This document shows positions 1 to 64,000 of a stretch of 64,000 nucleotides of DNA, piece by piece. A program made the position numbers and the translations under genes. The notes under the pieces were generated by a model. The model was not told where the DNA came from, ran no database searches, and worked only from the letters and a program-made list of their open reading frames with translations. Source of the stretch: a virus (lineage: Duplodnaviria; Caudoviricetes); IMG/VR virus record IMGVR_UViG_3300014205_000219, positions 5,057 through 69,056 of that record. One strand, given 5' to 3'. The first letter of the stretch is position 1. Each line of letters begins with the position of its first letter.

Positions 1-265
1 GTGGTAGGTTAAGGACGTCTAGGAAATCAGACCCTTCTTTTAACCCTGCAATAGAGGCAATATTATTCATTGTAATGATTAATTTATCATTTATAGGGAA
101 ATACACTGGAAGAGAACCAAAGTTACCTGAGAATGTAAATTTAGCCATATTAACACCGTTTAATAAAGCATCAGATATTGATATTATTTGTGCCGTGTAG
201 TCCCCGTCTTGGATGTTTTTATTCACTATCCCGGCAGGAATCTTTTTCTTTCTAATTGTTAACAT
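1..265 (-). CDS. Hypothetical protein, partial (runs off window edge)
   Basis: Hand translation from ATG 265: MLTIRKKKIPAGIVNKNIQDGDYTAQII..., open to position 1; overlaps stop of next ORF. Confidence 0.6.
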   Translation of the reverse strand, partial: MLTIRKKKIPAGIVNKNIQDGDYTAQIISISDALLNGVNMAKFTFSGNFGSLPVYFPINDKLIITMNNIASIAGLKEGSDFLDVLNLP

Positions 266-513
266 TCCACAACCTCCTCCACAAGCTCAGCTATTGATAT
301 TTCGGCAAGTACGTCGGAGAGGGGGCGGAAGTGACGTTTGTGAAAGTGTTGCGTGCCTCCTAATGAATTGTACTCATATCCAATTACATTAAAACTATCA
401 GAATGAAGTCTACTTTGAACTACTCTTACAATTGAGTAATCTGGCGGGTATACAGAAAGATGTACGTTGTAAGCATCTTTTGGCGCACCAGTGTATTTAA
501 ATACCATTTCCAT
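259..513 (-). CDS. Hypothetical phage protein
   Basis: ORF track, in dense minus-strand operon. Confidence 0.6.
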   Translation of the reverse strand: MEMVFKYTGAPKDAYNVHLSVYPPDYSIVRVVQSRLHSDSFNVIGYEYNSLGGTQHFHKRHFRPLSDVLAEISIAELVEEVVEC

Positions 514-555
514 ACTATTCTATTTTATTGAGTTATTAATTACTGGGGGTGGGGG

Positions 556-891
556 TTAAAAATACATTACTCGTTTATACTTAGGCCTTGTTAACACAGA
601 GTGATAAACATGGTGTTTGTAAGTTATTTTAATGTACGTGTCGTTTATTTTTAAAACTTCATAATCTTCACTATCCACTTTTACATAAAGTTCTTTCAAA
701 TAAACTTTATCCATTCCCCATTGACAAATTTCTGTAAGTACCCACATAGCTACCTGAAAATCATCATTCACTTCCTTTAATAACGATTCTTTATCGGCAA
801 TATCTTCTACCCTTTTAATGTTTATTTTGCTGTAATTATTATCAACAAAATCATGTATAAAATCGCAAATTATTTTTTCTGACTTTCTCAT
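556..891 (-). CDS. Hypothetical phage protein
   Basis: ORF track, 111 aa. Confidence 0.7.
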   Translation of the reverse strand: MRKSEKIICDFIHDFVDNNYSKINIKRVEDIADKESLLKEVNDDFQVAMWVLTEICQWGMDKVYLKELYVKVDSEDYEVLKINDTYIKITYKHHVYHSVLTRPKYKRVMYF

Positions 892-893
892 CT

Positions 894-1118
894 CTATTTC
901 TTTTTAATATAATACGTACTATCCTTATTAATTCTTGCTGTAATGCCATTGCACTTAGCTAGGGAGTCAATATACCTATCACGTTCATTACACGCATTCG
1001 ATACGTGGTAAGCGCATTGATCTGACATTATAGCGAACGTTGCAGCTATACCGATTGCGGCACCTGCGCAGAGTAGGGCGAGGGATTTCATTTTATTGTA
1101 AGGGTTAGAAAAACACAT
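894..1118 (-). CDS. Small membrane-anchored hypothetical protein
   Basis: N-terminal hydrophobic stretch LALLCAGAAIGIAATFAIM. Confidence 0.6.
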   Translation of the reverse strand: MCFSNPYNKMKSLALLCAGAAIGIAATFAIMSDQCAYHVSNACNERDRYIDSLAKCNGITARINKDSTYYIKKK

Positions 1119-1327
1119 ATTCCAGTACCCACAAGTAACCCTGCAACAAAACCAAACAATGTCATAGTCCAGTCCTTTGGCGGTTTTTTGCTCACTTCTT
1201 TTTTATAGAAGTCAACCTGCATATTGAGGGAAACAATTTCATTTCTATACTCTGTTAAATCAGAGTTTAGTTGTGAGTGCTTTTCGCTTAGCTTAAAGTA
1301 CTCTACTTCGTAGTCTGGCTGGCTCAT
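1088..1327 (-). CDS. Coiled-coil protein with C-terminal TM helix
   Basis: Heptad-like N-terminus, hydrophobic C-terminus; ATGA coupling. Confidence 0.65.
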   Translation of the reverse strand: MSQPDYEVEYFKLSEKHSQLNSDLTEYRNEIVSLNMQVDFYKKEVSKKPPKDWTMTLFGFVAGLLVGTGICVFLTLTIK

Positions 1328-1527
1328 GGCTTTACTTTCTTTGATAATCGGTTAAACGTTTTTTCGGATATTTTTACAAATCCTTTTAAATCTGGCGTGT
1401 CTATTGACCTTCTCTTTGAGTTATAAAAGTATATTGGTATTCCCGTGATGGCTATTTCCAAAAATTCCTGACTAAAAATTAACTCACCTGTATTTGAGTT
1501 CTTATAGTAAGTGTATTTGGTTATCAT
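1324..1527 (-). CDS. Hypothetical protein
   Basis: ATGA overlaps with both neighbours. Confidence 0.65.
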   Translation of the reverse strand: MITKYTYYKNSNTGELIFSQEFLEIAITGIPIYFYNSKRRSIDTPDLKGFVKISEKTFNRLSKKVKP

Positions 1528-1706
1528 AGCTTTACAGTCTCCAATGCTTTAAGTGAATAGATGTTTACTTCTGCTCTTTTGATGTTACGGTCAATTTCTT
1601 CCCGTTCTCGTGTTAACTCGTCAATCTTAGCTGTAACGTTTAATCGGTCAATCTGCAAATCCATTGCGATCTTTTCCTGTTCCTGTATTTGTTGTGTCGT
1701 TGTCAT
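1524..1706 (-). CDS. Small coiled-coil hypothetical protein
   Basis: ORF track; ATGA overlap. Confidence 0.65.
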   Translation of the reverse strand: MTTTQQIQEQEKIAMDLQIDRLNVTAKIDELTREREEIDRNIKRAEVNIYSLKALETVKL

Positions 1707-1727
1707 GGTGTTTGGTTTAATGCTTGG

Positions 1728-1952
1728 TTACATAGTTGACTGATTGTAGATTTTCTCTAATTCTTTGAAAATAACCATTGTTGTATCTGTCATTTCAGAG
1801 TATTTTGCTTTTGATGGAATGCATGTTTTTATTGATGCAAGACTAGCGTTAAATCTAGCGTACAATTCAAATAGTTCGTTTTTAGATTCTATTGTTATTG
1901 TTAGTTCGACAGGATTAAATTTTTCTGTTTTGCGTGTTGATTTTACTTTCAT
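1728..1952 (-). CDS. Hypothetical protein
   Basis: ORF track. Confidence 0.6.
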   Translation of the reverse strand: MKVKSTRKTEKFNPVELTITIESKNELFELYARFNASLASIKTCIPSKAKYSEMTDTTMVIFKELEKIYNQSTM

Positions 1953-2029
1953 GGTTGGTGTGTTATGGGTTAATACTTACTTGGTTAGCTATTAAAATTA
2001 CATTAAACATTCATTTATTCAACGGTCAT

Positions 2030-2257
2030 TTATTCAACGCTCACAGCATCCTCCGAAGAGCACCAATGATAAACATCAAAGGCAATCGTGATGCGTCCTT
2101 TTTCGTCAATAAATAAATCGTCACCACTTATAAACTCGCCCTTACGCCAGTTTTCATTTTCGTCTTTAATTTGATACCAAACGGTTTGCCCATCTAAAGG
2201 AAGTGTTAGTCGATTTAATTTTATTTCTGTTACTTTTTTAAATTCTATATGTGCCAT
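2030..2257 (-). CDS. Hypothetical protein
   Basis: ORF track. Confidence 0.65.
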   Translation of the reverse strand: MAHIEFKKVTEIKLNRLTLPLDGQTVWYQIKDENENWRKGEFISGDDLFIDEKGRITIAFDVYHWCSSEDAVSVE

Positions 2258-2269
2258 CTTACTTTATTT

Positions 2270-2635
2270 TTAGTTGTTGTTTAATAATTCAGGGTTAGTG
2301 TGGATAGTTCCTACCTTTTCATACAAAGGAATATTGAAGTTGAAATAATATCCGTCTCTTTTTAATGATATTGACATAGTTATATCATGCCAAACAACTT
2401 CAAAAACTAATCCAGACGGAGCTTTTACAAGATCACCAAAGTATATTTCTTCGCCATTCATGTATTTATAACCGGTGTATTGGCCTACTGATTCGGGTTT
2501 GACTTGCACGTTATAATCTAAGTGAGATGGTTTTTGATCAACTATCGCATGTCTATCATGCCTGCAAACATAATACCCATAAACCCACTCGTTGTTGTCA
2601 ATTCTTTGACCTCTAAATTTTATTATTCTTTCCAT
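2270..2635 (-). CDS. YopX-family protein
   Basis: Characteristic IKFRG...EWVYG...V.PESVGQYTG.K..NG.EIY.GD motif. Confidence 0.85.
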   Translation of the reverse strand: MERIIKFRGQRIDNNEWVYGYYVCRHDRHAIVDQKPSHLDYNVQVKPESVGQYTGYKYMNGEEIYFGDLVKAPSGLVFEVVWHDITMSISLKRDGYYFNFNIPLYEKVGTIHTNPELLNNN

Positions 2636-2761
2636 AATTTCTTTATTTTTTTAGTCTTTGCTCCCTGTTTACTAGCCCTGCTTCTCACAGCCTTAGAATG
2701 CTCTTTACCGTCTTTAGATTGTCTAATACGATAAACATTATAGCAGGGAAGAGGGCGAGCA

Positions 2762-3310
2762 TTATTTAATAAGCTTGATTATTTTGTTTATCATTTCAAG
2801 ATCAACTTTGTATTGTCCGATACACCCTACGTTTACAGATTTAACGTTACTTACTTCCAAAGCTTTCTTAATCTTAAAAATTGAACTTTCAGGATAAAAA
2901 GTGTGATTAATTGTAACGCCTTCAATAGCTGATTTAACTGGGTATTCACCAATCATAAGAGGCTGTTCTTTTATTATGGTAGCCCATTTATCAATATCTC
3001 CATCATAAATAACACCATGCGGTTCTCCATTGGCTCCGACAGCATAAACACAATTAGGATACAACGAGCATAGTGTAATCCCTCTTATAACTTCGTATTG
3101 ATAGTCACTATGAGCAGATTTAAATTTGCATCCTATTGGATATTTTTTAATGGCCTCTTCAAGAAGCGCGGCCATATTTGGTTTACCTTGTTTAAGCGCT
3201 TCAACTTCTTTTTGAATGTCCGCTAATTGTTTTTCTAAATCTTGTAATGTTTTCATCTTATTAATTCCAAATAAATACCCATTTGGTAGGGATTGAGTTA
3301 TTAATTTCAT
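2762..3310 (-). CDS. Hypothetical protein (likely start ATG 3256)
   Basis: ORF track; A-rich leader before MKTLQDLEK. Confidence 0.7.
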   Translation of the reverse strand: MKLITQSLPNGYLFGINKMKTLQDLEKQLADIQKEVEALKQGKPNMAALLEEAIKKYPIGCKFKSAHSDYQYEVIRGITLCSLYPNCVYAVGANGEPHGVIYDGDIDKWATIIKEQPLMIGEYPVKSAIEGVTINHTFYPESSIFKIKKALEVSNVKSVNVGCIGQYKVDLEMINKIIKLIK

Positions 3311-3361
3311 TCATTACTATGTCAACGTATCGCAGACGGTAGTGTTTTGATAGGGGTGTTT

Positions 3362-3658
3362 TCATGGGTTGGTTTCTTCGATGCATTGGGTTAGTATTTC
3401 GATACGCTTTTCATAAGAACCCTCATACCCGTATTCAGCAGTTGGAAACCAAAACATCGAAGCTGAATTTGGCCGCTTAGAATTGAACTCTATAAATTGA
3501 CCTTCATGCATTATTTCAATGGGAATATTTAAAGACCTTAAAGCGTCTTCAATGCAAGAGCACATCCAAGTATTTATTTTGTCGTTAAAACGCTGGTTAC
3601 AATTTATTAGCGCTCTTCTATACACGTGATTTCTTTGTTCTTTAGTTAGTTTTTCCAT
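3362..3658 (-). CDS. Hypothetical protein
   Basis: ORF track. Confidence 0.65.
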   Translation of the reverse strand: MEKLTKEQRNHVYRRALINCNQRFNDKINTWMCSCIEDALRSLNIPIEIMHEGQFIEFNSKRPNSASMFWFPTAEYGYEGSYEKRIEILTQCIEETNP

Positions 3659-3660
3659 GA

Positions 3661-3825
3661 TTACTTAGTGTTTAAAAATTCGATTAGCTTAGCTGGAATG
3701 TATTTCTTATAGCATTTTATAAGTTTAATCTCAATGCCATTTTCAGTCTCTCTCCAAAAAACTAAACCATCTAATGCTGATTTTGCAACGGCAAACTTTT
3801 CTACTGATGTTGTTATTATTTCCAT
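3661..3825 (-). CDS. Small hypothetical protein (54 aa, not in ORF track)
   Basis: Hand translation MEIITTSVEKFAVAKSALDGLVFWRE...; fills gap with 2-nt spacing on both sides. Confidence 0.65.
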   Translation of the reverse strand: MEIITTSVEKFAVAKSALDGLVFWRETENGIEIKLIKCYKKYIPAKLIEFLNTK

Positions 3826-3827
3826 GA

Positions 3828-4124
3828 TTACACAGTCTTTGCTTTGGTTAGTAGTGATTTGATGCGAGATATAGTACTGTTGCTTGTTCCTGTTTGTCCA
3901 AACCTTCCATTTAGGTATTCTATTTGTAGTTTAGCTTCACTTAACCCATTCACCAACTCCTCCACCAAATAACCGCTCGCTGCTATACGGGCGCTGGCTT
4001 GGGCTTCTGATGGGGTTGTACCATAGCACGTGAACGTTATTTTTCCGTCTACTTTTACTGATGTGTGGTAGTATCCGTTGCCAACTGTTATCACTTTTTC
4101 ACTTATCTCAATTTTCTTTTCCAT
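3828..4124 (-). CDS. Hypothetical protein
   Basis: ORF track. Confidence 0.65.
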   Translation of the reverse strand: MEKKIEISEKVITVGNGYYHTSVKVDGKITFTCYGTTPSEAQASARIAASGYLVEELVNGLSEAKLQIEYLNGRFGQTGTSNSTISRIKSLLTKAKTV

Positions 4125-4234
4125 TGTTGTAGGGGGTTAATTAGTTTAAAGGCTCTACTTTAAGCTCCAGAGTTTTAGAAGGTTGTTTATTCAGCTCCCA
4201 GTTATTCGGTGGAGCTTATACCGAGGGGGCGGGA

Positions 4235-4504
4235 TTACTTCTTTTCAATGATTATTACCTTATCTAACTTTTGATTATAAGCCGCTTTAAACCCGTCTTT
4301 GTATGCCCTTGAGTAGGTTTCGTTTCTTTCATGAACAACCGGTGCGGCTGCAAGTAAAATGACAGACATAAATAGCCATAAAATGTAATTCACCACAGAA
4401 ACTCCTGAAATAAATCTGTTTTGATATTTTGACAAAGCGGTTGTGATTGACATTGTTATTGCCGATAAAATCAGTATAGCGTATATAAAGTGTATTGTTG
4501 TCAT
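4235..4504 (-). CDS. Two-TM membrane protein
   Basis: Two hydrophobic segments. Confidence 0.65.
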   Translation of the reverse strand: MTTIHFIYAILILSAITMSITTALSKYQNRFISGVSVVNYILWLFMSVILLAAAPVVHERNETYSRAYKDGFKAAYNQKLDKVIIIEKK

Positions 4505-4506
4505 AA

Positions 4507-4701
4507 TTATTTTTGTTTTAATTCGTTTTCTTTTTTTATTAATGAGTTAATTCGTTTCCACACACTTGCGGTTGGAAGCCCTTCAATCTCTCTTTTTCTA
4601 GCTAATTTTCTACAAGCCGCTATTGCTATTTCGCAATCACTTAAATCCGTACAATCTTCCGCTGTGTAAATTCCGGACATTATATTTGTTCTTGTTGTCA
4701 T
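4507..4701 (-). CDS. Hypothetical protein
   Basis: ORF track. Confidence 0.65.
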   Translation of the reverse strand: MTTRTNIMSGIYTAEDCTDLSDCEIAIAACRKLARKREIEGLPTASVWKRINSLIKKENELKQK

Positions 4702-4771
4702 AACTTCTATTTTTTTTACTGGTTTATATTAAGAGGCTGGTGTTGTGATTATTCTTTATACGTGGTTAAAA

Positions 4772-5053
4772 TTAAATGGGTTGCGTTTTGGCCGCTAAAT
4801 GTGAATTAATTTCACGCTCCAATTCGCTGTTTTTGTCCTCTAATACTTCAATTGTACAGTCATAAAGATAATCAAATAGTTTTCCGGCGGCTGAATCTGT
4901 TAAAAATTCATTGTGCTGGGTATATCCAAAAGCCCAAAGTGTCTTTTTAGCGCGGATTATGTCCTGAATTAGGATAAGCTTTTCGTTGAGCCTGTCTTGT
5001 TTTTCTTCTTCCACACATTGGCGGAGTATTGCTAATATTCTAGGGTTTGTCAT
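4772..5053 (-). CDS. Hypothetical protein
   Basis: ORF track. Confidence 0.65.
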   Translation of the reverse strand: MTNPRILAILRQCVEEEKQDRLNEKLILIQDIIRAKKTLWAFGYTQHNEFLTDSAAGKLFDYLYDCTIEVLEDKNSELEREINSHLAAKTQPI

Positions 5054-5058
5054 GGTTA

Positions 5059-5178
5059 CTAGTTTTAGTATTGTTTTTTACTGGAGAATAGTTTATCTAT
5101 TGCCCTTTGTTTTTGATATTGGCGGCTGAATATGTATTTAATACGTCTTATTATAGCCTTAATGTGTCCTTTAATCAT
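5059..5178 (-). CDS. Small basic protein (39 aa)
   Basis: MIKGHIKAIIRRIKYIFSRQ...; ATGA-coupled to upstream ORF; ends TAG TAA. Confidence 0.5.
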
Positions 5179-5345
5179 AGTTCGTTAATACTATTTATTT
5201 CTTCCTGAGTGAGGTATGTAATACGTTTACCATAATACAGGGCGGCTAAAATGCTTTCTTTTTGATCTGATTCGGCGGGAAGTCCAAATTGATCGTAATA
5301 TCTGCATGCCAATTCGGCGGTTGTTTCTTGTTTTAATTTGTCCAT
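5175..5345 (-). CDS. Small hypothetical protein (56 aa)
   Basis: Hand translation MDKLKQETTAELACRYYDQFG...; typical A/C-rich leader. Confidence 0.6.
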   Translation of the reverse strand: MDKLKQETTAELACRYYDQFGLPAESDQKESILAALYYGKRITYLTQEEINSINEL

Positions 5346-5366
5346 GATTATATAAGGGTTAAAGGG

Positions 5367-6254
5367 TTAAAGCCAATTTAATTGTTTTGCTACTCTGTTA
5401 ATCTCAGTGAAGGCTATTCTATGGCAACCAATAAGTACAAAGTCTTTGTTTACTTCCTATACTGAGTACTGCATGATTTTTTGTCCGCAATCACCATTTA
5501 AACAGCCGCCAGATTTATTAATTTTAATAAGCCAGTTAAAGAAACGTTTGGCAATTCCTTCAGGAATCTCTACATTTTGGCTAGTTTCAATGCGTTTTTT
5601 GTCGGTATTGTAGCGCAAATAGTCCATTCCATTACGCACATACAGTGAATTAGTTTTAAAATCCCTGAATTTGCGAAGTTCTTTTACGTGTTCTTTCTTT
5701 AGCTCAGCCTGTCTTTTTGCTTCGCGCTATTTAATTGCAGCCTCTTTAATTTCTGCGTATTTTGCAAACTCGTCTTTATTGGACACCGCTAATAAGGCAG
5801 CTAATTCGGATTTTAACTCTTTATAATCAAAACCAATAAAATTGGAATACCTTTCTACCTTGTCGCGCAACTGGTCTAATTGTGTTAGGTATAATTCAGG
5901 CTTTTTAGCTTTTGCCAGTTTTAGCCCGATTTGTTCAGCCTCTTTTATCCAATATTCTAAATTTTCGTATTTGTCCCCGGCTGGATATGGGCAATATATT
6001 AAATTCAAATGATTTGCGGCGCTTCTCACCGTGCTAATATGTTTGGCGGTGGTATTTGAATAAGAACGAGTGGTAAATAAAGTTCCTCTATTTCCATCAA
6101 TGCCTATTGAGTGCATAGCAATACAGAAATGATAGCCATAAGAATATATTTTGTCGTTGTTAAAATACAGATTACCGTTTGATGTTCTGGCCTCGTCTTG
6201 GATTTTATTAGCCCATAAGTGAGCTACATTTTCAGGTGATACTACTTTTTTCAT
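5367..6254 (-). CDS. Phage protein of 295 codons containing two in-frame TAG codons (5727-5729, 5457-5459)
   Basis: Track ORFs 5727-6254 and 5457-5639 share one frame; the gaps translate without other stops to a TAA at 5367; C-terminus ...LIGCHRIAFTEINRVAKQLNWL. Confidence 0.7.
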
Positions 6255-6334
6255 AATGGTTAAGTTTTAAGGTTTATATCTCAGATTTGTAAGGAATTAA
6301 TGTTTATTTATTTTGTCACAGATTTGTAAGGAAG

Positions 6335-6523
6335 TTATTTATATAGCTTTTCAAGCTCATTAATTAAGTTTTCATGAAATTGCCTGATATTGTTTTTAAT
6401 ATTTGCGGGCAAATACATTGAGACATGCGAATATTGATTTATTTTATTTTCTAATTCAGCGCAAAGGCAATTTAATTCTTCTAATGCATTGTGGTTGGCT
6501 TCTTTTATTGGTTTTGCTTTCAT
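6335..6523 (-). CDS. Hypothetical protein
   Basis: ORF track. Confidence 0.55.
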   Translation of the reverse strand: MKAKPIKEANHNALEELNCLCAELENKINQYSHVSMYLPANIKNNIRQFHENLINELEKLYK

Positions 6524-6534
6524 GGCTTTTAGTA

Positions 6535-6801
6535 TTATAGATTTGTAATGATTTCTAAATTATATCCTTCGCTTTCCAATTCGGCGGCTAAATCTTTGTA
6601 TTGTTCTGGGGCGGCTATTTCTAATCCTTTTGCGTACCAAATATTGCACGCGTTGTGCTGCCCTACATGAGAATAACAGGTATAAAAATCGCCTTTTGGC
6701 AAGCCTTGTGAATTTTCATGTGCTTCTGTAAATAACGCTAGTATATCGCCATCATCTTCGATTAAGAATATTACTTTAGTTTTATGTTTATCTTTTTTCA
6801 T
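6535..6801 (-). CDS. Hypothetical phage protein
   Basis: YTCYSHVGQH...A..EQY.DL..ELE..GYNL pattern resembling a common small phage protein. Confidence 0.7.
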   Translation of the reverse strand: MKKDKHKTKVIFLIEDDGDILALFTEAHENSQGLPKGDFYTCYSHVGQHNACNIWYAKGLEIAAPEQYKDLAAELESEGYNLEIITNL

Positions 6802-6810
6802 TGTATTTGA

Positions 6811-6990
6811 TTAGTTAAGTGAATAATTAGGGGCAATGGGTGTAAAAATGGCGTGATTCTCGGCGGCTGTCAGTCTATCTATGGTGAGAACGTTGTTTAA
6901 CACTACTTTCATAAGACATTTATGTGTAAATCTTATTCTGGCGGCTAACATTATCTTGTTCTGTTTGCGTTTTAAATCTCTGTAATTCAT
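6811..6990 (-). CDS. Small hypothetical protein (59 aa)
   Basis: Hand translation MNYRDLKRKQNKIMLAARIRF...; ATGA-coupled. Confidence 0.55.
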   Translation of the reverse strand: MNYRDLKRKQNKIMLAARIRFTHKCLMKVVLNNVLTIDRLTAAENHAIFTPIAPNYSLN

Positions 6991-7283
6991 GGGTTTTTAG
7001 ATTTGCGGTTAATAACTCGTGTAGGATATCCTATTAATTTGTATTCTCTTAAATCGTGGGATAATAAGCTCTCTTTCTTACCAATTGGGCTTAATTTGTC
7101 GCTCATTTCTAAATTAGTAAACGAACTATTACACTCGTATTCGCTACAATCTTCCCATCCTTGTCCGTAATTTTGTTGTATTACTCTGCAATAATTGTGT
7201 TTAAGTTGTTTTTTATGTGGCGTTCCGGCGGCTGAATCTAATATTAAGCCTGAATTCGTGAATATTTGAATGTTTCTTTTCAT
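6987..7283 (-). CDS. Hypothetical protein (likely start ATG 7283)
   Basis: ORF track 6987-7328; leader taacccctttaaaacctataacc precedes MKRNIQ. Confidence 0.65.
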   Translation of the reverse strand: MKRNIQIFTNSGLILDSAAGTPHKKQLKHNYCRVIQQNYGQGWEDCSEYECNSSFTNLEMSDKLSPIGKKESLLSHDLREYKLIGYPTRVINRKSKNP

Positions 7284-7473
7284 GGTTATAGGTTTTAAAG
7301 GGGTTATTAAGCTAATACAGAGAAGCATATAAATAATGCATCCATACTCATTGTTACTAAAATCGCTTTAACAGCGTGTAATTTTGTGCCTTTCAAGGCT
7401 GGAATTGTCATTAGTGTTATCATGGTTTTGTGTATTTAATTGATTTGTAAATTTTACGTTTGCTATTCGGCGG

Positions 7474-7800
7474 CTAAACCTTAATTATAATCCTATTCAT
7501 TAAAGATATATACTTATTTAATAACACTAACCCTCTTCTACTTCCTTTTACTATTATGCCATTAATATAAATATCTTCATATATAATTTTAGTAACATAT
7601 GCAACATTAACTATCCTATTACGGTGAACTCTTATAAACCAATCAGGTAAGCCTAAAGCTATATTATTTAAACTAATACATTTCATTAATCTCTGATCTT
7701 TAAAATACACTTTACAGTAATTACCACAACTCTCAATAAGCCAAATACACTCAACATCAATTAAATACACATTTTTATTATCTTTAATCTCTATATTCAT
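7474..7800 (-). CDS. Stand-alone LytTR-type DNA-binding domain protein
   Basis: I..IES.GNY.KV...SL......LP.WFIRVHR..IVN..YV pattern of LytTR domains. Confidence 0.8.
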   Translation of the reverse strand: MNIEIKDNKNVYLIDVECIWLIESCGNYCKVYFKDQRLMKCISLNNIALGLPDWFIRVHRNRIVNVAYVTKIIYEDIYINGIIVKGSRRGLVLLNKYISLMNRIIIKV

Positions 7801-7818
7801 ATCTATTGTTTACTTATT

Positions 7819-7826
7819 CAAAGATA
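7819..7826 (-). promoter_or_regulatory. Bacteroidota -7 promoter box TATCTTTG driving leftward genes
   Basis: Matches TAnnTTTG, 18 nt upstream of LytTR ATG; -33 box not evident. Confidence 0.5.
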
Positions 7827-8207
7827 CATCATCATTCCATATTCCTGCGTTTTCTATCAACCCTAATTACCGCTTACATAGTTATTCAACCTTTCATCAC
7901 ATTTATTCCCTAATCACCTCACTTTCAACGCCAATAACATAACAATTAACCATAACACACATTCCACAACACCACAAATAACCCATTAATATGCTAAATA
8001 TAGCGGATATAGGTATGGTTGAGGGATTATGCTCTAACTACACATGTCTACACTCATTAACTATACAATATGCTTCAACTAAGCACACTTGCACACATAA
8101 ATATATTACACACAACACGCCACAATAATCTAATTTGTACGATAATCTGCTTAAATAGTTTCCAAAACATAAAGAATATTTGTTATATTTATCGAAATTT
8201 ACGGGGT

Positions 8208-8426
8208 ATGTATAAAGAATATTTAAAAAAGCGTATAATTGATGCGCGGAAAGAGGCTAAATTAACCAAAAGTGACATGGCGGGTAAATTAGGAATAACA
8301 CTTCCTACTTATTATAAGTTTGAAAGGGAAGGGATAATTAGCCTAAATCACTATATCCAATTGTGTGACATTCTAAACTTACACATTCAGATAATACCAA
8401 AACATTTCCTTACAGAATTGAGATAG
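8208..8426 (+). CDS. XRE/Cro-C1 family HTH regulator (start ATG 8208)
   Basis: IIDARKEAKLTKSDMAGKLGITLPTYYKFERE helix-turn-helix pattern. Confidence 0.85.
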   Translation: MYKEYLKKRIIDARKEAKLTKSDMAGKLGITLPTYYKFEREGIISLNHYIQLCDILNLHIQIIPKHFLTELR

Positions 8427-8659
8427 AATGAACACACTCTTATTTCCTTTCAATATTGAGACGGCATTATAACTAATCATTTAACATCACACGTCTCACA
8501 CTAATTACAATTTATTCCGCCCAATCTCGTCTTACCATCCCCAAAAATTAACATTTCCTCAAAATCCATTCCAAAGTCAATTCCAATAGCTTTTTAGCCC
8601 CGGTACATCGGTTCAAATGTTTTTTGTGGAAATAATGGTGCATAGTCCCGTTCTAACAT

Positions 8660-8692
8660 ATAAAAATTATAAAAAAAATTATAAAAAAAATT
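8660..8692 (+). repeat. Short AT-rich tandem repeat (ATAAAAAAAATT x2 plus partial copy)
   Basis: Read directly: ataaaaatt ataaaaaaaatt ataaaaaaaatt. Confidence 0.6.
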
Positions 8693-8702
8693 AGAATATT
8701 TT

Positions 8703-8734
8703 TTTGGGGTACAATGGTGTTTTTATTATCTTTG
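8703..8734 (+). promoter_or_regulatory. Bacteroidota sigmaA-type promoter TTTG-N20-TATCTTTG
   Basis: Both boxes with 20-nt spacer; ATG follows 4 nt later. Confidence 0.75.
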
Positions 8735-8738
8735 TAAT

Positions 8739-9449
8739 ATGGAAAAAATAAGGTTTAGAGATACAAAATATTGGGTTTATCCTGATGGTAGAGTTTGGTC
8801 TGATAGTTTTGGTGGCGGATTTAAGTCATTTACAACTCATTATGTTGGTTATTTACAAACGAGTATAAGTTTGGGAAAAAAGGGTAATAAGGTTAAAAAA
8901 AAGTTTTTTATTCATAGAATGGTTGCGGAGTGTTTTATTCCTAATCCTGAAAATAAGCCTCAGGTTAATCATAAAAACGGAATTAAGACAGATAACAGGG
9001 TAGAGAATTTAGAGTGGTGTACAAGGAAGGAAAACATGAATCACGCTTATGCAACTGGTCTGGTTGAAATTAATGTAAATAATTGGGTTTATCGTAAAAA
9101 TTTGTTTCCTAGAAATGTTTTAAGTGATTATCAGGCTGAAAAAGGTCGTTTGATGTGGTTCAATGGAAAAAGTTATAGTGAGATAGCTTTGGAACTGGGT
9201 GTTAGTAGAAGCGCTGTTTATTCCGCCGTAAATGGCAAAAATGGACATAAATTAAATGGATTTACTCCTATTGATTATAAGAAAAGGGTTGTTTTTTTAA
9301 ATGAAATGGAAAAGGAGTGGAAGAGTGATTTTTTTCGGGCCACTAAAGGCGTAAAAAATAAAAAATATATTATAAACGAAGTTGGTCCGCCGGATTGGAG
9401 TAAGATAATAAACAATGAGCCTATCCCGGTTACTATAAATATTAAATAA
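8739..9449 (+). CDS. HNH homing endonuclease with C-terminal HTH
   Basis: [40 protein letters not shown] motif; [19 protein letters not shown]. Confidence 0.9.
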
Positions 9450-9504
9450 AAAATTTTAGTAGATTTTTGCAACCTTGTATGATTGTATACGTTAAAGAGG
9501 GTGT

Positions 9505-9663
9505 ATGGCTAAAAAGTATTCAAAGAGGGTGGATAAGGAGGGGGTGAGATTGGCGTGGGTGATGAAGGTGTATAAGTTTAGTGCAAGACAGGTTGCTGAG
9601 AAGTTGGGGGTGAATGTTTGCACTGTATATAGGATATATGCTGATAAAAAGACAAGGATATGA
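9505..9663 (+). CDS. Small HTH DNA-binding protein (52 aa, not in ORF track)
   Basis: Hand translation ...FSARQVAEKLGVNVCTVYRIY...; ATGA overlap with next ORF. Confidence 0.75.
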   Translation: MAKKYSKRVDKEGVRLAWVMKVYKFSARQVAEKLGVNVCTVYRIYADKKTRI

Positions 9664-10091
9664 AGAAGTGTTTGAAGTGTGGGGTAAATAATCAGAGGTA
9701 TAGGGTATTGTTTGAGGGGGCTTATTGTAAAGATTGTGTAGATGGTGTCCCGACAAGGGAGAGAAGTTGGTATAAAGAGAAGATTGCCGCCGAGAAGGTT
9801 CGTAAAGAAGCTAAGAAAGCGAAAGTTTTCCGCCGGAAAGCGGTAAAGATTATAGAGAAGGCTGTTAAATCCCCTAAAAAGGTAAAATTATGTAATAAAT
9901 GTAGATGTGGTCTCACTAAAGATAACACTTACCCTGTTAAAGGTGGAAAACTTGATTGGTATTGTAAATGGTGCAGGATTGAGGTGAATAAGGAGAATAG
10001 GGATAGGGTGAAGAATGCTGGTCTAAAAAAGGGGATAAAGTTAATATTAAAGCACTTGTTGCATTCTGATGATAATTATAAAATAAGATAA
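9660..10091 (+). CDS. Basic zinc-finger protein
   Basis: Four CxxC pairs (CLKC, CKDC, CNKC, CKWC). Confidence 0.65.
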   Translation: MKKCLKCGVNNQRYRVLFEGAYCKDCVDGVPTRERSWYKEKIAAEKVRKEAKKAKVFRRKAVKIIEKAVKSPKKVKLCNKCRCGLTKDNTYPVKGGKLDWYCKWCRIEVNKENRDRVKNAGLKKGIKLILKHLLHSDDNYKIR

Positions 10092-10092
10092 C

Positions 10093-10365
10093 ATGGATAT
10101 TAAGGTGGAATTAATAAGTGAATATAGTGTGGAGGTGGAGAAATGGCGGGGGAGGAAAGAAAAGGCTGTTAAAAGGGCTAATGAAGATTTATCGCTTATT
10201 GTTCCATTAGTGGAGGAGTATTATGAGGCGAGGAGACCGGTGGGGGATATGGTGGTGTATAGTTGGAATGTAAAGGGTGGTGTTGAGGGGTTTAAGGTGT
10301 TTTTGAATGATTTTCTGAAGGTGTGTGTTTGTTATCCGGGGACAGTGGTTAAAGTAAGTAGGTAG
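10093..10365 (+). CDS. Hypothetical protein
   Basis: ORF track. Confidence 0.6.
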   Translation: MDIKVELISEYSVEVEKWRGRKEKAVKRANEDLSLIVPLVEEYYEARRPVGDMVVYSWNVKGGVEGFKVFLNDFLKVCVCYPGTVVKVSR

Positions 10366-10369
10366 ATAT

Positions 10370-10951
10370 ATGAGTTTATACGACAAATTAGGGGTAGATA
10401 AAGGAGCTTCTGCCGAAGAGATTAAAGATGCTTATAAGGAAAAAGCTAAGAAATTACACCCTGACAAGAATGGTGGTGATGGTAAGGAGATGGCGGAAGT
10501 GAATCATGCTTATTTAGTGTTAAGAGACCCTGCTAAAAGGGATAAATATGATGCCACCGGCCAGGAATATGAGGAGAGTTTTGATGTTAAGTTTGCGGGG
10601 TTTGTAAACACTATATTTATGAAATTAGTGGATATTGAGGATGTTGATACGAGGGATTTGGTTGGATTGTTTAAGAATCAGGCTAATTTACATATAAAGA
10701 AGTTGTGTGGGGTAAAGGAGGAATTGGAATTTAAGAAGAAGAAATGTGAGAAAGTGTTTAATAGGCTCGGCGGGGATAATAGGATTGGAAATGTAGTTTC
10801 TATGAATATAGATATGTTTAAGTCGGAGATTTCAAAGATGGAGGAGGAGATTAAATTCATGGAAGAATGTTTTGAAGTGATAAGCCATCATAATTATAAA
10901 TTTGATGAACCTAAAGATGTAAATGAATTTTATGTAACATTTAACAGATAA
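10370..10951 (+). CDS. J-domain (DnaJ-like) protein
   Basis: LYDKLGV...AS.EEIK.AY...AKKLHPDKNGG...R.KYD.TG; intact HPD motif. Confidence 0.9.
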   Translation: MSLYDKLGVDKGASAEEIKDAYKEKAKKLHPDKNGGDGKEMAEVNHAYLVLRDPAKRDKYDATGQEYEESFDVKFAGFVNTIFMKLVDIEDVDTRDLVGLFKNQANLHIKKLCGVKEELEFKKKKCEKVFNRLGGDNRIGNVVSMNIDMFKSEISKMEEEIKFMEECFEVISHHNYKFDEPKDVNEFYVTFNR

Positions 10952-10954
10952 ACC

Positions 10955-11143
10955 ATGAGACTTCCACCGCCAGACAGAACTAAATACCCATTTAAAACAC
11001 TTAATTTGAATGATAGTGTAGTTACTGAAGGTAATTACAGGGTGATAAGGATATGCGCGGATGGATATAGGAACAGGAGAGGATGGATGTTTTTAGTTAA
11101 GGATTTAGGAGAAGGTAAAGTAGAAATTAAAAGATATAAATAG
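10955..11143 (+). CDS. Small phage protein
   Basis: KYPF..L...DS motif; ends TAG TAG TAG TAA. Confidence 0.65.
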   Translation: MRLPPPDRTKYPFKTLNLNDSVVTEGNYRVIRICADGYRNRRGWMFLVKDLGEGKVEIKRYK

Positions 11144-11193
11144 TAGTAGTAAAATTTTGAAATTAATTATTAACCAACTATATTTACAGTAAT

Positions 11194-11292
11194 ATGACAA
11201 CGATTAGTAACGACATTCCGCCGAACAGCACTTTGTATTTTTTAATTTGTGTATTGGCGGCAGTGATAGTAATATCTTTTTGTATATGCTAA
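11194..11292 (+). CDS. Small single-TM peptide (32 aa)
   Basis: MTTISNDIPPNSTLYFLICVLAAVIVISFCIC, downstream of a TATATTTA box. Confidence 0.45.
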   Translation: MTTISNDIPPNSTLYFLICVLAAVIVISFCIC

Positions 11293-11555
11293 CAGCTAGC
11301 GCTATTCATAGATATGGTATAGAGGGTGTATGGGATATGTATGCCTCTATAAACGATCTTTTCTCAGGGAGTGATAATGACCCATTTTTAAATGCAGATG
11401 CTTTAGCTGGCGAAATAGGGGCTGTATTTTGGGATATAACAGTGGCTATTGCCAGTAAGGATAAGTGTATTATTCAAGTTCTTGTTTTTAGAAATAAGAT
11501 GGGATATGACAAATATAAATCGGACGGAGTAGTAATTTTTGACCATAAAGAATAA
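11286..11555 (+). CDS. Hypothetical protein
   Basis: ORF track 11247-11555; first ATG at 11286. Confidence 0.5.
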   Translation: MLTASAIHRYGIEGVWDMYASINDLFSGSDNDPFLNADALAGEIGAVFWDITVAIASKDKCIIQVLVFRNKMGYDKYKSDGVVIFDHKE

Positions 11556-11809
11556 TGGAAACAATGACAATACAAAGAGGGACTATTTCTTTGCCTGAAG
11601 GGCAGGGTCCGGTTGTTTATGTGAGGTTTAAAAAGCCTCGCAGACCAAGAAAGTGGAAAAAGCGATTCTTTAAACTGCATGGATATAATTGGACTAAAAA
11701 CATTGTTAATGGATGGATGTGTTTAAATGATGATGGTTTCTATCCAAGTCAAACACCCATATATGCAACTATTACGCAAGAACATTTAGATGTTTTTGAT
11801 AAAGAATGA
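11555..11809 (+). CDS. Hypothetical protein
   Basis: ORF track; TAATG coupling. Confidence 0.6.
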   Translation: METMTIQRGTISLPEGQGPVVYVRFKKPRRPRKWKKRFFKLHGYNWTKNIVNGWMCLNDDGFYPSQTPIYATITQEHLDVFDKE

Positions 11810-11892
11810 AAGGTGGAATTGCAATAGGAATAGGTTTTTATATCCCGATACTTAATGGTAAGATTTGGGTGGAATATTTTGTAAATTAAGTT

Positions 11893-12216
11893 ATGATTCA
11901 GAAAATAACAGGTAAAATAAGAACTATATTTGATACTCAAAACATTGGGGATAACTTTAGTAAAAGAAAGTTTGCGGTTGATTACATAGCTAACCCTGAC
12001 GCCAAATGGAATAAGCCGTGTCCAATTCAGTTTTATGTATTTAATCGTAAAAAAGATAAAATTAACCTTTGTAATGAATTAAACACTTTTTCTCCGGCAG
12101 ATGAAGTAGAGGTGGTGTTTAGTCTTCGAGGAAGGGAATTTAACGGTAAGTATTTTAATGTATTAGAGTGTATTAGTATAAAAGCATTACAACTTTGTAA
12201 GGAAATAAACAAATAA
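11893..12216 (+). CDS. DUF3127-like putative ssDNA-binding protein
   Basis: I.GKI..IF..Q.I...FSKR.F...GDEV.V.F.L.GRE.NGKYFN.L pattern typical of Bacteroidota phages. Confidence 0.75.
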   Translation: MIQKITGKIRTIFDTQNIGDNFSKRKFAVDYIANPDAKWNKPCPIQFYVFNRKKDKINLCNELNTFSPADEVEVVFSLRGREFNGKYFNVLECISIKALQLCKEINK

Positions 12217-12236
12217 TAATTTATCACAGAATTGAA

Positions 12237-12470
12237 ATGGCTTCATCGGACGAATATCAACAGCAGAATGAATGGAATCAAATTGTAAACAAGCCTTGTT
12301 TCTTTCCGGGAGACGGGAGTCAAATGGATATAAATTCGCAGATTTACGCAGGAGAAAGAGAGCGAAATTATTGGTTTAAAAAGGTTACGGGCGTTTCCGG
12401 TGAAGATGTATTTTTATTTAATGACAATGATTTAAACAACACAAACAATGATACTATACACAACCACTAA
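12237..12470 (+). CDS. Hypothetical protein
   Basis: ORF track. Confidence 0.5.
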   Translation: MASSDEYQQQNEWNQIVNKPCFFPGDGSQMDINSQIYAGERERNYWFKKVTGVSGEDVFLFNDNDLNNTNNDTIHNH

Positions 12471-12639
12471 AATAGAAACTAAAGCCGACTATATTCGTTG
12501 GCAGATGCACTACAAATTTCGCGAGAAATTAATCAATGAAGTGATGGCTAAAGTGTTTAACAAAAATACTTTTGTAAATTCAGTCGTAGAGGACGCTTAG
12601 AAAAAAGCAATGCAGGATATAAACAATGCTATTAAGTAA
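12448..12639 (+). CDS. Small protein with one in-frame TAG (12598-12600)
   Basis: MILYTTTKIETKADYIRW...VVEDA*KKAMQDINNAIK(TAA). Confidence 0.5.
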
Positions 12640-12662
12640 GTAACAAATAAAACAGATATATA

Positions 12663-13442
12663 ATGAACTACAAAAAAATTAGTTTAAATGCGCATGGCGC
12701 AAAAGGCGCAGAGATTTTCTTTTTGGAGCCGAATGACAAGGGTCTGCAAGAGCTGACCAAGAAGTACCCACGAAATCCTTGTCACATCGGCATGCAGAAG
12801 CTATTTAAAGATTTACGCCCGCACCTGCTCAATATCTGCGGGATAATCAATTCTGACATGGATATGAATATTATGGCTCAATATCTATTAGAAACGACCG
12901 TAGACTGCATAGAATTAGATGGTGGCACTATCACACTCAGCGGAGAAAAACTTGCAACAGCGGACAAATACATTAAGCTAAAGACATATAAGCTAGAGGC
13001 CGAAGATGGCTATGAGCAGTATGACGAAGTATTTAATTTAGTGAATGCTATTTGTGAGGAAACAACTGAGTATTTGAAAGGTAATAAAAAGGCGGACGAT
13101 ATTGAAGCTGCGATGCAGTGGTTGGAAATGAAAGGTAGCGTTAAGGTGAAAGAAGATGGTAAAACTAAAACCCTCACCATTGATGATATTAAGGAGTTCT
13201 CTCCTGAGAAATTAAAGGAATGGGCAACTAAACTTCTTGAAACAAACTTTGGAAGCGTAATCCTTCACAATGAAGACTTAGACCATGATGGCGTAGATGT
13301 AACTGCGGCTGTTCAGGAGCTTAAAACTGAATTTGAAATCACTGAAGAAGTTAGTCAGATTGAAGTGGCGGAATCAAAACCTAAAAAAGACAAGAAAGTA
13401 AAAGAAACAGCTCCATCTACTAACGAAGAAGAACAATTTTAA
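12663..13442 (+). CDS. Conserved hypothetical protein with acidic C-terminus
   Basis: ORF track, 259 aa. Confidence 0.8.
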   Translation: MNYKKISLNAHGAKGAEIFFLEPNDKGLQELTKKYPRNPCHIGMQKLFKDLRPHLLNICGIINSDMDMNIMAQYLLETTVDCIELDGGTITLSGEKLATADKYIKLKTYKLEAEDGYEQYDEVFNLVNAICEETTEYLKGNKKADDIEAAMQWLEMKGSVKVKEDGKTKTLTIDDIKEFSPEKLKEWATKLLETNFGSVILHNEDLDHDGVDVTAAVQELKTEFEITEEVSQIEVAESKPKKDKKVKETAPSTNEEEQF

Positions 13443-14212
13443 TGAGCAACCCACACACATTATTTCCTAATAAGGTTGTGCTGGAACCTATTTCACACAC
13501 GTATCAGTGTAGTAATGGTAATCAATACTTATCAGTAAGTAGATTTTTATCATTACTATCTGAGCGTTTTGAAGATACTATTGCTTATAAAAGAGCAAGT
13601 GAGGCTACTAAACTTGAATGGAAAGGTAAGGGTAAGACTGCCGCAGATCATGGTACTAATATCCATGAAGCTTTAGAGCTTTACAATAAGACTGGTCAAA
13701 TACTACAAACTAACGCTCATTTAGAACAAGCTATTAAAAGTATTACTGCTGAATATAATTCTTATCACCAGTCTTATGATGAAATATGTCTTTACAATGA
13801 TAAGTATAGAATCGCCGGAACTACTGATAAGATTTGTATGATTAGCAATCGTAAAGAGTGCGAAGTGGATTTGGCGGATTATAAAACAAATATTTCAAAA
13901 GGTATATATTATTTTAGTGATTACAAGAAGAGGATGTTCCCTCCATTAGATCACTTACAGGACTGTAATTACGTGAAGTATAGTTTGCAGTTAAGTATTT
14001 ATGCTTATTTCTTTGAAGAGCTTACGGGCAGGAAAGTAAGACAACTTTACATACACTTTATACCGCCAAATGACATGATGCAGCACAGAAAGATTCCTGT
14101 GATGTACATGAAGAATGACGTGAAGATATTACTTGAATTGTATAAGGACACAGTATTAAACATAGTTGAACCAGTAATGATAAATCAAACAGAAGATGAA
14201 GAGGAGTTTTAA
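13442..14212 (+). CDS. PD-(D/E)XK (Cas4/lambda-exo-like) exonuclease
   Basis: GT.IHE, IAGTTD, LADYKTN, YSLQLSIYA motifs. Confidence 0.85.
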   Translation: MSNPHTLFPNKVVLEPISHTYQCSNGNQYLSVSRFLSLLSERFEDTIAYKRASEATKLEWKGKGKTAADHGTNIHEALELYNKTGQILQTNAHLEQAIKSITAEYNSYHQSYDEICLYNDKYRIAGTTDKICMISNRKECEVDLADYKTNISKGIYYFSDYKKRMFPPLDHLQDCNYVKYSLQLSIYAYFFEELTGRKVRQLYIHFIPPNDMMQHRKIPVMYMKNDVKILLELYKDTVLNIVEPVMINQTEDEEEF

Positions 14213-14424
14213 TGGAAAAAACAACTAAATACAGAATAGGCTCTGAGCATGATTTATGGCTTCCTGTAACAATAGAAGTTTATAAGGGAACAATCATTGG
14301 CTCTAGTGATAAAAGATTAGTGGAGATAGGTTCTAATTTTGAATCTATGAGAAAATACTGGGAGCAATTCGACGGAGAAAACAAATACACCATAACACTT
14401 ATACCTGATGAAAACACCAATTAG
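14212..14424 (+). CDS. Hypothetical protein
   Basis: ORF track. Confidence 0.55.
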   Translation: MEKTTKYRIGSEHDLWLPVTIEVYKGTIIGSSDKRLVEIGSNFESMRKYWEQFDGENKYTITLIPDENTN

Positions 14425-14611
14425 CGGAAGCCCTGATGAATTTGCAGAGAATTTATACTGGGAATATAATAAGTTTGAAAACTTAACCACTGATGAAGTT
14501 AAGAGGCTGTGTATATCTACACTTGATATTTTAATGCAGGAAGTGGACACACACAAGAGAGTGTATTACAAAACAGCTAAAGAGGCTATTAAAAACAGGG
14601 GGAATATATGA
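14408..14611 (+). CDS. Hypothetical protein
   Basis: ORF track. Confidence 0.6.
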   Translation: MKTPISGSPDEFAENLYWEYNKFENLTTDEVKRLCISTLDILMQEVDTHKRVYYKTAKEAIKNRGNI

Positions 14612-15141
14612 GTTATTTATTTTACGTAGACACAAAAAACAATGCTGTTTTACATCCAGAGGTTGTTAAATTATGTCCTTCATTTTTGGCACTTAACGAA
14701 AAAGAGATTTTATATGTTGTTTTGTTTGCTGATTACAATTCGATATATAAACAGTTCCCGGAACACGAGCGAAAAAGGAAGGCAATGTGGCACGCTTTTG
14801 ATGAAAACGAGCATGAGCTTATAGAATCAACTCGAATATTAAATGCGATTCAAGATTATATTTCTTTACAATATAGTCCTAAGATCGAAACAATAAACAA
14901 GTATCAAAAGAAGATTGATGATATGCTTGTGTTGTTGGAAGTAGACAATAATCCATCTAGCATTGAAAGGATAGATAAGGCAATAGGTACTCTTCGAAAA
15001 AGAATTAATGATATGCAGACAGAGGTTTTGTCTGATACTGTTAATGATGGTGTATTAAAGGGAGGTAAGATTAAGTCTTTTTTAGAGAAGGCAATGTCAA
15101 ATAAGAAACATTATTTCGCTATTATAGGCAAAAAAGTATAA
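14608..15141 (+). CDS. Putative terminase small subunit
   Basis: Position immediately upstream of TerL, helical/coiled-coil; positional inference. Confidence 0.5.
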   Translation: MSYLFYVDTKNNAVLHPEVVKLCPSFLALNEKEILYVVLFADYNSIYKQFPEHERKRKAMWHAFDENEHELIESTRILNAIQDYISLQYSPKIETINKYQKKIDDMLVLLEVDNNPSSIERIDKAIGTLRKRINDMQTEVLSDTVNDGVLKGGKIKSFLEKAMSNKKHYFAIIGKKV

Positions 15142-15143
15142 CC

Positions 15144-17198
15144 ATGGCACAAAGATTTAAATTTTTTACAGGCATGGGTTTTGACCCAAGTAATCCAGAG
15201 CATAGACCTCCATATATAAAGGGAAAAGGATTTTGTCCGAATCCAATAGTGATTTTCGGAATACCAAAATACGCTGATAGTTTATATGATAAAAAAGTTA
15301 TAGGAACGCCTGAATATATTGCGTTTTGGGAAGAGGAATTAAGGCGAATACATAACGGGTATCAAACTGGTGGGTGGTGGATTCCCGGACGTTATTATTA
15401 CTATTTAAACTATTCTGTAATGCAGGACGTTAAGGGTGGAAGTATTAATCCTGACATAGATGATTTACACATGGAACTTGCTTATTTAATCGAGTATTGT
15501 AAGACTTATGGTAAAAATTTAATGATTCCTAAAGCCCGTAGGAAAGGTATATCAGAAGCCACTCATAAGATGGTTATAGATTATGGATGGAGGTTTACTT
15601 ATGACTATAAGGCTGGTATAGCTTCTGGCAAGAAAGATTTTATTGATGACTTTGTAAAGAAATTAAGATATGGGTGGATGTATTTGCCGCCAGAATTTTA
15701 TACTAATCCAGATTTAAACAATGATGATGAAATTATTGCTGGATATAGTGAAAAAAATAATTTAAACTCCTATGTTCAAGCGGGGACGAGAAACATTATA
15801 TATACGAGAACAATCCATACTGACGCTACTGGATTTAAAGGAAATTATTACAGAGATATTATTGTTGAAGAGATTGGTGAAACTGAAAAGTTTTTAGAAT
15901 TTTGGCGCGGAACAAAGTCGGCATTAACTGATGGTATTGGAAATCAGATAGGTTCCGCTTTCTGTTATGGCACAGGTGGGAAAATGGATAAGGGTTCTAA
16001 AGATTTTAAAAAGGCATGGTCAAGAAATGAGAAAGAAAATTTTATTGACACTAATAATTTTATAAGATTTTTAATTCCAGCGCAAAGATTTAATATATAC
16101 GGTGGGGCATCTGAGGCTAAAAGAAGGATTCCCAAAGACTCTAAGTTGTTAAAAGAATATCAGCCTTATCAATTAATCGGCGTTGAAGATATTGAAACAT
16201 CTTTAGCTAATATATTAAAAGAAAGAGCCGACTTAATTACTAAATCAGACAAACAAGATTACTACGAGCATTTACAAAACGAGCCTATAAATGAGCAGGA
16301 AATATTTGCTAAGACTATTGTAAATAATTTTGATTCACAAAAACTTTCCGCTCAACAAGCCATACTTGACGGACAAGTTCATCCAAAATGGACAAAGTAT
16401 AAATTTATTTGGGCAAAAGATAAAAACGGAATGCCTACAATGACTCCTGAGCCGAAAGTTTTAGAGAAGCATGACGATCAAGAAACTTGTGTTTGGATAT
16501 TAGATGAAGGACATCCTGTTAATAATTATATTGGAAGGTATTCCGCTGGGATAGACGGGTACAATGTTGATCAAACTAAGAACTCAAAATCTTTGGGCGG
16601 AATGTGTGTTATTGATAGGGTTACAAAAACACCCGTTGCGGTTATTTGTTGTAGACCGGCTAGAAAAGAAATGTTTTATGAGCTGTGTATTCAGTTATCT
16701 ATTTATTATAAAATGTATGGAAACGTACTTGGTGACATAGGGTCCGACTCTGTAATGAAGCATTTTGAGCTTTTTGGGTGCTATCAGTATTTAGCAGATA
16801 GACCTAAAAAATTTGAGTCATTAACTAGTGAGCAAATGCACGTTAAATGGGTGCGTTTAACTGATTATAGCAAGCCTAAAATGATAGGGTTAATGCAGTC
16901 ACATGTCATAGACCATTGCGATAAAATATGGTTCCCTGAGCTTATTAGCCAAATTTCAACTTATGATGAGGGGGCTAGGGATAGTGATAATGACTTGGCG
17001 GATGCTTATGGGATTGCTCTTATGCAAGACATAAGTTATGATATGACCCCTAAGAATACAGAAGACGATCAAATTCCTGACAGATTTGCACTCCCTAAGT
17101 TTAGTAATGGTCAAATGGTGAGGCAAGCTGACCCTATAAAAAACATTCAGCAAGACTCTAATCTGTTCGGAATGATGTTTGGAAAACAACCTGAATAA
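15144..17198 (+). CDS. terL: Terminase large subunit (crAss-like)
   Basis: Walker A-like KARRKGISE, Walker B-like IIVEE, nuclease AGIDGY and DNDLADA motifs. Confidence 0.9.
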   Translation: MAQRFKFFTGMGFDPSNPEHRPPYIKGKGFCPNPIVIFGIPKYADSLYDKKVIGTPEYIAFWEEELRRIHNGYQTGGWWIPGRYYYYLNYSVMQDVKGGSINPDIDDLHMELAYLIEYCKTYGKNLMIPKARRKGISEATHKMVIDYGWRFTYDYKAGIASGKKDFIDDFVKKLRYGWMYLPPEFYTNPDLNNDDEIIAGYSEKNNLNSYVQAGTRNIIYTRTIHTDATGFKGNYYRDIIVEEIGETEKFLEFWRGTKSALTDGIGNQIGSAFCYGTGGKMDKGSKDFKKAWSRNEKENFIDTNNFIRFLIPAQRFNIYGGASEAKRRIPKDSKLLKEYQPYQLIGVEDIETSLANILKERADLITKSDKQDYYEHLQNEPINEQEIFAKTIVNNFDSQKLSAQQAILDGQVHPKWTKYKFIWAKDKNGMPTMTPEPKVLEKHDDQETCVWILDEGHPVNNYIGRYSAGIDGYNVDQTKNSKSLGGMCVIDRVTKTPVAVICCRPARKEMFYELCIQLSIYYKMYGNVLGDIGSDSVMKHFELFGCYQYLADRPKKFESLTSEQMHVKWVRLTDYSKPKMIGLMQSHVIDHCDKIWFPELISQISTYDEGARDSDNDLADAYGIALMQDISYDMTPKNTEDDQIPDRFALPKFSNGQMVRQADPIKNIQQDSNLFGMMFGKQPE

Positions 17199-17267
17199 CT
17201 TATTTTAGTTTACTAATTAAATTTAATTATATTTACCATTGTATAAATCATGGAATTTATCAATTAA

Positions 17268-19505
17268 ATGGCGGTTAGTAATCAATTTCCTCGACAAGAT
17301 ATTCCTGAGTCTAGTAAGACTCTTGACTGGATGAGTCTTCATCTTTCGTATTCCGAGTCTCTTTTAATGAATTATAACAACGCAAGACAGCGAATGACTC
17401 GTCTGTATAACGTTTATAATGGCATTAAAGACCCGTTATCTATTGAATGGCTCACCAAAACATACGGACAAGAAAATAAAGCTAAGTTTATAGCTTATAG
17501 ACTTGGCAGAACCAAGATTGATCTTCTTCAAGGTGAATGGCTAAAACGTCCATTACAATCAACCGTAACAACTATTAATTCCGAAGCTGTAACTGATAAG
17601 ATGGAGCAATTCTATTTCTTAAAAGGAGCAATGATTTCTCGTAATGAAATAGCTGCCGTTAAGGATAAAGCAGGTGTGGATGTAATGGAGGGAATAGAGA
17701 TACCTGAAAATGATGATGTCTTTGGAAAGATGAAGTTCAAAGATAAATGTGAAGATGTGATGCAGCTTATTGTTGACAAAGCAGTGGTGCATTTAGATGT
17801 TAAGAAGAAATTATCTGAAAGTTTCTTGGATTGTGAAATCACTAATCATGCTCACTTTATGATTGAATTAAATCAAAAGGGCGATGTGGAGATTCATAAA
17901 ATAGACCCTAGAGATGCTATTTATGAAGTGATACAGGGAGATGATTATATTGAGCATAGTCCGGTTCGTGGATGTAGAAGGGTAATGCCAGTGCATGAGA
18001 TATTACTTCGTTATGATTTAAGTAAAGAAGATAGAGATAAATTAGAAGCTGCAAGGCAGAGTCCAAATGCTTATATAGGTTCCGGCGGATTAAGCAGGGG
18101 GTATATGGACTATGTTAATGGAGAGTTGCTCTGTGATGTTATTCATATAGAGTGGGATTCTGTTACGCCAATGTACACTAAAGTAGTTCCTAAAACACAA
18201 TCTCAGCTTCTTATTGACCCAAGTCCAGACCCTCTTACTTTTGAGATGGATACAACTAAATACGAAACTAATAAAGAGTATCACGATAAAAACGTTGCTA
18301 AGGGTGAGTATCAAATTGTTACTAAATACATGGAGCAGCGATATGAAGCTACACGTATCGGCGGTATAATTGATATTAACAGGCGCAAAGTCCCTAATAA
18401 AAAGAGAAGTATTGATAATCCATCTGAGATACTTTCTTCCACTTATGTTTCTTACATACATGGAAGGGTTAATGGCACAAGCGTTTCGCTACAACAAATT
18501 ATAGAGAACTTTGATAATCTTTATGATATAGCAATGTATCAAAAGAACAGAGAGCTTGCTAAAGGATTTGGTAAAATATTAACTATTGACAGGTCGGCTA
18601 TTGGACCTAAAGATAGTCTTAAAGATACTTATTATCGTATGGCTAACGATCAAGTGTTAGAATACGATTCGTCTGCTGCCGGTAATTTAGGTGGTAGACA
18701 GCTAGACCCTGCAATGATGTTTAAGCAGTTGGATTTAGGTATAGGAGAAAGCATTGCTTATTATGATACACTTTGTCAAAACATTTCAAATCAAATAAGT
18801 CAAATTACAGGCATTAACGAGAACAGGCAGGGTATAACAGCGGCTAGTTCCACCGCCACTGCCCAACAGTCAGATATAGCTAATTCTCGTACAATTACAG
18901 AGGCATTGTTTTATGGCTATTCAGGGTTTGTAAAAAGAGTGATGAAAGCTATTGTGGATAAGTCTGCAATATCGTATGCTTTTTATAAAACAGAAGAAGG
19001 CGAACAAGTGTTGGGCGCTGAAAGATTTGCATTCTTAAAAGCAACGGTTGATTTAGCTTACAGAGATTATAACATTGAAATCGAAGATGGTAGTCGTTAT
19101 ATGGAGATTGCCGGAAAGATTGAGAAAATGATGGAAGTATCTTTGAATGCTAAAGAGATACGAATGATGGATGCTTTAAATGTATTGCTTGCTGAAACAG
19201 TTGCTCAGAAGAGACAGTTCTTAGTAAGCGCGTGGGAAGATATGTCTGCACGAATGGAAAAACAACAGCAAATGGAGCAGGAATCTATGGCTCAAATGCA
19301 ACAACAACAATTAGAAACCCAGCTACAAATAGCAAAAGAAGATCGTGAAGATCGCCAAGCAGCGGAACAACAAAATATAGTCACTAAAGGTCAAGTTGAA
19401 ATAGAGGTGAATAGAGCAAAAGCCGAAAGTGATTCTGTATTACTTAATCAAAAAATAAATGGAGATATTATTACTAAAACGCAACCACCCGACAACCCAT
19501 TATAA
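17268..19505 (+). CDS. Portal protein
   Basis: 745 aa after TerL; QISQITGINENRQG motif and Q-rich coiled-coil C-terminus of podoviral portals. Confidence 0.85.
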   Translation: MAVSNQFPRQDIPESSKTLDWMSLHLSYSESLLMNYNNARQRMTRLYNVYNGIKDPLSIEWLTKTYGQENKAKFIAYRLGRTKIDLLQGEWLKRPLQSTVTTINSEAVTDKMEQFYFLKGAMISRNEIAAVKDKAGVDVMEGIEIPENDDVFGKMKFKDKCEDVMQLIVDKAVVHLDVKKKLSESFLDCEITNHAHFMIELNQKGDVEIHKIDPRDAIYEVIQGDDYIEHSPVRGCRRVMPVHEILLRYDLSKEDRDKLEAARQSPNAYIGSGGLSRGYMDYVNGELLCDVIHIEWDSVTPMYTKVVPKTQSQLLIDPSPDPLTFEMDTTKYETNKEYHDKNVAKGEYQIVTKYMEQRYEATRIGGIIDINRRKVPNKKRSIDNPSEILSSTYVSYIHGRVNGTSVSLQQIIENFDNLYDIAMYQKNRELAKGFGKILTIDRSAIGPKDSLKDTYYRMANDQVLEYDSSAAGNLGGRQLDPAMMFKQLDLGIGESIAYYDTLCQNISNQISQITGINENRQGITAASSTATAQQSDIANSRTITEALFYGYSGFVKRVMKAIVDKSAISYAFYKTEEGEQVLGAERFAFLKATVDLAYRDYNIEIEDGSRYMEIAGKIEKMMEVSLNAKEIRMMDALNVLLAETVAQKRQFLVSAWEDMSARMEKQQQMEQESMAQMQQQQLETQLQIAKEDREDRQAAEQQNIVTKGQVEIEVNRAKAESDSVLLNQKINGDIITKTQPPDNPL

Positions 19506-19575
19506 TTTCAATATTGTAATGAAATAAAATAATTAATTTTCCTTACAAAGTTGAGATAAAAATATGCTTTGTTCC

Positions 19576-19623
19576 CGATTAATCCCTCTATTAAACTTGA
19601 CTGTTTTTAGGGGGATTTTTCTT
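19576..19623 (+). terminator. Long hairpin/terminator after portal
   Basis: AATCCCTCTA...TAGGGGGATT followed by T-run. Confidence 0.55.
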
Positions 19624-19624
19624 T

Positions 19625-19667
19625 AGGTTGCGTTTTAGTAGTACTATTTTGATAAAAGTTATCAACA
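19625..19667 (+). promoter_or_regulatory. Conserved upstream element copy 1 (AGGTTGCGTTTT-N-CTATTTT-N-ATAAA-GTTNTCAACA)
   Basis: Aligns with 24565-24606. Confidence 0.6.
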
Positions 19668-19727
19668 GGGTATTAAAACTCAAATGTTAAATAACTAAAT
19701 TTACCTTATAATTTAATATTATAGACA

Positions 19728-20888
19728 ATGGAAACAAATAATAACGGCGGCCAAGAGCCACAGTCTGGTACTGTAAAACCGATTTGGGAAAAAATAGGAG
19801 GGCAGACAGATTTAGTCGAAATAGTTACCCCTACCCCTTCTGCGGAAGTAAAACAAGATATTCAAACAGAGGACACTACTACTCCCTCTACGGAATCAGA
19901 AACAACTCCTGCAATAGAAGTTAAACCTGATGCTAAGACAGAAGGTGCTGCTACCGAAACTAAACCTGAAACTACCCCTGAGGCTAAAACTGATACAGAA
20001 GTATTGGAATTAACAGCAGAGGATATTAAAGATGCTCCCGCTCAGTATGAAGATGGTACATTTAAAGCCCTTGCTGCCGATTTAGGTTTTGAGGTGCCGG
20101 AAGAATCATTTGAGGTGTTTCACAAAACATTTAAAGAAAACTTTGTACCAAAGGCAGAAGTAGATAAAATTGCTACTGCTAATAAAGAGAAATTCTTTGC
20201 TACTTTAGACCCTAAAATTGCTACTGCATTTGAGCTTATTGAAATGGGCGTTCCACAAGAACTTGCATTAAATCCAACAAAAGCACAGGATGAATATTTA
20301 GCCATGGATTCTCAGAGTTTAGTAAGGGCTGCTTTGGCGGCTCAGCCTAACTGGACAGAAGAAATGGTTGAAACACAAATGGAAGAATTAGCTTTAGAGC
20401 CTTCCAAATTAGAGGTAAAAGCAAACATAGTAAGAGCTAATCTTACTGCTGAAAAGCAACAAATATTACAAGAGCAACAACAAATAGTTCAGAAATATAC
20501 AGAGCAGAAACAACAAGCCGCTTTACAACAAAAGATGGAGGTTGACAAACAATTTAAAGAAGCGCTTGCCAATGAGCAAGCCTTTATGGGAGTCACTTTA
20601 TCTAAAGAATATAAAGAGGCAATCTTATCTAAGTACAATAAAGGTGCTTATAATGAGGTATTGTCACCCGCTCAGGCAAAAGTAAGAGCTATTATTTTGA
20701 TGGAATCGGGGGATAAATTTGCTAAAACCGCACTTTCCAAGGCGAAAGAAGATGGCAAAGCAGAGATCGTTCGTAAACTATCAGATGTGCCACCTAAAAA
20801 TCCAAATGCTGGAGGTAGGCAACAAGTTGTAGCAGCAGATAACCAAGAAGACAAATCACCATTCAAGAATATACCAATTTTTGAATAA
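19728..20888 (+). CDS. Putative scaffolding protein
   Basis: Acidic T/E/P-rich N-terminus, coiled coil, between portal and capsid. Confidence 0.7.
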   Translation: METNNNGGQEPQSGTVKPIWEKIGGQTDLVEIVTPTPSAEVKQDIQTEDTTTPSTESETTPAIEVKPDAKTEGAATETKPETTPEAKTDTEVLELTAEDIKDAPAQYEDGTFKALAADLGFEVPEESFEVFHKTFKENFVPKAEVDKIATANKEKFFATLDPKIATAFELIEMGVPQELALNPTKAQDEYLAMDSQSLVRAALAAQPNWTEEMVETQMEELALEPSKLEVKANIVRANLTAEKQQILQEQQQIVQKYTEQKQQAALQQKMEVDKQFKEALANEQAFMGVTLSKEYKEAILSKYNKGAYNEVLSPAQAKVRAIILMESGDKFAKTALSKAKEDGKAEIVRKLSDVPPKNPNAGGRQQVVAADNQEDKSPFKNIPIFE

Positions 20889-20938
20889 CTCATTAAGGGA
20901 AGCATGGTTAATTATTTAACTCTTAAAAACTAAAAATT

Positions 20939-22429
20939 ATGGCTATGAATCCCGGTCAAATTAAGATTACAACTGGACAATTCTCATCAGAGTGTGTGTC
21001 TCAGTATGACTTAATCTCCAACCAAGCGGCTTATCCTCAAATTCGCCCAATGATTGACTTTGTTCAAAAAAGACAAATGACAACTCTTTTTACTTCTGGA
21101 GCAGTAACTCCTTATGGTATTAAGTACACTAAACCAACACGTATTCCTAACGTAGAGACAAAAGGAAAAGGAATTGGAGCTGACGCTTATCAATTTCGTA
21201 TTATGGGTCGTCCTGAAAGGGTAGCTACTATCTTAGGACAAGTAGGTTCTTCTGGCTCAGATGGTAAATTCACTTTAAAACTTTTAGATGCTAATGTAGA
21301 TAAAGGGGATAACGTTACATTTTATGGTGGCCGTAAGGTAGCCCGCGTAATGAATGGTCCTCGTCAATCTGCTGGCGGATTCCTGTATGACTTTCAATCA
21401 CCTTCACGTGAGGTTTTTGATTACGCAACTTGGGTAGCTCCTCAATCTGGAACTAAAACCTGTTTCACTTCATGGACAACTTTTGGAGAACAATCACTTC
21501 GTGGTTACGGTTATTCTAAGTTTCCTGATATGTTCATTAATCACATGACTATTCAACGTCAAAGTATCTCTATCACTGGCGATGCTAATACACAGGTATT
21601 ATGGTTGAATTACATGGGTACTGATGGAGTAGAGGGTAAAGGTTGGATGTATCAAGAAGTAGCTCAATTAAAAAATAAAATGTCTGTTCAGAACGAACGC
21701 GCTAAAATATTTGGCGTGTCTTCTATGAAGAACTCTGATGGAACTTTAGCTACCACTTCTAATTTGATTGATTCCGAAACTGGTCGTCCTATTATTCAGG
21801 GTGACGGTATTGAAGAGCAAATTGCCGGTGGTAATGTTATCTACGGAAGTGGAACTAACGGACAGCCTACTATTGATGATTACAAGGATATGATGAAGGC
21901 ACTCCAATTAAAAGGAGATTTAGTGGACGGATATACTTGGTTGTTTGTAATGGGTACTGTTGGTTATTACAATTTCCAAACAGAAGCAGTTGCACATTTA
22001 GGAAATCAAAATGTACAGTTAATGCAAGCTGTTAACAATGATGGTTCTGCTGCTGGTGGTTCTGAAATTAATGCAGGTTACACCTTCACTAAAATCAACT
22101 TCGCTGGCAACACCATTATCGCTTGTTTACACCCATTGTTTGACGATCAGTTAATGGCTGCTGAAATTGGTTCTGATGGTAACTCAATTCTATCAGGTAC
22201 TATTTTCGTATTGCCTTTAGGTTCTGAAGCTAATATGAATATGGAAGTGTTGCATAAAGCAGCTTTCGGTATTGATAGAAGTATGGTGGAAGCTACCTTA
22301 AACGGTATGACTGGCGCTCCTGAAGCTATCATTACTCAGGAAGATGCTAAGACTTACGCAGTGCTTAAACAGGATATGCTTAATATCTATAATTCACAAA
22401 TTTGTGGTATTATCTATCCTTCAACCTAG
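20939..22429 (+). CDS. Major capsid protein (crAss-like HK97 fold)
   Basis: 496 aa; E.S..G.....N.MTIQR.S.SITGDA motif; followed by strong terminator. Confidence 0.85.
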   Translation: MAMNPGQIKITTGQFSSECVSQYDLISNQAAYPQIRPMIDFVQKRQMTTLFTSGAVTPYGIKYTKPTRIPNVETKGKGIGADAYQFRIMGRPERVATILGQVGSSGSDGKFTLKLLDANVDKGDNVTFYGGRKVARVMNGPRQSAGGFLYDFQSPSREVFDYATWVAPQSGTKTCFTSWTTFGEQSLRGYGYSKFPDMFINHMTIQRQSISITGDANTQVLWLNYMGTDGVEGKGWMYQEVAQLKNKMSVQNERAKIFGVSSMKNSDGTLATTSNLIDSETGRPIIQGDGIEEQIAGGNVIYGSGTNGQPTIDDYKDMMKALQLKGDLVDGYTWLFVMGTVGYYNFQTEAVAHLGNQNVQLMQAVNNDGSAAGGSEINAGYTFTKINFAGNTIIACLHPLFDDQLMAAEIGSDGNSILSGTIFVLPLGSEANMNMEVLHKAAFGIDRSMVEATLNGMTGAPEAIITQEDAKTYAVLKQDMLNIYNSQICGIIYPST

Positions 22430-22436
22430 TTAAATT

Positions 22437-22469
22437 AAGAGGGTGTAAAAAGCCCTCTTTCTTTTTTTT
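22437..22469 (+). terminator. Intrinsic terminator, loop T-GTAAAA-G
   Basis: AAGAGGG TGTAAAAG CCCTCTT plus T-run. Confidence 0.85.
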
Positions 22470-22493
22470 AATTAATTAATAAATAAACAATAA

Positions 22494-23684
22494 ATGGAAA
22501 CACAAGGTTTTAACCTATCTACGGTAAAAAATTCTGGCGGTAGAACTGCCAAAGAGGGCGTAGAATATATCACGGTTACAGATGGTAATGGAGGTGATAT
22601 AAAGATTATGAATATTGAAAATGAGATGTATGCTCCAAGAGAGGGTATTATTGAGATCATTCCTTTAAAAATAGCAAAGGGAATGGGTAATGCCATACGC
22701 CATCAAAATGAAGTTACATTCAGATGCGTTCGGGATAAAGCCACTGGTTGGCTAATTGGCATTCCAATGCCCGGTTATCGCGGAAAGGATAAGTCTATCG
22801 AATTTGAAAGATTTATTATTCGTGGTGCTGAGTTCTTAGATTTATCTATCCCTAAAGAGCGCTTGAAATGGATTTGTATTAAATACGGACCATTCTTAAA
22901 AGGCTCTCCTAATTTTCAAACACAATCTAAAACTGTATACGAAGCTGTGGATAAAGAAAAACAGGCAACTGAGTTCTTTAAAAATCGTAAGTCTAAACGC
23001 AAAGCAGGTGAAATTGCTGAAAGTTTACACGGTGAAGAGTTATTGGGAATGGCTATGGCTTTAGGTATTGACCCTAAACTATACTCTACCACTCAACTTG
23101 AAATGGAAGTGATTAAATTCGCTGAAAATCCTGAGAAGGTAAATGGTAAAACTGGAGCTGAGAGATTCTTAGATGTTTATAACAGTGATTCTAAAGTTGA
23201 ATTAATCACATTGAAACGTGGTTTATCTACTGGCATCTTAACTGAAAACTTAAACGCTGGAATTAATTTTAATGGACTTACATTAGGTCATAGTGAACAA
23301 GAAGCTGTTGGTTATCTTAAAGCACACCCTTCTACTTTAACTTCTATTGATATTCAGTCTCGTAAAATTCAGGATTCAAGCACTCAGGCTTTTGATACAA
23401 AACCTCCTGTAATTAAAGATGAGAAAGATGCCATTATAGAGCGTCAGAGAAAGGAGATGGAAGAAATGAAGGCTAGATTAGCACAAGTTAATGAAGAGGC
23501 TTTAGAAGCCAAATCTGATGCTATAATTGCTAATGAAGACCCTGAACTTGCAGAGCTTATTTCTGAGGCTAAAAGACTTTTAATTAAATCTCCTCATTTA
23601 ATTGGTCGTAATGATACAATGGATGTAAGGAAACAGAAATTGAAAGAAAAAATAGCTGAGACAAATCGACAAGCAAATAACTAA
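22494..23684 (+). CDS. Conserved capsid-module protein
   Basis: 396 aa directly after MCP, as in crAss-like gene order. Confidence 0.75.
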   Translation: METQGFNLSTVKNSGGRTAKEGVEYITVTDGNGGDIKIMNIENEMYAPREGIIEIIPLKIAKGMGNAIRHQNEVTFRCVRDKATGWLIGIPMPGYRGKDKSIEFERFIIRGAEFLDLSIPKERLKWICIKYGPFLKGSPNFQTQSKTVYEAVDKEKQATEFFKNRKSKRKAGEIAESLHGEELLGMAMALGIDPKLYSTTQLEMEVIKFAENPEKVNGKTGAERFLDVYNSDSKVELITLKRGLSTGILTENLNAGINFNGLTLGHSEQEAVGYLKAHPSTLTSIDIQSRKIQDSSTQAFDTKPPVIKDEKDAIIERQRKEMEEMKARLAQVNEEALEAKSDAIIANEDPELAELISEAKRLLIKSPHLIGRNDTMDVRKQKLKEKIAETNRQANN

Positions 23685-23692
23685 ACAAAATT

Positions 23693-23719
23693 AAGCCGAT
23701 GTAAAAAGTCGGCTTTTTT
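23693..23719 (+). terminator. Intrinsic terminator, loop T-GTAAAAA-G
   Basis: AAGCCGA TGTAAAAAG TCGGCTT plus T-run. Confidence 0.85.
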
Positions 23720-23746
23720 ATTTATCTTTATTAAAAATTATACCTG

Positions 23747-24565
23747 ATGAATAGTATAGAGATTAAACAGAAAATAGAGTTTTATATAGACCTTACAAGA
23801 AGCGCCCGTTTTACTTTTCAGGAGATAAACATGGCGGTAAATGATTCTATGTTTGAATTTATAAGTCAGGAAATGGGATATGAAGATCAGCGTAACCCAG
23901 AGAATTTTCAATGGGTACAAAGAATAAGAGATAATTTATATCCATTAATTAAAACATCTAATCCAACTATTTCAAATGGTACTGCTGTAACATCTCCTTA
24001 TTATACATCTATTCCTACAAGCCTTACCCTTCCATCTGATTACGATACATTTATTTCTTTACAGTATACTATTTCAAGTATAACGTATTACGCAAGGCCA
24101 ACTTCGTTTAACGAGATAGGTCCACTGTTAGAAGATTCTTTTAAACACCCTGCGAATGACCTTGGTTATTTTAATGAATCGACAAGCTCAATTACACTGT
24201 GGCGCGGAAGTACTGGAACGGTAAGCTCTGCATTGCTTACTTATTTAAAAATACCTAACACTTTCTCTATCGGTCAAGACAATCAGGCTATTAATACCGG
24301 CGGTACACTCACTAATGCAATCACTTATTACGCTTTAGAAACAAGTGTATATGCGGGTGTAACGTATTATATGGGGGCTGTTATTACAGGAACAGGTGCG
24401 GCACTAACATCTGGAAGTGTTATTGCGGTTAGTAATACAGTGGCTTTAGAGCTGCCCGCAAAGGTTCACGAACGCATTTGTAAAATGGCAAGTGAGAAGT
24501 TACTGAAGGTAATTGGTATGTTTGATGCTTCCGCTGCTATCGAATCTGAAGCACAAAAACAGTAA
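23747..24565 (+). CDS. Putative head-tail ring/adaptor protein
   Basis: N-terminal FT.QEIN.A.N....F and C-terminal LP..VHE.I.KMA patterns of P22 gp4-like ring proteins. Confidence 0.6.
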   Translation: MNSIEIKQKIEFYIDLTRSARFTFQEINMAVNDSMFEFISQEMGYEDQRNPENFQWVQRIRDNLYPLIKTSNPTISNGTAVTSPYYTSIPTSLTLPSDYDTFISLQYTISSITYYARPTSFNEIGPLLEDSFKHPANDLGYFNESTSSITLWRGSTGTVSSALLTYLKIPNTFSIGQDNQAINTGGTLTNAITYYALETSVYAGVTYYMGAVITGTGAALTSGSVIAVSNTVALELPAKVHERICKMASEKLLKVIGMFDASAAIESEAQKQ

Positions 24566-24606
24566 GGTTGCGTTTTTTATCCTCTATTTTTATAAAGTTT
24601 TCAACA
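24565..24606 (+). promoter_or_regulatory. Conserved upstream element copy 2
   Basis: Aligns with 19625-19667. Confidence 0.6.
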
Positions 24607-24672
24607 AATTGATTTGTAATTGAGTAATTGTAATTACTTTTAATCATTATAAACAATTAAAAATTTATCAAA

Positions 24673-26277
24673 ATGAGCAGACAAATTAAAGAATCGGTAT
24701 TGTTCCGTACCTCTGCGGCTACGGATGTGCAATGCAGCGGCAGGGTTATCCAAGTCGCAGGTTTGAAGTCTATATCTAAAAAAGATATTACAGGCATCTA
24801 CCAATCAATTTACAAGGCAGAGGTTGTTCAGGTATCTACTGTAACAACCTCTTCTATTACACCGGCAGCAGCTACGCTTTATCAGGTGGTAGTTTATGAC
24901 CCAGTTCGTGTAGATCAAAGTTACACAGAGTCACCAAAAATTTACAGATACAAAACAAGTAATGACTTGTCTGTTGAAGGTGCAAATGCTGCTTTACAGC
25001 GTGAGTATATCAACTTACAGTTAATCGCTAAGATTAATGCAGACCCTACTTGCCATGCAACCGCGGCTACATTAACTGGCGGTGCTGGTTTTACTGTAAC
25101 TGATGATGGTGGTTATTACCCTGTTTGGAGTCAATCAATGACTAACGTAAAGGGTATTAACTCCGTTTACACTATTGCTAATCCTGATGGCGGTGGATTC
25201 GCTGGCGATTTAGCCGCTATTACAACTCCTGCTGTGTACTCTTATGGTACAGGCGCTAAGTTGTTACTACAAAATCCAATCGTATCATTTGTGTTTGGTA
25301 ATTTAATATCAGGTGTGCTTGAAGCGCCTCCTGTAACTACTGCTGGACTTCCTGCTGTAAGTGGTCAAAACTATGATGGTTTTATTATCACTTCATTAAA
25401 AGCTGTTCCTGCAATTGCTGTTGGTGGTCAATTAGCTTACCAAGACAGATTATCTACTATTTTCGTAGACAATGGTACTGGTACTGCAACTACCAACTTA
25501 TCAGGATTTAAAGCATTTGAGCGTGTTATGCACAAATTAATGCTTCAGGAATATGTAGATGATGCTTCTGCTGTTATTGAGTTCTTCGATCAGCCTTTAG
25601 TATTTCAAGACCCACTTGGTGCAGCTCCAACCGGAACAGCTAATACATTAGGATGGCAAATGGGACGTTACACGTCTTTAAACCGTACTAATATCGGAAC
25701 TCAAACAATTGTAGCTCCTGTTTTAAGTGCTACTGGTTTGTTGTTAGATCAGGATGATACTGCTAGTGAAGGCTCTCATACTTCTGCTAATCAACAAACT
25801 TTAGGCGATCAGTCTTTTGTGGTTGGTAAATCAGAGTATATGGCAGTTGCTCGTGTGGTTGCTGCCGACTGGACTGACACTCAGTTCTTGTTAGGTATTC
25901 GTAAGAAAGCTGTTTATACTGCTGATTACAATGATTACACTGACTTAGCTGCTATTGGCGGCGCTGCCGCTGACGGTGATTCAATTACTACTTTTGGCAT
26001 TTTAAATAACGATGCAACCGTAGCTACTGACACTGCTGTTAATTTTGCTGATACTGTAAGTTCTTTACTTATGATTAAAGTGGATATTGATGGTAATGTT
26101 ACTACTTGGGCTAATGGAGTATCTTATCCAATTTACTCTGCTGGTACAACTGCTTTAGTGTTAGATGCTGGTGATGAGTTTATTGGATTCTATCAACACC
26201 TTAACATTGGTGGTGGTGACCCTGCTGTAACAATCAGCGAGTTCTTCTGCGTTCCAACAATAGGTTTAATTGCCTAA
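24673..26277 (+). CDS. Virion structural protein (auxiliary capsid/fibre-like)
   Basis: 534 aa, T/A/G-rich beta-type composition, own upstream element and terminator. Confidence 0.6.
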   Translation: MSRQIKESVLFRTSAATDVQCSGRVIQVAGLKSISKKDITGIYQSIYKAEVVQVSTVTTSSITPAAATLYQVVVYDPVRVDQSYTESPKIYRYKTSNDLSVEGANAALQREYINLQLIAKINADPTCHATAATLTGGAGFTVTDDGGYYPVWSQSMTNVKGINSVYTIANPDGGGFAGDLAAITTPAVYSYGTGAKLLLQNPIVSFVFGNLISGVLEAPPVTTAGLPAVSGQNYDGFIITSLKAVPAIAVGGQLAYQDRLSTIFVDNGTGTATTNLSGFKAFERVMHKLMLQEYVDDASAVIEFFDQPLVFQDPLGAAPTGTANTLGWQMGRYTSLNRTNIGTQTIVAPVLSATGLLLDQDDTASEGSHTSANQQTLGDQSFVVGKSEYMAVARVVAADWTDTQFLLGIRKKAVYTADYNDYTDLAAIGGAAADGDSITTFGILNNDATVATDTAVNFADTVSSLLMIKVDIDGNVTTWANGVSYPIYSAGTTALVLDAGDEFIGFYQHLNIGGGDPAVTISEFFCVPTIGLIA

Positions 26278-26287
26278 TCAAATATAG

Positions 26288-26313
26288 AAGGGGTGTAAAA
26301 AGCCCCTTTTTTT
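26288..26313 (+). terminator. Intrinsic terminator, loop T-GTAAAAA-G
   Basis: AAGGGG TGTAAAAAG CCCCTT plus T-run. Confidence 0.85.
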
Positions 26314-26365
26314 CAAATTAATTAATCAGATCGAGATAACATCTTGGTTATAAAAATTAAAAATC

Positions 26366-27064
26366 ATGTATTTACAAAAATTAGGAAACAAGGCGGTATT
26401 ATCAGGAAATCAAAGATTGATTTTTGGTAATGCTTTAGAAGCCGTTAGTCCAAATGATTTGACAACTTTAAGTCAAGTAGAACAGTTGGTTCAGGATGGT
26501 ATTACCACTGACATATTAGACAACAACAACGCCTTTACGGGCGATAATACACATACTGGCACTGAGACGTTCAGTAACGCTACTGGTATAACTACGGATA
26601 TTATATCTGAAAGAACTGCCGGAAATGGCACTACAATTAAAACTCACATTATATCTGCTGGGAGTGCCACTTTGGCTCCTACCGCCGCACAAAGTGGTAG
26701 CGTAATAGCTTTAGCTAAAGCAGACGGGGTTACAGTTACATTACCAGCCTGTTCAACAACTAATATTGGAATACGTTATAGATTTCAAGTAGCCGTTTCG
26801 TGTACAAGTGTGGGCTATGTTATTAACACTACCGGAACCGATGTATTTTTGGGAGGCATATATGGTACTATTCAAGCTCCCGGAGTTGTTAACGATGCTT
26901 TTTTTGGTGTGTCTACTGCTAATAAAACAATTACCCTAAACGCTACTACCACTTGTGGTTTGATTGGCGGATGGGTAGAGGTTGTATGCGTTTCAGGCAC
27001 TCAATGGATGGTAACAGGCGTAACACTTGGAACCGGAACAATTGCAACTCCATTTTCTAATTAA
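26366..27064 (+). CDS. Fibre/spike-like structural protein
   Basis: G/T-rich; GVTVTLPA...G..Y.F...GGWVEVVC.SGTQWMV beta-domain pattern. Confidence 0.6.
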   Translation: MYLQKLGNKAVLSGNQRLIFGNALEAVSPNDLTTLSQVEQLVQDGITTDILDNNNAFTGDNTHTGTETFSNATGITTDIISERTAGNGTTIKTHIISAGSATLAPTAAQSGSVIALAKADGVTVTLPACSTTNIGIRYRFQVAVSCTSVGYVINTTGTDVFLGGIYGTIQAPGVVNDAFFGVSTANKTITLNATTTCGLIGGWVEVVCVSGTQWMVTGVTLGTGTIATPFSN

Positions 27065-27069
27065 TAACT

Positions 27070-27100
27070 AAACAGGCGGCTTAAAACACCGCTTGTTTTA
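27070..27100 (+). terminator. Intrinsic terminator
   Basis: AAACAGGCGG...CCGCTTGTTT hairpin. Confidence 0.65.
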
Positions 27101-27113
27101 ATATAAAAATAAA

Positions 27114-27659
27114 ATGAGTGTCATATCAGATATTTTTAATGGAACTTTAAACGCTTTAAATAAAGCTGGCGTTGGCGGTAAAACATTAGTTACGCCAATT
27201 ACAGGTTCTCAAATTGCAGTACAAGCTGCTGCTTATGCTAGTGGAGATGTATTGGGTACTGGCAATCCTATTAAGCTGGAAGTCTTTACAAAACATTATG
27301 GTACGGGGATATTACAATCCGTTGTATTAGGTGATTTAGCAAAGCAAGACGGTGCTGTGGGTGTGGTAATATTTAACTCAAATCCAACCGCCACTACTTT
27401 TACTGACAATTCAGCTTTAGATATTGCTGATGCTGATTTACCTAAAATAATTGGCAATGTAGCAATAGCCTCTACTGATTATGCTGATTTTAATGATAGT
27501 AGTATTGCCACTAAAACAGGTGTTGGACTTCCGATTAATAACAATGAATCAGCTTCTTCTTCTGATAAAATTCATATTTGGGTAGCTTTTGTATCAAGAG
27601 ACACTAAGACTTATGGAGCAAATGAATTATCTGCAAACATTGGAATACTACAAGATTAA
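27114..27659 (+). CDS. Structural protein
   Basis: AYASGDV...IFNSNPT....DN.A..I.DAD..KIIG pattern seen in phage virion modules. Confidence 0.6.
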   Translation: MSVISDIFNGTLNALNKAGVGGKTLVTPITGSQIAVQAAAYASGDVLGTGNPIKLEVFTKHYGTGILQSVVLGDLAKQDGAVGVVIFNSNPTATTFTDNSALDIADADLPKIIGNVAIASTDYADFNDSSIATKTGVGLPINNNESASSSDKIHIWVAFVSRDTKTYGANELSANIGILQD

Positions 27660-28528
27660 TGCCTAATCCAATTGTAAATAGAAGAGTAGTTTTTTCAGGG
27701 GGCCAAGGTTCTCCAGCTCCTACCGTCTCAGTACTGCAACCGTGGTACGATTTACTGTCAGTGAAGCCAAGTGCAGGATTATGGGCTGATTTGCAGACAA
27801 TGGCAGACGGGATGAATACAGATGGGGACTGGGGGGAGTCTGATTTTATTGCTATGTTTGCTGCGCTCGAAACAGATGAGCAGCGGTTAACTCCGTTTAA
27901 GTCTACTAGTGGGGATATTATGGTAAATGATAATTTAGGAATTGGTTCAGCTTTAGTATTAGATGCGAATGGTGCTAATGGTAATGCATCTGGAGTAATA
28001 GACTGTAAATGGAATCCAGTTGATGATGGCGTAAAGTACACTCAAAACTCGTCTTCGTTAATGATGTACGGAAACACAACAACTGACACCGCAATAACAC
28101 ACCCAGTATTAGGCTCATGGTCTAATCCAGATGTCCAGTGTTTTATATCGAGAACACTCACATCTCCATTGATAGGAACTCAGGGAAGAGTGTTAAACGC
28201 AGCTTCAGGAACCACTAATACAACATTCGCAAAATCAGGTTCTAGTGTTCCTTATTTTATAACACAACAAAGAACGTCGTCCAACGCTAACCAAGGTAGT
28301 ATTAACTTGACAAATGGAGCAAATAACACTACTGTATCTTCAGGCATGTCTAATTTTGATTTATTTGCATGTGGAATAAATGACGATACTGGTTTTTTCG
28401 GGCCGGTAGGAACTACTTTGGATATATGCAGAACGGTTATCGCTGGCTCAGGATTAATAAATAAAACAAATGTAGCTGCAAGATTAAACACATTTTTTAC
28501 TTCACGAGGATTATCAATTTTTAGTTAA
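27659..28528 (+). CDS. Putative tail/receptor-binding beta-sandwich protein
   Basis: S/T/N/G-rich; in structural operon. Confidence 0.5.
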   Translation: MPNPIVNRRVVFSGGQGSPAPTVSVLQPWYDLLSVKPSAGLWADLQTMADGMNTDGDWGESDFIAMFAALETDEQRLTPFKSTSGDIMVNDNLGIGSALVLDANGANGNASGVIDCKWNPVDDGVKYTQNSSSLMMYGNTTTDTAITHPVLGSWSNPDVQCFISRTLTSPLIGTQGRVLNAASGTTNTTFAKSGSSVPYFITQQRTSSNANQGSINLTNGANNTTVSSGMSNFDLFACGINDDTGFFGPVGTTLDICRTVIAGSGLINKTNVAARLNTFFTSRGLSIFS

Positions 28529-28539
28529 AACAAATTATT

Positions 28540-28707
28540 ATGACAAAAACAAACATTTTAAACGGACTTGCCGACAAGGTAGCAACGTTTTACACGAACG
28601 AAAACGACACGCTAACAGCGGCACAAGAAACAGAGCTTACTGATCAATTGGCGGCTTATCTGGAAACGGTAAATCCTGATCACAACTACCCGCCAACAAA
28701 CAAATGA
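28540..28707 (+). CDS. Small acidic protein (55 aa, not in ORF track)
   Basis: MTKTNILNGLADKVATFYTNEND...; ATGA-coupled to next gene. Confidence 0.6.
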   Translation: MTKTNILNGLADKVATFYTNENDTLTAAQETELTDQLAAYLETVNPDHNYPPTNK

Positions 28708-29057
28708 TAAAACTATCACTTGTAATATTAAGCCTCGTTTTGTATGTAAGTAATTTCTTTATTTGCAATGCAAAATATCCGGGAGCGTCCAGTGATTGGA
28801 ATATTTTTATTCCCATGGACACCTTACATCATGGTATCTGGGCGGTAATAATTTTAATCTTGTTTATTGCAATGGCATTAAAAACGATCATTGATGTAAC
28901 TGATTTTTTTATTTACACAGGAATACTTTATTGCATTGTTGATGTACTTGCAAGGTTTTCATTAATGCCTTTTTACAGTGAAAATTTATACAAAATAACT
29001 TTAATATCTTGCCCACTTATAGCTTCACTTGTTTATGCTTATAGAAAAAGAAAATAA
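28704..29057 (+). CDS. Multi-pass membrane protein (lysis module)
   Basis: Three to four hydrophobic segments. Confidence 0.6.
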   Translation: MIKLSLVILSLVLYVSNFFICNAKYPGASSDWNIFIPMDTLHHGIWAVIILILFIAMALKTIIDVTDFFIYTGILYCIVDVLARFSLMPFYSENLYKITLISCPLIASLVYAYRKRK

Positions 29058-29349
29058 TATCTTAGAAAACACTTATGTGAAAACAATCGGTAAGGCTGTT
29101 ATTTGGGCTTTTTTTGTTGGCGCTGCATGGCAAAGATTAGAATACAAGATTGATGAAACTACTGAAAAAGTAATTAAAAAAATTGACGAGCATATTATCT
29201 CAGATAAATTTGAGAAGCAAATGTTATCAAATGAATTATCACAACTAAGATCAATGGTTGAAGACGTGCAAGATCAGGTTAAACAAATTAACCCAAACGC
29301 CTTTGTAAGGCCGGACGAAGTTAGAATACAAACTAAACGGAGAAGATAA
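29029..29349 (+). CDS. Single-TM coiled-coil protein (holin/antiholin-like)
   Basis: TM followed by coiled coil, immediately upstream of endolysin candidate. Confidence 0.45.
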   Translation: MFMLIEKENNILENTYVKTIGKAVIWAFFVGAAWQRLEYKIDETTEKVIKKIDEHIISDKFEKQMLSNELSQLRSMVEDVQDQVKQINPNAFVRPDEVRIQTKRRR

Positions 29350-29768
29350 TGAAAAAAGTACAATGCTTTAGAACACTCGACAATACTAAGCAATCACTTG
29401 GTGTGTTAATAGTAACCGATGAAACGGGCGTGTTATTCGTATGCCGGACATTAGAACTGCCTTACAAAAATAACGCTCAATCTATCAGCTCTTTTAATCC
29501 GGGTAAATACACCTGTAAATACACTATGTCGCCATCATTTAAGATTAAGACTTATGAGGTAACAGGCGTTCCAGGACGTGCAGGAGTTCGTATTCATTCA
29601 GCAAATTACGTGTCTCAATTACGTGGTTGCATTGCGCTTGGTGACGCTCATAAAGACATTAACGCAGACGGTTTAAGTGACGTTACTCACAGCGGTAATA
29701 CTATTGCTGCATTTGAGAAATTAATGAATTACGAAGACTTTGAATTAGAAATCATTAAGGCTTATTGA
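29349..29768 (+). CDS. DUF5675-family putative endolysin
   Basis: TLELP..NN....S....G.Y...VPGR.G.RIH.AN....L.GCIALG signature. Confidence 0.75.
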   Translation: MKKVQCFRTLDNTKQSLGVLIVTDETGVLFVCRTLELPYKNNAQSISSFNPGKYTCKYTMSPSFKIKTYEVTGVPGRAGVRIHSANYVSQLRGCIALGDAHKDINADGLSDVTHSGNTIAAFEKLMNYEDFELEIIKAY

Positions 29769-29769
29769 T

Positions 29770-30012
29770 ATGAAATTCCCATTTATAACAAAACTATTCG
29801 CATCGCTTGATAACACTACGTTAGGTTATTCAGGCCGTAAATTAACCGCTTTGGCTTCTATAATTGTAGGCGTTTACATTACATACACTTTGCGGGTAGA
29901 CGCTAAATTACACGCTCTTTACGCATGGCAAGTACTGGCTTTGTTGTGTCTTGGTATCGTAACAGTGGAGCAAATTATAAAGTTTAAGAATGGTGGGAAC
30001 AAACCGGAATGA
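29770..30012 (+). CDS. Putative holin
   Basis: Two TM helices, S.RKL motif, charged C-terminus, after endolysin. Confidence 0.6.
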   Translation: MKFPFITKLFASLDNTTLGYSGRKLTALASIIVGVYITYTLRVDAKLHALYAWQVLALLCLGIVTVEQIIKFKNGGNKPE

Positions 30013-30134
30013 ATACCTCCCCTTCCTAATCGCTGCGGTGTTGTTGGTTTGGTGGTGGGTGTGAATAAAGATATAGGAGTACGCCGAAAATCCTTCAAAG
30101 AGTAGGCAAAATAACTATTGAAAAATAAAGAAAA

Positions 30135-30338
30135 ATGGTTACGTATTACAACAAAAAAGACCTAGTAAGTTTTGGACATTACTTGCTAAGCGAAGAAAGA
30201 AGAATAAGCTTTGAAAACACAGAGAAGCTTTACAAAGAACAAGGGATGAATCCTTTATCAGCAGAGGAGTCATTAAAGCTCGTTCACGACGCTGATTTAG
30301 CTAACTGGATGGAAATCCAAAGAAACAAAAAAGAGTAG
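30135..30338 (+). CDS. Hypothetical protein
   Basis: ORF track; VTYYNKKDLVSFG.YLLS...VH.ADLANW pattern. Confidence 0.7.
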   Translation: MVTYYNKKDLVSFGHYLLSEERRISFENTEKLYKEQGMNPLSAEESLKLVHDADLANWMEIQRNKKE

Positions 30339-30344
30339 TTAAAT

Positions 30345-30372
30345 AAAAAAAACCAACCTTTTACAGTTGGTT
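30345..30372 (-). terminator. Intrinsic terminator on minus strand, loop T-GTAAAA-G
   Basis: AACCAAC TGTAAAAG GTTGGTT plus T8; likely ends the tRNA transcript. Confidence 0.75.
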
Positions 30373-30445
30373 AATTAGACTAGGTCACGCTACTTACCGA
30401 AATTAATCTAAGTGATGAGGGTTGTATCATCAGCGTTCTCTGACT
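30345..30445 (-). ncRNA. Candidate ~100-nt small transcript (structured RNA or 16-aa sORF 30380-30430)
   Basis: Bounded by a consensus promoter and a terminator; hairpins TGATGA/TCATCA and TTAGATTA/TAGTCTAA. Confidence 0.4.
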
Positions 30446-30448
30446 AAA

Positions 30449-30480
30449 CAAATCTACAAATTATGAAACAATCCACCAAA
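30449..30480 (-). promoter_or_regulatory. Promoter TTTG-N20-TAGATTTG
   Basis: Both Bacteroidota boxes, 20-nt spacer; shares TTTGGTGGATT with the 31221-31252 promoter. Confidence 0.7.
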
Positions 30481-30518
30481 TATTTATTGTTAATTATCGC
30501 AGGGGCGGTTTGAATTTG

Positions 30519-30590
30519 TGGGATAGAGAAGTCACGATCTTCATGTGGTTCGGTTTTACAGACCGTCCAGCTTGCCCTGAGCATTATCCC
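30519..30590 (-). tRNA. tRNA-Tyr(GUA), atypical
   Basis: CGGT-CTGTAAA-ACCG anticodon arm; GGGATA/TATCCC acceptor; non-canonical T-loop ATCGTGA and several mismatches. Confidence 0.65.
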
Positions 30591-30595
30591 TTTTG

Positions 30596-30678
30596 CGGAA
30601 AGTAAAGGAATCGAACCCTCACCAACTACGATGTATCCTAGTTTTCAAGACTAGTCGCCTACCATAGGCATACTTTCC
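30596..30678 (-). tRNA. tRNA-Ser(UGA)
   Basis: GGAAAGT/ACTTTCC acceptor, CTAGT-CTTGAAA-ACTAG, long variable arm, TTCGATT loop, G73. Confidence 0.92.
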
Positions 30679-30683
30679 TTATG

Positions 30684-30754
30684 AGGCTTATATTGGAATC
30701 GAACCAATTACTACTGTTTTGCAGACAGTCAACAATCCATTTGTCTTACAAGCC
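30684..30754 (-). tRNA. tRNA-Cys(GCA)
   Basis: GGCTTGT/ATAAGCC acceptor, ACTGT-CTGCAAA-ACAGT, TTCGATT loop, U73. Confidence 0.92.
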
Positions 30755-30759
30755 TTATG

Positions 30760-30832
30760 TGTGATCTTTTGGTATCGAACCAAATCCCCCAGTTTTTCAA
30801 ACTGATGCTTCTACCTAGTTAGCTTAGACCAC
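30760..30832 (-). tRNA. tRNA-Phe(GAA)
   Basis: GTGGTCT/AGATCAC acceptor, TCAGT-TTGAAAA-ACTGG, TTCGATA loop. Confidence 0.92.
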
Positions 30833-30837
30833 ATTTG

Positions 30838-30921
30838 CGGAAGATTGAGTACTCGAAACCCAAACTTTTACATTCAGTTTGTTTAGCAAACAACTACGGA
30901 CACCTATCCGTTTAATCTTCC
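30838..30921 (-). tRNA. tRNA-Ser(GCU)
   Basis: GGAAGAT/ATCTTCC acceptor, TTGT-TTGCTAA-ACAA, long variable region, G73. Confidence 0.85.
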
Positions 30922-30926
30922 TTTTG

Positions 30927-31001
30927 TACGCCGAGTGGGATTCGAACCCACACTGTTAGGATTTTAAGTCCTTTGTCTCCTACCGATTGCACTACCGGCG
31001 C
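30927..31001 (-). tRNA. tRNA-Leu(UAA), short variable loop
   Basis: GCGCCGG/TCGGCGT acceptor, AGGA-CTTAAAA-TCCT, GTGGG-TTCGAAT-CCCAC. Confidence 0.92.
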
Positions 31002-31006
31002 ATTTG

Positions 31007-31081
31007 TACCCCTGCACAGAATCGAACTGTGACCATTCCTGATCCTAAATCAGGCGCGACTACCAATTGCGCAACAGGGGC
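31007..31081 (-). tRNA. tRNA-Leu(UAG), short variable loop
   Basis: GCCCCTG/CAGGGGT acceptor, CCTGA-TTTAGGA-TCAGG, CACAG-TTCGATT-CTGTG. Confidence 0.92.
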
Positions 31082-31116
31082 AAATAAAAAAGCCTCAGAA
31101 ATTAATCCGAGGCCTT
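31082..31116 (-). terminator. Attenuator-type intrinsic terminator immediately upstream of tRNA array
   Basis: AAGGCCTCGGA TTAATT TCTGAGGCTTT 11-bp stem (2 G-U) then U-tract ending about 4 nt before the first tRNA. Confidence 0.85.
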
Positions 31117-31138
31117 GGTAAATTAAATATTTTTATTT

Positions 31139-31216
31139 TTAATTCATAGAATCCCCGGTAACGTTGTGTAACAACGAACTAAATGATAGGAGACAATATA
31201 AATTATTAATTTTCAT
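31139..31216 (-). CDS. Putative leader peptide (25 aa) MKINNLYCLLSFSSLLHNVTGDSMN
   Basis: ATG 4 nt after the -7 box; codons 6-16 TTA TAT TGT CTC CTA TCA TTT AGT TCG TTG TTA match the amino acids of the downstream tRNAs. Confidence 0.8.
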   Translation of the reverse strand: MKINNLYCLLSFSSLLHNVTGDSMN

Positions 31217-31220
31217 ACGG

Positions 31221-31252
31221 CAAATATAACTACTTATTTTTAATCCACCAAA
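31221..31252 (-). promoter_or_regulatory. Promoter TTTG-N20-TATATTTG for leader/tRNA operon
   Basis: Exact Bacteroidota -33/-7 consensus with 20-nt spacer. Confidence 0.8.
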
Positions 31253-31273
31253 ATATTTTTGTAACTTTATTGT

Positions 31274-31795
31274 ATGAAATATTTACCATACATCGCAATC
31301 GCCATCCTACTCATAATCCTGTCATTCCAAACGTGCCAGCCTAAACCGTTGCCAGTAGCTCTAATCAACTCCGACAGCATAGCTAAGCTAGGTTATAATA
31401 AGGGCTATGAGATCGCCAAACTTGAAGATATCGGCAAGGTCAAAGATTCAATCCAAACGCATTACGTTACCAAGTGGAAGGTTTACCGAGAGAAAGCTAT
31501 ACACGATACCATAACCAGGGAGTGTGTGCAAAACTGCGACAGCGCTCTCAATACTCAGTCGGACTACATTTGTCACCTTGAAACTATCAGCGCTCACAAA
31601 GACACGGCAATAACGTATTGGCGTAGTGCGTATAGGGGGGATAGTACGAATGTCAACATGCTCCAATCTGCCATGTCCGACACCGTTAAGTACTTTGGTA
31701 AACGAGTTCGCAGGGGGTACTTTAAAGGATTCCTTCACGGGTTTACGGCTGGGAATGTTACGGGTGGCAGTGTTGTGATGGGAATATCGAGGTAG
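31274..31795 (+). CDS. Putative spanin-like lysis protein
   Basis: N-terminal TM/lipoprotein-like signal (LLIILSFQTC), coiled coil, C-terminal hydrophobic G-rich tail. Confidence 0.5.
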   Translation: MKYLPYIAIAILLIILSFQTCQPKPLPVALINSDSIAKLGYNKGYEIAKLEDIGKVKDSIQTHYVTKWKVYREKAIHDTITRECVQNCDSALNTQSDYICHLETISAHKDTAITYWRSAYRGDSTNVNMLQSAMSDTVKYFGKRVRRGYFKGFLHGFTAGNVTGGSVVMGISR

Positions 31796-32024
31796 AGTGC
31801 GTTACTAAATAATGCTTTCCAACGCTGGCAACTTTATCAACTTTACTTTTGCAAATAAATCTAGCTACTGCTGTTCCTAATTCCTTTGGATAAGGAACGT
31901 AATGATTGTAACCATTTTTTCTATACATCCATGCGCATTCATAAATAGTTCCGTCTGAAAAAATGTAAAATAGTCTTTCTGACCAGCACCAAATTTGTTT
32001 TTGTTTATTAATAATGTTTGTCAT
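31758..32024 (-). CDS. Hypothetical protein
   Basis: ORF track. Confidence 0.45.
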   Translation of the reverse strand: MTNIINKQKQIWCWSERLFYIFSDGTIYECAWMYRKNGYNHYVPYPKELGTAVARFICKSKVDKVASVGKHYLVTHSTSIFPSQHCHP

Positions 32025-32087
32025 ATTTTCAATATTTAATATTCGCCACCCTCGAAGCGGCTGTTATTGCTGGTCAGGATGTAAGGT

Positions 32088-32113
32088 AAAAAAGGCGGTT
32101 GTTAGCCGCCTCT
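32088..32113 (-). terminator. Intrinsic terminator
   Basis: AGGCGG CTAACAA CCGCCT plus T-run on minus strand. Confidence 0.75.
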
Positions 32114-32120
32114 TAAATTA

Positions 32121-32753
32121 TTACATACAAAAATCATTCTCAAATTCTCGAACATCTGCAACCCAGAAACACTTTGTTTCACAAATGTACTGCCCGTAAA
32201 TTGTAGTCCAACATCTCGTGGTGCAAACATATTTCCATTTAGTTCTTTCTGATGGAGTTACATCTGTTACATACTCAAATTTAATTTTAGTGTTTTCATC
32301 AACTCCCAACGCTGTTAGTTGACTCACCGAAATGTCGAATACATGATTAATTTGAGTTTCAATTTTTTCAAACGTAATCAACGGGTCTTTTTTGATTTTC
32401 AGGGTTATAACTAACTCGCCATCTTGATTCAGAGAGCTTGGTAGCTCGAATCCGTCTGCTACACCGTTGTTACAGTATAGTTTTGCTGGAACGTCAAACG
32501 CTACTTTAATCAGCTCATCTTGTGAATTAAATTCAGGAAAACATACCTGACTACTTTCTGTACACATATTATTTTTGTTCGGATTTTCTCCCGTCCCAGA
32601 GGTTTGTATAACACGACATTGTGTTATAATGTTATTAATTACTGTATAAGCATTGTGTTCAAATGTTGTTTCGTCGTTTTCTCCAAAGTAGCTTCTGATA
32701 CTTTTTAAGTCAGACAACTGGTCTTTGGTTATTGTTATGGTTATATTTTCCAT
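32121..32753 (-). CDS. Hypothetical protein (likely start 32753)
   Basis: ORF track; Cys-containing C-terminus. Confidence 0.65.
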   Translation of the reverse strand: MENITITITKDQLSDLKSIRSYFGENDETTFEHNAYTVINNIITQCRVIQTSGTGENPNKNNMCTESSQVCFPEFNSQDELIKVAFDVPAKLYCNNGVADGFELPSSLNQDGELVITLKIKKDPLITFEKIETQINHVFDISVSQLTALGVDENTKIKFEYVTDVTPSERTKWKYVCTTRCWTTIYGQYICETKCFWVADVREFENDFCM

Positions 32754-32754
32754 C

Positions 32755-33162
32755 TTAATAAAGTGTATTAATTTCGTAACCATTCATTTGTAAGTACTGG
32801 AATATTTTAAGCCAGTCTGAGCCGCTAAGATTGGTTTGGCTTACCCAAAAGTTAGGGCTGGAAAGTAGTTCATTTTTTACTTGGTGGATGATACTTTCAT
32901 CTGACGGACGTTCCCATTTAAGAATGCTTTTACCGATGAATAAAGCGTCATCTTCGATAATTTTAGAAAGGGCGTCTTGTAAAGTTTTCTTTGAATCCGG
33001 TTTTAATTGAGGCTTAAGATTCTGCTCATTGATCTTAGCCCATTGCTCAACCTTCCATTGCAACTCAGCTATGTAGTTATAGATAGGTTCCATTACTGAC
33101 TTTTCTGTAATTGAGTTAAGCGCTTCAATTGCTAATTTTCCTTTTTCTGATTCTGTTTTCAT
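32755..33162 (-). CDS. Hypothetical protein
   Basis: ORF track. Confidence 0.65.
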   Translation of the reverse strand: MKTESEKGKLAIEALNSITEKSVMEPIYNYIAELQWKVEQWAKINEQNLKPQLKPDSKKTLQDALSKIIEDDALFIGKSILKWERPSDESIIHQVKNELLSSPNFWVSQTNLSGSDWLKIFQYLQMNGYEINTLY

Positions 33163-33255
33163 ATTATTTGTTTTTAAGTTTGGTCAAAGGTAAGTTGCAA
33201 AAGCTTCGTTTGTCCTCCCCAAGGTTGGGGATATTTCATAATTAACATTTAGTAT

Positions 33256-33293
33256 TTTTCACAATTTTATAGTAGGTAATGTAACGGGGGTGG
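33256..33293. repeat. 38-bp intergenic direct repeat, copy 1
   Basis: TTTTCACAATTTTATAGTAGGTAATGTAACGGGGGTGG; 37/38 identical to 34249-34286. Confidence 0.9.
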
Positions 33294-33302
33294 GGATAGC
33301 TC

Positions 33303-33521
33303 TTATTTTGCGTCTAAAAACCTTCGTGGATTCCAAATTATTTCATTAATCAGCATGGCGAGGATTTCAGATTCTTTTACCGTTATTTCTTCGGGAAGAT
33401 ACATGTGTAAAAGATTATTTATGTCTGGCTTTAATCTGTCCATGTGTCTTTCTAATTCCTTAGAGTCGACTTCATTTTGACAATCTATCAATTCTTTTGC
33501 GTGGTTAATTGCTTCTTGCAT
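33303..33521 (-). CDS. Hypothetical protein
   Basis: ORF track. Confidence 0.65.
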   Translation of the reverse strand: MQEAINHAKELIDCQNEVDSKELERHMDRLKPDINNLLHMYLPEEITVKESEILAMLINEIIWNPRRFLDAK

Positions 33522-33526
33522 TTGGT

Positions 33527-33937
33527 TTAGTTATTTAGCCGTTTATTAAATTCTTTTTGTATTTGCTTCATTTCCTGTTTTCCTAATTTTTCAAATACAA
33601 CATCGTGGAGTGTTTTGTATCTCAAATCCTGAGAGACAATTTTTTTAACAGAATTATATAAATTAAATTCTTTGCCTCGCTGAGCGTTTAGTATGGTAAG
33701 TTCTTTTTGAATTTCCAATTGATTTACCCCTTGGCAATTTGCCAGTTTTAGCTTTGTTTGCTCAATCTGTCTTACCAAAGAGCTTTCGTGCGGTTCAAGG
33801 AAGTTCTTTAAAACCATTGGCAGATAAATTCTAAGTAGATTTTCAATTTCTTCTTTTTCAAAAAATTGATTATCCATTATTCTTTCAGTCAAAGTTTTAG
33901 ACCAATGTTCGATTTTAGATTTTGTGTCTGTTTTCAT
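33527..33937 (-). CDS. Hypothetical protein
   Basis: ORF track. Confidence 0.65.
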   Translation of the reverse strand: MKTDTKSKIEHWSKTLTERIMDNQFFEKEEIENLLRIYLPMVLKNFLEPHESSLVRQIEQTKLKLANCQGVNQLEIQKELTILNAQRGKEFNLYNSVKKIVSQDLRYKTLHDVVFEKLGKQEMKQIQKEFNKRLNN

Positions 33938-34247
33938 ATTCCTTTATTTTATTTTCCAATGTTTCGATAAAAGCCTCTTTGTTTTCGATTAATCTTTGTA
34001 AATGAGTTATGTCTGGATTTTCTATTGCTGGATACGGCGTATTAAAATGAATCAATTGTTTAATTTGATTTTCAGTTAAATCTTTACCAAGAATCCACGT
34101 GTTTTCGTAAACCTTAGTTCCATCATGCTTAATTGTATAAGTGACTGGATATTTTTTATCTGGACTTACTAGAGTAGCGTAATTTAAATTTTCTTTTTTC
34201 ATGGTTTTTTCGTTTGGTAATCCGTAACAATTATTATAATCTTTCAT
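33915..34247 (-). CDS. Hypothetical protein
   Basis: ORF track. Confidence 0.6.
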   Translation of the reverse strand: MKDYNNCYGLPNEKTMKKENLNYATLVSPDKKYPVTYTIKHDGTKVYENTWILGKDLTENQIKQLIHFNTPYPAIENPDITHLQRLIENKEAFIETLENKIKEYENRHKI

Positions 34248-34248
34248 C

Positions 34249-34286
34249 TTTTCACAATTTTATAGTAGGTAATGGAACGGGGGTGG
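34249..34286. repeat. 38-bp intergenic direct repeat, copy 2
   Basis: TTTTCACAATTTTATAGTAGGTAATGGAACGGGGGTGG. Confidence 0.9.
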
Positions 34287-34289
34287 TGG

Positions 34290-34589
34290 TTAATCATAGC
34301 CGGTCTCTCTAGTCATAATTAATCTAACCATTGTACCAGAATTCTTTTCAAGGTCAATTAAACTATAAGATGGCCTGTATGAATTATACCTATGGCCATC
34401 AAGTAATATCCATCTGTCTTTCCATCCTTTTTCAAGTCTTTCAATAATGTCTTTTTTTAAATAAATTTTACCCTCAAAAGAATAAGTGGTTTTAAAAAAA
34501 CCAGTTGTGCTTTGTTGTTGCGTAACAGATTCATTCCACTCGGTAAATTGCTCTTTTTTTAGATGTAAGTTTGGCTCTAATTTTTCCAT
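34290..34589 (-). CDS. Hypothetical protein
   Basis: ORF track. Confidence 0.6.
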   Translation of the reverse strand: MEKLEPNLHLKKEQFTEWNESVTQQQSTTGFFKTTYSFEGKIYLKKDIIERLEKGWKDRWILLDGHRYNSYRPSYSLIDLEKNSGTMVRLIMTRETGYD

Positions 34590-34614
34590 TCCACAAAGTT
34601 AAAATTATTATCTC

Positions 34615-34899
34615 TCATTTCCGTTCGTTGTAAAGTTTTAGGAGGTCTGTAATTCGATATGTGCCTAATTCATCCTTTCCGATAAGCATGTATTCTTTAT
34701 TGCTTGCCTTATATGTATTGCCGTTAACCCATTCAGCAAATCCGCACATCTCCTCCACTGAGTAACCGTTGGCGAAGGTTGCGCCCATAACAAACCCCTG
34801 GCGTTTCATTAATAAATTTGTCTGATAAGTAGCTCCATGATACTCATCGTGAGGTGCATAATTCTCAGCCGCCTTGTTTATTTCGTCTTGTGTTTTCAT
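34615..34899 (-). CDS. Hypothetical protein
   Basis: EEI..AA..Y...GF..GA..A pattern common in Bacteroidota phages. Confidence 0.65.
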   Translation of the reverse strand: MKTQDEINKAAENYAPHDEYHGATYQTNLLMKRQGFVMGATFANGYSVEEMCGFAEWVNGNTYKASNKEYMLIGKDELGTYRITDLLKLYNERK

Positions 34900-34902
34900 T
34901 GT

Positions 34903-35064
34903 TTATTTTTTAGGTATGTTTTTAACTTTTTCAATTTTTGAGCACGGTCTACAAACAGGCTGGTTAGTTCTGAGATGCCAATATCTGGTAGGTGTTTTAC
35001 AAAACACGCAAAGCTCAGGAATAATAAATCTTAAATCTTCTGGCTCTAATTCTGTCTTAATCAT
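34903..35064 (-). CDS. Small zinc-finger protein (53 aa, not in ORF track)
   Basis: MIKTELEPEDLRFIIPELCVFC...VCRPC...; two CxxC. Confidence 0.65.
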   Translation of the reverse strand: MIKTELEPEDLRFIIPELCVFCKTPTRYWHLRTNQPVCRPCSKIEKVKNIPKK

Positions 35065-35067
35065 GGG

Positions 35068-35253
35068 TTAAAATTTAGGGTCTAATAATGCGTCAATTGC
35101 TTTCTGTTTCATTTCCACTTCCTTCTCCAACTCCTTAATCCTGTCGTGGAGGTGTTGGGAGTATTCGTCAATTATTTTAACCACATCATTTGCTACCATT
35201 AATTGACCAATAGACCTAACCCCTTTTCTCATTAAAAACTTTCTACTCTCCAT
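35068..35253 (-). CDS. Small coiled-coil protein
   Basis: ORF track. Confidence 0.6.
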   Translation of the reverse strand: MESRKFLMRKGVRSIGQLMVANDVVKIIDEYSQHLHDRIKELEKEVEMKQKAIDALLDPKF

Positions 35254-35608
35254 CCTTCCCCTCCTTTCTGGTTAGGGTGTTGTCAATAGCCTCAACAGCT
35301 TCCTGTATATTGGGTATTTTAATAGTTACCTTTTCTCCATGAAAATAAAGTTTACCCCTGTGTGAACAAACGCCACGTCCACTTTTATTAGGTTCATAAG
35401 ACGAACAACTCCTTTTTGTACATTCGTTACGTTCACCTACTTCTCCTAAAAAAGAACAGAAAATCATGTCCTTTATGTCTTTATCTTCAACAGCTTCAAA
35501 CAAAGTTATTTCTGTTAATCCTTCGATATTAGCGTTTAGTATAAACGAATCTAGCGGGCGGCAATATGTATCGTCTTCGTTTTCAAAATATAATTTTTCC
35601 TTACTCAT
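35243..35608 (-). CDS. Cys-rich hypothetical protein
   Basis: FC...C.K..C..Y.PN.SGRGVC.HRG metal-binding pattern. Confidence 0.7.
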   Translation of the reverse strand: MSKEKLYFENEDDTYCRPLDSFILNANIEGLTEITLFEAVEDKDIKDMIFCSFLGEVGERNECTKRSCSSYEPNKSGRGVCSHRGKLYFHGEKVTIKIPNIQEAVEAIDNTLTRKEGKDGE

Positions 35609-35645
35609 TTTTATTTTTTTTACTCGTTAATACTATTCCTTCTAC

Positions 35646-35930
35646 CTAATTTTTGATTAAGGCTTGCGTAGCGTAATGATAAGCTGCCGTGTCTTTTGGT
35701 GTCTTGGTAATCTTCTCCAAAGCCTCCCTAAGCCTATCCCGTTCGGATTGGAGGGATTGAATCTCCATATTATGAGCTACTTTAGCCTCTTCAATAGTAG
35801 CTTCATAAAAAGCATTCCATTGACTATAAATTTTTTTGGCAGCTATTTCAGCCCAGTCTAGGTCTGGATGCTTTCGATATTCATCCATAATGCGGCCTTT
35901 GATTAATTCGATTGTTTTCTCGTTGCTCAT
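35646..35930 (-). CDS. Hypothetical protein (likely start 35930)
   Basis: ORF track 35646-35987; MSNEKTIELIKGR follows upstream stop by 1 nt. Confidence 0.65.
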   Translation of the reverse strand: MSNEKTIELIKGRIMDEYRKHPDLDWAEIAAKKIYSQWNAFYEATIEEAKVAHNMEIQSLQSERDRLREALEKITKTPKDTAAYHYATQALIKN

Positions 35931-35931
35931 G

Positions 35932-36351
35932 TTATTTGCGATTAATTGTAAAGTGTTGTAAAATATAAGTAAAACTCCTTTCATCATCTCTCATTTCAAA
36001 CAAGTCATAAAGCATATCCATCTGACTCTCCCCCTCCCTCACAGGCTCTTTGAAGTAGCCCAAATGATCACATGTGCATTCGCCGAAACCGCTGCATATA
36101 GTTGGCAATACCTCCACAATGTCGGACACGTCGATGGGGGAATGGCTGGAAATATCCATATTAAATAGATACACGTACAACTTAGTGGACTCCCCCTGCC
36201 CCATCTTAACGGTTCGCTTGGTTGAGAGCCATTGGCTATACACGGCGTTAAAATTATCTAATAGTCCGTCTGATTTTTCAGGCCTCTTATAGTCATATAC
36301 CTCCAAGTCTCCCGACTCGAGAAGTAGGATTGTTTGTGTGGTGTTAGTCAT
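35932..36351 (-). CDS. Hypothetical protein
   Basis: ORF track. Confidence 0.6.
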   Translation of the reverse strand: MTNTTQTILLLESGDLEVYDYKRPEKSDGLLDNFNAVYSQWLSTKRTVKMGQGESTKLYVYLFNMDISSHSPIDVSDIVEVLPTICSGFGECTCDHLGYFKEPVREGESQMDMLYDLFEMRDDERSFTYILQHFTINRK

Positions 36352-36354
36352 TGG

Positions 36355-36567
36355 TTAAGTTTTTTTATTAATTTCATTTATAATTTTATCGTTCTCAACA
36401 ACTTGTCTTATACGGTCTTCCATTGCCATCATAAAGCCAACTCGACAGCAAAAAAATGATTTTTCTGAGGCTTCGCAACCGTCAGGGTCTTCGCTTTTGC
36501 AGGCCCCGTAAACTCCTAATTTGTCAGCAATCCAGTTGCTTAAATCTTCTACTGTTTCTATATCCAT
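36355..36567 (-). CDS. Hypothetical protein
   Basis: ORF track. Confidence 0.6.
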   Translation of the reverse strand: MDIETVEDLSNWIADKLGVYGACKSEDPDGCEASEKSFFCCRVGFMMAMEDRIRQVVENDKIINEINKKT

Positions 36568-36583
36568 TGTTACTTACTTGGTT

Positions 36584-36970
36584 TTATTTAAATTCATAAA
36601 TCAACTCCTGGCCGGTTAGGGCGAAGTATAGGTTTTGGAGCTGGTGTAGGCGTTTAATTGTGGTCAAATGAAATGAATCTCTGCATTCGTAAACATGCCA
36701 ATCATTATACGGTTCATCAAAAGAAAGACCCATCATCCAGTCATCCTTAGTGAACTCGTTTCCATTTCTTGTAAATCCACACCTTACCAAAACATCCTCT
36801 GTTAGCGGGATTGGATCAGGGGAATGCCTTTCTGTTAGTTTCCTTATAAAACCAATGCTATCAGTAAAATAGCCTAATTCAACGTCTTCGTTTATAAAAA
36901 TCTGCCTAACAATAACATCCTGTCCGTAATAATTTAAATAATTGCCTATTCTCAATTCGCTTACTTTCAT
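36584..36970 (-). CDS. Conserved Bacteroidota phage protein
   Basis: ELRIGN...PIPLTE..L..CGF...LHQLQNLYFALTGQEL motif. Confidence 0.75.
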   Translation of the reverse strand: MKVSELRIGNYLNYYGQDVIVRQIFINEDVELGYFTDSIGFIRKLTERHSPDPIPLTEDVLVRCGFTRNGNEFTKDDWMMGLSFDEPYNDWHVYECRDSFHLTTIKRLHQLQNLYFALTGQELIYEFK

Positions 36971-37016
36971 CTCATTTAGTTTTATTGGTTAATGTTTTCA
37001 TCTCTCTTTAGGGGGG

Positions 37017-37211
37017 TTATTTATTCCAGTCTCCATCAGCGTCAAGGTGATTCGGTGGCCATCCTTTAAAGCATACCATAATCATTCTAAAGAAACGCGC
37101 AAATAACTTTACAACTCCGTTCACTAAAAAATATAGTATCATGGCAATCATAATGTATGACCCGCAGAAAATCCAGAATCCGCTTAGTGTGTATTTTAAT
37201 ATTTCTAACAT
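37017..37211 (-). CDS. Small membrane protein
   Basis: Hydrophobic N-terminal half; GWPP.HLDADGDW tail. Confidence 0.65.
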   Translation of the reverse strand: MLEILKYTLSGFWIFCGSYIMIAMILYFLVNGVVKLFARFFRMIMVCFKGWPPNHLDADGDWNK

Positions 37212-37360
37212 AATTTATTTTATTTTAGTGGGTTAATGCTTTTAAATCGGTAAACTGTCTATTTTTGGTAATTATACGACAAGTGTATTAAAAGGTTGCA
37301 AGTGTATAAAATTTTAACATTTATGCTTAAATATATCAAAATTAATATTTACATTTGAAT

Positions 37361-38206
37361 ATGGCTCAAACTAAGAAAAACGCGATAGATTCTCTCTTTA
37401 ACATTCTTACTCGTTTTAAGGTAACAGATGAGTTTAGAGTGAATAAAAATTGGTTAAACTATAAAATAGATCAAGTAAGGGCGGATATAATTATTCAGCA
37501 ATATGCTCAAACGGGCGTTTTAGATCAAGCGTGGTTTTCAGATATAGGACTTATTGATTTTTACAGAACTAATTTTGCCGACGACCGTTCTATTTCTTGT
37601 GGCTGTGATGTTGGTAAAGCCACTATCCCTCAATTTATAAGCATTAATTCTAGTAATGGTAATCAGGATTTAGGGCTATTCTCTGTAATGTCCGCATGTG
37701 GCTCTAAACAATTAACACCTAAACGAATGTTTCAGTGGTCTTATACGCCGCCCGAACACACTAATAGTTTATTTGCCTACTATTGGAGGATTAACACTCA
37801 AATGTATATTAGTGACCCTACAATACAGCAATTAAGAATTATAGGGATATTGCTTAATCCAGAAGATGGTTATTTGATCAATTCTCAGCCTGTTTTAAGC
37901 GGCTCTTTAGTTAATGGCACTGTTTACCTTGTTAAGAATAGTCAGATCATTTATAATGCAGTTGTGTACAATCCTAACGATACTTTTACCGCCACGGCAA
38001 CTGCTACTTTTACAGGACTAGGTAAAGTGTATTTAAATTCAGAAATAGCAGCATACAGAGATATTGACCCTTACCCCGCCAGTGGGGATATGATACGTCA
38101 AATTGAAATAGAGATATTAACCAAGGAATTTAAAATAGAGTCAGGTCAATTAACTGATGTTCGCAATGATTCGGTAGATGAAGCCAATAAAGTCCCGGCA
38201 GTTTAG
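37361..38206 (+). CDS. Putative tail ring/tubular protein (start ATG 37361)
   Basis: First gene of tail operon after TACATTTG box; D.YP....MI..IE..IL pattern of crAss-like ring proteins. Confidence 0.55.
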   Translation: MAQTKKNAIDSLFNILTRFKVTDEFRVNKNWLNYKIDQVRADIIIQQYAQTGVLDQAWFSDIGLIDFYRTNFADDRSISCGCDVGKATIPQFISINSSNGNQDLGLFSVMSACGSKQLTPKRMFQWSYTPPEHTNSLFAYYWRINTQMYISDPTIQQLRIIGILLNPEDGYLINSQPVLSGSLVNGTVYLVKNSQIIYNAVVYNPNDTFTATATATFTGLGKVYLNSEIAAYRDIDPYPASGDMIRQIEIEILTKEFKIESGQLTDVRNDSVDEANKVPAV

Positions 38207-38207
38207 T

Positions 38208-38630
38208 ATGCCAACCTTACGCAAAAGGAATAAAAAAATGATGCGTAAAAAATATAAAAAGACTATTAGCTTATCTACTCTTGATAAAGTGTGGAACGAT
38301 TGGGTTGAATTTGCGATTATACGACCTATGATTAAATTTGGCAGGGTGAAGGTGGATGATAAGTTTAGCATGGAAATAGTTGGGAAGAAAATAATAAGTG
38401 ATGCTAGAATAGTAGCGCTTATGAGCGCAGGAGTGGTAGTGTCTAAGAGGGGGTATAAAATTGAACCTAAAAAATTTGGAAATAACAGACCGGGATTAAT
38501 TTATAAGATCACTTGTGAAGATAAGAATTACAAAACAGGGCAACTTATATTTGAACCTGATAGGAAGTTAAGTAAAAGAGTGAGTGAACATTTAAAGAAT
38601 AGTCAACAATATTATAGAATATGTCAATAA
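38208..38630 (+). CDS. HU/IHF-like basic DNA-binding protein (tentative)
   Basis: Very basic; lies between ring genes as IHF-like genes do in crAss-like phages. Confidence 0.35.
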   Translation: MPTLRKRNKKMMRKKYKKTISLSTLDKVWNDWVEFAIIRPMIKFGRVKVDDKFSMEIVGKKIISDARIVALMSAGVVVSKRGYKIEPKKFGNNRPGLIYKITCEDKNYKTGQLIFEPDRKLSKRVSEHLKNSQQYYRICQ

Positions 38631-39376
38631 ATAAATTAATATCTGTTAGGAATCCTATAATTGATGCTCAGGATTTTTTAGGAATTGACCATGATAAAGA
38701 TGTTCCTTGGTTTACAAGGCTTGCCACTTTAGCTGAGCAGCAAATAGGTTCTTATTACCAATATGAGCGTAAAAGAAAAGTGATTAATATCAGTAATTGT
38801 GTGGCTTGTTTACCTAATGACGCTGTACTTGTTGAGGCGGCTATATTAGGAGATTTAGGGGAAGATTGTGATAATTTATTTGCTAGTGCTTGTGGCGGGG
38901 TTGGAAGCAATAGTGTTACTAATGTAAATAGTAATGGATTGTTTTTAGTTGTGGATTTATCTCCTTCGCCCGATTCCAGTATTAGTTTTGGAAAAGTGGA
39001 CTATTCTATTCAAAACAATAAGATAATTTTTGATAGGAGTCGTGACGGGCAGAAAGTAACAGTTCAATATATTCGATACAAAACAGATTGTGATGGATTT
39101 ATTGAAGTGGGAGAGAATCATGTAAATGCTATTAGATGGTATATTATTTACCATTATTTGTTTAGAAAGTCAGGTAGTAATTACATAGAGCGTGATAAAA
39201 TGAATATAGCTTTCCAAGAATGGAATAGAGAGTGTCGCCATGCCCGCGCAGAAGATAACAGGCTTACTGAATCTCAGTACAGGGAAGTGGCAAGAGCTTA
39301 TAATAACCCTATGTCTGGTCGTGGATTATGGCAAGGAATGTACACCACCCTTGGTAACTTTTACACTATTTGGTAA
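38621..39376 (+). CDS. Putative tail ring/tubular protein
   Basis: Y.IQNN.I.F...V.V.Y....TD.DGF pattern; precedes muzzle-like gene. Confidence 0.6.
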   Translation: MSINKLISVRNPIIDAQDFLGIDHDKDVPWFTRLATLAEQQIGSYYQYERKRKVINISNCVACLPNDAVLVEAAILGDLGEDCDNLFASACGGVGSNSVTNVNSNGLFLVVDLSPSPDSSISFGKVDYSIQNNKIIFDRSRDGQKVTVQYIRYKTDCDGFIEVGENHVNAIRWYIIYHYLFRKSGSNYIERDKMNIAFQEWNRECRHARAEDNRLTESQYREVARAYNNPMSGRGLWQGMYTTLGNFYTIW

Positions 39377-39379
39377 GCA

Positions 39380-42300
39380 ATGAGAGATATATTTGAGAAT
39401 ACCTTTCAAAATGGAATGTCAAGTGACTACAATGTAGTCCTTCAGCCTGATGGTACTTACCGATATTTAAAGAACTGCCAACTTGTTTCTCAGGATGGTA
39501 ATAATTTTGTAATTAAAGACTGTTTAGGCAACGTTCTTACATTTACAGTTAACGCACCTTACGATGCTGTTTATACTTCCGTAGGAGCCTCGCCAATGAT
39601 TATAGGGATGATTTCTTTCCCCGATAAGCTAATTACGATTACAGATGTAGGTGAGATAGGTATTATTAAATACATTCCTTATGGTGAAGGAGTACAGCCT
39701 TTATCGGTGACAGGTGAATACAATGCTGGATATGTCCCATTGTATCATAGCACAGAGTTAAATCTTAGTAAGCTACATAGAATTAATGGCTTCTCTTATA
39801 TTGAAAATGAGTTAATAGAGCGTATTTATTGGACTGATAACTTTAATGAGCCAAGGGTGTTTAATGTCTCTGACCCAATATTTACTAACTACTTTTCAAG
39901 TGGCTCTCTTGTAACAGGTGAGCAATATATGGTTCTTGAAGGAGCTATACAGCACCCAATAGGAGGAGCTAATCCTATTTATGGTCCGGGGCTTACTGCC
40001 GGAAACACATTTACAGCTTCTTCAGCTACATATACTAATCTTACTGCCGCAGCTCCCACTCCAAAAATAATAGCTTATTATCCGCCATCTCTTTTAGATT
40101 TTACGCCTTCTCGATCTTTAGGGAATATTATATTTAAAGAATACGGCTCTGGAAGTCTTTATTGCGGTTCTAAGACATATTTTTATAGATTAGGCACTAA
40201 TGATGGAGTGGTTACAACATGGAGCTATGGCTCTTCTCCTATACCAGTTGGAACATTAAACGATTCATTTGCCCTCACTTCCCCAAACGTACCTTATCAC
40301 GATTTTGTTGGTGGAGGTACAACAACTGCGCTGCTTAATAGTGGTCTTTCAGTTTTGATTAATATAGAAAATGTAGATGAGGATTTTGATTATATAGAAG
40401 TGGCATGTGCTGAATTTGATCAACTTGCAACCGCTCCAAGACAAATATCTATTATAGCCAAAGATGTAATAACATCCCCTACTATGGTTATTACCCATGA
40501 CGGGACTATTAATTTAGGCATACTAACTATTGGTGATATTACGCTGTTTCCTGCAAGTATTCTTAAATGTAAAACACTTGCTACTAATAAGAATTTTATT
40601 TTAACTGGTAATATTACTGAGAGGATTGAATTTGACTGGGACGCTAATGATTACCCTGCATTTACAGCAGCGTGGTTTCAGTACCCAATGAACTCTCATT
40701 ACGATGCTACAAGCTGTTCGTTAAGCGGAATGGTGCCTTCTGGTATTAGTCCTCCAAGTGGTGGATATATGGCAGCAGGACCAACCGCGGCAGGTTCAAT
40801 AACTCCATTCTCAAAGTGGTTAGTTACAAGCGGCACTGTTACATATAACGGAACTAATTATACAACTGGACAAGTGTTTGAGGGTGTTCCGGCGGTGTTA
40901 AATAGCGATATTGCAACCCTAGCCGCAGCAAGCTCTTTTGTTCCATGTGTAAATAAAAACAGATACACTACATTTGCTGGCGACCCTGTGCCAAATGCTA
41001 TTGAGATTAAAAGAACTACTGACACTATAAATGATTGCTTTTGGGATTACAAATCAGCAGCCGCACACCATCATTTGGCTGGGTATTGGTCAGGAGAAAC
41101 TTATAGATTTGGCATGTTGTTTTATGATAAAAAAGGAAATCCATTCTATGTAAAATGGTTGCTTGATTATCAAATGCCGTCTGTTTATCTTAAAACTGGA
41201 TATAATCTAAGAAGAGATCAAATAGGAACCACTGGTAATTATGTTTATTCATTGAATCCATCAGGAATGAGGTTTCAGGGAATTACATTACCACAAGAGG
41301 TTGTAGATCAAATAAGTGGTTTTAGTATTGTTAGAGCTGAAAGGGATGCTCGTATTGTCACACAAGGGCTTGTTACTCAAAATGTAGATACTGGCGCTTC
41401 ACCAAAAGTATATAGACCCGCCGCATGGAATCCAATTAGTGCCGATACGCATAACGTTGCAAGTAAAATTTACACATACATGTGTCCTGATATTTTAGTG
41501 GACGCTCCATTAAAAAAAGCAGTAGGCGTTATTGGTGATACAATGGAAGAGGCTGTATGGTTAGACCCTTATGATTATGGTGGAGGTAGTGTTGTTAGAG
41601 GTCAGGGTGTTGCCGGGAGTGAACAAGTTTATACAAAGTATCTATCTTGCTTAAATGATAATTCATTACGCACCGGAACCATTACTTATTTTGATTCAGT
41701 AGATGAATCTCAAACTTTAAGTAATTTAGGCAACGGAGATACTTATGAGAACGGAACTATGCAGGTGGCAGTTGCTGCCGGAACTGTTGTAAAAGGAACT
41801 TGTGTTACAGGTGGACTTGATTATAACTTAGATGGATATAATGCTACCGGATGTAAAAAGACGGTGTTTATCTTAGAAACTGACTTTAAACATTACGGAC
41901 CTTCTGCTAACGATTATACTTCTGTTGCCGCAATGGGACAGATGGAAAAGATTGTAATGAATTATGTAAAGACTGGTTTTGCTAACCCTTATGGCGGTAC
42001 TGGTGATTCATCTAAAGCAAACACACTTTATATTTCCACAGGACATTTTCAACCAATTAACGCTTCAGTTCTTGCAGATGTTTTCGATGGAACTAATTAT
42101 GTTTTTAATGATGTAGAAGTATTTGGTGGCGATTGTTATACCTGTATGATTGACCAAGGGTATGCTTTATGGGATGCTGGATTTGTTGCCAGTAGATACT
42201 CTTATGCTTGGACATTCCCTTGTGAGTGTAATTCTAATTACAATTTAAGACGTGGGCGTAAAACCTCTAACGTAGAAATGTATTATACCGGCACCGCCCT

Positions 42301-43798
42301 TACTGAATCAATTACTGTACTTGGACCTGCTGGAGAGATTAATTTAGAAGATTATTCCTATAATCAAGGGTATTCGACCGAGGGCCAACAAGTGGTATAT
42401 CCGGCGTTGCCAATAGATTTTATTAACAGCTCTAGCTTTCAGGCAAGGATAAGGTATGCTGGTGAGAAGTTTATAGGTGAAAGCATTGATTCATTCAGAA
42501 CATTTGCTATAAATGATTATAAGGATTTATCTGCTAATTATGGCCGGATAAACAGCATAAATGTAAAAGAAGACAAGGTGGTTGTTTTTCAGGACAATGC
42601 TATTAATACAGTCCCTATTTTAGAAAGACAGGTAGTTAGTGGTGTTAGTGGTGATGCTACTACAATAGGTACTGGCGGGGTTGTGGATAGGTTTGATGTG
42701 ATAAGCTCTTATTTTGGCACACAGCATCAATGGAGTATCACAGAAACGGAATATGGATTTGCTTTCTTTGATATGAGAAGAAAAGCTTTTGTTATTTTAG
42801 ACTTTGGCGGTGGCCTATTAGAGATAAGTCAGGTGTTTGGGTTAAAGGCATTCTTTGACGAAGTATTTATGGAAATTGAAGGTACAGGTAGTTCTGATAC
42901 TACAATTCTATTAAACTCCCCTACATTTGAAGAAACCGCGGATAGACCATTAGTTGGGGTTGGTATTACATCTGTGTATGACCCTAAGTTTAAAATGACC
43001 TATATGACATTTAAGTTTTACGGTCAAAATGCAGACGGCACTAAATCGAAAGATTTTACTATTGGATATTTACATACAAATACTAAGAAGTGTTTTGTAG
43101 GGTTTTACGATTGGTTCCCGTGTATCGCTCATAATCATAATCAGATTGTATTATCTGTAAATAACCCTAAAAATACTACTCAATATTTACCAACCGTACC
43201 TACAAATGAATCTTTTGTTGTGGGCGAAACTCTTTGGGGAGATAGCGGTATGACCGATGAATACATTTGTATTGCTGATGTTACTTTAGACAATGCCGCC
43301 AAGTTCCCTAAAGGAGCAAGCGGGGCTACTTATTGGTTTAGAATTAATAAAATCAATCAGTTGTGGGTGAACAACCAGCCAGCAGCCTTAACGGATGTAA
43401 CAGCAGGGGGGTATCAATATAATATGTTCTTTGGAAGAGTAGTGGATAACGAGCTTCACATTGTAATCAATCCAAAGCAACAGGGGGATGAAGCATTTTA
43501 TGTGCAAAACATCTCTCAGAATGGTCCTTACAATATTAATTACACTTCCATTTATGCGGACGCTGATAGTCAGGCTGGGGCAGATTTAAATATTACTGGC
43601 ACTAACAGAAATTACAGATTCATCTTTGATAAGATAACCAGTACTGTAATGAGAGACGCTACTACTGGGGCTAGGATAATCAATAAGTATTTACGTATGA
43701 GATTTGTTAAAAGAAATTGGACTACCGTCCCGATTTCATTAGAAACAAGTGTAAAGATATTGAGGTCTATTACCTCTTACTTTAACACAAAACGATAA
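39380..43798 (+). CDS. Tail muzzle/stabilization protein (P22 gp10-like)
   Basis: 1472 aa; NTF.NGM.SD...GTY..L.N, IYWTD.FNEPR.FN, YRFG..FYD..G, G.QHQWSI motifs. Confidence 0.75.
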   Translation: MRDIFENTFQNGMSSDYNVVLQPDGTYRYLKNCQLVSQDGNNFVIKDCLGNVLTFTVNAPYDAVYTSVGASPMIIGMISFPDKLITITDVGEIGIIKYIPYGEGVQPLSVTGEYNAGYVPLYHSTELNLSKLHRINGFSYIENELIERIYWTDNFNEPRVFNVSDPIFTNYFSSGSLVTGEQYMVLEGAIQHPIGGANPIYGPGLTAGNTFTASSATYTNLTAAAPTPKIIAYYPPSLLDFTPSRSLGNIIFKEYGSGSLYCGSKTYFYRLGTNDGVVTTWSYGSSPIPVGTLNDSFALTSPNVPYHDFVGGGTTTALLNSGLSVLINIENVDEDFDYIEVACAEFDQLATAPRQISIIAKDVITSPTMVITHDGTINLGILTIGDITLFPASILKCKTLATNKNFILTGNITERIEFDWDANDYPAFTAAWFQYPMNSHYDATSCSLSGMVPSGISPPSGGYMAAGPTAAGSITPFSKWLVTSGTVTYNGTNYTTGQVFEGVPAVLNSDIATLAAASSFVPCVNKNRYTTFAGDPVPNAIEIKRTTDTINDCFWDYKSAAAHHHLAGYWSGETYRFGMLFYDKKGNPFYVKWLLDYQMPSVYLKTGYNLRRDQIGTTGNYVYSLNPSGMRFQGITLPQEVVDQISGFSIVRAERDARIVTQGLVTQNVDTGASPKVYRPAAWNPISADTHNVASKIYTYMCPDILVDAPLKKAVGVIGDTMEEAVWLDPYDYGGGSVVRGQGVAGSEQVYTKYLSCLNDNSLRTGTITYFDSVDESQTLSNLGNGDTYENGTMQVAVAAGTVVKGTCVTGGLDYNLDGYNATGCKKTVFILETDFKHYGPSANDYTSVAAMGQMEKIVMNYVKTGFANPYGGTGDSSKANTLYISTGHFQPINASVLADVFDGTNYVFNDVEVFGGDCYTCMIDQGYALWDAGFVASRYSYAWTFPCECNSNYNLRRGRKTSNVEMYYTGTALTESITVLGPAGEINLEDYSYNQGYSTEGQQVVYPALPIDFINSSSFQARIRYAGEKFIGESIDSFRTFAINDYKDLSANYGRINSINVKEDKVVVFQDNAINTVPILERQVVSGVSGDATTIGTGGVVDRFDVISSYFGTQHQWSITETEYGFAFFDMRRKAFVILDFGGGLLEISQVFGLKAFFDEVFMEIEGTGSSDTTILLNSPTFEETADRPLVGVGITSVYDPKFKMTYMTFKFYGQNADGTKSKDFTIGYLHTNTKKCFVGFYDWFPCIAHNHNQIVLSVNNPKNTTQYLPTVPTNESFVVGETLWGDSGMTDEYICIADVTLDNAAKFPKGASGATYWFRINKINQLWVNNQPAALTDVTAGGYQYNMFFGRVVDNELHIVINPKQQGDEAFYVQNISQNGPYNINYTSIYADADSQAGADLNITGTNRNYRFIFDKITSTVMRDATTGARIINKYLRMRFVKRNWTTVPISLETSVKILRSITSYFNTKR

Positions 43799-43922
43799 AA
43801 CGCAACCTTTTATAATTTACTTCGTTAAACTATACAAACCATTACAAGTTTGAAAGGAATTTAGATACATTCTATTTCATTACAGATTTGAAATGAAAAG
43901 TATAATTTAAAATATAAATAAA

Positions 43923-44507
43923 ATGAAAAAACTATTTTTGTTGTTATCCCTAGCGATAATATTTAAGTCAAATTCACAAATAATCACATCCACAGGGACG
44001 GTATCTTCTTTATCCGTTTCCCCGCAAGTAGTGTGTGTTTGTGATAGTATTAAAATTAAGTTTAGATTCACTCCTAGTTCAAGTGTTGACACCTTGGATA
44101 AGTTTAACTTTTACATTGACTATTTTGATTACGAGTACAACGCAACCAAATATGTCAAGATAAGAAGTTTCACTTTCTTGGACTTTTATAACATGGAGAA
44201 AGAGCTTATTAACAATATTAACAACGACACAGCTTATTCTTTTTGGTATAAAATACCATGCGATTTAATTAATAATATAGGTAAAAGTGGTGATTCTCAG
44301 GTTTTAATTAAGATTACATTAAAAGATGGTTCTGGCATTGCTGTTTTAGTTAAGTTGTGCAATCTTACAGGGATAAATTCTTACGAATATGATAAAAAAG
44401 ATGTTCCTGTTTATTATGACATGAACAGGGTCATTGTCGCCCCGAAAAGTGGAGAGTTGTTAATTAGACAAATTGGTATAAACAGAGTTAAAGTATTAAT
44501 ACAATGA
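43923..44507 (+). CDS. Secreted protein with Sec signal and T9SS-CTD-like tail
   Basis: MKKLFLLLSLAII...SQ signal; C-terminal TGI...VYYDMN...PKSGELLIRQ...KVLIQ. Confidence 0.55.
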   Translation: MKKLFLLLSLAIIFKSNSQIITSTGTVSSLSVSPQVVCVCDSIKIKFRFTPSSSVDTLDKFNFYIDYFDYEYNATKYVKIRSFTFLDFYNMEKELINNINNDTAYSFWYKIPCDLINNIGKSGDSQVLIKITLKDGSGIAVLVKLCNLTGINSYEYDKKDVPVYYDMNRVIVAPKSGELLIRQIGINRVKVLIQ

Positions 44508-44725
44508 GAAGAGAATATTTTATTAAATGTAAAACAGATTTAATTCCAAATGAAGTTTTTTATGTGTTTATGACAATCAACGGTAATGCTAAAGACGCTA
44601 AAGAAATAACAGAGCAAGCTCTTGCTTTTTGCAAATCTGATATTAAAAAATCAAATAATGTAGACATTCCTATTAACAAGATTGAAATACTAGTATTCAG
44701 CTTATTACAAACCACAACCATATGA
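44504..44725 (+). CDS. Hypothetical protein
   Basis: ATGA-coupled on both sides. Confidence 0.6.
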   Translation: MRREYFIKCKTDLIPNEVFYVFMTINGNAKDAKEITEQALAFCKSDIKKSNNVDIPINKIEILVFSLLQTTTI

Positions 44726-45096
44726 AACTAACCATATTGCTTTTGGCTATTGCCATTCAAATTAACGCCCAATCGGCCCCAATGCGATTCTCGTGCGGTA
44801 AAACCGATACCATATACATACAAATTGAATCTGACAGTACTTACTCTACCAGCAAGCTAAATGTCTCCTGCTCTAAACATAAACACTCAGATTGGACTTC
44901 TATCACCTTTGGATTCACTGACGGCAGCTTATTGGAAGTGTCTTCTGCTTCTGGCTACCAAATTAAAGACACTGAGAAATTTAAGACTATAATGTTTGAT
45001 TTTATCTCTTTTGACGACATTATTTCATCCACTGCCTGTATAAACATAAAGACTAAAGACTACTTCATAAAGCACTTCAATTCAGTTAAAAACTAA
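44722..45096 (+). CDS. Secreted/periplasmic protein
   Basis: Signal peptide MKLTILLLAIAIQINAQ. Confidence 0.6.
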   Translation: MKLTILLLAIAIQINAQSAPMRFSCGKTDTIYIQIESDSTYSTSKLNVSCSKHKHSDWTSITFGFTDGSLLEVSSASGYQIKDTEKFKTIMFDFISFDDIISSTACINIKTKDYFIKHFNSVKN

Positions 45097-45126
45097 AAGT
45101 GTAATTGTTCAAAACTTTTATTACAT

Positions 45127-48100
45127 TTGGTAGCATCAATTTGTCATCAAATGAAGAAAGCTCCTTCCTATAAAGGTGGAGGCAACCTTATCAAAGGTGA
45201 GCCTAACAAGCCTAAAAAAACAACCATAGACCGAACTAAATACAAGGCGATATTAGACAGGCCAATAGAAGGAACTGGCACTAATGTTGTTGGTGACAGT
45301 CAGGATAACTTTACTCCCGAAGTGCTTAAAAACATGGGGTATAATTACTACTCAGGAACAATGGGAGGTAAGGATATTGTTTATGAGAAAGGCGGAAGGT
45401 ATCACATTTACAACGAACAGCCTAATGCCAAACAAAATAAGTTTGGTTTAATTGATATTGGTGATTTATCTGAACCACCTATTAATCCTACACCTGCTTT
45501 AACCACCCCTACCGTTCCTAAGATGGTTAAACCACAAATTGACCCTACTCATAAATCGCTTGATTTTAGCAATCCTAATATGATTCTTGACCCTAATACA
45601 GGAACTTATACTAATCCCGTTACTGGTAAGCGCATAGAGCCTATTGTAGAGCAATATAAGCATGGTGGTAAAGTGAAAGGACTTGCTTTTGGTGGCAGTA
45701 CATCTTACAATGAAAGATTCAACACTGTTAATCAATTAAACACACAGCAGAACCAACAGGCAGAAGCAGACTCTCCAAGTTTTTTATCTAAAAATCAAAA
45801 CACATCTCGCGTACTTGGTTCTGGGGTAATGACTTTAGGAAACCAAATGTATCAGCGTAAATATGGAGCAAGTGCTAATCCAGAAGAAGAGGCTAAATAC
45901 GATCAGGCGGTTGGAGCAGTAGATTCCACCGCTTCTTCAGCATTACCTTGGTATGCTTTAGCTAAAGGAGCTTCTAATATTGGCAAAAGTCAAATTAAGC
46001 GTGATGAAAATGGACGAGCCACTACTAAAGTAGGGAGTGTTTCAGACGATTGGTTAACCCCTGACCATGAATTAATCATGCAGGGATATAAACAGGATGG
46101 CGTTAAAGGCGCCTTACGTGAATCTTCTGGGCTTGGTAAAATAGGTAGAACTATCGGTACACTTACAAATAACGCTAATGAAACCGAAGGGTTTTGGGGG
46201 AAGTTTAACAAAGCAACCGGTCAAGCTGGTAAGAATAAATCTGCCGGAATGGACGAGGCTGCTAAACAAGCTCAATTAGATGCTATTGCTGCTGAAAAAG
46301 CAAAACAAAAGGATGCTATAAACAAAGGTAGGATTGCTGAATCTTTAGCTGCTCGTAATGCAGGTGACACTAATTTTGAGCAAGATTATTTTAATCAAAC
46401 GCTTGCAGATGGAGGAATTATTAAAGGTGCTGGTACAGCTAAGAGTGATAGTATAAGTGCTAAAGTAAAGCCGGGTTCTTTTGTTGTACCTGCCGAAAAT
46501 GCTCCTATTGCAGCCGAACTTAAAGATAAATTATTAAGAAAAGCTCCAAGTAAAAAAGCAAGTTTAAACCAAGGTGGCGGTGTAGATGTTAAGCTAAGTG
46601 ATGGTGAGTATCTATTCTCTCCCGAAGAGAAAATGGAATTACAAGCCAATGGCGTTGATTTAAACGCTCTTGCTCCTAACGCTAAAGAAGAAGATAAATT
46701 AAAGTGCGGTGGTAAAGTGCCAATGTATAAAAGTGGTGGTGGTATCAATAAAGTAGTTTCTGATTTAGATATAATTGAAATAGCTAGTGGAGGAAAAGGA
46801 TATGAATCACTTAGCGATAAAGATAAAAAAAGAGTTGATGATTTAAAAAAATTACAAGTTAGTGATATTAAAAAAGTTCCATCATACAAAAATGGCGGTG
46901 GTGTAAATGGAAATAATGATGATTTTGAAAAGAAAGAATTAGCTAAAATTGAAGCTCAAAGAAAAGCTGACGCAGCTAGACTTGGAGAAATAAAAGCAAA
47001 ACAAAAAGCAGATGAGGCAAAAAGAGCTTTAGCGTCAGATATTCGTCAAAGATTAGAAATACAGTATAACGCTAAAAAACAATCAAAAGCTAACATTGAT
47101 AAGTATCAAAATGAATACAATGCAATTAAAAAAGCTTATGATAATTATTCTAAAGAAAGTGATTTTGAATTAAATAGACCTCTATCAACAGGAGAGAGGT
47201 ACACTAAATCCGCCAAGCCAACTACGGAAGAGGTAAGAAAAAATAAAGAAGATTTATTAAAAAAACTTCAAGATAGTAAGTCAAAATTAGATGCCGCTCA
47301 AAAAGATTATAATTACGCTTCCAATGAACGTAATTTTATAACTCCTGAAACAGGAAGAGGGCTGAAATCTTCTGCCGGAAAAGGACTAGATAATTTAAAA
47401 AGCGATAAAGCTACTACACGAGAAGCGGTAAACGCTCCTTTAACCGCTACATCCACTCAAAATATTGCTAAAGAATTAGCTGGTAGATATAAAACCGCTC
47501 CTAAGAAATCAGGTAATAAACCTGCAACTGAAAAAGCGGTTGCTGATACATTATCTCCAATTGATATTAATCAAATTCCAACAAGTGAATCTGATAATTT
47601 ATTTGATAGTAGAACTTCTGCTGAAATGGCAAGAATGAATCAGCCAGTGGAAAGGGTTTCTCTTTCTGCTCCTGATGCTATTAATCCAACTGTTACAGAA
47701 GCAGATCAAGCTCCAATGCAAACAAATTCAAGTGGTCAACCTAAATTTAGTAAATTTAATTTAAGTGGGGCTTTGGACGGTGCAATTAATTATGGACTGC
47801 CTATTGCTCAAACAGCTATTGGATTTAGTCAATTAAAGAAATTAGGGAAACGTCCTGTTGATACGCTAGACCCTGAGTATTTAAATGCAATTTCAAAGAC
47901 AAGGGCTGGCGTAGAGAAGGCTAATCAACAAGCTAAGTTTGGATATTCGCCACAGGAATTAGCGGCTTTAAATCAACAAAATGCGGCTCTTACTAACGCA
48001 GGGCGTTATGCTGCTAGAAATTTCTCTGGTGGTTCGGCGGCTAATGCTTTGAATATGGAACGTAGTGTTATTAATGACTCTTTCGGACGCGGACTTACTA

Positions 48101-48351
48101 CATCTATCAATGACAACGCTCTTAAAATGCAGAAGCAACAATTAGCTTTTGAAAGACAGTCTGGACTAAATGATATGTTGTCTCATAAACAAGAACTTAA
48201 CAGACGCTTATTCTCAGATACAATGTCTGCGTGGCAGCAAAATCAAGGTTCTGCCGCATCTTTAGCTAATGCCGGTATTCAAAACTTGCTTGATGCAAAT
48301 AGATATGATAAATTTATGAAGTCTTCACAAGAAGTTAACAATCAAATTTAA
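45127..48351 (+). CDS. Cargo/ejection protein 1 (likely start ATG 45151)
   Basis: 1074 aa; repeated [YF]xxGG motifs, G.GT..SDSI...LSDGEY motif, Q/N/A-rich helical C-terminus. Confidence 0.65.
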   Translation: MVASICHQMKKAPSYKGGGNLIKGEPNKPKKTTIDRTKYKAILDRPIEGTGTNVVGDSQDNFTPEVLKNMGYNYYSGTMGGKDIVYEKGGRYHIYNEQPNAKQNKFGLIDIGDLSEPPINPTPALTTPTVPKMVKPQIDPTHKSLDFSNPNMILDPNTGTYTNPVTGKRIEPIVEQYKHGGKVKGLAFGGSTSYNERFNTVNQLNTQQNQQAEADSPSFLSKNQNTSRVLGSGVMTLGNQMYQRKYGASANPEEEAKYDQAVGAVDSTASSALPWYALAKGASNIGKSQIKRDENGRATTKVGSVSDDWLTPDHELIMQGYKQDGVKGALRESSGLGKIGRTIGTLTNNANETEGFWGKFNKATGQAGKNKSAGMDEAAKQAQLDAIAAEKAKQKDAINKGRIAESLAARNAGDTNFEQDYFNQTLADGGIIKGAGTAKSDSISAKVKPGSFVVPAENAPIAAELKDKLLRKAPSKKASLNQGGGVDVKLSDGEYLFSPEEKMELQANGVDLNALAPNAKEEDKLKCGGKVPMYKSGGGINKVVSDLDIIEIASGGKGYESLSDKDKKRVDDLKKLQVSDIKKVPSYKNGGGVNGNNDDFEKKELAKIEAQRKADAARLGEIKAKQKADEAKRALASDIRQRLEIQYNAKKQSKANIDKYQNEYNAIKKAYDNYSKESDFELNRPLSTGERYTKSAKPTTEEVRKNKEDLLKKLQDSKSKLDAAQKDYNYASNERNFITPETGRGLKSSAGKGLDNLKSDKATTREAVNAPLTATSTQNIAKELAGRYKTAPKKSGNKPATEKAVADTLSPIDINQIPTSESDNLFDSRTSAEMARMNQPVERVSLSAPDAINPTVTEADQAPMQTNSSGQPKFSKFNLSGALDGAINYGLPIAQTAIGFSQLKKLGKRPVDTLDPEYLNAISKTRAGVEKANQQAKFGYSPQELAALNQQNAALTNAGRYAARNFSGGSAANALNMERSVINDSFGRGLTTSINDNALKMQKQQLAFERQSGLNDMLSHKQELNRRLFSDTMSAWQQNQGSAASLANAGIQNLLDANRYDKFMKSSQEVNNQI

Positions 48352-48356
48352 TAAAT

Positions 48357-49757
48357 ATGGAGTGGGGTACACTTGCAGGTCTTACTGTAAAAAATAATTT
48401 AGATCAACAGATACAGGACGCTAAGTATTTTGACCAACAACGTAGGCAAAACGAGGTTATGAATATGCAGAAAGCCAAGATGTTTTCTGACGATCTTGAA
48501 TTTCAAAATGGCTCCAATCCTTATGACGATGCGATAATTAAGCAAGAGAATCAAAGATTAGTATCGGACATAGGAAAGTATGTAACTGATAATCCAGATT
48601 GGACTACGAATGTGTATAAGGCTTCTGAGGTTAAAAGAATGAAGCAATCAATGAAGAGTACCCCTGCCGTTCTTCGTTCTATGGCATACAAAGATGCTAT
48701 GGCTAAATTTAATGCTGACTTATCCGAAGTGGCTAAAAACCCTAATAAATATGACGCGGAGGCTTATGATGCAATTCAGCAACAAGTTGAAAACTACCAT
48801 AAATACGGAAATCAATATGGTGAAGAGGCTGCTAAGAAAGAAGGTGCCAGACCACTTGTTTACCAAAAGCCACAAGATTTAATTAATGTACCCGATACTC
48901 TTTTAAAGGCTGGTAAAAACATTAATAATTTTAATGTTAAGAAAGGAAAAGATTTAGGAGAATATATGACTGAGCCGAAGCCAGAAGAGGTGAAAGCTAT
49001 TAAGGATTCTATTTACCAAGAACATAATAGGTCTATTGCATTACAAGCAAAACAATTAGGACTTACAACCCCACAACAAATAGATAAATGGCTTACTGAT
49101 GGTATTATAGCCGGATTTGAGCCTAAATACTCTCCGGGTGACCCAAATGCTTTATGGGAAAGAGGGATGAGAGAAAGAGAATTAAGGGCTAAAGAAGCTA
49201 AAAGCTCTCCAATGCCAAGTTACACCCCTTTTGATGATTTGTTTGATAAACGTAAACCGGCAGGTAATGTCCCCGCTGAACTTGCTTATAAAACTTGGGG
49301 TGAAACTCCTAAGATTAAAGTAGTGGGCAATTCAGGTCAGGCGGTTGATTTAACGGGACTTAAGATGAATTATGATAATAGATATGTTACGGATAGTAAA
49401 GGACGTAGATACCTATCAGGATATGTCAATGTACCTTTGGATGTTGCTAAACAAAACGGAATTTGGACGGGTGATGATGAAGATGGTGGTATTTCTGCCT
49501 CGTTTTTAGGTAAAGCGGTAAGAAGACAAAAAGAATCTAAAGATGGTAAAGGTGCTACATTTGTAAAGCTTGACTACATGATGCCTATTGATTATAATGA
49601 TGGTACCGCAAGACAGTTATATAATTCTCATGCGCAGCCCGCTAAATTAGTTGAGCCGTTGCAGTATGATAGTAATTTAGGTAATACAAAGCCGTTAACT
49701 GTTGAGCAAAATGGCTATACTTATACATGGAATTCCGAAAAAAATGTTTATGAATAG
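48357..49757 (+). CDS. Cargo/ejection protein 2
   Basis: 466 aa, helical, in cargo cluster. Confidence 0.6.
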   Translation: MEWGTLAGLTVKNNLDQQIQDAKYFDQQRRQNEVMNMQKAKMFSDDLEFQNGSNPYDDAIIKQENQRLVSDIGKYVTDNPDWTTNVYKASEVKRMKQSMKSTPAVLRSMAYKDAMAKFNADLSEVAKNPNKYDAEAYDAIQQQVENYHKYGNQYGEEAAKKEGARPLVYQKPQDLINVPDTLLKAGKNINNFNVKKGKDLGEYMTEPKPEEVKAIKDSIYQEHNRSIALQAKQLGLTTPQQIDKWLTDGIIAGFEPKYSPGDPNALWERGMRERELRAKEAKSSPMPSYTPFDDLFDKRKPAGNVPAELAYKTWGETPKIKVVGNSGQAVDLTGLKMNYDNRYVTDSKGRRYLSGYVNVPLDVAKQNGIWTGDDEDGGISASFLGKAVRRQKESKDGKGATFVKLDYMMPIDYNDGTARQLYNSHAQPAKLVEPLQYDSNLGNTKPLTVEQNGYTYTWNSEKNVYE

Positions 49758-49759
49758 TT

Positions 49760-52588
49760 ATGCCAGATAATAAACCAGCATTTAATCCAAATAAACCGTT
49801 TGTTCCATCGGACAATAATGGTGTAGATAAACCTGCTTTTAATCCAAAAGCTGCGTATAAGCCATTGGAATCTACTGAGACATACAAAGATGCTTTTACT
49901 TCTGTAACGGAGGATATTTACAAAAGTCCTAAAGAAGATAATAAAGTAGAAAGTGCTATTGACTTTATCGCTAAACACCCTACAACAAAAGGTGGTATGG
50001 TTGATTTAGAAAAAGACATATTACGTGGTGTATTTAAAAATCCTAATGCCAGTCAAGATCAAATTAAAGAATCAATTGCTACTATGCAAAGTGGCAATCT
50101 GTATTACTTAAAAGATGAAGGTGGTGTTATGGTACCAAAACAATTGAAGTACGGCGAGAAGCCTCCTAAAGGCTATAACGCGCAATCTGTCTGGGGTAGT
50201 CAAAAGGATGCTAATAATGATTCTTGGTACACTGATTTAGGTAAGAGTTTATACAATGGTGTTATCGGCACGGCAGAAGGAGTTGTTGATTTAGCTCAAA
50301 TGGGTACTATGGCTATCACTGATGATAAAAGTGATTACCTTGCTAATCTTAGTAATACCGCCGAAGCACTTAAATTCACTAAAGATGCAGATATTAACAA
50401 ACCTATATTTAACACGGAGGGAATAAATCAATTTTCCGACTTAGTTGATAAGGATAGATTTGACATTTCACCCGCTGCTTTGTGGGGGACATTAAACATG
50501 GCTGCTGAATCAGTGGTATCATTTTATGGTGGAGCAAAGGGAGCTACTACACTTGCTAAGTTAGGGCCAAAGGCTTCTGCTTATGTAGGCTCTTATCTTA
50601 CGCAATTGGGGGATAACCTTGATAATGCTAAAGAGGCCGGATTAGAAGGAAGGGAAGCTGCTACATTCGCTTCATTAACTACAAGTGTTCAGGCGGCTAT
50701 TGACGCTAAATTTGGACTTGAATCTAAAATATATCAAGCCTCTATGAAAAAACCTGCTGCTGCTTTGTTTAAAGATTTAGCAAAAGGAATAGAGAAGGAT
50801 GCAGAAGGTAAAATAACAGCAGAAGGATTTAAACAACTTGCCAGAGAAACTGCCGATAATTATGGTAAACTTGCTGCAATAGGGGCTAAAGAAATAGGTA
50901 AGGATGCTTTAAAAGAAGCTGGACAAGAAGCGGGACAAGATTTTGTTGCTAAGGCGGCTGAAAACCTATGGGATAAATTAGACATTAATGAGAAAGCAAA
51001 GTTTGGAACTGATGTTACCAGCGCTCAATCATTTGCAAGTTATATCCAAAATGGACTTGCGGGACTTGTCGGTGGCGCTCCAATGGCAATAGCCTCAACT
51101 AATGCTAAAAAGAAATATGACGAACAGAGTGCTAATGCTTATAAAACTGTTCAACAAGGTCCAGCAGCCGTTCAGGAACTAAAAGGTAATTTAGGTGTAG
51201 CAAAAGAGAAAGGACAGATAACTGAACCTGAATACAGAAATGCAGTTGATAAAGTAGACGCTTATCAGAAATACAATGAGCAAACCAAAGACCTTAATTT
51301 AGACGAGAAGCAGAAGAAAGAAACATTCGAGCTTTCTTTTAATATTGAATCTTTGAAGTCTGAGGTTAATCAATTTACAAAAGAAGAGCTCGACCAATTA
51401 GACCCTATTGCACTTGGTAAAATTGATTCTAAGAAGAAAATAATTAAAGGCTTACAAGAAGAGCTTAATAAAATTATACTGCGTGAGGATGTACAGAGAG
51501 AGACTAAGGTAGGGCAAGATACGGTTAATAAGGTAGTGAAGAATGAAACTCCTAAAGAGGGTGAGAAGAAAATATCTGACTTATTAAAAACATTCAAAAC
51601 TCAGGCAACAAAGGTAGATAAGGTGGATGTTAAAGAAGCTGCCAAGCCGGAAGATAAAAAACCTTACAGAAGATTTGCATACGATAGAGATAATACCCCT
51701 GACTTTGATTTAAAAGATAGTAAAGGAAATTATCAGTTTAATAAACTTACTGACCCTATATCTCGTAAAAGAGCACTTACCGATCACTTTGATAAAAACC
51801 CTGAATTAAAGGATGAAGTGGAAGGATATGTTCACCAAAGTCAAAATAACGTATGGCAAGTAGATGTTGGCAATGGAAGGTGGATGCAATTTGCTCGTTC
51901 AATTGACCCCGAAACATTATTAGGTGATACTACTAATTTACCTGAATTAAAGGAAGATGTTAAGGATAGTGATGGTAGACTGTTAACGAGATATAAAGAA
52001 CCTGTTATAGTTAAAATGGAAACTATTACCGGAGATCGTGAAGATCGCAAAGGAAAGCCGTTAAGGATATTTAATGTTTATCGCAAAAGAGATGGAGCAT
52101 ACATTGTTTCTTTAAAAGAAAGACAAAAGGGGAATAGCGATTATAGTGACGGAGAGAAAGCTCAAATGGCAGCTATAAAAGAGCGTGGTTACGTCCCTAA
52201 AAGTAAAGAGTCAGTTAAGGAAGCTGTTAAGAATAGGAATGAATCGGTGGCTACAAAAGTGATAGAATACGGTGATAAGATTATCGCCGGAGAAATATTA
52301 AAATCACCTAAGGATATTCAGTTTTACGAAAATAATAAGAAAGATATTGAAAAGTATTTAGGTGAAAAGGCTGCTGAATATAAAAATAAAGTAGAGAAGA
52401 TAAAGGATAAGATTGTTATTAATCCTATAACTAATCCCACTGATTTGACTAGAAAAATAGCTATCACTAAAAAATTAAAAGGTTCTAGTAAGAAAATACA
52501 AATAGAATCTAATGTTAAGTCAGAACAAAATAAAATATTAAAAAAGGTAGAGTTGTTAAAAAAATTAATAGATTGTATTCATGGATGA
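49760..52588 (+). CDS. Cargo/ejection protein 3
   Basis: 942 aa; N-terminal KPAFNP x2; G/A-rich amphipathic core with EAGQEAGQ. Confidence 0.6.
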   Translation: MPDNKPAFNPNKPFVPSDNNGVDKPAFNPKAAYKPLESTETYKDAFTSVTEDIYKSPKEDNKVESAIDFIAKHPTTKGGMVDLEKDILRGVFKNPNASQDQIKESIATMQSGNLYYLKDEGGVMVPKQLKYGEKPPKGYNAQSVWGSQKDANNDSWYTDLGKSLYNGVIGTAEGVVDLAQMGTMAITDDKSDYLANLSNTAEALKFTKDADINKPIFNTEGINQFSDLVDKDRFDISPAALWGTLNMAAESVVSFYGGAKGATTLAKLGPKASAYVGSYLTQLGDNLDNAKEAGLEGREAATFASLTTSVQAAIDAKFGLESKIYQASMKKPAAALFKDLAKGIEKDAEGKITAEGFKQLARETADNYGKLAAIGAKEIGKDALKEAGQEAGQDFVAKAAENLWDKLDINEKAKFGTDVTSAQSFASYIQNGLAGLVGGAPMAIASTNAKKKYDEQSANAYKTVQQGPAAVQELKGNLGVAKEKGQITEPEYRNAVDKVDAYQKYNEQTKDLNLDEKQKKETFELSFNIESLKSEVNQFTKEELDQLDPIALGKIDSKKKIIKGLQEELNKIILREDVQRETKVGQDTVNKVVKNETPKEGEKKISDLLKTFKTQATKVDKVDVKEAAKPEDKKPYRRFAYDRDNTPDFDLKDSKGNYQFNKLTDPISRKRALTDHFDKNPELKDEVEGYVHQSQNNVWQVDVGNGRWMQFARSIDPETLLGDTTNLPELKEDVKDSDGRLLTRYKEPVIVKMETITGDREDRKGKPLRIFNVYRKRDGAYIVSLKERQKGNSDYSDGEKAQMAAIKERGYVPKSKESVKEAVKNRNESVATKVIEYGDKIIAGEILKSPKDIQFYENNKKDIEKYLGEKAAEYKNKVEKIKDKIVINPITNPTDLTRKIAITKKLKGSSKKIQIESNVKSEQNKILKKVELLKKLIDCIHG

Positions 52589-52943
52589 AGAAGAAGTAAC
52601 CCCAGAGGAGTTTCAGATTGAAATGATGGAAAGCCATCATAAAGAAATGATTGCTGCCATAAGAAGTATAAAGTTTCCTGAACAAAAGGATAGTTCTCCT
52701 GTTTTACAGAAACTTAATTCATCTATTGATTCAATGATAAGTAAGTTGAATGCTTTACAATCACCTACCGTTAACGTTGAGAAAACAGATCAAACAGAGG
52801 TGACTAATCTTTTAAAAGAATTAATATCGTCTGTGAATAAATTAGGAGAAAAAGAAGAGAAACCTGAAAAGAAAGAATTTATATTTGATATTGTAAGAGA
52901 TGGCCTTGGTAATATTAAATCAGTAAAAGCTAAACAAGTATAA
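52581..52943 (+). CDS. Hypothetical virion protein
   Basis: ORF track; coiled coil with F.I.RD..G.I..V tail. Confidence 0.6.
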   Translation: MDEEEVTPEEFQIEMMESHHKEMIAAIRSIKFPEQKDSSPVLQKLNSSIDSMISKLNALQSPTVNVEKTDQTEVTNLLKELISSVNKLGEKEEKPEKKEFIFDIVRDGLGNIKSVKAKQV

Positions 52944-53491
52944 TGGCAACTTTAGATTCTGTAAATATAATTCCAAGCCTTCCGCCAATTTTTTCAGGTA
53001 AATGGAGAGGTGCTACCGGCACAACATACTCGACTGCTTCTTTTGCAGCAAATCAAGTCTATGTTACACCTTACTTAATTTGCTCACCACATACTGTTTT
53101 ACAAATACGTGTTCCGGTTACTACCGGAGTTGCTGGTCAGTCCATAAGAATGGGACTTTATTCAGCTGATGTAAATGGATATCCAGATGCGCTGATTGAG
53201 CAAAGCGGAGCTATTTCAGTTGCAACTAGTGGCGAGTATTCTTATACGTTTGCATCCGCTTTAGCATTAACTGGTAAACTGGTATTTATGGCAGTAAATT
53301 GCACAAGTACTGGCGTAGTATTTAGATTGTGGATTGGACCTGTTAATTTATTGCCAAGAACTGCTGGAAATCCACCGGTGGCAGGATATCGTTTTGCTCA
53401 CGGATTTGGTTCATTCCCAGCTAATTTTCCCGGAAGTGCTATTGAAACAACGAACGGAAATCAACACATGTTAGAGTTATTAGTACAATGA
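52943..53491 (+). CDS. Tail fibre-like beta-sandwich protein
   Basis: IRVPVTT.VAG..IRMGLYSAD.NGYP..LI pattern. Confidence 0.5.
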   Translation: MATLDSVNIIPSLPPIFSGKWRGATGTTYSTASFAANQVYVTPYLICSPHTVLQIRVPVTTGVAGQSIRMGLYSADVNGYPDALIEQSGAISVATSGEYSYTFASALALTGKLVFMAVNCTSTGVVFRLWIGPVNLLPRTAGNPPVAGYRFAHGFGSFPANFPGSAIETTNGNQHMLELLVQ

Positions 53492-53928
53492 GAGTTATTA
53501 CTAATATAGCAAAACGAGACAAAGACGGCAATATAATGCTTGACGAGTTCGGAACTCCGATTATGGAGGCGTTAAGTGATGTTGAAGTAGCGATATCATT
53601 TATAGAGTTACAAGAAAGTATGTTGTCAGAAGTGGATTCGCAAACACAATCTAATATCCGGTTAGGGTTTACTTTTGATGGTATTGTTTTTTCAATGAGC
53701 GAAAACGCGCAACTAAATTGGAGTAACATTCCAAATATACCAAAAGAAGCTTTCCCGTTTGAGGTAAGTGGAAAAGAAGATGATGTTTATTTATTGTCAG
53801 AAGCTAATAAAATGAATTTTTATATGACTGCAATGAGTTTTAAGATGAGTTTATTAAGCGCTGGAACGAGTAAGAAAAAACTTATTAAAGCGTGTAAAAC
53901 AATTGAGGATTTAAAAAAGATAGTATAA
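53488..53928 (+). CDS. DUF4376-like tail fibre assembly protein
   Basis: GFTFDG..FS.S..AQLNW motif after a fibre-like gene. Confidence 0.6.
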   Translation: MRVITNIAKRDKDGNIMLDEFGTPIMEALSDVEVAISFIELQESMLSEVDSQTQSNIRLGFTFDGIVFSMSENAQLNWSNIPNIPKEAFPFEVSGKEDDVYLLSEANKMNFYMTAMSFKMSLLSAGTSKKKLIKACKTIEDLKKIV

Positions 53929-54300
53929 ATGGCAAACGAGATAAACTTTTCAGCCTTAACCGGCCAGACTATAACTTGTCAACTATACGATGGAATTACT
54001 CCTGTGGGAACTCCGTTTGCCACTTCTGAAATAGACACTACTGGTACTTATGTAGCCTCTATGCCAGCTACTCCTTATGGGAAGTATGTGGTTGTGGCAA
54101 GCGCTTCTGGAACTACCGTGGCAAGTGGGGAGATTCATTGGAGTGGTGACTATGAGATTTTAACTGCTTTTGGAATGCTTAGAGGACTTGACCCTAACAA
54201 TCCTGTTACTCAAACACTCACTAATTTAACATCTGGAAGTATAGATATTGCTGTTACAGGCGATCTTTCCACAACTACCACGTTTACAGCGCAACCATGA
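53929..54300 (+). CDS. Hypothetical structural protein
   Basis: ORF track. Confidence 0.6.
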   Translation: MANEINFSALTGQTITCQLYDGITPVGTPFATSEIDTTGTYVASMPATPYGKYVVVASASGTTVASGEIHWSGDYEILTAFGMLRGLDPNNPVTQTLTNLTSGSIDIAVTGDLSTTTTFTAQP

Positions 54301-54545
54301 GCAGAAGAGCTTTAGCCATACTAAGTGAAGGGATGTTGAGTGAGTCTCAGAAGAGGTCGTTGACATTACTTTCATTGGGTATGATTGAGGTTACTTTATC
54401 GCCTACGCCAACCCCAGAAAGAAGGAGAAGGGGTGGTGGAAGAGATGGTAGTTATGTAGAAGATCAGAGTCATAGGATAAAATTGCAAAAAGAGGATGAG
54501 GAAATTTTAGCATTAATTCGTAGCTTTATAGAATGGGAAGCATAA
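54297..54545 (+). CDS. Hypothetical protein
   Basis: RRRGGG linker; EDEEILALI tail. Confidence 0.6.
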   Translation: MSRRALAILSEGMLSESQKRSLTLLSLGMIEVTLSPTPTPERRRRGGGRDGSYVEDQSHRIKLQKEDEEILALIRSFIEWEA

Positions 54546-57500
54546 TAAAATGTTTGGATAAAATAAAAGGATTCTCTCAAAAGGAAACTGATAATCTTAT
54601 TGCAAGTAGTGATAAGTATAAGAAAGAGGGAATGAGTGATGTTGATGCTGATACAAAGGCAGTGATGGATTTATACGCTTCGTTACAGGAAGAGATTAAT
54701 AAGCTAAAAACCAAATCTGATAAACAGGAAAGTGTAAAGAAAACTGTTTCAGTTAAACCTGAGCTTGTAAAAGAAGCTCCTAAAACTACCTCCGTTGAAT
54801 CTAAGTCTCGTGAAGTAAAGGATGTAGAAATTAATCAGGTTGAAAAAAACGCACTTATAAGTGAAGGGTATGATAATTCAACTATTAATAAAGCAGTAAA
54901 AGAAGCCAACGAACTTCGTAGGTTACCGGCAAAAGAATTATTTAAAGTACTTAATGAAAAAGGGGTATTTAATCTTGGCAAAGGCGATACGAATGTGGAG
55001 CGTCCTGATATTGGACTTGCAAGTTCTGAGTATAACAATACACTTTCTCAATTAGAAAAAAGTAAAGACACTAAAACTATTGAGAAGTTAATGAATTTTA
55101 TTGAAGACATCAAGGAAACTGGTGTTATAAAAACTATTCGTGGAACGGGCGGAAAGACTGAAAGATTTTCAGCTCCATTACATAGATCATTACTTGAAAA
55201 GTCTAATCCTGATCGCGGGCTTACAGAGATAGAAGAAAAAGAGAAACTTGCCGAAGAAGAAACAAGACTTGCTTATGAATCTCAATTGGAGGACGCTGCT
55301 CAATATCAAAAGGTATCAGATAAGGCTGGAAATATATCTAAGGCGGTTGATAGGATTAAGAAAGTGATGCCGAAAGTGAATGTAGTGATGGATAACACTA
55401 TTAAAGGAGCAGGACAAGTGAAAGGTAATACGCTCTCTATTAACCCAGATTATGCAGGATTTGACACTCCTATTCACGAGGCAGGACATATATTAATTGA
55501 TTCTATTGGGTATAGTAATAAAGTGATACAGGCGGCAATAGCTCAACTTAAAACAACTCCACTGTGGGAAGAAACTAAAAAGCTATACTCCGATCTTAAC
55601 GAAGAAATGTTAGGTAAAGAAGTATTAGCAGAGGCTATTGGAAGAGAGGGTGCAGGAATATTCGATAAAGAAGTTGATAAAACACGTTTTAAAGCTCTTT
55701 TAGACTACATCTTTAATAAGCTGAAGCAATTGTTTGGCGTGGATAAAAACATTGCTAAAAGCCTAGCTAAACAGATTATAGGCGGTATTAAAACCAAAGA
55801 ACTTGTAGGTAAGAATGAAACGGTGCAGGAGGCAAGAAAAAGAGAAATAAGCGAAGATGAAGCTGCTCTTAATGAATTATACGAAGTATTTAAAAATACC
55901 CCCGACTTATCTAAGTTTAAATATGAAGACCTTTTAGATGCTTACAACATCATTATCACTTCTACCGACATCCCACAGGGGAAAGAGAATAAAATTAAGA
56001 ATGAAATACTTAAACGTATAGGTATGAATTTCTTTCAACGTTCTATGGATAAGGCCAGAAACGACCCTAAATTCTCAGAAGAAAAAGCTATTAAAAAAGA
56101 TATTGGCTGGTTTGATAAACAGTTTAAAGTACTATCTCACTTTAGTAATGCTTTCCCCGAAATGAAAGGGCTTAGTGATTTATGGCAAACTGCTTACTTT
56201 GATAAAATTAAGGCTTCCCGTGAAAAGAAAAATCTTAATGAGAAACTGGCGGTTGAAGTAATTAAAGACAGAAATGATCGGCTTGGAATTGTTCAACGAG
56301 GTAAAGAGTTTATCCAGCAATTATTAGGTAACCAAAACTACAAATACTTTGACTACTTAGATAACGGAAAAGGCGGTCTTATAACAGTATCGGAGGCAAA
56401 TCAAAAGGGATATACTAAAGCCCAAATTGATTATTTAAAGTTTGTACGAGAAGAAATTGGTGAAAGAAAAAACCTTATAGCTTCCGAATCGTATGATGTG
56501 GCTATGGATGTTCTTAGAACTGATAAAAGGTTTTATGAGAACTTTCAAACTGAAAATTCTGTGGCCGCAGTAAGCAGTTTGCTCGGTAACACCCATAACA
56601 TTAATAAGGTTCGTATTAAATTTACTAATCCATTAACCGGAAAAGAAGAAATATCTGAATATGAAAACATAGAGAAGATACTTACAAAGTATGGCGAGAA
56701 AGGTGTTAAAGAGAAATTTAAAGCATTACTCGCCATTGGTAAATACAATTACAGAGCGCGTAAACAATTAAAAGAAAGCGTAAGCGTAGACGAAAAAGGT
56801 GAATCTAATGTGCTTAATGTTATTCGTAAAGGTGAATATTCGCTGGATGAAAACGGACAATTAAAAAGTAAATTTGATAGACCGCGCGAAGAAACAAGGG
56901 CTTACTCCAAAGACTTTTATACTGCCATGCAGGAATTTATTGACGATACCCAGCATATAAAGCATATTAGCCCTTTAATCCCTATAATCAATGCAATAGA
57001 TTACATTAACAAGAATGGTGCCTATGAATTTGATGAAGATGGTAACAGGGTAATAAAGCATGGTAAAAAAGATAATGTATCTGAATGGCTAAAAGAATGG
57101 ACTAATCTTCACGTTATTAAACGCCCTAATGAAACTGACCCTGCTTTAGACTTAGGATTAAGGTTTTTAAGGAACTGGGCTAGTTTATCCACTATGATGT
57201 TTAATACCCCTGCTCAGTTTATGAACATGGCTATTGGTAATTATAACAATTGGCGTAAGGATAATTCTAAAACATGGGCTAAGGGACAGGCAAGGTTATT
57301 TGGCGGAGGTAAACGTAAAGTAACTAAAGATTATGCTTATGGACTTGTTAACCCTTATGCTATTGATATTGCTCGTAAATATGGTGCTGTAAGTACTGAT
57401 GTGGATTCTAATCCTATTTCTACTGCCGGAGGAATAATGGCTAAACTTGGATTTTTAGGTACTAAATGGGGGGAATTTCAAATACAGGCTTCGGGTATGC

Positions 57501-58195
57501 TTGGCAAATTATCTGATGAAGATTATAACAGCTTTGAATACAAGAAGAATAAATTTGGAGTGGATGAATTAGTTGTTAAAGATGAAATTCAAGGAGAAAA
57601 AAGAAAGGCTTTAGAGAAGCGTATTTTGGATGCTATTGACGAAGTGTCGGACGTTCAGGGTAAATATTCAGACAAGGATAAAATGAATATTATGAACAAC
57701 GAACTTGGTAAGTCGATCATGCAGTACAAAGTTTGGATGCCCGCTTGGTACAGAACAAGGTTTGGTGAGGAGGGTAGTTTTACAACTATGGTGAATGGCG
57801 GAATAAAAGAAATAAGAGATCAGATTAAAGACGAAGGGTTTATGAAGACTTTAGCTTCAGGTAATGATACTAAAGCGGTAAAGGACTTTAAAAGCAACAT
57901 AAAAGGACTTATGGTGACAGCTCTTCTTATGTCTTTTGTTTATTCGGACGATGAAGATAAAAAGAAATCACTAGCGGCTAAAACAGCACAAAAGGCTTTA
58001 TCTGACGTTTTATTCATATTCGACCCTAACAACCTTAAATTTACAATAAGCCGTCCTATTGCCTCTGTGAGTAAAATAAACGATCTTTTAGACGCTGTAA
58101 CTAAATTAAATGAGATAGACTCTAAAGATGTTGTTAAACTACTGCCGGGCAAAAAGGTGGCAGATGCAGTGGAATACTTAACAGAAGAAGATTAA
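54533..58195 (+). CDS. Large cargo protein with zincin-like HExxH module
   Basis: 1220 aa; DTPIHEAGH...EVLAEAIG; C-terminal MQYKVWMP motif. Confidence 0.65.
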   Translation: MGSIIKCLDKIKGFSQKETDNLIASSDKYKKEGMSDVDADTKAVMDLYASLQEEINKLKTKSDKQESVKKTVSVKPELVKEAPKTTSVESKSREVKDVEINQVEKNALISEGYDNSTINKAVKEANELRRLPAKELFKVLNEKGVFNLGKGDTNVERPDIGLASSEYNNTLSQLEKSKDTKTIEKLMNFIEDIKETGVIKTIRGTGGKTERFSAPLHRSLLEKSNPDRGLTEIEEKEKLAEEETRLAYESQLEDAAQYQKVSDKAGNISKAVDRIKKVMPKVNVVMDNTIKGAGQVKGNTLSINPDYAGFDTPIHEAGHILIDSIGYSNKVIQAAIAQLKTTPLWEETKKLYSDLNEEMLGKEVLAEAIGREGAGIFDKEVDKTRFKALLDYIFNKLKQLFGVDKNIAKSLAKQIIGGIKTKELVGKNETVQEARKREISEDEAALNELYEVFKNTPDLSKFKYEDLLDAYNIIITSTDIPQGKENKIKNEILKRIGMNFFQRSMDKARNDPKFSEEKAIKKDIGWFDKQFKVLSHFSNAFPEMKGLSDLWQTAYFDKIKASREKKNLNEKLAVEVIKDRNDRLGIVQRGKEFIQQLLGNQNYKYFDYLDNGKGGLITVSEANQKGYTKAQIDYLKFVREEIGERKNLIASESYDVAMDVLRTDKRFYENFQTENSVAAVSSLLGNTHNINKVRIKFTNPLTGKEEISEYENIEKILTKYGEKGVKEKFKALLAIGKYNYRARKQLKESVSVDEKGESNVLNVIRKGEYSLDENGQLKSKFDRPREETRAYSKDFYTAMQEFIDDTQHIKHISPLIPIINAIDYINKNGAYEFDEDGNRVIKHGKKDNVSEWLKEWTNLHVIKRPNETDPALDLGLRFLRNWASLSTMMFNTPAQFMNMAIGNYNNWRKDNSKTWAKGQARLFGGGKRKVTKDYAYGLVNPYAIDIARKYGAVSTDVDSNPISTAGGIMAKLGFLGTKWGEFQIQASGMLGKLSDEDYNSFEYKKNKFGVDELVVKDEIQGEKRKALEKRILDAIDEVSDVQGKYSDKDKMNIMNNELGKSIMQYKVWMPAWYRTRFGEEGSFTTMVNGGIKEIRDQIKDEGFMKTLASGNDTKAVKDFKSNIKGLMVTALLMSFVYSDDEDKKKSLAAKTAQKALSDVLFIFDPNNLKFTISRPIASVSKINDLLDAVTKLNEIDSKDVVKLLPGKKVADAVEYLTEED

Positions 58196-58415
58196 AATGT
58201 TAAATAACGAAGAATAGTTGTTTTTTACTATTTCTTATTGTAAATTTATAAAAAAATTCCATGAACGGCTATTTATACATAATTTTGATTATATTTATTT
58301 CTAATATAATTCCAAGTTATGTTAAATATGCTTTGGTAGTGCGAGGGGGTAAGGTTAGCAATAGTGCAAAGCCACCACTAAACAAAAAAAGCCAATTTTC
58401 GTGTGGTAATCAAAT

Positions 58416-58622
58416 TTGACAGAATATAAGGAAGAAAACTCTAGCCCTCAATCTGAGGAGGTTCTTTTAAAAAATAAAGAGCTTTATAAAGAATTGATTA
58501 AAAGAGGATTTTATACTCAATTTATTGGTCATAACGATGAGATACATTATATCATCGTTTCAAATGTAGCTCCTAAATTCCAGATTTCTTTGGAAGAAGC
58601 CGCAGACATTTCCAATCTTTAG
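58416..58622 (+). CDS. Hypothetical protein
   Basis: ORF track. Confidence 0.45.
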   Translation: MTEYKEENSSPQSEEVLLKNKELYKELIKRGFYTQFIGHNDEIHYIIVSNVAPKFQISLEEAADISNL

Positions 58623-58764
58623 TATCACTTTTTAGATTATTATTCCTCCAGTTTAAAGGTTGTAGGTTTTCAATGTTACTGCGTCCTCCGTTAGCAAGCG
58701 CTAAAATATGATCTATTTCCCAACCAGTTATTGAATCTCTATCTCCGTATTTTTTAAATTCCAT
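58573..58764 (-). pseudogene. HNH endonuclease C-terminal fragment
   Basis: YG...GWEIDHI....GG...IENLQPLNW.NN..K motif; upstream frame closed by TAA, with a YPPKYLK remnant in another frame. Confidence 0.6.
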
Positions 58765-58845
58765 TAAAGTTCCACGTTTCTTTTAAATATTTTGGAGGAT
58801 ATGTTACTCAGTTCTGGGTAAGGGGTATATCAAATTCGTTTAAAG

Positions 58846-59055
58846 CTATTTCTGCGGTCGCTTTAGTAGTAACTTCAATTTGTGCAATATATATATCAAA
58901 TAATCAATACACAATCGAAAAGCAAAATATAATCCAAAAAGGAATAGAATTAAAAAAAGAAGAAGCGCTAATCCAGCAAAAAAATAATATAGATTCACTA
59001 GAACGCTTAATAATTGATCTTCGTTTAAACCAAAAATTGTCAAATGATACTTCAT
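58846..59055 (-). CDS. Small membrane protein
   Basis: Long hydrophobic stretch. Confidence 0.45.
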   Translation of the reverse strand: MKYHLTIFGLNEDQLLSVLVNLYYFFAGLALLLFLILFLFGLYFAFRLCIDYLIYILHKLKLLLKRPQK

Positions 59056-59239
59056 TAGTAAGAATAGTTAAGCGTAAATAACTTGTTCTTAGTCTTTCCG
59101 AAGGAAAGGATTGAACTGGACGATAATTGTATTATATAGGATATTAGTTTCATTTTATTGTTTGTAAATATAGTAAGTTTAACGGATTAAAAATAATAAG
59201 GTTGCATTTTTAACAAAAGAATTTTATTATATTTATACC

Positions 59240-59746
59240 ATGAAAAAACCAGTTAAATTAACAAAAGAGATAGTGGTACTACTCACACCTCGTATAGCGG
59301 ACGAATGGACGGCTTTTGCTTTTTACAGAGATGCTTCTAATTACCTGCAAGGAATAGGGTTTATGAAAGCAGCTAAGTACTTTGCCGCCGAATCCACTGA
59401 CGAATTAACCCATGCTAAAGGTTTAGAATCTTATTTAGTTGACTGGAACGTTCACCCTGAACTCCCTGCATTAGAAGCCCAAGACAACTCATTTGACGGC
59501 ATTATGGACGTTATTGAAAAGGCTTATGAAATCGAATATCGCTTATATGAGAGCTATGAGAAAACTACTATGGATGTGTTTAACAAAGGAGATGTATGCA
59601 CTTTCTTCTTTTTACAGACATACAATGACATTCAGCGCAAATCAGTGGCAGAATACAGTGATATGATGAATTTATGTGAAGGCGTGGACACTGAGTCAAA
59701 ACTTGAAATGTTATTATTAGAGGACAAATTATTTGGACAGGGATAA
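59240..59746 (+). CDS. Ferritin-like protein
   Basis: DEW.A...Y; AAESTDELTHA (ExxH-type); AYEIE; IQ...EY ferroxidase-like residues. Confidence 0.85.
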   Translation: MKKPVKLTKEIVVLLTPRIADEWTAFAFYRDASNYLQGIGFMKAAKYFAAESTDELTHAKGLESYLVDWNVHPELPALEAQDNSFDGIMDVIEKAYEIEYRLYESYEKTTMDVFNKGDVCTFFFLQTYNDIQRKSVAEYSDMMNLCEGVDTESKLEMLLLEDKLFGQG

Positions 59747-59780
59747 TAATAATTTATATATTTACTAAAACTTAATTACG

Positions 59781-60458
59781 ATGGCCGTTTCCCCTCCCGA
59801 CTTAACGATAGAATTAACCAAATCAGCAGCTTGTGATACGCTTTATTTAGCTGACGTAACGGGTGTGGTTGGAGTTAATAATAACACTACCGGATATGGT
59901 ATTTCGGGCGGTCCAACTGTAAATAATGTAACTCAGGTGGTAGTAGTTCTCACTTACAATTCATTAAATACATACATTACCTACGACTTTACTATTTTAA
60001 ATGGTGTTATTACCGGTTGTGAGCTGTCAATAGAGGCTGGAACTCCGGCGCTAATTACAGGTAATTTAACCTCTACTGTATGGCCTTTTGCCTCTACCTT
60101 ACCTTTTAATTTATTTGGAGATTATGGAGTGGTTATACCATCTTTTGTAGATGATATTTATACCTGCACTTATACTATTAGCGGGGCAACGTCCACCCCT
60201 GAGAACTTTGAATTTGAAACAGAAGAATCGCTGCCTGTAATATGTGCGGTGCAATTGTGTGTTAATCAAAAATTCGCAGGGCTTGACTGGAATTGTGAAT
60301 TCGCTTCTGAAAAAGCTAAACAAGCATTACTTATTCAAACATACATAAGTCAAGTGGCAGCTTCAATGGCACTGGATGATCTTACAAGTGCTAAAGCTGC
60401 ATTACTTAATGCTCAAAATCTATGTGATACTGCCGCAGGAGGGTGTGGTTGCTCGTGA
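59781..60458 (+). CDS. Conserved structural protein
   Basis: T/S/V-rich with Cys-rich C-terminus ending GGCGC, as in crAss-like tail-associated genes. Confidence 0.55.
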   Translation: MAVSPPDLTIELTKSAACDTLYLADVTGVVGVNNNTTGYGISGGPTVNNVTQVVVVLTYNSLNTYITYDFTILNGVITGCELSIEAGTPALITGNLTSTVWPFASTLPFNLFGDYGVVIPSFVDDIYTCTYTISGATSTPENFEFETEESLPVICAVQLCVNQKFAGLDWNCEFASEKAKQALLIQTYISQVAASMALDDLTSAKAALLNAQNLCDTAAGGCGCS

Positions 60459-60838
60459 TTGTAGCCGATCAAATATTAGTGTCATTGTTTAATTCAAACA
60501 ACTATTCTCAAACTCTCTTTAACGAAATTAATATAAAGAGAAATCAGGGAGAGGATGTTTGTGAATTAGAGTGGAAATACATTCTTTTAAACCAATGGAT
60601 AAGAATCATTACTGACTTCTATAATACTAATTTTGACACAGAAGGACAGATTGTTACCCCTGCTTATGAGACGATAGCACTTGCTCAGGCACAACAAATC
60701 ATTTCTCAGATTAAAATCGCTGTGGGGGCAAATAAATACCCTTTAACTAACATATTTCAATTGGGTATATGGATTGAATCACTTAACTTCTATTGGGACG
60801 ATAGAAATTTATGGTTAGATCAACCTGGACTTTCATAA
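60443..60838 (+). CDS. Hypothetical structural protein
   Basis: ORF track. Confidence 0.55.
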   Translation: MWLLVIVADQILVSLFNSNNYSQTLFNEINIKRNQGEDVCELEWKYILLNQWIRIITDFYNTNFDTEGQIVTPAYETIALAQAQQIISQIKIAVGANKYPLTNIFQLGIWIESLNFYWDDRNLWLDQPGLS

Positions 60839-60857
60839 ACTTTTAAAACAAAATACG

Positions 60858-61352
60858 ATGCTTTTAAGTATAATAACAAACAGACTTGACTTAGATGTTC
60901 ACAGAGGATTAATAAATGACTGTATCACTCAGGTAAACACTAATACCACCGACATCGCTGCGGCACAAGTGGATATTGCTCAGAATACTTCTGATATTTC
61001 TAATTTAGATACATCTAAGCAGGATGCAACTGCCGTGTCTACACTGAGAGATGGTTATGATAATACGGAAACAGGCAATTACACTTTAAAAAGCACTGAT
61101 AAAAATATAATCTACGACATTACAAATGTAGGGGCTACTGTGTTTAATTTACCGGCCTCTGGAACCATCCCTTTATTTTTAGTGGGTGATAAGGTGATTG
61201 TAGTGAATAATGAATCAAGTGGCGGAAATATTGTTTTAACTCCAACTGGAGGCTCTACTTTACAAGTAGGTAATTTATCGGCCACGCTTATCCCAGGCGA
61301 TAGTGCTTATGTTATAAGAACTGGTACAAATAGGTATAAAAGAATCTTCTAA
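60858..61352 (+). CDS. Short fibre-like protein
   Basis: Coiled coil (DIAAAQVDIAQN) plus ATVFNLPA...VGD.V.VVN beta-domain. Confidence 0.6.
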   Translation: MLLSIITNRLDLDVHRGLINDCITQVNTNTTDIAAAQVDIAQNTSDISNLDTSKQDATAVSTLRDGYDNTETGNYTLKSTDKNIIYDITNVGATVFNLPASGTIPLFLVGDKVIVVNNESSGGNIVLTPTGGSTLQVGNLSATLIPGDSAYVIRTGTNRYKRIF

Positions 61353-61353
61353 T

Positions 61354-61383
61354 AAAAAAAGCCCAGTATTTCTACTGAGCCTT
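61354..61383 (-). terminator. Terminator between convergent genes (GAAA tetraloop)
   Basis: GGCTCAGTA GAAA TACTGGGCT plus T7 on minus strand. Confidence 0.8.
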
Positions 61384-61405
61384 ATCGCCGGGTTTTTGTT
61401 TAGAA

Positions 61406-61669
61406 TCAATCTTTCCAAGTAATTGCTTTAACCGCCCACATTTGAGCTGCCTGAATTTCTGTAATAGCAATAGAACATAATCTTTTTTGTTCTTGACTTT
61501 CCGTCCGACTTCTTATGCCGTTCATTTGGTCAATTAAATTAGCGCTTTGCATTTTACATCGGTTCACATCTTGATCTCCTGATGGATTAAAATTAATTCC
61601 AACTGCTTTCATTCCAAAAGTAGCTGATTCTTGTTGCGGCGGATGCTGCGTTTCATCTTGTGTATTCAT
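61406..61669 (-). CDS. Acb2/Tad1-hairpin-like protein (candidate signalling-nucleotide sponge)
   Basis: VGINFNPSG...A.LID...R..SIA.TEIQ.AQMWAVKAIT; resembles Tad1 R..A.ALT..EEA.MW helix. Confidence 0.55.
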   Translation of the reverse strand: MNTQDETQHPPQQESATFGMKAVGINFNPSGDQDVNRCKMQSANLIDQMNGIRSRTESQEQKRLCSIAITEIQAAQMWAVKAITWKD

Positions 61670-61699
61670 GTTTGTTTTTTTTTGGTTACTATCTATTGT

Positions 61700-62473
61700 T
61701 TAATTTAATAATCTACTTGCGGTTCTTTTATACCCACTTTTTGTAAACGGTTCTATGAAAATTATTTCATAATTTTGCCTACCAGCTCCGCATGGCTGAA
61801 TCCTAAAGTGTCCCCTAACGCCAAAACTCTCAGTTCTTATGGTTGTTGTGTTCCATTTGCTTGTAACTAAGGTAACCGGAAAATCGAAGTCATTACTAAT
61901 CTTACCCGTTTTTCTTGTTCCGTAAACTTTTTTAGAGTTAATAACCTCTTCGTTGTTTTCTGTTAAATAGAAAAAACAAAGAAATTTATACACAAACTCC
62001 TCTAAGTCTTTTACGTCTGAATGATTAAAATGATCACATAATTCACCGGTATTCCTATCAAAATAAAACATTATCCAATACATTTGACCGTCATTATCAG
62101 AACCCTTACTAAAAGTAAACTTCATGTGACAAAACCAAATAGTGCTTTCAGAAACAATCATTCTTAATAGTGTGTTGTTTTGGAATATGAATGTAACTTT
62201 TTGTTCTGATAAGTTTTTAAAAACATCCCAATTATAGTGGTCTGATTTTTTATTTACCTTTAACATATCAAGATGTTTTATAACAGAGTCTGAAACTATA
62301 TACGGTTTATTTTTTGAATTATTAATACAATAATACAGATTTGTAGCTCCATCTGAAACAGACTTTTTCTCATCAAAATCATTGTATATGTTTGGGTATT
62401 GAGACTCAAGCATCTCAAACCAAAGTTTATCGTCGGTTAAGAATCTATACGCTATGTGATTTTTTAAAACCAT
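61700..62473 (-). CDS. Conserved phage protein with VRGHFR.Q.CG motif
   Basis: C-terminal VRGHFRIQPCGAGRQ...IFIEPF. Confidence 0.65.
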   Translation of the reverse strand: MVLKNHIAYRFLTDDKLWFEMLESQYPNIYNDFDEKKSVSDGATNLYYCINNSKNKPYIVSDSVIKHLDMLKVNKKSDHYNWDVFKNLSEQKVTFIFQNNTLLRMIVSESTIWFCHMKFTFSKGSDNDGQMYWIMFYFDRNTGELCDHFNHSDVKDLEEFVYKFLCFFYLTENNEEVINSKKVYGTRKTGKISNDFDFPVTLVTSKWNTTTIRTESFGVRGHFRIQPCGAGRQNYEIIFIEPFTKSGYKRTASRLLN

Positions 62474-62515
62474 TTTTTATAATTTAAACGTAATTTGTAA
62501 AATAAGGTTTCATAA

Positions 62516-63079
62516 TTATTTCATTTTTTTTACCTTACCCTTAGTTTTATCTTTTTGTTTATCCATCTCATTCTGTTCGTGCCTGTAAACATTATCAAGG
62601 GTTTTTTGTTGTAGTGGTATTTTCTTTTCTCTGCGTAATTGACTTGGAGGCTTAACACCATTGTCAACAATAGTGGATTCATCAGGCATATAGAATAAGA
62701 TTGAATATTCATCCATTGCTAAGTATTCTTTTCCTTTATGAATAAACTTAGTCCCATTGTTTGATATAGCAGAGGAGTATTGTATTTTTAAGCCCACCCG
62801 CGGGTCATTTGAACATTTAGGTCCCACTGACATAATAATCCCCTCACAGGTGTCCTGAGTGTTGTTTCCAGTGGAGCCAAATAGTTTTTGACTTCCACCA
62901 CCTTCGAGATCAACAAGTGTTTCAAATACCTTTGGTTTTATAAGTTGTTTTACTAATACACCATTTTGCGCCGGAATAGGGATTCCTTCCACTGGTTTGT
63001 ATTCAGAATGTGGTTTTAGGTTTCTAAGCCTTTCAGCGGCTATTTGTGCGTCACTTAGCGGTTGTTCTTCTTGTTTCAT
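62516..63079 (-). CDS. GroES/Cpn10-like co-chaperonin with extensions
   Basis: P..NGVLV...G.IMSVGP....VG.KI.Y....G......G.EYL.M.E..IL. Confidence 0.75.
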   Translation of the reverse strand: MKQEEQPLSDAQIAAERLRNLKPHSEYKPVEGIPIPAQNGVLVKQLIKPKVFETLVDLEGGGSQKLFGSTGNNTQDTCEGIIMSVGPKCSNDPRVGLKIQYSSAISNNGTKFIHKGKEYLAMDEYSILFYMPDESTIVDNGVKPPSQLRREKKIPLQQKTLDNVYRHEQNEMDKQKDKTKGKVKKMK

Positions 63080-63148
63080 ATATTTGGTTTTTATTTCAAT
63101 TCTGTGATATTCTGAGAATAATTTATTTCCTTACAATTCTGTAATGGA

Positions 63149-63544
63149 TTACTTCTTTAATGTTTTGTATATTTCTTTTAATTCGGCTTCAAGGCGGAAC
63201 ATTTTCTCCCATTCAGGTTTTGATTTAAGCTCTTCCCGCGAGCCAAAATCCCACAGTCTATGACATTCGTCAGACAGAAGTACAATGTTACGCGGGTCTG
63301 TTTTCATAAGGGGATATTTATTGAGGGCTTTCGGCAGAACATGAGCAAATGATGTAGCTGTTAATTGCCATAACTTAATACCACTCACAAAACAATACCA
63401 TTCCCTTGTTTCTGCTATCTCTGTGAATGTGTCAACTTGTTTGGTATCTTTCTTCTTGTATTTGATACGAGTTCTTTTTAAAGGCTTCTTTTCCTTCTTA
63501 GGGGGCATCCCTTCTTTAAAATAAGACTTAAATTCTTTAGGCAT
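63149..63544 (-). CDS. NinG/HNH-like nuclease
   Basis: YCFVSG...AHVLPK...RNIVLL..ECHRLWD. Confidence 0.7.
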   Translation of the reverse strand: MPKEFKSYFKEGMPPKKEKKPLKRTRIKYKKKDTKQVDTFTEIAETREWYCFVSGIKLWQLTATSFAHVLPKALNKYPLMKTDPRNIVLLSDECHRLWDFGSREELKSKPEWEKMFRLEAELKEIYKTLKK

Positions 63545-64000
63545 GGTCTTTAATAATTATAATTACTTTTTGTTCGTCACGCTTGCATTTAACCTGTTGT
63601 GGGATAAACTGAGTTACTATACTTGGTTTGTCGTCTTTAATAATCTCTTTTTCAACCAGTGCGTCTCCGATGTGTTTAAAAGAACTACAAAAATTATCCC
63701 AATCCATAAGTATTGATTTGTAACCAATGTATTGAATAGTTACCTTTCCTTCGTGCTTTCTTACCTTGTTCTCTCGTAAATGATCGCCAATAATTAATTT
63801 GTATAGGTCTTTTTGTTTCTTTGTATTACTCCAATGAGAGCGCATTAACCCTTTATCTCCATTAAGACCAGCTATAAGTCCATCAATGGATAAAACGCTG
63901 TCTAATGGCTTGCAAATAGATGTATTGTTGCTTAAAAATATTTGGCTAGATGTCTCAAAAATTTCTTTTACTATTGGCAATGTAAATTCATTTTTAATTA
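63537..64000 (-). CDS. rusA: RusA-like Holliday junction resolvase (5' end beyond window)
   Basis: MDWDNF...K...DAL....IIKDD catalytic Asp pattern; frame stays open to window edge. Confidence 0.75.
   Translation of the reverse strand, partial: IKNEFTLPIVKEIFETSSQIFLSNNTSICKPLDSVLSIDGLIAGLNGDKGLMRSHWSNTKKQKDLYKLIIGDHLRENKVRKHEGKVTIQYIGYKSILMDWDNFCSSFKHIGDALVEKEIIKDDKPSIVTQFIPQQVKCKRDEQKVIIIIKDHA

Follow-up and report, generated by a model that had tools for sequence, protein, structure and literature searches.

A candidate leader-peptide attenuator in front of a tRNA array in a crAss-like phage

A short translated leader ending in a terminator may control the transcription of tRNA genes in a crAss-like phage; judged from its sequence, the locus would be a leader-peptide (ribosome-mediated) transcription attenuator, a reading to which we give a probability of roughly 0.55. 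The initial annotation of this DNA had proposed the same reading. In the in-silico tests that could be run the architecture holds up: the start codon, codon run, terminator and footprint geometry fit it, and the three alternative helices are predicted, although this structural part goes only weakly beyond chance. The elements and how they are spaced, how rare the codon pattern is, and which helices are predicted were obtained directly from the sequence or by computation. Positions refer to the window, the whole 64-kb stretch of DNA that was analysed, and the elements of the leader are as follows.

31221-31252, minus strand: predicted promoter P1, with a -33 TTTG (31252-31249), a 20-nt spacer and a -7 box TATATTTG (31228-31221)
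31139-31216, minus strand: leader ORF, predicted to be leaderless, 25 codons, peptide MKINNLYCLLSFSSLLHNVTGDSMN, stop codon TAA at 31141-31139
31169-31201, minus strand: codons 6-16 of the leader ORF, 11 consecutive Leu/Tyr/Cys/Ser/Phe codons
31140-31205, minus strand: predicted helix 1:2, anti-antiterminator, pairing 31205-31197 and 31194-31189 with 31156-31151 and 31148-31140
31107-31158, minus strand: candidate antiterminator 2:3, pairing CCGGGG (31158-31153) with CCUCGG (31112-31107)
31082-31116, minus strand: predicted intrinsic terminator T1, with an 11-pair stem (31116-31089), a loop of 6 and a T-tract (31088-31082)

P1 has the consensus elements of a Bacteroidota primary-sigma promoter (-33 TTTG, -7 TAnnTTTG, spacing of ~19-21 nt; PMC7366714 and PMC9723704), and is among only 8 matches to TTTG-N17-22-TAnnTTTG in the window. 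Since the -7 box spans -12 to -5 in Flavobacterium (PMC9723704), the predicted +1 of P1 falls on 31216, the A of the start codon, and the putative leader ORF therefore begins there, 4 nt past the box. The same geometry, an ATG 4 nt after the box, is found in this phage at an HNH endonuclease gene (8739-9449, 236 aa). In favour of a leaderless start, such transcripts account for 3.7-5.5% of mRNAs in Bacteroidota (PMC7366714, PMC9723704); that leaderless initiation is uncommon counts against an attenuator. The initial annotation had described a TTTG-N20-TATATTTG promoter, an ATG 4 nt beyond it opening a 25-codon ORF, the exact sequence of codons 6-16 and an 11-bp hairpin with a U-tract 22 nt past the stop, and each of these is present where it was placed.

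The array that these elements precede comprises seven units.

31006-31081, minus strand: tRNA-Leu(UAG), 76 nt, called by ARAGORN, Rfam tRNA score 50.8 bits
30926-31001, minus strand: tRNA-Leu(UAA), 76 nt, called by ARAGORN and Rfam
30837-30921, minus strand: marginal tRNA-Ser(GCU), found by ARAGORN only once its threshold is lowered to 90%, with no Rfam match at E<=1
30759-30832, minus strand: tRNA-Phe(GAA), called by ARAGORN and Rfam
30683-30754, minus strand: tRNA-Cys(GCA), called by ARAGORN and Rfam
30595-30678, minus strand: tRNA-Ser(UGA), called by ARAGORN; its best match in the Rfam clan is tRNA-Sec at 40.8 bits, under that model's cut-off
30518-30590, minus strand: Tyr(GUA)-like unit, doubtful as a tRNA, found by ARAGORN only once its threshold is lowered to 80%, a level at which false calls start to appear

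Of the seven tRNAs claimed initially, default ARAGORN and Rfam recover five (Leu-UAG, Leu-UAA, Phe, Cys and Ser-UGA), and these are solid. The Ser(GCU) unit is of marginal quality and the Tyr-like one poor, having a weak D arm, an unusual T loop (ATCGTGA) and a short variable region without a long arm. All seven are separated by exactly 4 nt, which argues that the Ser(GCU) and Tyr-like units belong to the array. Both Leu tRNAs lack a long variable arm and are 76 nt long, compared with 84-88 nt for host Leu tRNAs. As to codon compensation, a comparison with the co-binned assembly, for which host assignment is uncertain, gave no sign that the phage particularly needs these tRNAs: apart from TGT and TAC, its codon use was not enriched for the codons of the array. 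Short, near-identical contigs from four metagenome runs cover parts of the array but leave 31116-31217 uncovered, at a depth that is uninformative either way.

Ten of the 11 run codons can be decoded by the seven downstream tRNAs through standard wobble; CTC falls outside it, as had been pointed out when the run was first described. Counted over six frames of the 3.7-Mb assembly, 11-codon windows consisting wholly of L/S/F/Y/C occur at 4.1e-5 per codon position, so that the chance of ~2e-6 originally put on the run was too low; three such windows lie within the 64-kb window itself. The fuller pattern, in which at least 10 of 11 codons are cognate and all seven tRNAs are touched, is found at 2 loci when all 7.4 million six-frame positions are counted, and arithmetic from these counts gives a chance of ~4e-5 for its appearance in a 135-nt leader, an apparent rarity that is inflated because the locus was picked out of a very large scan. 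Among 443 small ATG ORFs in the window, the run exceeds 8 codons in the leader ORF only, and dinucleotide shuffling of the leader, repeated 20,000 times, never yielded a comparable run. Given an 11-residue run, the probability of touching all seven tRNAs, including Cys and Tyr, is 0.043. The array sets this codon criterion independently of the leader. It counts against the reading that two of these seven tRNAs are themselves marginal.

The stem of T1 (dG -16.6 kcal/mol, with two G-U pairs) begins after a 22-nt gap from the leader stop, and its T-tract adjoins position 1 of tRNA-Leu(UAG). Upstream, helix 1:2 encloses a small hairpin (31176-31162) and has a predicted dG of -15.7 kcal/mol (z -2.9), matched by 1 of 200 shuffles. 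Antiterminator 2:3 closes over an A/U hairpin at ~31146-31121 that holds the leader stop codon, and is the predicted minimum-energy fold of the nascent RNA (dG -13.5, z -2.55). The contact itself comprises six pairs, one of them G-U, and its energy gain of -3.2 kcal/mol is the average of shuffled leaders, 57% of which pair the terminator arm equally well; RNAfold recovers the alternative pairings proposed in the initial annotation, but shuffling the leader gives antiterminator contacts just as good. Helices 1:2, 2:3 and 3:4 are predicted to be mutually exclusive through GGGG 31156-31153. This three-helix topology arises in 16% of shuffled leaders, and in 1% once native-like stability is demanded, and we therefore regard the structural evidence as supportive only.

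When a ribosome footprint was imposed on the partition function, a check suggested in the initial annotation, P(2:3) came to at least 0.96 with the A site on codons 2-16 and to at most 0.02 from codon 17 to the stop (codon 26), such that modelled stalls as far as codon 16 free the antiterminator and the model boundary coincides with the end of the run. At equilibrium, however, the terminator is preferred in all ribosome states of the model, and any switch must therefore be kinetic. Codons 2-5 (Lys, Ile, Asn) also lie inside the modelled sensing window and have no matching tRNAs in the array. No T-box or other catalogued cis-regulatory RNA came near its gathering score in 31082-31260 (Rfam; best 22 bits, E >0.3), and a match to Phe_leader (22 bits, E 0.65) was set aside as noise.

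From this arrangement we infer that P1 is active and where its transcript starts, that the ORF is translated, that T1 terminates and that the whole acts as a switch. Host RNA polymerase, recruited to P1, would take the first base of the start codon as +1 and so produce a leaderless RNA. Should no ribosome load, helix 1:2 would form co-transcriptionally, followed by 3:4, and an RNA of ~135 nt would be released; if translation proceeded smoothly to the stop at 31141-31139, the ribosome would mask region 2 and the terminator would likewise form. Slow decoding of Leu, Tyr, Cys, Ser or Phe codons would instead stall the ribosome within codons 6-16, occupying region 1 and leaving region 2 free to capture the terminator's 5' arm, such that polymerase would read into the seven tRNA units, and RNase P would then cleave immediately 3' of the U-tract. 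Because the new tRNAs would relieve the stall, the circuit would be a negative-feedback loop that supplies tRNAs on demand. The position of T1 favours such an attenuator: a scan of the interval between P1 and the tRNAs found no second promoter-like site, and past the hairpin there is no room for one, which leaves T1 between the sole promoter-like site and the array. It also fits that leader-peptide attenuation has been reported to be likely in flavobacteria (PMC9723704). The switch would be tripped by slow decoding whatever its cause; the sensing of tRNA destruction by anticodon nucleases, suggested at the outset, is pure inference.

Two further features lie just beyond the array.

30463-30513, plus strand: orphaned 5' gene end, 16 codons and a stop, from a different allele of the 173-aa gene next to it
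30343-30480, minus strand: second promoter-terminator unit, downstream of the array, with P2 at 30480-30449 and T2 at 30372-30351

The translation of the orphaned gene end is identical to residues 1-16 of P0004 (P0002-P0006 being the closest relatives of the 173-aa gene), and it shows where the tRNA insertion ends on this side. The live copy of the 173-aa gene has instead an N-terminus resembling P0006. The first 11 nt of the P2-T2 unit repeat 31252-31242, and in the related phage G061 its promoter and terminator are kept around a different interior, indicating that small promoter-terminator cassettes exist in this lineage; the unit gates nothing and is not part of the switch. A G061 unit downstream of T2 was considered as a relative of the leader and rejected on an unconvincing alignment. 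The cassette (the -7 box of P1, leader, T1 and tRNAs) is absent from related phages and is a recent recombinational insertion, so that the control region moves along with the tRNAs.

The locus is a single sequence, which counts against the reading: neither the leader nor the cassette had a homologue in the viral, metagenome, genome and phage collections that we scanned. IMG/VR, searched with five DNA patterns and two protein queries, returned none that was usable, nor did 60 relatives and 165 family genomes; pattern and profile searches of genome contigs found none, blastn against the phage collection gave generic tRNA matches only, and the metagenome scan found one locus, L011, without the cassette. 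Searches of the assembly and related loci with the leader peptide and leader DNA (tblastn/blastn) returned noise only. Five gut crAss-like phages carry scattered tRNAs with no analogous leader, and in Tenacibaculum phage PTm1 we found no tRNA.

Of the other explanations, the one that survives best, although we consider it unlikely, is that P1-T1 is a stand-alone unit, a ~135-nt small RNA or a small-peptide gene, with T1 an ordinary terminator and the codon match a coincidence. The P2-T2 unit at 30480-30343, with its ends preserved around another insert and nothing to gate, would be a second example, and the 1:2 hairpin followed by an A/U-rich linker and a terminator resembles a small RNA (z -4.4); the chance-level 2:3 contact speaks for it as well. 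In phage T4, small stable RNAs lie alongside the tRNA cluster, which offers a precedent. The tRNAs would in that case come from constitutive leak at T1 or from read-through of an upstream minus-strand operon, but a promoterless array behind a strong terminator is an odd arrangement for the constitutive expression of seven tRNAs. A stand-alone unit also leaves a codon pattern with a chance of ~4e-5 unexplained, and gives no account of an ATG placed exactly on +1, of a frame that then stays open for 25 codons in A/T-rich DNA, or of a run that ends where the footprint boundary falls.

It is improbable that T1 is instead overcome by a processive antitermination factor of phage or host, timing the tRNAs to a stage of infection. 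Phages commonly use antitermination for timing, and in the lambda pR'-6S RNA-tR' region the Q protein, bound to DNA and loaded at the promoter, carries polymerase past the terminator. The likeness is one of layout, in that a constitutive promoter drives a short leader RNA that ends at a terminator, and the cargo is transcribed on read-through only, as for the lambda late genes, and the present cassette is itself flanked by late genes. However, lambda needs a DNA-bound protein and has no translated leader, whereas here we identified no antiterminator gene and no put-, nut- or qut-like element, Rfam gave only noise in the leader, and the ORF and its codon content would go unaccounted for. More doubtful still is a reading in which hydrophobicity, and not sensing, accounts for the Leu/Ser/Phe-rich run, the ORF encoding either a small hydrophobic peptide with a function of its own or the signal-peptide end of a gene that was broken, and left stranded, by movement of the tRNA block. 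A Lys-containing N-terminus before an 11-residue hydrophobic core is indeed signal-peptide-like and the locus already holds one stranded gene start (30463-30513), but Ile, Val, Ala, Gly and Met, the residues that dominate such segments in A/T-rich genomes, are missing from the core, its coverage of Cys, Tyr and all seven tRNAs is improbable even given the run, no similar peptide or DNA occurs in the assembly or related loci, and the stable 1:2 hairpin across the ORF is left without a role.

Returning to the attenuator, its closest functional counterparts are those of amino-acid operons, among them trpL, hisL, leuL and pheL, and the multivalent leaders of ilvGMEDA (Ile, Leu and Val codons) and thr (Thr and Ile codons). 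These share a short ORF behind a promoter, a cluster of codons for several amino acids and a terminator; three alternative helices with a common central segment, known there, are predicted here, and leuL and ilvL likewise have trailing codons beyond the run. They have no sequence relationship to the present leader and control biosynthetic enzymes, whereas here the regulated genes would be tRNAs, the product thus acting straight on the sensor; the present version also differs in its predicted leaderless mRNA, a far weaker antiterminator contact and its place in a phage-borne mobile cassette. In Escherichia coli, the pheST attenuator (pheM leader) controls phenylalanyl-tRNA synthetase and so resembles our candidate in that its target belongs to the decoding machinery and not to amino-acid synthesis, but it senses a single amino acid, regulates a synthetase and is chromosomal. 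The trn operon of Anabaena sp. PCC 7120 is an inducible tRNA array (PMC8421152, PMC10272220) that is similarly extra, horizontally spread and silent until translation is impaired; it is cellular rather than viral, and is repressed by a protein, TrcR, instead of by a leader peptide and terminator. Our literature search found no published account of a leader-peptide attenuator acting on tRNA genes, the repressor-controlled trn operon being the nearest.

Why phages carry tRNAs and how they express them is still debated, with codon compensation set against rescue from tRNA-cleaving defences. If the attenuator is real, it would be a new use of classical attenuation, in which transcription of tRNA genes is tied to the decoding speed of their own codons, and would provide a direct, testable read-out of when a phage requires its tRNAs. 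A bolder version, for which we would accept only long odds, is a mobile tRNA-on-demand module that fires when host defence depletes Leu, Ser, Tyr, Phe and Cys tRNAs and whose replacement Leu and Tyr-like tRNAs, having lost the long variable arm, escape recognition by the nuclease. The targets would be mostly UNN decoders and tRNAs of the long-variable-arm class, and a leaderless multivalent attenuator would pass between phages together with its tRNAs. Schlafen-type nucleases were considered as the reason for the short-armed Leu and Tyr tRNAs and discarded, as the bacterial enzyme studied cleaves Lys, Met and Ala tRNAs, each in its anticodon arm, and not long-armed ones (PMC13056530).

The same design of leader ORF, terminator and tRNA array holds in the public sequences of the unrelated Caulobacter phages phiCbK and CcrPW, where a promoter precedes a 31-32-codon ORF made up of the array's amino acids. 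Neither these phages nor their host phylum or type of promoter is related to the present ones; their ORF lacks the leaderless start predicted here, and the array behind it is bigger and covers a different set of amino acids. Their leader is conserved across two genera, whereas the present cassette is one sequence; what the present instance would add is the design in a crAss-like Bacteroidota phage, a predicted leaderless version of it, and evidence that leader, terminator and tRNAs move as one recombining cassette. In phiCbK (JX100813), a 32-codon ORF (51341-51439) is followed by a terminator predicted by the depositors (51465-51502) and then by an array in the order Phe-Val-Ile-Ile-Val-Gln-Gln...Arg-Arg; at two other tRNA blocks of this phage an ORF and terminator are present with no clear codon match. 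CcrPW (NC_048046, 75752 onward) has an orthologous leader ORF, and in the stretches of the public records that we examined the leader is unannotated in both phages. Residues 4-17 read YRQFVRQIQVVRNI in phiCbK and YRNNVQQIRVRQFN in CcrPW, in each case composed of the array's amino acids, differently ordered.

We consider the region ahead of the tRNA array to be most likely a multivalent leader-peptide attenuator that gates a mobile tRNA cassette, with a probability of roughly 0.55. The DNA itself (G000:C4:5057-69056) is phage DNA: it makes up most of a 69-kb contig, binned with a 3.7-Mb assembly of 33% G+C, and encodes a large terminase, a portal protein, a major head protein and a crAss tail-ring protein. 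The terminase is 22–25% identical to Crassvirales terminases, and its promoter-like sites follow the Bacteroidota pattern. The order of elements described in the initial annotation, from promoter to T-tract, was found as stated, and the alternative, mutually exclusive pairings that it had claimed were recovered by folding.

Elements of the proposed control region
5' end of 31252-30518, minus strand: predicted promoter P1 (TTTG, 20 nt, TATATTTG)
31216, minus strand: leader start ATG, 4 bases past the -7 box
25 codons from that ATG, with TAA at 31141-31139, minus strand: leader ORF, as read from the sequence
31205-31189 with 31156-31140, minus strand: helix 1:2, the anti-antiterminator (dG -15.7, z -2.9)
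31158-31153 (CCGGGG) with 31112-31107 (CCUCGG), minus strand: helix 2:3 in the nascent RNA, candidate antiterminator (-13.5, z -2.55)
31116-31089, minus strand: hairpin of predicted terminator T1 (helix 3:4), 11 pairs, 22 nt past the leader stop (dG -16.6)
Abutting base 1 of tRNA-Leu(UAG), minus strand: T-tract of T1, likewise a sequence reading

No other promoter-like site was found between P1 and the tRNAs. Because the -7 box of Flavobacterium lies at -12 to -5 (PMC9723704), the +1 of the P1 transcript is placed at the A of the leader ATG, in which case the leader ORF would start at the very 5' end of a leaderless mRNA. In B. thetaiotaomicron 3.7% of mRNAs are leaderless or nearly so, and in F. 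psychrophilum the share is 5.5% (PMC7366714, PMC9723704). The same ATG-to-box geometry is seen at an HNH endonuclease/HTH gene of this phage (8703-9449, plus strand, promoter box included); its 236-aa reading frame (8739-9449) begins exactly 4 nt past another consensus Bacteroidota box, and its mRNA is thus probably leaderless.

Five of the seven tRNAs originally claimed were confirmed by ARAGORN at default settings and by Rfam, while Ser(GCU) was called by ARAGORN only at a threshold lowered to 90%, and the Tyr(GUA)-like unit only at 80%. In the latter the D arm is weak, the T loop is aberrant and a long variable arm is missing. Gaps of exactly 4 nt separate all seven units, an argument that the two marginal ones belong, or once belonged, to the array. 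Leu(UAG) (31006-31081) and Leu(UAA) (30926-31001), both on the minus strand, are 76 nt each and lack a long variable arm, and the Tyr-like unit (30518-30590, minus strand) is 73 nt; the binned assembly's own tRNAs measure 84–88 nt for Leu and 85 nt for Tyr.

The full leader folds at -32.3 kcal/mol (z -4.4). Its three predicted helices are mutually exclusive, since GGGG at 31156-31153 takes part in both 1:2 and 2:3, and the 2:3 pairing closes over an A/U hairpin containing the leader stop codon. Shuffle controls temper this structural case: in 57% of shuffled leaders at least 6 bases of the terminator arm are paired, and the energy gained is on average the same as for the native sequence. The three-way topology arises in 16% of shuffles, a share that falls to 6.5% if region 1 must lie within codons 5–17 and to 1% if stability must be native-like as well. 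The foremost alternative, possible but unlikely in our view, takes P1 to T1 as a short, unrelated transcription unit and T1 as leaky. Distinctly less probable is that T1 is overridden by a factor. The terminator always wins in equilibrium folding, so that a switch here, like that of the trp attenuator, would have to work kinetically. Folding under a ribosome-footprint constraint, as the initial annotation had suggested, gave a result consistent with attenuation: in a model where the ribosome's footprint extends 10 nt beyond the codon in the A site, the antiterminator would be free with codons 2–16 there, and with codon 17 or any later one up to the stop it would be blocked. The run of Leu, Ser, Phe, Tyr and Cys codons ends with codon 16.

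The chance of such an 11-codon run had been put at about 2e-6 per site, which is too low; the frequency counted in the assembly is 4.1e-5 per position, and the six frames of the window contain three such runs. The fuller pattern, in which standard wobble suffices for at least 10 of 11 codons and each of the seven tRNAs is touched, was found at two loci in 7.4 million positions of the assembly, the codon set to be counted being fixed independently by the array. By our own arithmetic this corresponds to about 4e-5 for a 135-nt leader, a figure that overstates the case because the locus was singled out from a very large scan. Within the window, the leader alone has a run longer than 8 among 443 ATG-started ORFs of 15–80 codons, and alone touches all seven tRNAs among 165 ORFs of 20–30 codons; none of 20,000 dinucleotide shuffles gave such a run. 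Even allowing for selection, the codon match is hard to dismiss. The reading of the ORF as a small peptide or gene remnant ranks last, as improbable.

The attenuator may be linked to anticodon nucleases. Phage genes (contig C4) do not over-use array-read codons relative to the binned assembly (most ratios 0.5–0.9; exceptions TGT and TAC, about 1.9-fold), and this usage leaves room for such a link while giving it no support.

No homologue of the leader was retrieved from viral, metagenome, genome or phage collections. A check for codon-matched leaders before other phage tRNA arrays, made on public records of one case, succeeded in part. In phiCbK (JX100813), the depositors' predicted terminators lie directly 5' of three tRNA blocks, and the Phe-Val-Ile-Ile-Val-Gln-Gln...Arg-Arg block is preceded by a 32-codon ORF whose residues 4–17 nearly all belong to the array's amino-acid set. 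CcrPW, of a different genus, also has this ORF; the composition is unchanged and the order differs. Asn and Arg tRNAs are part of the CcrPW array. The Glu/Asp and Pro/Pro blocks of phiCbK (JX100813 48081-48166, 49540-49769) also have a small ORF and an annotated terminator upstream, with no clear enrichment for their own amino acids. The design is thus present outside the window, which raises the prior for our locus, and is not universal. In the literature searched, nothing relevant was found on leader peptides or attenuators of phage or cellular tRNA genes or operons; closest in concept is the trn operon of Anabaena, which is controlled by the repressor TrcR and stays off unless translation is impaired (PMC8421152, PMC10272220). 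G061, a related phage, has a single tRNA-Phe, likewise with a stem and an eight-T run directly 5' (region L018 1280-1574 = G061:C1:11161-11455); this stem is part of a tRNA-like element with acceptor and T arm and an aberrant body, and farther upstream there is another long hairpin with a T-run.

The relatives G061, G066 and L011 lack tRNAs at this slot, though the flanking genes are present. G061, whose terminase is 64% identical, has there only a promoter and terminator homologous to the second unit of our phage, P2/T2, enclosing a different 29-codon insert. A stranded gene start matching P0004, an 11-nt repeat on the flanks and a mosaic live gene make the tRNA cassette, control region included, look like a recombined insertion. 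The 16 residues that positions 30463-30513 (plus strand) encode before a stop match the N-terminus of P0004 exactly; the live 173-aa gene (31274-31795) joins a P0006-like N-terminus to a P0002-like body; and TTTGGTGGATT occurs only twice in the window, as direct repeats on either side of the tRNA block (31242-31252 and 30470-30480). We infer that the tRNAs, T1, the leader, the P1 -7 box and the first codons of the 173-aa gene came jointly, by recombination from a related phage. The 30463-30513 segment appears to be the stranded start of another allele (P0004) of that gene, and the '-33' element of P2 reads, on the opposite strand, as the first codons of this gene family. Between the P2-T2 unit (30343-30480, minus strand), which lies downstream of the array, and its G061 counterpart (L019 12880-13110, minus strand), promoter and terminator are nearly identical and the interiors of about 80–130 nt unrelated (a 29-codon ORF in G061, a 16-codon ORF or small RNA here); the unit has the look of a slot into which small cassettes are swapped.
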